From positions 1 to 6,092 of the IMG/VR virus record IMGVR_UViG_2667527717_000005: DNA of 6,092 nt. The stretch is one strand, 5' to 3'. The translations under genes were made by a program, and so were the position numbers. Origin of the DNA: a virus (taxonomy: Duplodnaviria; Heunggongvirae; Uroviricota; Caudoviricetes). How positions within the stretch are numbered: position 1 is the stretch's first letter; each line of letters starts with the position of its first letter. Under the pieces are notes generated by a model, which had not been told where the DNA came from, did not search any database, and was given only the letters and a program-made list of their open reading frames with translations. Positions 1 through 6,092 of this stretch are shown piece after piece.

Positions 1-139
1 ATCCGCATTTTACTGCCGCTGACGCTGGCCATCCTCGACGGCATGTCCGTACGCGTTGCGGATGAAGTTTTCATTCTGCCGCTGAATGCTGTCATGGAAT
101 CACTGTAACCCCGCGAAGCCGATCTGCATCCACTGGCCG
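1..139 (+). pseudogene. cheA: 3' fragment of a cheA-like chemotaxis histidine kinase gene (end of ATP-binding domain into start of CheW-like P5 domain); in-frame TAA at 106-108; homology ends at 139/140
   Basis: Plus frame 1 translates as IRILLPLTLAILDGMSVRVADEVFILPLNAVMESL*PREADLHPLA. This matches, from memory, the conserved segment of enterobacterial CheA that follows the G2 box (as I recall ...TIRILLPLTLAILDGMSVRVADEVFILPLNAVMESLQPREADLHPLAGGERV...). The frame stays CheA-like for 10 codons after the TAA, then diverges at 139/140. Fragment runs off the left edge of the window. Confidence 0.55.
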
Positions 140-994
140 AAGTTTCACAATCCCTTTTTGTGTCAGGGTACCGTCAGGAATACTCGTAATCTGTCCCCAG
201 GGGTGCGTATGACTACCCGCAGCCTTACTATTCGCCAGGTCATATGCCGCCTTCACCGCGCTCGGAGTCGCCGCCTCTGTCGTGCTGTTGCTATTGGTCG
301 CGTTACTAAGCTTCACAATCCCTTTTTGCGTCAGTGTGCCATCTGGTATATCAGTAATCTGACTCCAGGTATGACGATGATTTCGAGCCTCAATCAGTGC
401 CGCTTTCACCGCTTTTGGCGTAGCCGCTTTGGTTTCGTCATCACTGTCAGTGGCGTTACTCAACTGCGTAAAGCCTTTTTGTGTCAATGTAGCATCAGGG
501 TGGTTAGTCGAATGTTCGTGTTCATCCAGTTGCGAATCGACGTAATCCCGTGTTGCCAGCACAATACTGGGATCAACGGTGAGTGTTACCGCAGTCGTGT
601 TGGACACTTCCATAATGAGACGAATGCAAACTTGCTTACCGCAGCCGCCGGGTAATAGCGGTTTATACGACTCCGGGAATTTACCGATAGCAATGAGTTC
701 ACCATCGGTATCAAAAACGCCGACTTCACGTATATACCAGCCGCCGATATTTTCGGGCAGTACAAGTTCCGCAATTAACCAGCTAGGATTATTGGGCGCA
801 ACTGTTAATGTATTTAAATCACCGCGCCAGACCTCATGGCGTAATTTAGTTTGACTCGCCGTGGGTTCATAATATTGCCCACCGCCGTCTCCAACGGCCA
901 TCTTTTGCAGATGCAGTTGTTTTTTATCCGCAAGAGCACTGGCAATTTTTGCCATCCCTCTATTGGTCAGGAGGGTATAAAATTCATTATCCAT
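92..994 (-). CDS. Phage tail fiber protein, truncated (P2 gpH-like N-terminal baseplate-attachment domain plus about 2.5 fiber repeats; no receptor-binding C-terminal domain)
   Basis: 300 aa ORF. N-terminal motifs MAVGDGGG, HEVWR, IAELVLP and ESYKP follow the pattern of the P2 gpH / Mu S tail fiber N-terminal domain. It is followed by repeats of the TLTQKGxxxLSNAT...AATPxAVKAA type. Start ATG at 994 has GGAG 6 nt upstream. Residues 286-300 (RPVDADRLRGVTVIP) and the TGA stop are encoded by the antisense of the cheA-like fragment. Confidence 0.85.
   Translation of the reverse strand: MDNEFYTLLTNRGMAKIASALADKKQLHLQKMAVGDGGGQYYEPTASQTKLRHEVWRGDLNTLTVAPNNPSWLIAELVLPENIGGWYIREVGVFDTDGELIAIGKFPESYKPLLPGGCGKQVCIRLIMEVSNTTAVTLTVDPSIVLATRDYVDSQLDEHEHSTNHPDATLTQKGFTQLSNATDSDDETKAATPKAVKAALIEARNHRHTWSQITDIPDGTLTQKGIVKLSNATNSNSTTEAATPSAVKAAYDLANSKAAGSHTHPWGQITSIPDGTLTQKGIVKLRPVDADRLRGVTVIP
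140..520 (-). repeat. Imperfect tandem tail-fiber repeats inside the fiber gene (2 full units of about 51-56 codons plus a third unit cut off after 13 codons)
   Basis: Plus-strand motif ttcacaatccctttttg occurs at 144-160 and 312-328 (168 bp apart), with the related cctttttgtgtca at 474-486. Extended alignment of 140-200 against 308-368 is about 73% identical. At protein level: HPDATLTQKGFTQLSNAT..., DIPDGTLTQKGIVKLSNAT..., SIPDGTLTQKGIVKL|. Confidence 0.75.
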
Positions 995-996
995 AA

Positions 997-1629
997 TTAC
1001 TCCGGGTAAATAGATGTAATTTCAAGGCTCCATTGCCCTGTTCCGTAATAGATTGATGTGTTTTGCTGTACTTCCCGTATCTGGAAAGGTAAAACCGACG
1101 TCAGTTCACCACCATAAAGTGCACAACCAATAACAGGAATAGCACTTTGGTTAATGATCCAGACAATTAATGCTTCCAGTTTTGAACGTGTGTTTTTATA
1201 TTTATGAATGAGTTCTACCAGATTATTGAAAAGGTTTTCATCCATGCCTTTATCCACCAGCTCTATATCAACCTTAAAAAAATAAGCCTTCCCCCCATAT
1301 TCAAACCATTCTGAAATAGTTCCTGGTAATGAGAGTATTTCCAGCACCCGCCGTACCGCCCAAATCGTTCCTTTATATTTATGCAGCTCAATGGCTTGCT
1401 TAATTAGCTCGCGCTTCTCCCGTTCATCGGTGGTAAATAACCAACCTTCCAGCCCCTGAACGTGAAATTGTTCTGCAAGGGCTGGTAATGCCGAAGCATC
1501 AACCAGGTCGACCAGATAAACCATCAACGCCGTAAGATCGAGTTGGGCAAAACGCTCGGCGGCGATATTTGCCAGAATCGAAAAACGCTCATCGCTGGCA
1601 AGCGGCGGCGGTGGCAGCAATTTATCCAT
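997..1629 (-). CDS. Baseplate/tail protein, P2 gpI-like
   Basis: 210 aa ORF directly upstream of the fiber gene, the conserved gpI position. Contains an HKYKGTIWAVRRV motif resembling the gpI-family HxxGT(I/V)xA(I/V)RR region. Its stop TAA (997-999) lies 2 nt from the fiber ATG, and its start overlaps the J stop by 8 nt (ATGGATAAA). Confidence 0.8.
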   Translation of the reverse strand: MDKLLPPPPLASDERFSILANIAAERFAQLDLTALMVYLVDLVDASALPALAEQFHVQGLEGWLFTTDEREKRELIKQAIELHKYKGTIWAVRRVLEILSLPGTISEWFEYGGKAYFFKVDIELVDKGMDENLFNNLVELIHKYKNTRSKLEALIVWIINQSAIPVIGCALYGGELTSVLPFQIREVQQNTSIYYGTGQWSLEITSIYPE

Positions 1630-2737
1630 CGCTAACTCCGGCGATCGTTACGTCTATTGCAGTGCATTCCGCCCATTCATGCGCCTGCAAAATACGTTTT
1701 GTAGGCAAGTTCAGCACAACGTCATAGACGCCATCGACCTGTAACACTTTGATTATCTGGTTTGGCACAATGTCCTGCCCCAGATGTTTCTGCCGCTGTT
1801 GCGTCCAGAGGCTAATCGCTTTACGCGCCGCAGCCAGAGTTGTCTCCTGATCGGCGGTGGTAAACAGCGTTAGCTGCGCACGGATCTCATACGGCACTCG
1901 AAGAGCGCATTTCGCACTCACTTTGTCGGTCAGCGGACGTTTTTTCTCCTTGCTAACCTCCTGTTCGATTTGCGCGAGCAGTTCTATTCCCGGCAGTCCG
2001 TTCAGGGTTAGCGGGTAGATCTCCACGCAGCCTTCTGGCAATCCCTCGTCCGGCCCCAGTACTGCAACGTCAATAATCGACTGGCTTACGGAAAGCGTAT
2101 GAAAGCGGTAGGCACCATAGCTGCCCGCATTACTAAAGCTTTCTGGTGCCAGTTGGATACGCTGGCGCAATGCGTCATCGCTCTCTTCACCGCAGCCGCC
2201 CGTTGACGCAGTCAGGTTGATTACGTTGATGTCATAATGACCAATCCTGTCGACCAGAGCGCTAATTTGTGCAGGCTGCCAGCCGTTACCCTGTTCACCT
2301 GCTGCGAGGCTGGTGGCAGGAACGGCGATATGCAAACTCCTGGCCGGGAGCAGAACATCTTCATCGGTGGCGAACATCACGCTATCAGAGGCACTGGCCC
2401 GCGTCCCCTGGGGAATCAGGATATTGCTGGTATACGCACTGACAACCGAAAACTGCAACGTCGTTTTTGCTGACTGCGCAGGCAAACGATGAACGCCCAC
2501 CAGCTCCCCTAAATAATCCAGCATTGGCGCGCGGGAATACGCGACCAGGTTCTGTTTCGCCGCTTCCTGAATGGCGATGCGTACAAGGTTTTCACGATAG
2601 GCAAAAAGGTCAATCAGCAACCGCTCGGCCTGTGCCGGGTAGAGCTTTTTGCCGCTGGCATCTTCGTATTGCGCAATCATCTCGCTGGTAATTTGCGCAG
2701 GATCGCGTTCAATAAAATTGGGTTCGGCTATCGCCAT
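1622..2737 (-). CDS. Baseplate J-like protein (P2 gpJ / Mu gp47 / T4 gp6-like wedge protein)
   Basis: 371 aa ORF with a central SFSNAGSYGAYRFHTLSV region that resembles the conserved gpJ-family core. Sits between the W-like and I-like genes as in P2. Start overlaps the W stop by 10 nt. Confidence 0.85.
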   Translation of the reverse strand: MAIAEPNFIERDPAQITSEMIAQYEDASGKKLYPAQAERLLIDLFAYRENLVRIAIQEAAKQNLVAYSRAPMLDYLGELVGVHRLPAQSAKTTLQFSVVSAYTSNILIPQGTRASASDSVMFATDEDVLLPARSLHIAVPATSLAAGEQGNGWQPAQISALVDRIGHYDINVINLTASTGGCGEESDDALRQRIQLAPESFSNAGSYGAYRFHTLSVSQSIIDVAVLGPDEGLPEGCVEIYPLTLNGLPGIELLAQIEQEVSKEKKRPLTDKVSAKCALRVPYEIRAQLTLFTTADQETTLAAARKAISLWTQQRQKHLGQDIVPNQIIKVLQVDGVYDVVLNLPTKRILQAHEWAECTAIDVTIAGVSDG

Positions 2738-3087
2738 AACACCTCCGTTGAGTTGATTACGCCGTCAGCGGCGCGCCATTGCACACGTAACGTCAGATGT
2801 TCACCGTCGATTACAGGTGTCACCTTCAGCAACCGGCAGCGCGGTTCCCACTGGCGGATGGCCTCTACCGACTCCCGTACCACATGCGGGATCGCCCGCT
2901 CGATGGGATAATCGATGTAGTGCCACAAATTGCTGCCAAACAGCGGTCTGTGGGGATCACTGCCGCGCGGTGTACGCAGAATGATGTGTATTGCCTGGTG
3001 AATATCATCCAGTCCGCAGACGTATTCTTCAGGCCGCTGCAAGGCCGGTTGCCAGTGCAGCGTTGAGGGGCGTGTTTTTGTGTTCAT
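2728..3087 (-). CDS. Baseplate wedge protein, P2 gpW / T4 gp25-like
   Basis: 119 aa ORF, the size and position typical of gpW (between V and J). Contains a gpW-like IxxILxTPxGS core (IHIILRTPRGS). Start ATG at 3085-3087. Confidence 0.8.
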   Translation of the reverse strand: MNTKTRPSTLHWQPALQRPEEYVCGLDDIHQAIHIILRTPRGSDPHRPLFGSNLWHYIDYPIERAIPHVVRESVEAIRQWEPRCRLLKVTPVIDGEHLTLRVQWRAADGVINSTEVLWR

Positions 3088-3150
3088 GAGGGTATTTTCG
3101 CCCTGACCGGGCTGTGGAGATATTAAAGCGATTTAGAAAACTGATTGATT

Positions 3151-3184
3151 AAAAAGAGAAAACCCGCTATCAGGCGGGTTAAAA
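3151..3184 (-). terminator. Candidate rho-independent terminator or attenuator directly after the spike gene, between V and W
   Basis: On the minus strand, immediately 3' of the V stop: TGA-c-tttt-AACCCGC-ctgata-GCGGGTT-TTCTCTTTTT. That is a 7 bp GC-rich stem (3161-3167 pairing with 3174-3180), a 6 nt loop, then a run with 8 of 10 T. Seen directly in the sequence; function is inferred. Confidence 0.45.
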
Positions 3185-3185
3185 G

Positions 3186-3887
3186 TCAGTGTGAATGGTG
3201 GTTGGAGTTGCCACCGCTGTCCTGCAATGCGCCGCTGGCCTGAACGTTGCCGATCACGTTGACATTGCCGGTTATCGTGGCGGCGTTACCGATGCCTCCA
3301 CTTCCTGCCATCCCACCAAGCCAGGTGAGTTTTTTCATCACCGTGACGTTGCCGGTAAAGGTACTGAGCGGTGCGTCTACCGTTACAGCCATCGCTTTAA
3401 CATCGACCTTACTGGCTTCAATGCTGACGTCGGTGGCTTTCACATCAACAGTGTCGGAAGTCACGGTGACGTGTTGGGCTTTAACCTCAACGTTGGGCGA
3501 TATCAGGCTGGTACGGTCGATAACCTCAATCACGATTTTTTCGATACCACCGTTAATCGTAAGCTGGTGGGTGCTGCGGTCATATTCAAACGCTGCGCCA
3601 TCGGAAAACTGGACATAGCGTTTGTCGCGCGATGCTACTGGCGCGGTATCTACCGTTGAATATACTGCGCCCAGCACCACGCCATCTTCACCGTTATCAT
3701 CCAGCAGAACCTCCACCTGCTCTCCCATGTCCGGTAGCCAGTAGTCTTTATTGTCCTGGGAATTGCGTTGAAGTACCGCAAGCCAGTTGCTCTTCAGATT
3801 GTCACACTCTGGAAGCGTGACTCGCACCCGAACGCTGGTTTCGTCAATATCGCTGATAATCCCCGTTTGCCGGGTTACTCCTTTCAT
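3186..3887 (-). CDS. Baseplate assembly protein V (central spike, P2 gpV-like)
   Basis: 233 aa ORF with an N-terminal OB-fold-like region (WLPDMGEQVEVL, GVVLGAVYS), then short V/T-rich beta-helix-like repeats (VDVKATDVSIEASKVDVKA, GNVTV, GNVNVIGNV), and a C-terminal His cluster NHHSH. A strong Shine-Dalgarno AAGGAGG lies 5 nt upstream of the ATG. Confidence 0.88.
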   Translation of the reverse strand: MKGVTRQTGIISDIDETSVRVRVTLPECDNLKSNWLAVLQRNSQDNKDYWLPDMGEQVEVLLDDNGEDGVVLGAVYSTVDTAPVASRDKRYVQFSDGAAFEYDRSTHQLTINGGIEKIVIEVIDRTSLISPNVEVKAQHVTVTSDTVDVKATDVSIEASKVDVKAMAVTVDAPLSTFTGNVTVMKKLTWLGGMAGSGGIGNAATITGNVNVIGNVQASGALQDSGGNSNHHSH

Positions 3888-3900
3888 ATTTCCTCCTTAC
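3888..3900 (-). promoter_or_regulatory. Ribosome-binding site for the V gene, overlapping the stop codon of the D gene
   Basis: Minus strand reads TAAGGAGGAAATATG: the D stop TAA is followed directly by AAGGAGG and then the V ATG after a 5 nt spacer. Confidence 0.7.
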
Positions 3901-4937
3901 TGGCTGGTCGCTGGCCCGCGTGACACGTCGATTTCAGTGGTATAGCCGCTGCGCACAAAACTGTGAGTAGATTTATCAATCAGCCACTGACCGGAAAGCA
4001 CGCCAAAATCGGTCAGTTCAATTTTATTGCCCGCCGTCAGTTCCGGGCAGCCCATCATTGTGAGCGTTCCGGTTTGCTGATATTCGTTGTGGCTGTCGAG
4101 TGCAGCGTTGGCCTTTGCCTGTGCTGCGCCAATGTCCGTCGCCCGACTGTTCAGTTTTAGCGTGTCGGCACTGGTGCCGACTCCACGGGCAGACGGTTTT
4201 TGCTGGCTGTCGTGGGTGTAGATAACCAGTTCTTTTTTCTTACTATTTTGATGCTGTACGGTGGCGTTTTTGTAGATACGGTTAATGGTATCTTTGAAGG
4301 TGAAATGCGAAACGTCTTTGCGGTCGATCGTTTTTACCGGTGCCAGGCAGCGCAGCGTGGGTAAATGTGAAAAAATCAGCTCTTTTGTCGTCACTTTTAC
4401 GGCATAACCATATTCACTGGCCAGACGTTTGAGAAATCCAACATCGGTTTCACCATACTGCGTTACCCGGTCGATGGTGAGCGGCTCGATTTTGCCCACC
4501 AGTTTCAGACCGTGCGTTTGCGCGATACGGCTGGCGATAGCCGAAAGCGTCGTCTCTTCAAAGCCCTGGCTGTTACGCGTGCGTAGCGCCTGATTGACGG
4601 AAGTGGCGATGCCATCAATATTTACCGTAGAAGGTGGCGATGAAATATCAATTTTATCAATAATATACTGACCACAATCGAGCAGCTTTTCCCCCTGATA
4701 ACCCATATGCAGCGCCAGCGTATCGCCTTTGCCGGGATACCACTCTTTTATCCAGCGTCCATCGGTGTCATCCAGTGTAATCGCGATGGTATCCGACTCG
4801 TTTTTAATACTGTCCTGGTAACTGATGCTGGTGACATAAGGCGTGATGTCATAAGTGATATCTTTATGCCCATACCAGAGGGTAAAAATGGGCGTGAGTG
4901 TTGCAAAGACGCCGCCAGTTACGCTTATCTCAGCCAT
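3897..4937 (-). CDS. Tail protein D (P2 gpD / Mu gpP-like late control D protein; baseplate hub)
   Basis: 346 aa ORF in the conserved position between X and V. Size and layout are consistent with the gpD family. Start ATG (4935-4937) lies inside the last codons of X (13 nt overlap), with GGAG upstream. Confidence 0.8.
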   Translation of the reverse strand: MAEISVTGGVFATLTPIFTLWYGHKDITYDITPYVTSISYQDSIKNESDTIAITLDDTDGRWIKEWYPGKGDTLALHMGYQGEKLLDCGQYIIDKIDISSPPSTVNIDGIATSVNQALRTRNSQGFEETTLSAIASRIAQTHGLKLVGKIEPLTIDRVTQYGETDVGFLKRLASEYGYAVKVTTKELIFSHLPTLRCLAPVKTIDRKDVSHFTFKDTINRIYKNATVQHQNSKKKELVIYTHDSQQKPSARGVGTSADTLKLNSRATDIGAAQAKANAALDSHNEYQQTGTLTMMGCPELTAGNKIELTDFGVLSGQWLIDKSTHSFVRSGYTTEIDVSRGPATSQ

Positions 4938-5134
4938 GGTGGGATCTCCGATAAGGTTTTATTGACGGAAATGACCGGAATGATGAGCTGAATACCGGAA
5001 GGCAGTACCGGATAAATGGCGACATGTGGATTGGCTGCGATAATGCGTTCATAAGCCAGTGCATCGCCGTAGTAATGCCAGGCCAGGTTATCCCAGCGTT
5101 CGCCATCGGTGGTGATATGTTCAAGGTATCGCAT
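4925..5134 (-). CDS. Tail protein X (P2 gpX-like small LysM-like protein)
   Basis: 69 aa ORF with a WHYYGDALAYERIIAANP motif resembling the gpX-family YYG...AANP signature. Its ATG shares a base with the U-like gene stop (TAATG at 5132-5136). Confidence 0.8.
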   Translation of the reverse strand: MRYLEHITTDGERWDNLAWHYYGDALAYERIIAANPHVAIYPVLPSGIQLIIPVISVNKTLSEIPPWLR

Positions 5135-6087
5135 TACCAGCTCCTCGTAATGGTCGCGGCAGCAAGCTGGCTCACTGCGGGAGTGGTTTGTTGTACCGTT
5201 GTTCGTGCCTGATCAACCAACGTTGCGGCTTTATCAAACGTCGCTTCGGCGATGTTGCTGGCAATGTCGTCGAAAAGTGTCTGAGCATGGTCAACCAGCG
5301 TACTGGCGTCATTGGCGCAGTCCCGTATACCTGGCATGTTACCCAGTAAAGCTTTAATCTGAGCCGACAACGCTTTTGGGAGTCCTGCCAGCATTTGCAG
5401 ATCCATTGGCTGTTTAAACAGGGTTTCGATGGCGTCGATAGTCTTTTTCAACGACGTAATTATCTTTTCACACTTTTCTTTTAACGCTTTGGCCTCTTTA
5501 ATCAGTGCTTTCACTTTTGCCACTGTTTTTTTAATATCTTCAATGGTTTGCGCCAGTTCATCGAGCATCTCTTTGGCTTTGCGCATACCTTCTTCAATGG
5601 CGTTCAATATCTGATACAACCAGGACTCCACCTTATTCGGAAAATCGCTCGCCTTTTCCTCGATATTAGGCTCCTGGGTGGTAATTGCCGGGGGCAGCAG
5701 TGGGTTTTTCGGATCGCCGGTATACTCCTGGAGCGACATTGTTCCGCTTTGGGCAATGACATTGCCCCAGGGATCGGTGTGCTGGTGAGTGGCGGTTAAC
5801 TCTGTAATTACAAACCAGCCGCGATAATCTCCGTTGCCAAACACCAGCGCCATTGCTTTGTGAGCAAGCATGGCTTCACGCAGTCGATTCAGCTCTGTTG
5901 TGGGTTGGCAAAACTGGCTGTGCAGGGAAAATTCCAGCGCCAGCATATCCAGCTTATCGCCAATAAACTGCACGCCGGGTTTGCCTTCTATACGGGCATG
6001 TGTGGCGTAATCCACGCCCATTGTGCTTTTAAAGCCGTCCCAGAATGTGACAACTTTAAATTCAATCTCTCCTAAAACGGCATACAT
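5134..6087 (-). CDS. Tail protein with a P2 gpU-like N-terminal region and a long coiled-coil C-terminal extension (possibly Mu DNA-circulation-protein-like)
   Basis: 317 aa ORF. The N-terminus (MYAVLGEIEFKVV...GDYRGWFVITELTATH) resembles gpU-family proteins and the gene sits directly upstream of X and D as in pyocin-type clusters. The C-terminal 170 or so residues are K/E/A-rich with heptad-like periodicity. Start ATG at 6085-6087 is 5 nt from the window edge, so the true start is not certain. Confidence 0.6.
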   Translation of the reverse strand: MYAVLGEIEFKVVTFWDGFKSTMGVDYATHARIEGKPGVQFIGDKLDMLALEFSLHSQFCQPTTELNRLREAMLAHKAMALVFGNGDYRGWFVITELTATHQHTDPWGNVIAQSGTMSLQEYTGDPKNPLLPPAITTQEPNIEEKASDFPNKVESWLYQILNAIEEGMRKAKEMLDELAQTIEDIKKTVAKVKALIKEAKALKEKCEKIITSLKKTIDAIETLFKQPMDLQMLAGLPKALSAQIKALLGNMPGIRDCANDASTLVDHAQTLFDDIASNIAEATFDKAATLVDQARTTVQQTTPAVSQLAAATITRSW

Positions 6088-6092
6088 CAGGC

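Follow-up and report, generated by a model that had tools for sequence, protein, structure and literature searches.

The 6,092-nt stretch analysed here, referred to as the window, contains a blunt join at 139/140 between a fragment of the chemotaxis gene cheA and a truncated P2-type tail fibre gene in the opposite orientation. The chances seem about even that this is a real, homology-independent junction and part of a mosaic in which a segment of tail genes lies between ldtA and inverted cheA. The most sensible interpretation is that the join marks an end of a small non-homologous rearrangement or is an assembly or library artefact, and it does not represent a new biological system. The window is the reverse complement of the whole WGS draft contig CDRS01000334.1 (6,092 bp; assembly GCA_000939135.1); the cheA fragment forms its terminal 139 nt, and the join therefore lies only 139 nt from a draft contig end. 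The closest complete genome was that of E. coli strain A10 (NZ_CP028764.1, 4.98 Mb), whose tail cluster differed from window 140-6092 by 1 mismatch in 5,953 nt. The A10 tail-locus stretch was used as the reference and is called L001 below; its position 8294 corresponds to window 2433 and to A10 4628932.

Megablast against annotated cheA assigned window 1-139 (plus strand) to codons 501-546 plus 1 nt of this gene. The fragment was 99.3% identical to A10 2125401-2125539 and matched annotated cheA in 5,377 of the 5,426 complete E. coli genomes, with a top identity of 99.3%. Its frame 1 reads IRILLPLTLAILDGMSVRVADEVFILPLNAVMESL, a stop and PREADLHPLA, which equals CheA 501-546 except for the replacement of Gln536 by the stop, as the sequence-only reading had proposed when it described the left side as cheA with an in-frame stop. 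Pfam placed HATPase_c at 372-508 and CheW at 514-640 of A10 CheA, and the fragment spans the end of the former and the start of the latter (the P5 or CheW-like domain). By sequence identity and by a frame in register with the P4 and P5 domains, it belongs to CheA. The stop is an ochre codon, TAA in place of CAA, at window 106-108 (plus strand). It results from C106T, the sole mismatch of the fragment to A10 cheA, and was present in no complete genome (the best identity among the 5,377 cheA-matching E. coli genomes being 99.3%), which argues that the cheA piece is not contamination from another strain. In other E. coli strains, stand-alone C-terminal CheA fragments of 101 and 104 aa (P0256 and P0257) are annotated on 44 and 21 contigs, respectively, indicating that disruption of cheA upstream of codon 550 recurs.

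On the minus strand, window 92-994 encodes a chimeric, truncated fibre ORF of 300 aa, designated H'. It consists of 285 fibre codons followed by 15 codons of antisense cheA (RPVDADRLRGVTVIP) and TGA, so that residues 286-300 and the stop are supplied by cheA; both the truncation of the fibre on the minus strand and the cheA origin of its last 15 codons and stop had been predicted correctly. H' contains the tail-collar N-terminal domain PF12571 at residues 1-150 (E 9e-62) and two hits of PF03406 (Phage_fiber_2), whereas the intact fibre gene encodes 589 aa with four Phage_fiber_2 repeat hits. The tail-collar domain, the Phage_fiber_2 repeats and the location downstream of J and I identify window 140-994 (minus strand) as a P2-type tail fibre gene. 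Window 140-369 (minus strand) is a remnant of the fibre tandem repeat and holds 1.37 units of 168 bp (56 codons). TRF analysis of the intact A10 fibre gene gave a period of 168 and 2.8 copies at L001 5765-6230, and the array extends past the join. The direct repeat formed by window 140-212 and 308-380 showed 77% identity, and its homology begins at 140, exactly where the earlier comparison of repeat copies had put it. The end of the 300-aa chimeric fibre is not a native terminus. It had been pointed out that the join would be discredited if 1-139 bore no similarity to CheA or if related intact fibre genes continued through 139 to 92; 1-139 is cheA, and intact fibre genes do not extend into 139-92. 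In its C-terminal half (L001 5086-5700), the intact fibre is rich in glycine, with up to 9 consecutive Gly residues. In many public draft assemblies the fibre gene is broken at residues 387-400, which has generated a cluster of 102 partial proteins.

All BLAST matches ended exactly at 139 or began exactly at 140, which bears out the abrupt junction noticed at this position. The join connects A10 2125539 on the plus strand to A10 4631225 on the minus strand. No microhomology was found at 139/140: wild-type cheA reads CCG/GCGGCG across the break point and the wild-type fibre strand GTTATT/AAGTTT, with no common base. No IS element, transposon end, target duplication or inverted repeat was found at the join, and the cheA and fibre matches each reach the join itself, unlike what an IS- or transposon-mediated rearrangement would leave. 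Collinearity is thus lost at a single base without a repeat, an IS element or microhomology, as in a real non-homologous structural variant. Likewise, there is no common k-mer or repeat able to mislead an assembler (0 bases at 139/140, 1 nt at the ldtA/J join described below, and no repeats). None of the 5,426 complete E. coli genomes spans the join, and in none was there a place covering 80% of window 1-200. A junction-pattern search detected neither the cheA/fibre nor the ldtA/J join in species-representative genomes or metagenome contigs, and the ldtA/J join was absent from the complete genomes as well.

Upstream of the fibre gene, the minus strand of the window encodes tail protein I (Tail_P2_I; 997-1629), baseplate protein J (1622-2737; 371 aa, with precomputed Pfam Baseplate_J families) and a tail module of W/gp25 (2728-3087), V (3186-3887), D (3897-4937), X (4925-5134) and U (5134-6087). 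The gene order W-J-I-H is the same in the window and in A10. Gene I carries a clone-specific substitution at window 1203, the first base of a minus-strand codon, which should alter protein I. An exact look-up of this protein I variant retrieved nine contigs, the sister contigs among them. The look-up of the 300-aa chimeric fibre protein returned the window contig and one other, CCBS01000432.1 (L004; 2,435 bp; GCA_000938175.1), which is identical to window 1-2435 and has the same join, C106T and contig end. The join, C106T and the contig end were therefore found in two differing contigs (6,092 and 2,435 bp) and also in a third sample. The join was present in 2 contigs from 3 samples, which may share read sets, and was absent from L012, L013 and a Logan contig. 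In CDRV01000159.1 (L012), J, I, the 589-aa fibre and the DUF4376 gene are fully intact, and the contig runs on to yjbD and rluF. In CCBT01000187.1 (L013), the fibre and distal genes are intact and the first 136-137 nt are foreign to the tail cluster. This foreign end is 100% identical to ldtA (A10 1,989,856-1,989,992, plus strand). Its fusion point with J is at L001 8294, one base being ambiguous, and corresponds to a switch at window 2433/2434. The window runs unbroken through 2433/2434, and L004 ends 2 nt beyond this position, at window 2435.

The two joins delimit a segment of 2,294 bp at window 140-2433 (minus strand), which comprises the 3' two-thirds of J, all of I and the 5' half of fibre gene H and is called segment S. 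At its J end, S is followed by the rest of J or by ldtA, and at its H end by the rest of the fibre or by inverted cheA. The flanks were J and cheA in the window, a contig break and cheA in L004, ldtA and fibre in L013, and J and fibre in L012. The four assemblies thus cover all four flank combinations, which clonal inheritance of single-copy variants could not produce; they point to a segment with two contexts in the reads that was threaded arbitrarily by the assemblers. The sequences and coordinates of both junctions, their recurrence and these flank combinations were read directly from the assemblies. The DUF4376 protein occurs in 897 blocks and the full fibre on 238 contigs, both too common to single out these assemblies. 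The WGS prefixes CCBS/CCBT versus CDRS/CDRV may represent two assembly rounds of the same isolates, and if the CCB and CDR records were assembled from the same reads, the recurrence is not independent. The right end of the window contig lies 5 nt beyond the U start codon, at a place where the A10 sequence is single-copy. Contig ends at window 6092 (L001 11953) and at L012 position 1 (L001 11120) both fall in such single-copy sequence, and identical contigs recur in 2-3 samples of these assemblies; either these are further break points of the cluster or the same data were assembled more than once.

In A10, cheA (2,123,901-2,125,865) and the fibre gene (4,630,371-4,632,140) are both on the plus strand and lie 2.5 Mb apart. 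The window joins plus-strand 2,125,539 to minus-strand 4,631,225, which makes an inversion-type junction across 2.5 Mb. The sequence-only reading had named, as one origin of the junction, a deletion or rearrangement that removed the distal fibre, any chaperone and the 3' end of cheA. A plus-to-minus join between these two genes excludes a deletion, and the supposed loss of the distal fibre and chaperone is not supported by the sister assemblies, which still carry the 589-aa fibre and the adjacent DUF4376 gene. The distance from ldtA to cheA in A10 is 135.5 kb around the flagellar region; the interval contains Asn tRNAs, a myovirus prophage, ompC, dcm/vsr, rcsA and fliR-fliE, with motAB-cheA at its end. 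Expressed in A10 coordinates, the joins run from 1989992 to 4628932-4631225 and on to 2125539 downwards, and this is the geometry that the left junction would have if 1989993-2125539 were inverted and S inserted. The ldtA/J join in the sister assembly is thus geometrically consistent as the partner junction, although the linkage of the two on one molecule is inferred. The chance of a second random partner as near to the first is 0.054. The motif GCCAGTG ends the ldtA flank (L013 130-136), and the inverted cheA flank begins with CG-GCCAGTG (window 131-137, reverse complement). In a simulation on E. coli sequence, a shared 7-mer in windows of 9-10 nt had a chance of about 0.0006-0.001, for a motif noticed post hoc. 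Through this motif the outer ends of the putative mosaic could pair; its two occurrences belong to separate genes and therefore do not represent a target duplication. Beyond GCCAGTG, the four break points had no common motif among restriction sites, invertase sites, Chi-like logic and hairpins. The break in ldtA falls at codon 236/237, between YkuD (97-230) and Ldt_C (235-303), and that in cheA after codon 546, within the CheW-like P5 domain (514-640). The prophage in the ldtA-cheA interval of A10 is located at tRNA-Ser/mtfA (2009484-2053563) and has lambda-like head genes and a contractile tail module. With its V-W-J-I-H genes it was considered as a source of a second S copy and rejected, as it has no DNA similarity to the window.

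Exact look-ups were carried out for 17 predicted complete, chimeric or cut products in a collection of 15 billion proteins. Nine complete chimeric genes, predicted on the assumption that the proteins of the clone equal those of A10, were all absent. Absent products included LdtA' (241/240 aa), CheA' (535 aa), three chimeras of the second junction, the 144-aa reciprocal product of a modelled 2.5-Mb inversion, and the deletion-scar products (J of 101 aa, fibre of 308/306 aa). These negatives on predicted chimeras are weak, as the CheA of the clone might differ from that of A10 elsewhere. Six cut products were absent as well, including the known 50-aa product of L013, which indicates that cut products are not indexed and makes those negatives uninformative. 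The collection did contain the distal fibre ORF and two cheA 3' fragments that are junction-independent, in each case from other strains. The complete chimeric LdtA' could not be resolved by protein search, E. coli LdtA being collapsed into one cluster of 6,777 members. That neither CheA' nor LdtA' was found fits reads that also hold wild-type cheA and ldtA, and thus favours a duplicated mosaic, a mixed culture or an artefact over a clean single-copy inversion.

In the reading to which we give about an even chance, breakage and homology-independent rejoining in one E. coli clone would have created the cheA/fibre junction. A 2,294-bp copy of J'-I-H' from the tail-only, tailocin-like cluster would have been placed between broken ldtA and inverted, broken cheA. 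This could have come about through a 135.5-kb inversion of the flagellar and chemotaxis region with S caught in the joint, or equally as an extra duplicated mosaic. The reads would then show S both in the tail cluster and in the mosaic, and short-read assemblers would thread these two contexts arbitrarily. The window would be one such thread, running from the tail cluster through S into the cheA tail, and its connection of 140-2433 to 2434-6092 may be that of the other copy. We infer from the junctions and their flanks that both junctions share a molecule, and likewise the inversion, the number of S copies and how the ends were joined. Several points argue that the junction is real. A blunt join without a shared k-mer, IS element or repeat needs spanning reads in a graph assembler; the same join, C106T and end recur base for base in differing contigs; the ldtA/J and cheA/fibre joins delimit one segment with correlated partners; the four flank combinations fit a segment with two contexts; and C106T, absent from the 5,377 genomes, speaks against contamination from another strain. 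Against this, the tails are short and nearly equal (139 and 136-137 nt) and the contigs stop there, which resembles a technical limit. The protein I variant also occurs in a strain from another project, and the Logan contig of that strain is unbroken through the J position. The predicted complete genes are not on record, which is weak evidence, and the joins are absent elsewhere. Homology-independent joins are rare in E. coli.

Alternatively, the 139-nt cheA and 136-nt ldtA tails could be chimeric contig ends, and the genome would then have a normal tail cluster and normal copies of cheA and ldtA. Scaffolding or gap filling, chimeric library molecules or a common contaminating product could be the source. 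Such an assembly or library artefact, which the sequence-only reading had also raised in the form of an assembly chimera, is a serious alternative, though we consider it the less probable one. The foreign tails sit at contig ends, have nearly equal lengths and lead into no further sequence, the assemblies are highly fragmented (contig numbers 159-432) and also break in single-copy sequence at L001 11120 and 11953, and sister assemblies have an intact fibre gene. The predicted complete chimeric genes are not on record, the join is absent everywhere else searched, and C106T could have arisen as an error where the tail had little coverage. However, random chimeras do not recur base for base across assemblies, would not mark both ends of one 2,294-bp segment, and are not expected to pick partners 135 kb apart with a common 7-mer. 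There is also no common sequence to mislead a graph assembler. The tail lengths fit no single odd k, since tails of 139 and 137 nt need even and unequal k (106 or 140, and 138, respectively).

The two contexts of S might instead arise in a mixed culture, in which some cells had undergone a balanced four-break cut-and-paste that moved S into the inverted ldtA-cheA interval and the rest were wild type. The assembler would then meet a fork at each break point, with the same graph topology as for a duplicated S, which explains the four flank combinations, the short tails and the unassembled complete CheA' and LdtA'; the blunt joins fit end joining of four breaks. This alternative is nevertheless quite improbable, since several samples, each of a kind usually grown from a single colony, would have to contain the same mixture, the expected deletion scar in the tail cluster (J of 101 aa; fibre of 308/306 aa) is not on record, and there is no recombinase or repeated site to make the event frequent. 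It is also unlikely, if a little less so, that a natural E. coli clone underwent a chromothripsis-like event. Such an event would comprise four double-strand breaks, in ldtA, in cheA and at two sites in the tailocin-like cluster, that were rejoined without homology. It would include a 135-kb flagellar inversion with the 2.3-kb baseplate/fibre piece in the joint, GCCAGTG at the outer ends and the C-to-T change 33 nt from the break. The least probable explanation is a one-step deletion or a single 2.5-Mb cheA-fibre inversion with S in single copy. Taken by itself, the plus-to-minus geometry is what an inversion of A10 2125540-4631225 would give at its left junction. Orientation and distance exclude the deletion, and the inversion leaves the ldtA/J join and the four flank combinations unexplained, has a reciprocal 144-aa chimeric gene that is not on record, and would shift oriC far off centre, as judged from the K-12 map.

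The putative rearrangement resembles alternative end joining of E. coli in its blunt or 1-nt joins, the lack of an IS element or repeat, the unrelated piece between broken genes and the inversion-type geometry. In 2010, Chayot et al. reportedly described illegitimate recombination by such end joining in E. coli, including the capture of chromosomal fragments at the joint. That process is known mainly from induced laboratory breaks, whereas the putative joins here are known from assemblies. The pattern also resembles misthreading at a repeat or fork, in that one segment has two left and two right neighbours, the assemblies pick different pairs and the foreign parts are short ends. In a normal collapsed repeat, the alternative flanks are those of a phage or an IS element; here they are the interiors of two core genes, and therefore a rearrangement or an artefact must have made the second context. 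Like the invertible fibre segments of Mu, P1, e14 and p15B (Gin/Cin/Pin/Min), the rearrangement alters the 3' part of a myovirus fibre gene. In contrast to those systems, the fibre gene is here joined to a chemotaxis gene that lies 2.5 Mb from it, and a truncated fibre results. No invertase or recombinase is annotated between the Mor gene and the slipin gene in A10, and no inverted crossover sites were present at the join.

If the join is real, the fibre copy is truncated and without its receptor-binding half, the cheA copy is dead twice, by the ochre codon at 536 and by the break after codon 546, and the ldtA copy has no C-terminal domain. Chemotaxis signalling, the C-terminal domain of the L,D-transpeptidase and one fibre copy would then be lost in a single clone. 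This would be an instance of homology-independent joining, which is rarely documented in wild E. coli, and of modest interest for research on genome rearrangement. If the four-break event were true, it would document a complex rearrangement of the end-joining type in a wild enterobacterium that lacks Ku/LigD. If the join is an artefact, it serves as a practical warning: public protein collections already contain the 300-aa "fibre" and a 35-aa cheA fragment from this contig, and neither should be given a biological interpretation. As a feature the join is of an ordinary kind, a chimera or structural break close to the end of a draft contig, and only a confirmed four-break event would be moderately interesting. 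Under every reading the path through the window is questionable, and 140-2433 and 2434-6092 may not be physically continuous on the cheA-carrying molecule. The continuity of the contig across 2433 is thus not to be trusted, whether the join is real or an artefact.

The cluster from which S derives occupies about 15.6 kb in A10 (4617562-4633202), between lysC and yjbD/rluF, and was present in 195 of the 5,426 complete E. coli genomes. It encodes a Mor-type activator, a holin, a lytic transglycosylase, Gp37, sheath, tube and tape measure proteins, U, X, D, V, W, J, I, the fibre, the DUF4376 protein and a 151-aa protein. The A10 tail cluster contains no head, terminase, integrase or replication genes. 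Its gene content suggests an R-type tailocin locus or the remnant of a prophage. The cluster, as distinct from the join, resembles R-type tailocin loci such as that of R-pyocin in its tail-only gene set without head, terminase, integrase and replication genes. It may, however, be a decaying prophage remnant, J being frameshifted in some isolates. A literature search for a lysC-yjbD tailocin in E. coli and for the assembly accessions returned nothing relevant. In Logan contigs, J is split into two ORFs (123 or 119 aa and 251 aa) at L016 9622-10756, L018 5557-6671 and L019 5602-6716, and gene I is split too in L018. These split genes of other isolates suggest decay of the cluster in some lineages. 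The 251-aa J' in the Logan contigs was considered as independent support for the break in J and was rejected, because it is the frameshifted J of other isolates. Genes for a slipin (Band_7) and an RlaP-type nucleotidyltransferase directly adjoin the tail cluster (L001 2086-4010; A10 4633216-4635140), and these two genes might be cargo or a defence pair.

Follow-up and report, generated by a model that had tools for sequence, protein, structure and literature searches.

The window, by which we mean the whole 6,092-nt stretch of DNA that was analysed, brings together two loci: a fragment of cheA on the plus strand (positions 1–139) and a module of tail genes on the minus strand (140–6092), which between them account for every nucleotide and leave no insertion sequence (IS) in the window. 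By exact look-up of the fusion protein encoded across the join, the window was recognized as an entire contig, CDRS01000334.1 (6,092 bp), of assembly GCA_000939135.1. The tail module matches positions 4,625,273–4,631,225 of Escherichia coli A10 on the minus strand with a single mismatch, at window position 1203, and its genes, all on the minus strand, encode a GpU-like protein with a coiled-coil tail (5134–6087), X (4925–5134), D (3897–4937), V (3186–3887), W/gp25 (2728–3087), baseplate protein J (1622–2737), tail protein I similar to gpI of P2 (997–1629), and the first part of a tail fibre. The T at 1203, where A10 has C, gives the tail protein I allele WP_044691065.1, which is rare, being found on nine contigs only, and is therefore a useful marker of the clone. 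The GpU-like protein is 317 aa long: a P2 GpU domain (residues 6–123) is followed by some 190 aa of coiled coil with only weak Pfam matches; one source names an identical protein a chemotaxis protein, which is probably a misannotation.

The corresponding cluster of A10 is about 16 kb long, lies between lysC and yjbD/rluF/pepE, and comprises Mor, a holin, a transglycosylase, Gp37, sheath, tube, tape measure, GpU, X, D, V, W, J, I, the fibre and DUF4376. It contains no head, replication, integrase or transposase genes. Like contractile tail modules of the P2/Mu type and R-type tailocins, it encodes GpU, X, D, V, W, J, I and a fibre, arranged as in Mu-like tails, and the headless cluster has the appearance of a candidate R-type tailocin in Escherichia. 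It occurs in about 183–197 of the 5,426 complete E. coli genomes at the fixed lysC-yjbD site, its proteins are also named in E. fergusonii, E. albertii, E. marmotae and E. ruysiae, and no isolated phage matching it above about 81% identity was found.

The fibre gene is interrupted in the window. An ORF at 92–994 on the minus strand encodes a fusion of 300 aa in which residues 1–285 of the fibre, with the Phage_tail_fib and Phage_fiber_2 domains, are followed by 15 codons of antisense cheA and a stop; by exact look-up, the complete fusion protein is known only from the window's own contig and from CCBS01000432.1. Next to the join lie two fibre repeat units of 168 nt (140–307 and 308–475), and both A10 and other contigs of the same clone, described below, have extra 168-nt units beyond the point at which the fibre is cut in the window. 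A stretch of 50 nt (216–265) recurs exactly in the distal fibre. The tandem repeat as a whole has a period of 168 nt (56 aa) and about 2.8 copies, and in the close genomes CH4796 and 2021CK-01784 the fibre is longer by 168 nt. Many draft assemblies stop inside this repeat, giving rise to numerous fibre proteins of 233–400 aa labelled as partial.

The cheA piece, at the extreme end of the contig, corresponds to nt 1501–1639 of the gene (codons 501–546). It aligns without gaps and colinearly with the annotated cheA of A10 (plus strand, 2,125,401–2,125,539, within an intact motA-motB-cheA-cheW-tar-tap region) with 138 of 139 nt identical, and the similarity ends abruptly past position 139, after codon 546, which bears out the original prediction that a truncated cheA remnant lies here. 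By megablast, a match annotated as cheA was found for this piece in 5,377 of the 5,426 complete E. coli genomes, where the best five matches reach 99.3% (one mismatch) and none is identical. Its first frame reads IRILLPLTLAILDGMSVRVADEVFILPLNAVMESL, then a stop, then PREADLHPLA. In CheA, Pfam places HATPase_c at residues 372–508 and the CheW-like P5 domain, through which the kinase is linked with CheW and with the receptors, at 514–640; the fragment runs from the last part of the P4 kinase domain through the linker into P5, of which it holds about the first 33 residues. The open frame that should continue through P5 to residue 654 is absent from it, with a TAA at codon 536 and homology lost after codon 546. 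In the 90%-identity protein cluster that holds the 654-aa CheA of A10, there are also FlhA proteins of 692 aa, including the representative, an oddity of the clustering that is unrelated to the window.

The sole difference from A10 in this piece is a T for C at position 106 (cheA nt 1606), which turns the CAA codon of Gln536 in the 654-aa protein into an in-frame TAA at 106–108. The original prediction had proposed a single C-to-T nonsense change at a glutamine codon, followed by ten codons that still read as CheA, and the nucleotide alignment agrees on each point, with TAA standing against CAA and the match running ungapped to position 139. Relative to A10, the cheA piece thus differs at one of its 139 nt, the tail module at one of its 5,953. 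A natural terminus of cheA at codon 536, the objection raised with that prediction, is ruled out because P5 spans residues 514–640 and a TAA at this codon occurs in no genome searched: the 31-mer centred on T106 has zero matches among the 5,426 complete E. coli genomes, and the stop was absent from the species-representative genomes. The nonsense allele is present only on CDRS01000334.1 and CCBS01000432.1, which possibly derive from one sample. Among 15 billion proteins, to which Logan assemblies of this clone contribute, there is no CheA truncated at residue 535 (the A10 allele, looked up exactly with each of the two start codons). CheA 1–500 and four partial fusion peptides predicted from what Logan contigs with k=31 should contain were likewise not found by exact look-up, and each of these absences, that of CheA 1–535 included, is a weak negative.

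Between positions 139 and 140, the 546th codon of cheA is joined to the middle of the fibre gene, after fibre codon 285, in an inversion-type orientation. The junction is blunt, with 0 nt of microhomology, and the parental sequences on either side differ at the flanking bases. In A10, about 2.5 Mb separates its partners, with cheA on the plus and the tail cluster on the minus strand, and the junction was found neither among the 5,426 complete E. coli genomes nor among the species-representative genomes. Several routes to such a join were rejected. An inversion at the fibre by an invertase of the Gin/Cin/Pin type does not agree with an A10 cluster that has neither an invertase nor an alternative fibre segment, or with a window in which no inverted repeats were found. 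Mu-like transposition is at odds with a cluster that holds no transposase, integrase or head genes and sits at the fixed lysC-yjbD site, and the same evidence rules out a mobile prophage inserted beside cheA and followed by a simple deletion. A de Bruijn mis-join through a shared k-mer fails because no sequence is common to both sides of the junction. By eye, no common restriction site was seen in the sequences flanking the junction, positions 2433–2435 (a second break site, see below) or the fragment ends, and no unusual folding or hairpin was found at these sites.

The second contig that carries the junction, CCBS01000432.1 (2,435 bp, GCA_000938175.1), is identical to window positions 1–2435 and so shares its TAA, its junction and its end at cheA nt 1501. 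Both drafts are fragmented, since their contig numbers reach at least 334 (CDRS) and at least 432 (CCBS). No relevant literature on the contig accessions was found. The recurrence of one junction, one T and one contig end in two deposited assemblies speaks for a real rearrangement private to the isolate, in which cheA codon 546 and fibre codon 285 would have been joined without homology, in inversion type, across some 2.5 Mb. Both genes would then be truncated, with the C-to-T change either an earlier, selected loss-of-function allele or a product of error-prone break repair; CheA would be left without almost all of P5, the mocha operon would be severed from cheW and beyond, and chemotaxis would be lost. 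A homology-free join needs reads that span it, the substitution is one of only 8 among 414 possible that give a stop, and assemblies as fragmented as these allow a coverage gap 139 nt from a genuine junction. Against this, the contig halts 139 nt into an otherwise unique gene, and the substitution and the breakpoint are at most 33 nt apart, yet the adjacent 5,953 nt hold a single change. The absence of CheA 1–535 from the protein collection also argues against a real lesion. Moreover, on the K-12 map, with cheA at about 1.97 Mb, lysC at about 4.23 Mb, oriC at about 3.92 Mb and dif at about 1.59 Mb, the inversion would leave a strongly disfavoured imbalance, with replichores of roughly 0.7 and 3.9 Mb.

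A further objection to a real rearrangement comes from other assemblies of the same clone. The carriers of WP_044691065.1 include CDRV01000159.1 (GCA_000937355.1), CCBT01000187.1 (GCA_000939335.1) and a Logan contig of run ERR13952081, and the prefixes CDRV and CCBT are close to those of the junction contigs, CDRS and CCBS. All three are free of mismatches to the window over the parts that they share with it (140–5259, 140–2433 and 236–6092, respectively). CDRV01000159.1 and CCBT01000187.1 cross the junction site into a 589-aa fibre identical to that of A10, after which DUF4376, yjbD, rluF and pepE follow; the clone therefore has the normal arrangement. In these sister assemblies the locus is intact and the number of contigs is lower. 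The CCB contigs, which come from the older assemblies, are shorter than those of the CDR pair, and each of the two is broken at window-equivalent positions 2433–2435; judging from these sizes and breaks, the CDRS and CCBS assemblies may represent one sample or library. If, on the other hand, each goes back to an isolate and a library of its own, the junction is present in real DNA. With fibre and context intact in the sister assemblies, we regard a private rearrangement as unlikely, and slightly less probable still is its fuller form, in which the join would be a possible footprint of error-prone break repair, with the nonsense mutation 33 nt from the break and with chemotaxis and the tail particle both inactivated.

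One of the sister contigs has a foreign end of its own. Positions 1–136 of CCBT01000187.1 are 100% identical to ldtA (A10 1,989,856–1,989,991; gene nt 573–708) and are fused to the middle of the baseplate gene J between window-equivalent positions 2433 and 2434, with 1 nt of microhomology. The partners are on the same strand, and the join is of the deletion type; as it would span 2.64 Mb, it is not real and cannot represent a simple viable chromosome. J runs uninterrupted through the same point in the window, in CDRV01000159.1 and in the Logan contig, and it is at this site, window positions 2433–2435, that CCBS01000432.1 ends (2435). A repeat as the cause of these breaks was rejected, the site being single-copy in A10, and no notable secondary structure was found there. 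This ldtA end is analogous to the cheA end, differing from it in length by 3 nt, and its unreality weighs against taking the cheA join as a real rearrangement. In this batch, two of the approximately five distinct contig ends that were inspected carry 136–139 nt from a distant locus, a pattern that speaks for an artefact of a systematic kind (chimeric molecules in the library, or mis-extension where contig ends are open) and not for biology.

We therefore favour, with a probability of about 0.7, the explanation that a chimeric contig end, about one read in length, accounts for the cheA piece and that the T in this piece is probably an error. The source would be an E. coli clone very close to A10, with cheA and the lysC-yjbD cluster on opposite sides of the chromosome. 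Its short-read assembly would have failed across the 168-nt tandem repeats of the fibre, leaving an open contig end for this reason at the very place where cheA is joined, and a read-sized piece of cheA, derived from a chimeric library molecule or from mis-extension, could have stayed on this end. The piece would be of low coverage and would have carried the C-to-T change, and with it the TAA, as an error, which is the most likely origin of T106; a private SNP is less likely. The window resembles chimeric or mis-extended short-read contig ends in that a terminal piece of about one read (139 nt, and 136 nt in the sister) from a distant, non-homologous partner is attached by a blunt join, that assemblies of the same clone read through the site without it, and that a similar end recurs in the batch. 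Unlike typical ends of this kind, the identical end occurs in two deposited assemblies, which counts against an artefact. So does the proportion of stop-giving substitutions in the cheA stretch (8/414, 1.9%), which is more suggestive of selection than of a chance error, and so do the distances from the contig end of 139 nt to the junction and 105 nt to T106, which would require a Velvet k of 140 or 106, both even, and fit no odd k. It likewise counts against an artefact that a de Bruijn assembler cannot invent a homology-free join, so that there must be reads across the junction.

An intermediate possibility is that only the junction is artefactual and that the TAA is a genuine private SNP caught by the chimeric read. 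CheA would then be truncated at residue 535 with its kinase core intact and P5 missing, and the strain would be non-chemotactic. Selection, whether in culture or in hosts, commonly favours loss of function in genes for motility and chemotaxis, and a random error yields a stop with a chance of only about 2%, both of which are in its favour. The prior for a real SNP within 139 nt is, however, also about 2%, given one SNP per approximately 6 kb relative to A10, and the 535-residue protein is missing from the protein collection. In addition, if the T were present in the true cheA, a graph assembler would be expected to merge the paths and not to end at position 1. We consider a private SNP improbable, distinctly more so than the private rearrangement. 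Compared with the E. coli gene, the cheA piece is colinear with codons 501–546 but has a TAA at Gln536 and a foreign junction after codon 546, and whether the T is an error or a SNP, the contig provides nothing reliable on whether the cheA of the strain works.

The original prediction went further and saw the stop as fitting a non-motile, genome-decaying lineage such as Shigella-like bacteria, without claiming to identify the host from the window. Shigella and non-motile E. coli do carry flagellar and chemotaxis pseudogenes formed by nonsense mutations and rearrangements, and the window is like such pseudogenes in its premature stop and in the truncation of a chemotaxis gene. A decay of the Shigella/EIEC type would mean that, in a non-motile lineage rich in IS elements, an IS had inserted at cheA nt 1500 and a rearrangement had cut the gene at nt 1639, with the remnant left between them, and it could draw on the contig numbers of at least 334 and at least 432, which resemble those of IS-rich genomes, and on the ending of both contigs at one base of cheA. 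Neither contig end, however, has IS sequence, the source names for the proteins of the window are all Escherichia and none is Shigella, and the closest complete genomes are ordinary E. coli with mot and che intact. The sister assemblies of the clone are less fragmented and have an intact locus, and the allele is in no other genome, in which respects the window differs from Shigella-type pseudogenes. There is no evidence for Shigella-like decay, and we hold this explanation to be highly improbable, the least likely of those considered. The proposal that chemotaxis is probably lost was not supported either: the cheA piece stands at the end of a small draft contig, its partner across the homology-free join belongs 2.5 Mb away, and the junction site is crossed without interruption in other assemblies of the clone, one of which has the analogous foreign end of 136 nt.

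Were the lesion real, it would be of a known kind and not novel, within a large rearrangement private to the isolate. A CheA cut at residue 535 would retain P1–P4 and lose nearly all of P5, so that the cells would be non-chemotactic, and the truncation of the fibre would disable the tail particle. In the window, the problem was exposed by assemblies of the same clone and by a second foreign end of the same size class. When a small draft contig ends in a piece of a gene, a stop within that piece should be scored as pseudogenisation only with read-level support, and the same support is needed before such a terminal stop can serve as a basis for inferring lifestyle, such as a non-motile, Shigella-like one.

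Follow-up and report, generated by a model that had tools for sequence, protein, structure and literature searches.

Tail and baseplate genes of the window

The window analysed in this work, i.e. the whole 6,092-nt stretch of DNA, carries on its minus strand seven tail and baseplate genes and a fibre-like open reading frame (ORF) of 300 codons, and on its plus strand an internal fragment of cheA. In minus-strand order, the seven genes encode a GpU-like tail protein of 317 aa (5134-6087; PF06995 at residues 6-123, phrog_788 over the full length), the 69-aa tail protein X (4925-5134; PF05489), a gpD-like baseplate hub protein of 346 aa (3897-4937; PF05954), a V-like baseplate spike protein of 233 aa (3186-3887; PF04717), a W/gp25-like baseplate wedge protein of 119 aa (2728-3087; PF04965), a J-like baseplate wedge protein of 371 aa (1622-2737; PF04865) and a gpI-like baseplate protein of 210 aa (997-1629; PF09684). 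All seven are intact and, as the first-pass annotation of this DNA had stated, they are coupled: their start and stop codons overlap or lie a few bases apart, except for a 98-nt gap between V and W. The window ends 5 nt upstream of the GpU-like start codon; the gene immediately upstream in Escherichia coli A10 is that of the tape measure.

Two further features were seen among these genes. The C-terminal ~190 residues of the GpU-like protein (5137-5700, minus strand) are coiled-coil-like and gave weak matches to tape-measure-like and other helical families. The V-W gap (V stop at 3186, W start at 3087) contains a terminator-like hairpin, AACCCGCCTGATAGCGGGTT, and after it a T-rich run (3161-3180, minus strand); this position inside the baseplate operon is the site of gtrABC in Salmonella.

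The 300-codon ORF and its junction with cheA

The ORF runs on the minus strand from an ATG at position 994 to a TGA at 92-94 (92-994). It had been described as a fibre reduced to its baseplate-proximal domain and two and a half repeats, and these elements are present. Pfam searches returned a complete Phage_tail_fib N-terminal domain (PF12571) at residues 1-150 (E=9.2e-62; 207.9 bits for a cut-off of 23), together with Phage_fiber_2 repeats (PF03406; E=2.7e-38), of which two are complete and a third is truncated. The ORF is nevertheless chimeric. Positions 140-994 are the 5' 855 nt (codons 1-285) of a tail-collar type fibre gene that natively measures 1,770 nt (589 aa), and they are 100 % identical to codons 1-285 of the A10 fibre WP_039720181.1. 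Residues 286-300 (RPVDADRLRGVTVIP) and the TGA stop are antisense cheA and do not belong to a fibre. The earlier statement that the fibre has no receptor-binding domain thus holds for the ORF, from which the distal C-terminal domain is indeed absent, but probably not for the native gene: the last 15 codons are antisense cheA, and the fibre of the closest relatives measures 589 aa.

Positions 1-1000 of the window were compared by megablast with 5,426 complete E. coli genomes. Positions 140-1000 matched 'tail fiber protein | phage tail protein I' in 46 genomes (100 % in A10), and the fibre match stopped at query position 861, i.e. window position 140. Positions 1-139 matched the core gene cheA in 5,377 of the 5,426 genomes; in the A10 annotation they correspond to nt 1501-1639 of 1,965 (frame 1), in sense orientation on the plus strand. 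Identity was 138/139 in the best five of these 5,377 genomes, and no genome was identical.

In a three-way alignment with the fibre gene and cheA of A10, the window showed a blunt junction at 139/140, where the fibre gene is followed up to ...GTGAAACTT and antisense cheA from CGGCCAGTGG... onwards. There is no microhomology (0 nt), no common base, no IS end and no N gap. The fibre and cheA loci of A10 lie 2.5 Mb apart, in opposite orientation. The exact junction had no match in the GTDB species-representative genomes, and no junction-spanning record was present among the 5,377 matching E. coli records.

Within the cheA part, positions 106-108 (plus strand) read TAA in place of the codon CAA (Q536*), 33 nt from the junction, with a base at position 106 that is found in 0 of the 5,377 complete E. 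coli genomes. The product proposed by the gene caller in this scrap of cheA is a 35-aa partial gene ending at the same stop. Q536* may stem from a read error, the contig tail being thinly supported, or else be a genuine pseudogene mutation.

An exact-protein look-up in a collection of 153 billion genes retrieved the 300-aa protein from two contigs only, and no Logan assembly contig contained the ORF. Whether the junction is an artefact or real, the 300-aa 'fibre' is a fusion product and represents no native gene product; gradual decay is ruled out as its origin.

The contig and its sister assemblies

The look-up identified the window as the entire contig CDRS01000334.1 (6,092 bp) of the draft assembly GCA_000939135.1. 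This contig ends 91 nt beyond the stop of the ORF, so that the missing chaperone is an edge effect and is uninformative on the genome. The first-pass remark that no fibre-assembly chaperone is visible is accurate within the window; as a property of the element it finds no support, since it reflects the contig end and a DUF4376 gene follows the fibre in the closest relatives.

The other contig with the 300-aa ORF is CCBS01000432.1 (2,435 bp; assembly GCA_000938175.1), and there is no third. It is 100 % identical to the window over the common 2,435 bp and ends at the same base of cheA, both contigs stopping only 139 nt into this single-copy core gene. Once the cheA part is removed, the window (5,953 nt) differs from A10 by 1 nt, at position 1203 in gpI, and its ORFs are intact. 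The exact gpI variant of the window was taken as a lineage marker, and an exact-sequence look-up found it on nine contigs, each of at most 50 kb. They include CDRV01000159.1 and CCBT01000187.1, whose accession prefixes neighbour those of the two contigs above.

Positions 1-136 of CCBT01000187.1 (L008) are ldtA, with 100 % identity, fused to the middle of baseplate gene J; ldtA is a distant core gene (1.99 Mb in A10). The ldtA/J join lies at most 2 nt from the start point of CCBS01000432.1, and neither the window nor CDRV01000159.1 has a break in gene J. The ldtA tail is a second contig-end chimera in the same assembly batch. In each of the two pairs the longer contig is the CDR* one, which leads us to suspect that the CDRS and CCBS assemblies are two assemblies of the same reads.

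At 90 % identity the ORF falls in a cluster of 102 members, most of the 15 listed being 'partial' fibres from other drafts, located where a contig ends, and C-terminal fragments of the same fibre gene form another cluster of partials. A search for the missing 3' half of the fibre gene or for a reciprocal junction, with the C-terminal half of the A10 fibre as query, gave only fragments of the C-terminus, found in unrelated drafts and in one contig of metagenomic origin. The fibre gene looks like a habitual assembly breakpoint, i.e. a systematic gap of short-read assemblies. In many unrelated E. coli drafts (P0002-P0009, P0135-P0148), the fibre is split into an N-terminal piece of ~390-400 aa and a C-terminal piece of ~165-175 aa; judging from these lengths, the split appears to fall at a poly-glycine stretch.

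Full-length fibre and chaperone-like gene in relatives

The 589-aa fibre of A10 shares its first 285 residues with the ORF and continues with two more repeats and a Gly-rich C-terminal domain of ~200 aa, giving four scored PF03406 stretches over the full length and, at the C-terminus, a weak PF21722 match below the cut-off. The native fibre of this lineage is a collar domain, about 4.5 repeats and the Gly-rich C-terminal domain, the latter presumably forming the receptor-binding end. In A10 the fibre gene is followed on its 3' side by genes for a 201-aa DUF4376 protein and a 151-aa protein. CDRV01000159.1 and CCBT01000187.1 carry, in one contiguous stretch like that of A10, the 589-aa fibre gene, the DUF4376 gene, the 151-aa gene, RlaP, Band_7, yjbD and rluF.

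MS1718, a more distant carrier, has a fibre of 536 aa with a Collar domain (PF07484), and for its DUF4376 protein a second match was Caudo_TAP (PF02413), a tail-fibre-assembly family. The DUF4376 gene directly follows the fibre gene in A10, the sister assemblies and MS1718, and Salmonella has a gene at the DUF4376 position. Fibre homologues in Escherichia, Salmonella and Citrobacter measure 386-645 aa. A short fibre native to close relatives had been named as one finding that would overturn the idea of a defective element; the opposite was found, i.e. a full-length fibre followed by a chaperone-like gene.

Comparison of the window with MS1718 revealed ~94.7 % DNA identity, together with 366/371 identical residues in protein J and 341/346 in protein D. 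The two fibres are 70 % identical over the first ~315 residues, after which they diverge completely. Selection was judged from protein versus DNA identity, in place of a formal dN/dS calculation. As protein identity exceeds DNA identity and the fibre diverges, the pattern indicates purifying selection on the baseplate machine combined with a variable targeting end.

The N-terminal baseplate-attachment domain and the repeats of the window ORF are those of P2- and Mu-like tail-collar fibres (PF12571 + PF03406). In systems of this type a chaperone is encoded downstream, as in P2 (gpH/gpG), Mu (S/U) and lambda (Stf/Tfa), and the full-length relatives conform to this scheme, with a distal domain (Gly-rich in A10, Collar PF07484 in MS1718) and then the DUF4376 protein. 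The window copy departs from it in ending after two and a half repeats in antisense cheA, with no distal domain and no chaperone in the remaining 91 nt.

The 151-aa gene located 3' of the chaperone-like gene is conserved and has no Pfam match (phrog_1128; L001 11383-13776 and L010 1254-3647). A Salmonella ORF of equal length at the same position is tagged STM4198.

Origin of the cheA junction

We favour, with a probability of about three in four, the view that the cheA join is a chimeric contig end generated during library preparation or during assembly of a fragmented short-read draft. A normal fibre gene of 1,770 nt would have been cut at nt 855 and abutted to 139 nt of antisense cheA, and the cheA piece would have supplied the 15 junk codons and the stop shortly before the end of the contig. 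If the junction is such an artefact, the real genome probably keeps an intact fibre gene and its chaperone gene. We count as decisive the occurrence of foreign tails of 136 and 139 nt at contig ends of one batch, which argues for a technical cause. Contig-end chimeras of short-read assemblies likewise consist of a foreign single-copy piece shorter than about one read length, bluntly joined and recurring within a batch. The present case is unlike the usual ones in that the same tail is found in two deposited assemblies, which is unusual unless the reads are common to both. Homology-free blunt joins are typical of ligation or library chimeras. To our knowledge, E. coli is devoid of Ku/LigD end-joining and such joins are rare in vivo.

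The precise origin of the break was also considered. The longest exact repeats inside the fibre gene are of 50 and 49 nt, and a 21-nt repeat begins at nt 858; internal repeats were rejected as the cause of a break at nt 855, as none exceeds 50 nt and only the 21-nt repeat is located at nt 858. Arithmetic on the 139-nt and 136-nt tails, counted from the junction or from the private SNP to the contig end, yielded no consistent odd k-mer size. An IS insertion or a prophage end was rejected as the cause of the truncation, since cheA lies past the break and there is no IS end.

The junction could instead be real, an illegitimate rearrangement (inversion-type or more complex) in one isolate or clone that joined fibre codon 285 to cheA nt 1639. 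Both the targeting of the tail particle and chemotaxis would then be disabled, and any particles would be fibre-less or non-adsorbing, much as the first-pass annotation had supposed. An identical junction and a private cheA base in two deposited assemblies speak for this reading, as a random chimera fails to explain them if the libraries are independent. The contig path is also unbranched, which for a de Bruijn assembler implies that few or no reads continue the fibre past nt 855, and a private nonsense codon absent from complete genomes (Q536*) fits a dead cheA. However, both contigs break off after 139 nt of unique cheA sequence, a sister contig bears a comparable ldtA tail, of 136 nt, at a point where gene J demonstrably continues, and the join is blunt, with neither microhomology nor IS. 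A rearrangement would moreover have to connect the two loci across 2.5 Mb and opposite orientations, and a simple inversion would grossly unbalance the replichores: from our reading of the K-12 map, inversion between cheA and lysC would presumably move oriC and leave a replichore imbalance of ~15:85. The ORF is present in no further assembly and no Logan contig, and the sister isolates are intact. On this balance we judge a real rearrangement unlikely.

Far less credit can be given to a native short fibre, i.e. a 300-aa fibre without distal domain or a tailocin in gradual decay through point mutations or deletions at its locus. Only the length of the ORF speaks for it, and the last 15 codons are antisense cheA, every examined relative has a fibre of 386-645 aa followed by the DUF4376 gene, the 5' 855 nt are 100 % identical to the full-length A10 gene, and the rest of the cluster is only 1 nt in 5,953 away from A10 with all ORFs intact. 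The junction alignment and the sister assemblies exclude this reading. The least probable explanation, for which we see almost no chance, is a crossover in an invertible or shufflon-type segment (of the Mu Gin, P1 Cin or e14 Pin type) that left the C-terminal part flipped or elsewhere. It was raised from general knowledge of the fibre cassettes of Mu- and P2-like phages, whose tail fibres frequently have invertible C-terminal cassettes; yet the sequence past the break is cheA and no alternative fibre end, and neither an annotated invertase nor an inverted cassette was present 3' of the fibre gene in A10, MS1718 or Salmonella.

The proposal that the element is a decayed or otherwise defective one finds no support, given the abrupt cheA junction at a contig end, the full-length fibres of relatives and a baseplate that appears to be under purifying selection. 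As probable effects of the contig end, the 300-aa length and the missing chaperone give no basis for biological inference. More generally, when the stop of an ORF is less than a read length away from a contig end, the end should be checked for foreign sequence before the ORF is called truncated.

A candidate R-type tailocin between lysC and yjbD

The complete genomes of relatives place the genes of the window in an insert of ~17-18 kb between lysC and yjbD/rluF in A10 (L005 29563-34501 and L001 1-13776) and MS1718 (L006 3234-20887). The insert begins with a divergent Mor-family activator, followed by a putative holin, a lytic transglycosylase, a membrane protein, a Gp37-family protein and a small ORF. 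Then come the sheath, the tube, an assembly protein, the tape measure, the seven genes of the window, the fibre, the DUF4376 gene and the 151-aa gene, and the insert closes with two probable cargo genes, RlaP and Band_7. The baseplate segment is found once per genome in 197 of the 5,426 complete E. coli genomes, at 94-100 % identity.

A syntenic cluster occupies the same locus in Salmonella Infantis SARB27 (L011 7713-26483), whose record gives the LT2 tags STM4198-STM4219. Sheath, tube, assembly protein and tape-measure genes are contiguous upstream of the window genes in A10, MS1718 and Salmonella. The lysis cassette and the Mor-family regulator are annotated by name in A10 and MS1718; in SARB27 a Mor-family gene and one for an SLT transglycosylase are annotated, and hypothetical ORFs take the places of the holin and the membrane protein. 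The sheath, tube, tape-measure, lysis and regulatory genes that the first-pass annotation proposed to seek upstream of position 6092 are thus annotated in A10 and MS1718. No head, capsid, portal, terminase/packaging, replication or integration gene was found in the insert in the RefSeq annotation of A10 and MS1718 or in the annotation of SARB27. An intact Mu-like or P2-like prophage was rejected, as neither head or packaging genes nor a transposase or integrase are present at the locus in A10, MS1718 and Salmonella.

On gene content, the cluster is a candidate R-type tailocin that would derive from a Mu-like phage. A tailocin had been guessed from the window, and this part of the guess gains support from the headless cluster, the Mor-type activator, the lysis cassette and the complete contractile tail of the complete genomes. 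We found no paper describing the lysC-yjbD locus as an E. coli tailocin; the 'ST131 tailocin' (PMC9205054) is an intact P2-like prophage at another site.

The nearest parallels are the Mu-like R-syringacin of Pseudomonas syringae (Hockett et al. 2015, PMC4542187) and the R-type pyocins, which are likewise fixed, headless contractile-tail modules of the chromosome. They have in common with the E. coli cluster an activator, a lysis cassette, sheath, tube, tape measure, baseplate, fibre and chaperone, as well as a variable fibre/chaperone end. The E. coli cluster, known here from its genes alone, differs from R-syringacin in its host genus, its locus (lysC-yjbD), its gene order (sheath-tube-TMP-U-X-D-V-W-J-I-H) and its Mor-family regulator.

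The phage-remnant region STM4198-STM4219 of LT2 has the same flanks, lysC on one side and yjbD/rluF/pepE on the other. Starting at the Mor-family gene, the Salmonella region keeps the same gene order through the fibre, the gene at the DUF4376 position and the 151-aa gene, with ~80 % nucleotide identity to the window over the baseplate genes. It differs by the O-antigen glucosylation operon gtrABC (STM4204-4206 in LT2), inserted between V and W, and by another fibre (486 aa in SARB27), whereas the E. coli version has the 98-nt V-W gap and other distal cargo (RlaP and Band_7). That E. coli and Salmonella have the cluster at one locus suggests that the element is either old and common to both or was acquired more than once at this site.

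A broader proposal would read the window as part of an undescribed, domesticated Mu-like R-type tailocin, which E. coli, in ~3.6 % of its complete genomes, and Salmonella (STM4198-4219 in LT2) would both carry between lysC and yjbD and which would be maintained by purifying selection, with a fibre/chaperone cassette that varies in its presumed receptor-binding C-terminal part. Its strongest version would add a real cheA-fibre junction, which would make the isolate a natural fibre-less and non-chemotactic mutant. We put this proposal forward tentatively, with the odds against it. This by-product of the analysis, i.e. a headless contractile-tail cluster with a lysis cassette at one site in E. 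coli and Salmonella, outweighs the finding on the fibre. If particles are made, enterobacteria would have an R-type tailocin of their own, with relevance for competition between strains and for the engineering of bacteriocins.

A last observation concerns the distal end of the insert. In E. coli, the 151-aa gene is followed by a convergent pair encoding an RlaP nucleotidyltransferase and a Band_7 slipin, absent from the matching stretch of SARB27; these may be cargo or defence genes.

Follow-up and report, generated by a model that had tools for sequence, protein, structure and literature searches.

The stretch of DNA analysed here, called the window throughout, comprises positions 1 to 6,092 of IMG/VR record IMGVR_UViG_2667527717_000005 (Caudoviricetes) and carries a run of phage tail genes. 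All long open reading frames in the ORF list lie on the minus strand. Pfam assigned their products to the gpU, gpX, gpD, gpV, gpW/gp25-like, gpJ and gpI families and to the N-terminal part of a tail fibre (Table 1). V is named 'phage baseplate assembly protein V' in RefSeq, where W is given the same start as here. An earlier note on this DNA had singled out the 98 bp between V and W as the only sizeable intergenic space of the cluster, and this is correct: the V-W gap occupies 3088-3185, and the remaining gene junctions in the window either overlap or are separated by 9 nt or less. An Rfam search of both strands at an E-value threshold of 10 returned no match in or near the gap.

Positions 140-6092 of the window are 100% identical to a segment of the chromosome of E. 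coli strain A10, in which the cluster is located between lysC and yjbD. E. coli MS6198 is a further carrier strain. The A10 cluster consists of a divergently transcribed Mor-family activator gene; genes for a holin, a transglycosylase and a membrane protein; genes for a Gp37-family protein, sheath, tube, chaperone and tape measure; and U, X, D, V, W, J, I, a full-length fibre gene and two small genes. It contains no head, transposase or integrase genes and is thus best described as a tailocin-like element confined to tail and lysis functions. The complete transposable phage PhiKM (genus Bcepmuvirus) has these genes in the same order, again with only a short gap between V and W, which places the module in the BcepMu type and not in the P2 type. 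Two published elements were considered as counterparts of the cluster and rejected: the ST131 'tailocin' (PMC9205054), which is of the P2/R2-pyocin type, and BceTMilo (PMC5411513), which is of that type as well and has Ogr.

Table 1. Genes and sequence elements of the window, in the order in which they are read on the coding (minus) strand
Feature	Position	Strand	Remarks
Gene U	5134-6087	minus	gpU by Pfam
Gene X	4925-5134	minus	gpX by Pfam
Gene D	3897-4937	minus	gpD by Pfam
Gene V	3186..3887	minus	gpV baseplate spike, 233 aa; Pfam Phage_base_V 1.1e-07
V stop codon TGA	3188..3186	minus	
Stem-loop AACCCGC-CTGATA-GCGGGTT	3161..3180	minus	5' arm 3180..3174, loop 3173..3168, 3' arm 3167..3161
T-tract TTCTCTTTTT	3151..3160	minus	immediately 3' of the stem
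Bipartite dyad CTAAAT-CG-CTTTAA	3123..3136	minus	predicted Mor/C-family activator site; column counts, PWM scans
Spacer from dyad to -10	3100..3122	minus	length constant; no -35 hexamer
Predicted -10 hexamer GAAAAT	3094..3099	minus	-12..-7 if the A of the ATG is +1
W start codon ATG	3085..3087	minus	A at 3087 is the predicted transcription start; conserved C at -1
Gene W	2728..3087	minus	gpW/gp25-like wedge, 119 aa; Pfam GPW_gp25 5.1e-11
Gene J	1622-2737	minus	gpJ by Pfam
Gene I	997-1629	minus	gpI by Pfam
Gene H	92-994	minus	N-terminal part of tail fibre, by Pfam

The V-W junction in related loci

For comparison, 80 loci encoding relatives of J were collected, with one genome per species, and V and W were located in each. 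The gap between the two genes is usually 45-100 nt, and only in the most distant relatives are V and W coupled or overlapping. In most relatives the gap is 45-65 nt long and holds a promoter-like element alone; in two of those with gaps of this length, the V stop codon lies inside the dyad described below. About twenty loci have 0.2-3.4 kb between V and W, mostly up to 1.6 kb and 3.4 kb in two of them. The junction is a hotspot of insertion, and the material gathered there includes defence genes, an ERIC-like element and a REP-like element; in several relatives the cargo genes lie on the reverse strand. In nearly all relatives the promoter-like element adjoins W, even where 0.3-3.4 kb has been inserted after V.

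A promoter-like element upstream of W

The last ~50 nt before the W ATG are conserved across Enterobacterales, Burkholderiales, Neisseriales and beyond. Column counts were made on 45 distinct relatives aligned on the W ATG, with the A numbered +1. TTAA at -49..-46 is kept in 32-40 of the 45, depending on the column, and TTTAA at -40..-36 in 29-38. Further downstream the conserved positions are G at -14 (31/45), A at -11 and T at -7 (39/45 each), and C at -1 (34/45). The two outer blocks are the halves of a dyad with the family consensus TTAAAG-N2-CTTTAA, that is, TTAA-N6-TTAA. The dyad centre falls between 3130 and 3129 in the window, at -42.5 from the A of the ATG, and its distance from the W ATG is 42 +/- 1 nt across essentially all lineages. 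GAAAAT, the predicted -10, ends 6 nt before the ATG and lies 30 nt from the dyad centre. The most variable part of the gap is the interior of the spacer (~3105-3119, or -32..-18), the bases beside the dyad and the -10 being conserved. The spacer of the window can form GCCC-GGTCA-GGGC (3112..3100).

A sigma-70 scan in which a -35 was required found no promoter in the V-W gap. This empty scan fits an activator-dependent promoter and says nothing by itself.

The full 55-column position weight matrix (PWM) built from this alignment is partly circular for the loci on which it was trained, and the scans were repeated with a masked matrix, with a dyad-only matrix and on loci outside the training set. 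In non-training loci whose upstream neighbour of W is not V, the element ends exactly at the W ATG. The promoter half of the gap (3088-3136) is probably a widely conserved phage late promoter.

A close known counterpart is found in phage Mu, whose four late promoters lack a -35 and combine a recognisable -10 with a C-binding dyad centred at -43.5 (PMC2582627); the consensus for MuC is TTAT-N5-6-ATAA (PMC12867686). The geometry of the predicted W promoter matches that of PP, the C-dependent Mu late promoter. In PP (TTAACTG|CCATAAC...TATCCT) the -10 is located at +31..36 from the centre of the C-dyad, exactly as GAAAAT is here. A description of the promoters of BcepMu-type elements was not found in the literature searched, the coverage of which was incomplete.

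A candidate activator and recurrence of the motif

The Mor-family gene lies outside the window, at 28317-28664 of the E. coli locus (L001), and is recognised by Pfam Mor at 6.3e-38. The E. coli protein is 44% identical to the PhiKM protein annotated as 'positive regulator of late transcription protein C'. An activator of the P2 kind has no counterpart here: the annotation of the 36-kb E. coli locus includes no ogr-type gene, TGT does not occur on the coding strand of the V-W gap, and the P2 activator site TGT-N12-ACA is absent from it.

The dyad recurs at other operon starts. With the dyad-only PWM, four matches in PhiKM outscored every one of 30 shuffles. These are intergenic coding-strand sites at operon starts, one each before the lysis genes, the genes for protease and scaffold, the tail gene E and W. 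A hexamer nAnnCT is present at +31..36 in 4/4 of these sites, in columns that did not enter the score. Inclusion of the -10 block in the matrix yielded a fifth PhiKM site, upstream of the gene for dam methylase. The dyad-plus--10 PWM was also applied to the 36-kb E. coli locus, where it scored the site at W at 36.5, that before gp37 at 19.5 and that before the holin gene at 17.4, the latter two only slightly above the shuffled maximum of 15.8. With the dyad-only PWM, W alone (27.7) exceeded the shuffled maximum of 16.9, and gp37 and holin scored 15.6 and 9.8. We infer from the conserved dyad, its recurrence and the Mor-family gene at the edge of the cluster that this activator would bind upstream of W and that the promoter would depend on it.

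The start of W

W is the only gene in the window that has no Shine-Dalgarno (SD) sequence. Inspection of the sequence shows GGAG or GAGG 5-9 nt before the ATG in X, D, V, J, I and H, while the sequence upstream of W is GGGCGAAAATACCCTC-ATG and holds no GGAG-type motif 5-10 nt upstream. The earlier note had described W as the sole gene that is not translationally coupled and as having a weak SD; the lack of coupling stands, and the 'weak' SD proved on direct reading to be no usable SD at all. The start codon of W is ATG in every promoter-bearing relative, and the protein is conserved from Met1.

The position of the -10 offers an explanation. Because GAAAAT ends 6 nt before the ATG, and transcription usually starts at the seventh nucleotide, the start is predicted at the A of the ATG itself. 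The W mRNA is thus probably leaderless, beginning exactly at the ATG, and in the proposed model W would be the sole gene lacking an SD because its transcript has no leader in which to place one. At the other late sites, 19-54 nt separate the predicted start from the ATG, which is preceded by a GGAG-type SD. The start site of W could be 1-2 nt off the A. The supplement of transcription start sites for B. cenocepacia J2315 lists none at the late genes of the BcepMu prophage.

A leadered alternative would use TAATAT (3125..3120) as the -10, so that transcription began near 3113 and W was translated without an SD from a leader of ~26 nt containing a small G+C hairpin. TAATAT is indeed closer to the -10 consensus than GAAAAT, related PhiKM sites read TAAAAT or TAATAT, and many relatives have hairpin-forming sequence before the ATG, with stems that differ by lineage. 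However, this hexamer is itself half of the dyad (the right half plus flank), and the T in its sixth position (-33) is kept in 24/45 relatives, compared with 39/45 for the T at -7. The register of the hairpin shifts between lineages, whereas the distance from hexamer to ATG is constant. It is GAAAAT that shares the distance of the Mu PP -10 from the dyad centre, and the downstream hexamer stands at that fixed distance in the PhiKM sites too, outside the scored columns. We consider TAATAT an unlikely -10.

A different route to translation without a nearby SD is known from T4 gene 25, in which a split ribosome-binding site is bridged by a hairpin. This reading was dropped for W because no SD occurs upstream of the hairpin in any lineage.

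A predicted terminator downstream of V

On the coding strand the gap begins with CTTTT-AACCCGC-CTGATA-GCGGGTT-TTCTCTTTTT. The hairpin and T-tract that the earlier note had placed directly after the V stop are therefore present: a 7-bp stem begins 5 nt past the stop, in non-coding DNA and on the coding strand. A consensus terminator scan matched AACCCGCCTGATAGCGGGTT followed by TTCTCTTTTT on the minus strand (3180..3161), with a stem of 7 pairs, 5 of them G-C, and a loop of 6 nt; the stem length is within the range of 5-14 bp of rho-independent terminators. From the last two T of the stem onward the RNA would read UUUUCUCUUUUU. T occupies 8 of the 10 bases 3' of the stem, and the efficiency of termination is uncertain because two C interrupt the tract.

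Prediction of the folding energy, which had been proposed as a check, was favourable. The 35-nt segment 3151-3185 folds at -11.1 kcal/mol compared with -3.8 +/- 1.8 kcal/mol for its shuffles (z = -4.1), and 0 of 200 shuffles folded as well. Across computations the energy of the hairpin ranged from -10.6 to -11.1 kcal/mol. The fold of the V-W gap as a whole is unremarkable (z = -1.56). Terminator-like matches are not enriched in the window (10 found, 6.4 +/- 2.4 expected), and at the background rate 98 nt of a single strand would contain some match by chance with a probability of about 5%; the significance of this one therefore rests on the quality, position and conservation of the hairpin. It is the best coding-strand terminator match in the window.

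The V-W gap is carried by 195 of 5426 complete E. coli genomes at 96-100% identity. In an alignment of sampled E. coli copies, the hairpin and T-tract are invariant and the spacer further downstream varies. In six other aligned copies of the E. coli type, from five RefSeq strains and from contig L002, the stem is 8 bp long and capped by a TGAT tetraloop, and the hairpin folds at -14.8 to -15.3 kcal/mol. In the window, a G-to-A change abolishes the eighth, closing pair (-10.6 versus -14.8 kcal/mol), leaving the weakest version of the hairpin, with 7 bp and a hexaloop. Superficieibacter, whose V is 77-82% identical, has retained an ACCCGCC/GGCGGGT stem and the T-tract, although its loop and flanking bases differ. 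No compensatory changes distinguish the terminators of E. coli and Superficieibacter, which have a common stem sequence and differ only in the loop and in one extra pair; the support is thus one of conservation and not of covariation.

Outside this clade no canonical hairpin with T-tract follows V, and most relatives have no terminator at the V-W junction. Remnants of the stem, broken by an ERIC-like or REP-like insertion, are found in Dryocola and Phytobacter, and unrelated G+C hairpins occupy the same spot in a few distant relatives (L041, L066 and L078).

The possibility that the hairpin is itself a REP or ERIC element was rejected. ERIC-like and REP-like elements are inserted at the spot of the hairpin in two loci (L006 and L022).

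Judged by its sequence, the hairpin is a real but ordinary rho-independent terminator. Since most relatives lack a terminator here, termination is evidently not required for the function of the module, and the hairpin is better viewed as a lineage-specific insulator or 3'-end element than as the conserved function of the gap. That function is the promoter, because the terminator is confined to one clade and most gaps hold a promoter only.

The V-W gap as a probable operon boundary

We consider it likely, with moderate confidence, that the V-W gap is an operon boundary at which a terminator is followed by a Mor/C-type late promoter giving a leaderless W-J-I-H mRNA. An upstream transcript would start at a promoter before the gp37-like gene and run through the sheath, tube and tape measure genes and U, X, D and V. 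It would be ended, at least in part, by the terminator at 3180..3151, which would also protect the 3' end of the upstream RNA. The Mor-family activator made from the edge of the cluster would bind the TTAA-N6-TTAA dyad of a promoter that has no -35, a weak -10 (GAAAAT) being located 30 bp from the dyad centre. Transcription by RNA polymerase would begin 7 nt past the -10, on the A of the W ATG, and produce the leaderless message. The terminator most likely serves to end the long upstream unit, from the Gp37-family gene to V, and to keep elongating polymerases off the W promoter. Incomplete termination is plausible because the U-tract is interrupted and the stem of this allele is weakened.

The earlier note had read the junction otherwise, as the interior of a single operon in which the hairpin acts as a partial terminator or attenuator, read-through setting the level of W-J-I-H relative to U-X-D-V. 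The hairpin and U-tract on which that reading is built are real, though only moderately strong (-11.1 kcal/mol, C-interrupted), and the gap has no sigma-70 promoter with a -35. Its premise that these genes normally form one operon holds for V-W-J-I-H of P2 (GenBank), where V-W-J-I-H-G is a single operon, but the module here is of the BcepMu type. Against attenuation, a conserved activator-type promoter lies between the hairpin and W in nearly all relatives, and the hairpin itself is missing from most of them. Reverse-strand cargo between V and W is hard to square with obligatory read-through, and W, lacking an SD, would be translated poorly from a read-through RNA. Expression of W-J-I-H is most likely set by their own activator-dependent promoter, because the promoter-like element adjoins W in nearly all relatives, and attenuation appears distinctly improbable. 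The same note had offered a 3' hairpin that stabilises RNA as a separate option from a terminator. These are one element, because the hairpin would also protect an RNA 3' end, and both descriptions survive; the consequence drawn for attenuation does not.

Very improbable, in our assessment, is that the hairpin has no selected function and is the leftover of a lost cargo gene or small insertion in an ancestral gap of 45-65 nt that held the promoter only: relatives with gaps of this length have no hairpin, the V stop overlaps the dyad in two, and the junction attracts insertions such as defence genes and ERIC-like and REP-like elements, but neither the stem nor the T-tract changes among the E. 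coli copies sampled, in contrast to the spacer close by, both are kept in Superficieibacter even at its degree of divergence in V, unrelated G+C hairpins have come to occupy the same spot elsewhere, and an origin by insertion is in any case compatible with a present terminator function.

Comparison with known systems

Both halves of the operon-boundary reading have precedents, in P2 and in Mu. In the P2 record (GenBank AF063097), the start site of the V operon is the first base of the V coding sequence, and upstream of V are the O-operon terminator, the nonessential reverse-strand orf30 and an activator binding site. The P2 O/V boundary thus resembles the one proposed here in having a rho-independent terminator, optional reverse-strand cargo, an activator site and a start at the first baseplate gene, and the tail genes are of the same families (V, W, J, I and H). 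It differs in its place, before V in P2 and after V here, and in its activator: Ogr of P2 is a zinc-finger protein that binds TGT-N12-ACA far upstream, whereas the candidate here belongs to the Mor family.

Mu PP, like the predicted W promoter, is an internal late promoter that splits the tail genes and has an AT-rich dyad and no -35 (PMC2582627, PMC12867686). In the Mu record it is placed in gene 43, upstream of the baseplate genes. The activator of Mu and that of the E. coli cluster are both of the Mor/C family. Unlike the predicted W promoter, PP lies within coding sequence, upstream of the hub gene P, and gives rise to a leadered transcript. No gap exists between Mu genes 45 and 46, which overlap, whereas V and W are separated here. 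The half-sites differ as well, being TTAT/ATAA or TTAA..TAAC in Mu and TTAAAG..CTTTAA here.

The bcepmuviruses BcepMu and PhiKM have the order U-X-D-V-gap-W-J-I-H of the window. PhiKM carries the same motif in a V-W gap of 54 nt and further copies at other late operon starts, a set that recalls lys, I, P and mom of Mu. The PhiKM gap is devoid of a terminator hairpin, in contrast to that of E. coli, and PhiKM is a complete transposable phage, while the E. coli element consists of tail and lysis genes only.

Natural leaderless controls are provided by lambda cI and Tn1721 tetR (PMC4965119). Together with P2 V, they share with W a -10 immediately before the ATG, the lack of an SD and a strict AUG. 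W differs from all three in being leaderless by prediction only and in being a late structural gene at the head of an activator-dependent operon of four or more genes.

Nothing known is overturned by these results, Mu and P2 already supplying both halves of the picture. The terminator is ordinary and a leaderless start has its precedent in P2; what is new is, modestly, the promoter prediction, together with a corrected operon picture. In BcepMu-type phages and their tailocin-like derivatives, the tail genes are predicted to be expressed in separate activator-dependent units, and the mRNA of the wedge and fibre unit to lack a leader. This would account for a structural gene that has no ribosome-binding site, which would otherwise seem an oddity of annotation. 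The motif TTAAAG-N2-CTTTAA, followed by 30 nt and nAnnnT, offers a usable consensus for the annotation of late operons across Proteobacteria. The V-W junction is in addition a slot that gathers anti-phage defence genes, which is of use in the engineering and induction of these particles and in defence-gene mining.

An inverted repeat next to the W start codon

One feature of the junction, a G+C-rich inverted repeat around the -10, is left unexplained by the promoter model. It is found between the dyad and the ATG in most lineages, in many of which its arms flank the -10 and it extends as far as the ATG, for example as GGGGGC-GATACT-GCCCCC, AGCGCCA-TCA-TGGCGCT and ACGGTCG-GCATCA-TGACCGT. Different lineages have different stems whose arms are mutually complementary; in the window 3101-3104 would pair with 3089-3092, and the version in Brenneria is stronger. 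The best stem averages 5.3 bp, compared with 4.1 bp when arms are mixed between loci and 4.4 +/- 0.1 bp in shuffled sequence, a comparison that overstates significance because of the relatedness of the loci. No such repeat is present at PhiKM late promoters other than that of W.

Because the repeat would lie outside a leaderless transcript, it could matter only in read-through RNA or at the level of DNA. It is possible, though to our minds doubtful, that the repeat is a functional element in its own right, acting as a block to translation or as a site of termination, processing or stabilisation. If it is a block, the hairpin in read-through RNA would abut the SD-less AUG, and W would be translated only from the leaderless, activator-dependent transcript. 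Otherwise, in relatives devoid of the canonical terminator, it may end transcription despite having no U-tract, or may be where the RNA is processed or its 3' end stabilised. The repeat folds at ~-13 kcal/mol where the terminator is absent and is weak in the E. coli clade, which has the terminator; in the window it amounts to 4 bp (AGGG/CCCT).

Cargo and insertions at the V-W junction

The junction between the baseplate spike gene V and the wedge gene W is a cargo hotspot among relatives. Its cargo includes a DUF4145 protein encoded on the opposite strand that matches the defence system PD-T7-4 (3.9e-81), an AbiJ_NTD4 protein matching the candidate system PDC-S32 (1.4e-106), and a protein with a DpnII/MboI-type nuclease domain; two further cargo proteins were without any match. 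In one relative the insert itself contains the promoter motif once more, with a predicted start at L011 4643. In the Chlorobium/Prosthecochloris relatives (L048, L051), from which the promoter motif is absent, the ORF between V and W encodes a PAAR-domain protein (3.9e-08), which is a structural spike-tip protein and not cargo. In Dryocola the terminator hairpin is interrupted by an ERIC-like element inserted there, and in Phytobacter a REP-like palindromic element splits it at the same place.

The inverted repeat before W has complementary stems that differ from lineage to lineage. Brenneria, Pectobacterium, Dickeya and Serratia, all of which are without the terminator, have a strong version of the repeat (about -13 kcal/mol); it is weak in the E. 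coli clade, where the terminator is present.

Positions of features in the window, in the E. coli A10 locus (L001) and in loci of relatives (other L-numbers)
Feature	Location	Remark
Inserts between V and W	L007, L011, L031, L072; L009, L013, L016; L012; L017; L038	
ERIC-like and REP-like elements	L006 5393-5650; L022 5475-5650	Dryocola and Phytobacter
PAAR-domain ORF	L048 2788-3054; L051 5329-5595	
G+C-rich inverted repeat	window 3089-3104; equivalent -20..-1 region in L005-L081	surrounds predicted -10, abuts W ATG
Tail-and-lysis-only cluster, BcepMu type	L001 13024-28664 (E. coli A10)	between lysC and yjbD
Window counterpart	L001 15001-20953	
gpU homologue	window 5134-6087	minus strand
G+C hairpin	L001 23806-23855	outside window

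Genomic context of the tail cluster

The A10 tail cluster, of which the window is a part, encodes a Mor-family activator and holds no head or transposition genes, and is thus tailocin-like. The V-W region was found in 195 of 5426 complete E. coli genomes. Identity of the A10 cluster with the ST131 'tailocin' of PMC9205054 was rejected, the latter being of the P2/R2 type.

Window positions 1-139 are a cheA fragment on the plus strand (99.3% identity), which meets the tail sequence at 139/140. The cheA gene of strain A10 is located about 2.5 Mb away from its tail cluster, and the two parts were contiguous in none of the complete RefSeq E. coli genomes. Gene H for the tail fibre, 1770 bp long in A10, is severed at the join, leaving a 300-aa 'H' ORF (92-994) that continues into antisense cheA sequence. 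Either an assembly chimera or a genuine rearrangement accounts for this join.

Other features

The gpU homologue has 317 aa, with the Phage_P2_GpU domain spanning residues 6-123 only; its C-terminal 190 residues gave weak coiled-coil-type matches and nothing else. Between the tube and chaperone genes of the A10 locus lies a perfect G+C hairpin, TTCGGGGC-TACG-GCCCCGAA, at which a T-tract is absent. The matching region of the complete transposable phage PhiKM (Bcepmuvirus) has a late promoter motif (L082 10716) in place of this hairpin.

Follow-up and report, generated by a model that had tools for sequence, protein, structure and literature searches.

The window that we analyzed, a stretch of DNA of 6,092 nucleotides, encodes a 317-amino-acid tail protein in which a domain of the P2 gpU type is joined through a Pro-rich linker to a helical domain. 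We put at roughly 0.65 the probability that this protein is the baseplate centrepiece, or tube initiator, of a BcepMu-type contractile tail, with the helical domain contacting the baseplate wedges and the LysM module residing on a separate protein, gpX. The feature is real yet ordinary: the protein is an uncharacterized centrepiece of the BcepMu type, in which the presence of a helical domain is the family norm.

Results

Domain organization of the 317-residue protein

The protein is encoded by an ORF on the minus strand (6087..5134), and the segment originally singled out as a C-terminal extension (5137–5670) corresponds to its residues 140–317, where the peptide quoted in the original prediction was also found. 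A Pfam scan of the protein placed Phage_P2_GpU (PF06995) at residues 6–123 with an E value of 5.9e-34 (116.7 bits, compared to a gathering cutoff of 27.5), in a match spanning positions 1–119 of the 120-position profile, and returned no LysM or tail_X match in the 317 residues. Because the gpU domain covers residues 6–123 only and the gpU of P2 is itself 159 amino acids long, about 190 residues are truly extra, which confirmed the earlier claim that this ORF is longer than P2 gpU. The ~190–194 residues outside the gpU domain comprise the linker (residues 124–150) and a helical region (residues 151–316).

From its N terminus, the protein begins with a tube-like domain of the gpU tube-initiator type (5719..6087 on the minus strand, residues 1–123), recognized by Pfam PF06995 and by Foldseek. 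This domain is followed by a Pro-rich flexible linker, GDPKNPLLPPAITTQEPNIEEKASDFPN (5638..5718, minus strand, residues 124–150), which has low pLDDT values and a stretch, GDPKNPLxPPA, that is conserved in the family alignment of long gpU proteins. The 'extension' proper is a helical bundle domain (5137..5637, minus strand, residues 151–317), delineated by AlphaFold2 (AF2) helices and PHROG matches. Within it we distinguished a K/E-rich heptad hairpin of about nine heptads (5416..5607, minus strand, residues 161–224), defined by periodicity and AF2, and a conserved C-terminal tail, TTPAVSQLAAATITRSW (5137..5187, minus strand, residues 301–317), which ends in a hydrophobic-T/V-R motif.

The extension had been described as heptad-like and rich in K, E, and A, and this description held. 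Ala, Lys, Leu, Thr, and Glu make up 14.6%, 10.7%, 10.1%, 8.4%, and 7.3% of residues 140–317, respectively, and the segment is also rich in Ile. The 3.5-residue periodicity of L/I/V/M/F across residues 155–230 had a power of 3.88, compared to a mean of 0.23 for shuffled sequences, with 0 of 2000 shuffles reaching the observed value, and residues 161–224 can be laid out as about nine heptads with L/I/V/M at the a and d positions. In the same test, the N-terminal domain showed no 3.5-residue periodicity, and residues 240–317 gave a 3.6-residue signal, typical of an amphipathic helix, instead of a 3.5-residue one. The Ala/Thr-rich tail that had been proposed was likewise found, in the final ~40 residues.

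The AF2 model of the full-length protein, which was built on a 35-sequence alignment, comprised a beta-rich N-terminal domain of low confidence, a disordered linker (residues 124–152, pLDDT <50), and five to six confident helices (residues 151–188, 192–225, 238–274, 280–300, and 302–316; pLDDT 75–95). When modeled alone, the C-terminal part formed an up-down bundle (pLDDT 81, pTM 0.76). The heptad stretch fell in the helices at residues 151–188 and 192–225, and in the monomer model this segment formed an intramolecular antiparallel hairpin within the bundle. With such packing in the monomer model, the term 'coiled coil' that had been applied to the extension appears apt for the heptad hairpin (residues 161–224) alone and not for a long parallel oligomeric rod. 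The helical domain as a whole is near-neutral, with a pI of 6.8 and 22 K+R versus 22 D+E residues.

The model of the C-terminal domain alone matched only generic or designed helical bundles, and the fold is thus not diagnostic. When the C-terminal half was scanned alone, DUF5610 scored 27.6 bits against a cutoff of 26.4, but this was one of ~70 helical-family matches and was rejected. As a query against a set of 5.8 billion proteins, the C-terminal half retrieved only gpU-containing proteins or fragments, with the module found in no other architecture. PDB searches with the protein, the N-domain, and the family profile found no solved structure of the long-gpU sequence family, returning generic coiled-coil matches only, and a broader N-domain profile reached PA0626, a pyocin protein, and nothing else in the PDB (E 0.021).

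The long form of gpU is common among the nearest relatives

The full-length protein (residues 1–317) matched positions 1–297 of the 297-position profile phrog_788 ('tail protein') with an E value of 6e-129, and its C-terminal half alone matched the second half of this profile (positions 141–297, E 2e-39). The helical domain also matched phrog_18424. In phage records, tblastn found full-length relatives in Klebsiella phage KP12, Escherichia phage PhiKM, Burkholderia phiE255, and others, and in the 5.8-billion-protein set we found relatives of 288–327 amino acids in Salmonella, Enterobacter, Pectobacterium, Yersinia, Klebsiella, Erwinia, Xenorhabdus, Photorhabdus, Brenneria, and Serratia. The Salmonella records mislabel the long gpU as 'chemotaxis protein' or 'methyl-accepting chemotaxis protein'.

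An exhaustive search with the N-domain only, which accepted E values up to 0.001, yielded 990 clusters at 50% identity. Among the best 150 of these 990 clusters, 74 had lengths of 271–330 amino acids, 9 were longer, 8 were 216–270 amino acids, 52 were 140–215 amino acids, and 7 were fragments, such that long forms (at least 271 amino acids) outnumbered short ones by 83 to 52 and constituted the majority among these nearest relatives. Homologs with the same full-length architecture are therefore essentially the common form, and they are usual in BcepMu-like phages, which overturns the suggestion that the extension might be a lineage-specific domain. The long gpU is standard in BcepMu-like (Bcepmuvirus) transposable phages and in many Enterobacterales tail clusters.

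The closest parallels among named phages illustrate this point. BcepMu gp45 (296 amino acids, annotated 'P2 gpU protein') matches phrog_788 over its full length, as the window protein does (E 1.7e-115), and shares the domain order, the downstream gpX and gpD, and the entire T-U-X-D-V-W-J-I gene order, although its helical domain is very divergent and tblastn aligned residues 1–186 only. The phiE255 protein gp19, for which tblastn covered 99% of the query at 33% identity, shares both the architecture and the gene order, as does its counterpart in Escherichia phage PhiKM, which is classified in Bcepmuvirus. The gpU of P2 shares the Pfam domain and a C-terminal ...ATR... motif with the window protein but has only a short non-helical tail past the tube domain and is 23% identical over 74 residues. 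In the region of P2 that we examined, D comes directly after U with no X gene between them.

The breadth of this conservation also bears on whether the two halves are a single gene product at all. That two genes were joined by an error of sequencing or annotation is so improbable as to be negligible: we found nothing in its favor beyond the thought that related 364-amino-acid U-X fusions might themselves be artefacts, and against it the ORF is intact and near-identical across the well-covered complete E. coli genomes (183 with at least 80% of the window), and isolated phages as well as over 80 of the 50%-identity clusters keep the architecture. We therefore consider a fusion artefact excluded by the conservation of the architecture.

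Conservation was uneven along the protein. Identity to the window protein was 83% for close homologs and 63% for distant ones in the tube domain, 78% and 44% in the linker, 60% and 16% in the helical domain, and 69% and 42% in the last 17 residues; the tube domain is thus the most conserved part, and the helical domain diverges fast. Two residues near the C terminus, S306 and R315, were invariant in the family alignment. The motif [IVLMA][VTISA]R occurred within the last 10 residues of 52 of the 74 long and 34 of the 52 short gpU relatives, compared to a background of 6–10% in random windows. In the window protein this hydrophobic-(T/V)-R motif reads ITRSW, and P2 gpU has ...SMATRF... near its C-terminal end. 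In the short forms, a low-complexity sequence rich in Pro, Ala, and Lys joins the tube domain to the C-terminal tail. Given the shared motif and this layout of the short forms, the 'extension' is better called an inserted helical domain, with the tube domain on one side and a conserved C-terminal anchor on the other.

The charged, heptad-like composition was far less widespread than the architecture. K and E together account for 18% of residues 140–317 in the window protein and for 14% of the C-terminal part of a Salmonella relative (P0013), whereas in the other long forms they account for 0–15%, mostly 5% or less, of a C-terminal part with more Ala, Gly, and Pro; many long forms have 10–20% Pro+Gly there. 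Only the K/E-rich heptad composition is specific to a subclade, that of Escherichia, Salmonella, and Enterobacter.

These comparisons inform the idea that three or six copies of the heptad segment join in a parallel coiled coil on the tail axis, as a rod or plug. The heptad repeat is very clean over its nine or so heptads, and six copies of the protein would be expected per baseplate. However, AF2 folded the segment as an antiparallel hairpin within the bundle with high confidence, and most of the homologous long forms lack the heptad and K/E character, which makes an uninterrupted coiled coil unlikely as the function of the family. We accordingly regard a rod or plug on the tail axis as quite unlikely.

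A contractile-tail module with a separate gpX gene

The window holds a single contractile-tail module, with all genes on the minus strand and clear Pfam matches throughout. The long gpU gene is followed by the gene for gpX, a small tail protein with a Phage_tail_X match (4925..5134, minus strand; Pfam E 1.6e-23), and by that for a gpD-like baseplate hub (3897..4937, minus strand; Pfam Phage_GPD, and 'phage late control D family protein' in RefSeq). Pfam matches further identified genes for the gpV spike (3887..3186, minus strand), the wedge proteins gpW (GPW_gp25; 2728–3087, minus strand), gpJ (Baseplate_J; 1622–2737, minus strand), and gpI (Tail_P2_I; 997–1629, minus strand), and a tail fibre (994..92, minus strand). 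By likeness to Mu and Milano, gpW, gpJ, and gpI are the presumed partners of the helical domain.

The genes around gpU are tightly packed: the gpU start overlaps the tape-measure stop (TGATG), and the gpX start overlaps the gpU stop (TAATG), with GAGGAG just upstream. This arrangement is that of a gpX gene translationally coupled, as judged from its sequence, to the long gpU gene. The order TMP-U-X-D was evident from both the ORFs of the window and the RefSeq annotation of E. coli strain A10, and the longer order TMP-U-X-D-V-W-J-I (T-U-X-D-V-W-J-I) is common to BcepMu, Escherichia phage PhiKM, and the E. coli cluster. A few relatives carry a natural fusion of U and X, such as P0060 (364 amino acids), with gpU at residues 6–123 and tail_X at residues 301–351. 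This fusion recreates the chain of tube, helical, and LysM modules known from Mu and Milano, which supports reading the window protein as a centrepiece.

From base 140 on, the window is 100% identical to a cluster in the chromosome of E. coli strain A10 that lies between lysC and yjbD. This cluster holds genes for a Mor activator, a holin, a transglycosylase, a membrane protein, a Gp37-family protein, the sheath, the tube, and a chaperone, together with those for the tape measure, long gpU, X, D, V, W, J, I, the fibre, and a DUF4376 protein. We found no head, integrase, or transposase genes in the A10 cluster between lysC and yjbD, and it resembles an R-type tailocin or a defective prophage with an ancestry of the Bcepmuvirus type. 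Of 5426 complete E. coli genomes, 183 carried at least 80% of the window. Our literature searches found no published description of the lysC–yjbD tail cluster; a paper on an 'ST131 tailocin' was considered as an account of it and rejected, its subject being a P2-like intact prophage.

Structural counterparts in Mu, Milano, and R-type pyocins

Three centrepieces described in the literature offer points of comparison. Mu gp43 (protein N, the 'DNA circularization protein') is a hexameric tube initiator with three parts, a tube-like domain, a flexible loop, and a helix-rich domain, the last of which extends downward to pack against the wedges and includes a LysM module (PMC11915804). The 'baseplate centrepiece' of phage Milano, gp25, has a tube domain (residues 1–127), a poorly ordered linker (residues 129–139), a helical domain embedded in a groove of the wedge (residues 141–345), and a C-terminal LysM (residues 346–396) (PMC10811340). 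In the pyocin, the helical bundle of PA0626 ('Ripcord') reportedly serves as a glue for the wedges and is expelled on contraction, when the centrepiece leaves together with the moving tube, and PA0627 is described as a LysM fold (PMC10811340).

Mu provided the best fold match. When the full-length model was compared to the PDB with Foldseek, the top two matches were chains of the Mu baseplate entry 9ki1, of 419 and 446 residues (E 3.3e-4 and 1.5e-3), with 335 aligned columns for the top match and more than 319 for both; the output did not name these chains, and we take them to be Mu gp43 from their length and the published description (PMC11915804). After these came tube-initiator chains of contractile injection systems, among them pyocin R2, AFP, and PVC, with probabilities of 0.97–1.00. 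In addition, the gene for Mu gp43 occupies the same position, between tape measure and hub. The original proposal that the extension is a module inside the baseplate holds, to the extent that the analogy to Mu applies.

At the sequence level, the window protein and Mu gp43 are more distant. Mu gp43 is 495 amino acids long and contains DNA_circ_N (PF07157) rather than Phage_P2_GpU, and its LysM is fused within the helix-rich domain, whereas in the window system the LysM would be supplied by a separate gpX. PF07157, for which Mu gp43 itself scores 91 bits, had no match in the 317-residue protein; BLASTP against Mu gp43 found nothing, with E above 1; and hhalign of the family alignment against the Mu gp43 family alignment, albeit collinear (35–215 versus 56–228), reached a probability of only 13%, with 0.4% for the broader N-domain alignment. 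By these measures, the window protein does not belong, at the sequence level, to the family of Mu gp43. The N-terminal part of Mu gp43 does match the PHROG 'Gpu-like tail protein' (the whole protein is phrog_184), and the best non-self PHROG match of our helical half was to phrog_184, collinear and with an E value of 1.3e-5. Reciprocal weak PHROG matches also link the helical parts of the window protein and PA0626 (phrog_4094).

We subjected these helical matches to controls. An HMM of the helical domain scored the helix-rich region of Mu gp43 and the helical region of PA0626 above 500 shuffles. However, the reversed sequences scored nearly as high (9.5 bits reversed versus 13.5 bits for Mu, and 9.2 reversed versus 9.8 for PA0626), indicating that the signal is mainly one of helical periodicity. 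The cross-matches to phrog_184 (Mu gp43) and phrog_4094 (the PA0626 N terminus) thus failed as signs of homology in the reversed-sequence control, and we claim no homology between our helical domain and those of Mu gp43 and PA0626. The idea that the extension is DNA-circulation-like consequently stands only in part: Mu gp43 is the nearest structural counterpart by Foldseek, but the PF07157, BLASTP, and hhalign comparisons gave no sequence relationship.

The Mu likeness raises the prospect of a second function, in which the helical domain of the transposable BcepMu-like phages would protect and circularize the ends of injected DNA, in the manner of Mu N, and would be purely structural in tail-only clusters. 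If true, the helical domain would be an injected protein and not just glue. Mu gp43 is both a tube initiator and a DNA circularization protein (PMC11915804), its gene position is that of the long gpU, and Mu baseplate chains are the best PDB fold match of the full-length model, all of which favors such a function. The DNA-circularization role is nonetheless documented for Mu only, and the missing PF07157 and BLASTP similarity count against transferring it. So does the character of the domain, which is roughly neutral here and Ala/Gly-rich with few charges in most relatives, as does its distribution: a tail-only cluster with no DNA to deliver retains the complete long form, and long gpU proteins also occur in phages such as those of the Ralstonia and Pseudomonas records. 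We consider a Mu N-like role very unlikely.

Milano gp25 and PA0626 match the window protein in different respects. The domain boundaries of Milano gp25, compared by its published description only, are nearly identical to those of the window protein (1–123/124–150/151–316), with the Pro-rich linker as the counterpart of the poorly ordered one in Milano, but the Milano protein differs in that it has eight helices, ends in a fused LysM, and is linked to the wedge by disulfides. PA0626, whose sequence from the pyocin record is 100% identical to the PDB segment 'Ripcord PA0626' (6U5B), combines a gpU domain with a helical region of ~150 residues in one 290-amino-acid chain, followed by separate genes for the LysM (PA0627) and the hub. 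It belongs to a tailocin, as does the probable context of the window gene, and PA0627, the pyocin counterpart of gpX, also matches Phage_tail_X. The module order of PA0626, however, is the opposite of that in the window protein, BcepMu gp45, Mu gp43, and Milano gp25: its gpU domain lies at residues 158–285 of 290 and its helical part is N-terminal, the reverse of the window protein with gpU at residues 6–123. With the arrangement permuted, the likeness may be convergent. Sequence comparisons found little, with an hhalign probability of 3% for the family alignment against the single PA0626 sequence and no BLASTP match between the helical halves of the two proteins. The Pfam layout of PA0626 disagrees with the wording of PMC10811340, in which the helical bundle is fused to the C terminus of the tube domain.

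The same comparisons helped to place the helical domain relative to the tube. It has also been suggested that the extension interacts with the tape measure, and one can imagine the domain lying in or near the tube lumen, binding the C terminus of the tape measure, leaving on contraction, and possibly acting on the target envelope. The translational coupling of the gpU gene to the tape-measure gene fits this idea, as do weak matches of the C-terminal half to PHROG tape-measure families (phrog_305 at E 8e-5, and phrog_167, 991, and 4704) and the reported expulsion of the pyocin centrepiece with the moving tube (PMC10811340). Yet the tape-measure matches, lying among many generic helical ones, were no better than dozens of matches to unrelated helical families (such as SMC, Rad50, syntaxin, and MCP), and hence reflect helical composition. 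Moreover, the equivalent domain in Mu and Milano lies outside the tube and touches the wedges (PMC11915804, PMC10811340), and a long Pro-rich linker separates the helical domain from the tube domain. The suggested interaction with the tape measure is thus left without support, and a position in the lumen strikes us as improbable.

The published structures that combine a tube domain, a linker, and a helical domain, together with the Mu fold match and the U-X fusion, instead lead us to read the extension as the wedge-contacting domain of a centrepiece. The helical domain most likely corresponds to the 'glue' domain of the Mu, Milano, and R-type pyocin baseplates.

Discussion

We propose the following model, in which it is inferred by analogy where the helical domain sits in the baseplate, that it contacts the wedges, and that it has a role in triggering. 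Six copies of the N-terminal gpU domain would form a tube-like ring, placed between the gpD hub and the first ring of the tube, and from this ring the flexible Pro-rich linker would run outward to the helical bundle of ~165 residues. The bundle most likely occupies the gap between the hub and the wedges (gpW, gpJ, and gpI), where it would touch the N-terminal helical bundles of adjacent wedges and hold these wedges together in the extended state and from which it would be released or expelled as the baseplate opens. The same role has been ascribed to the helix-rich or helical domains of Mu gp43, Milano gp25, and pyocin PA0626. Whereas Mu and Milano have the LysM module in the same chain, here it would be supplied by the translationally coupled gpX, and the extreme C-terminal tail is probably an anchoring peptide.

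A more elaborate possibility, which we view as unlikely, is that the long gpU represents a distinct third design of centrepiece. In such a design, a fast-evolving helical domain would be inserted between the tube domain and the hydrophobic-T/V-R anchor that is common to short P2-type gpU proteins, the module order would be a circular permutation of that in the pyocin ripcord, and the LysM would act in trans; in transposable BcepMu-like phages, the domain might perhaps also serve in Mu N-like protection or circularization of DNA ends.

For the centrepiece reading that we favor, the value lies mostly in annotation, in that one half of a widespread tail protein, so far lacking annotation, is given a concrete proposed structural role. 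The helical domain would also account for the 'chemotaxis protein' labels in the Salmonella records. Beyond annotation, three arrangements of the same modules can now be set side by side, namely tube-helical with a separate LysM in the long gpU proteins, helical-tube in the pyocin, and tube-helical-LysM in one chain in Mu and Milano, and these bear on the evolution of the minimal baseplate. Engineering of R-type tailocin-like particles would call for leaving the helical domain of the centrepiece intact.

The window joins sequences matching two distant chromosomal loci

Bases 1–139 of the window share 99% identity with cheA, found at 2.125 Mb in E. coli strain A10; the remainder, bases 140–6092, matches a tail cluster in that strain at 4.625 Mb. 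Because the two segments match such distant loci, the window is, judging from these alignments, chimeric, rearranged or misassembled, with its joint at 139/140. The cheA piece therefore produces apparent 'matches' to the window in almost every E. coli genome. The joint also shortens the tail-fibre ORF (994..92, minus strand), which encodes 300 aa in the window versus 589 aa (1770 bp) in A10.

A tail-only cluster between lysC and yjbD

In A10, window bases 140–6092 fall within a tail-only gene cluster flanked by lysC and yjbD (positions 16024–31664 of the locus NZ_CP028764.1 4607273–4649225). The cluster, a candidate R-type tailocin of BcepMu-like ancestry, contains Mor, a lysis cassette, and sheath, tube, tape-measure, baseplate and fibre genes, with no head, integrase or transposase genes. 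It is carried by about 3% of complete E. coli genomes, and close relatives occur in Salmonella and Enterobacter; no account of it turned up in the literature searched.

Within the baseplate operon, the 98-nt gap between the gpV stop (3186) and the gpW start (3087) holds a G+C-rich hairpin that resembles a terminator, with a T-run after it (AACCCGCCTGATAGCGGGTT TTCTCTTTTT; 3161–3180, minus strand). Hits numbered 2, versus 0.4 expected. BcepMu likewise has a gap between gpV and gpW.

Architecture of the long gpU family

The order of modules in the window protein, gpU and then helical, is the reverse of that in PA0626, the pyocin R2 'Ripcord' (2506–3375 of its pyocin record), in which a helical region is N-terminal and the Pfam gpU domain occupies residues 158–285 of 290. 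The wording of one published comparison (PMC10811340) runs contrary to this C-terminal placement of the gpU domain. Three 364-aa relatives from Salmonella and metagenomes (P0060, P0074 and P0091) carry long gpU and gpX in a single chain, with Phage_tail_X at 301–351. These fusions may be real, in which case they mimic the single-chain layout of Mu and Milano, or may be artefacts of a frameshift where the two genes overlap at TAATG.

Salmonella records name members of the long gpU family 'chemotaxis protein' or 'methyl-accepting chemotaxis protein', and relatives of Mu gp43 bear the name 'multidrug DMT transporter permease'. These names seem to be misannotations in both families, the helical region being the likely source of the chemotaxis names.

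In the family alignment, clean indels of 22–29 residues separate the close relatives P0026, P0030 and P0038 (288, 289 and 327 aa) at columns ~150–235, within the first two helices. Given these indels, either the helical bundle is tolerant of large length changes or some of the copies are defective. At the extreme C terminus of gpU (window 5137–5187, minus strand), a hydrophobic-(T/V)-R motif is common to long and short relatives (P0125–P0272), at about 65–70% versus a 6–10% background, which suggests a putative anchoring peptide common to both forms.
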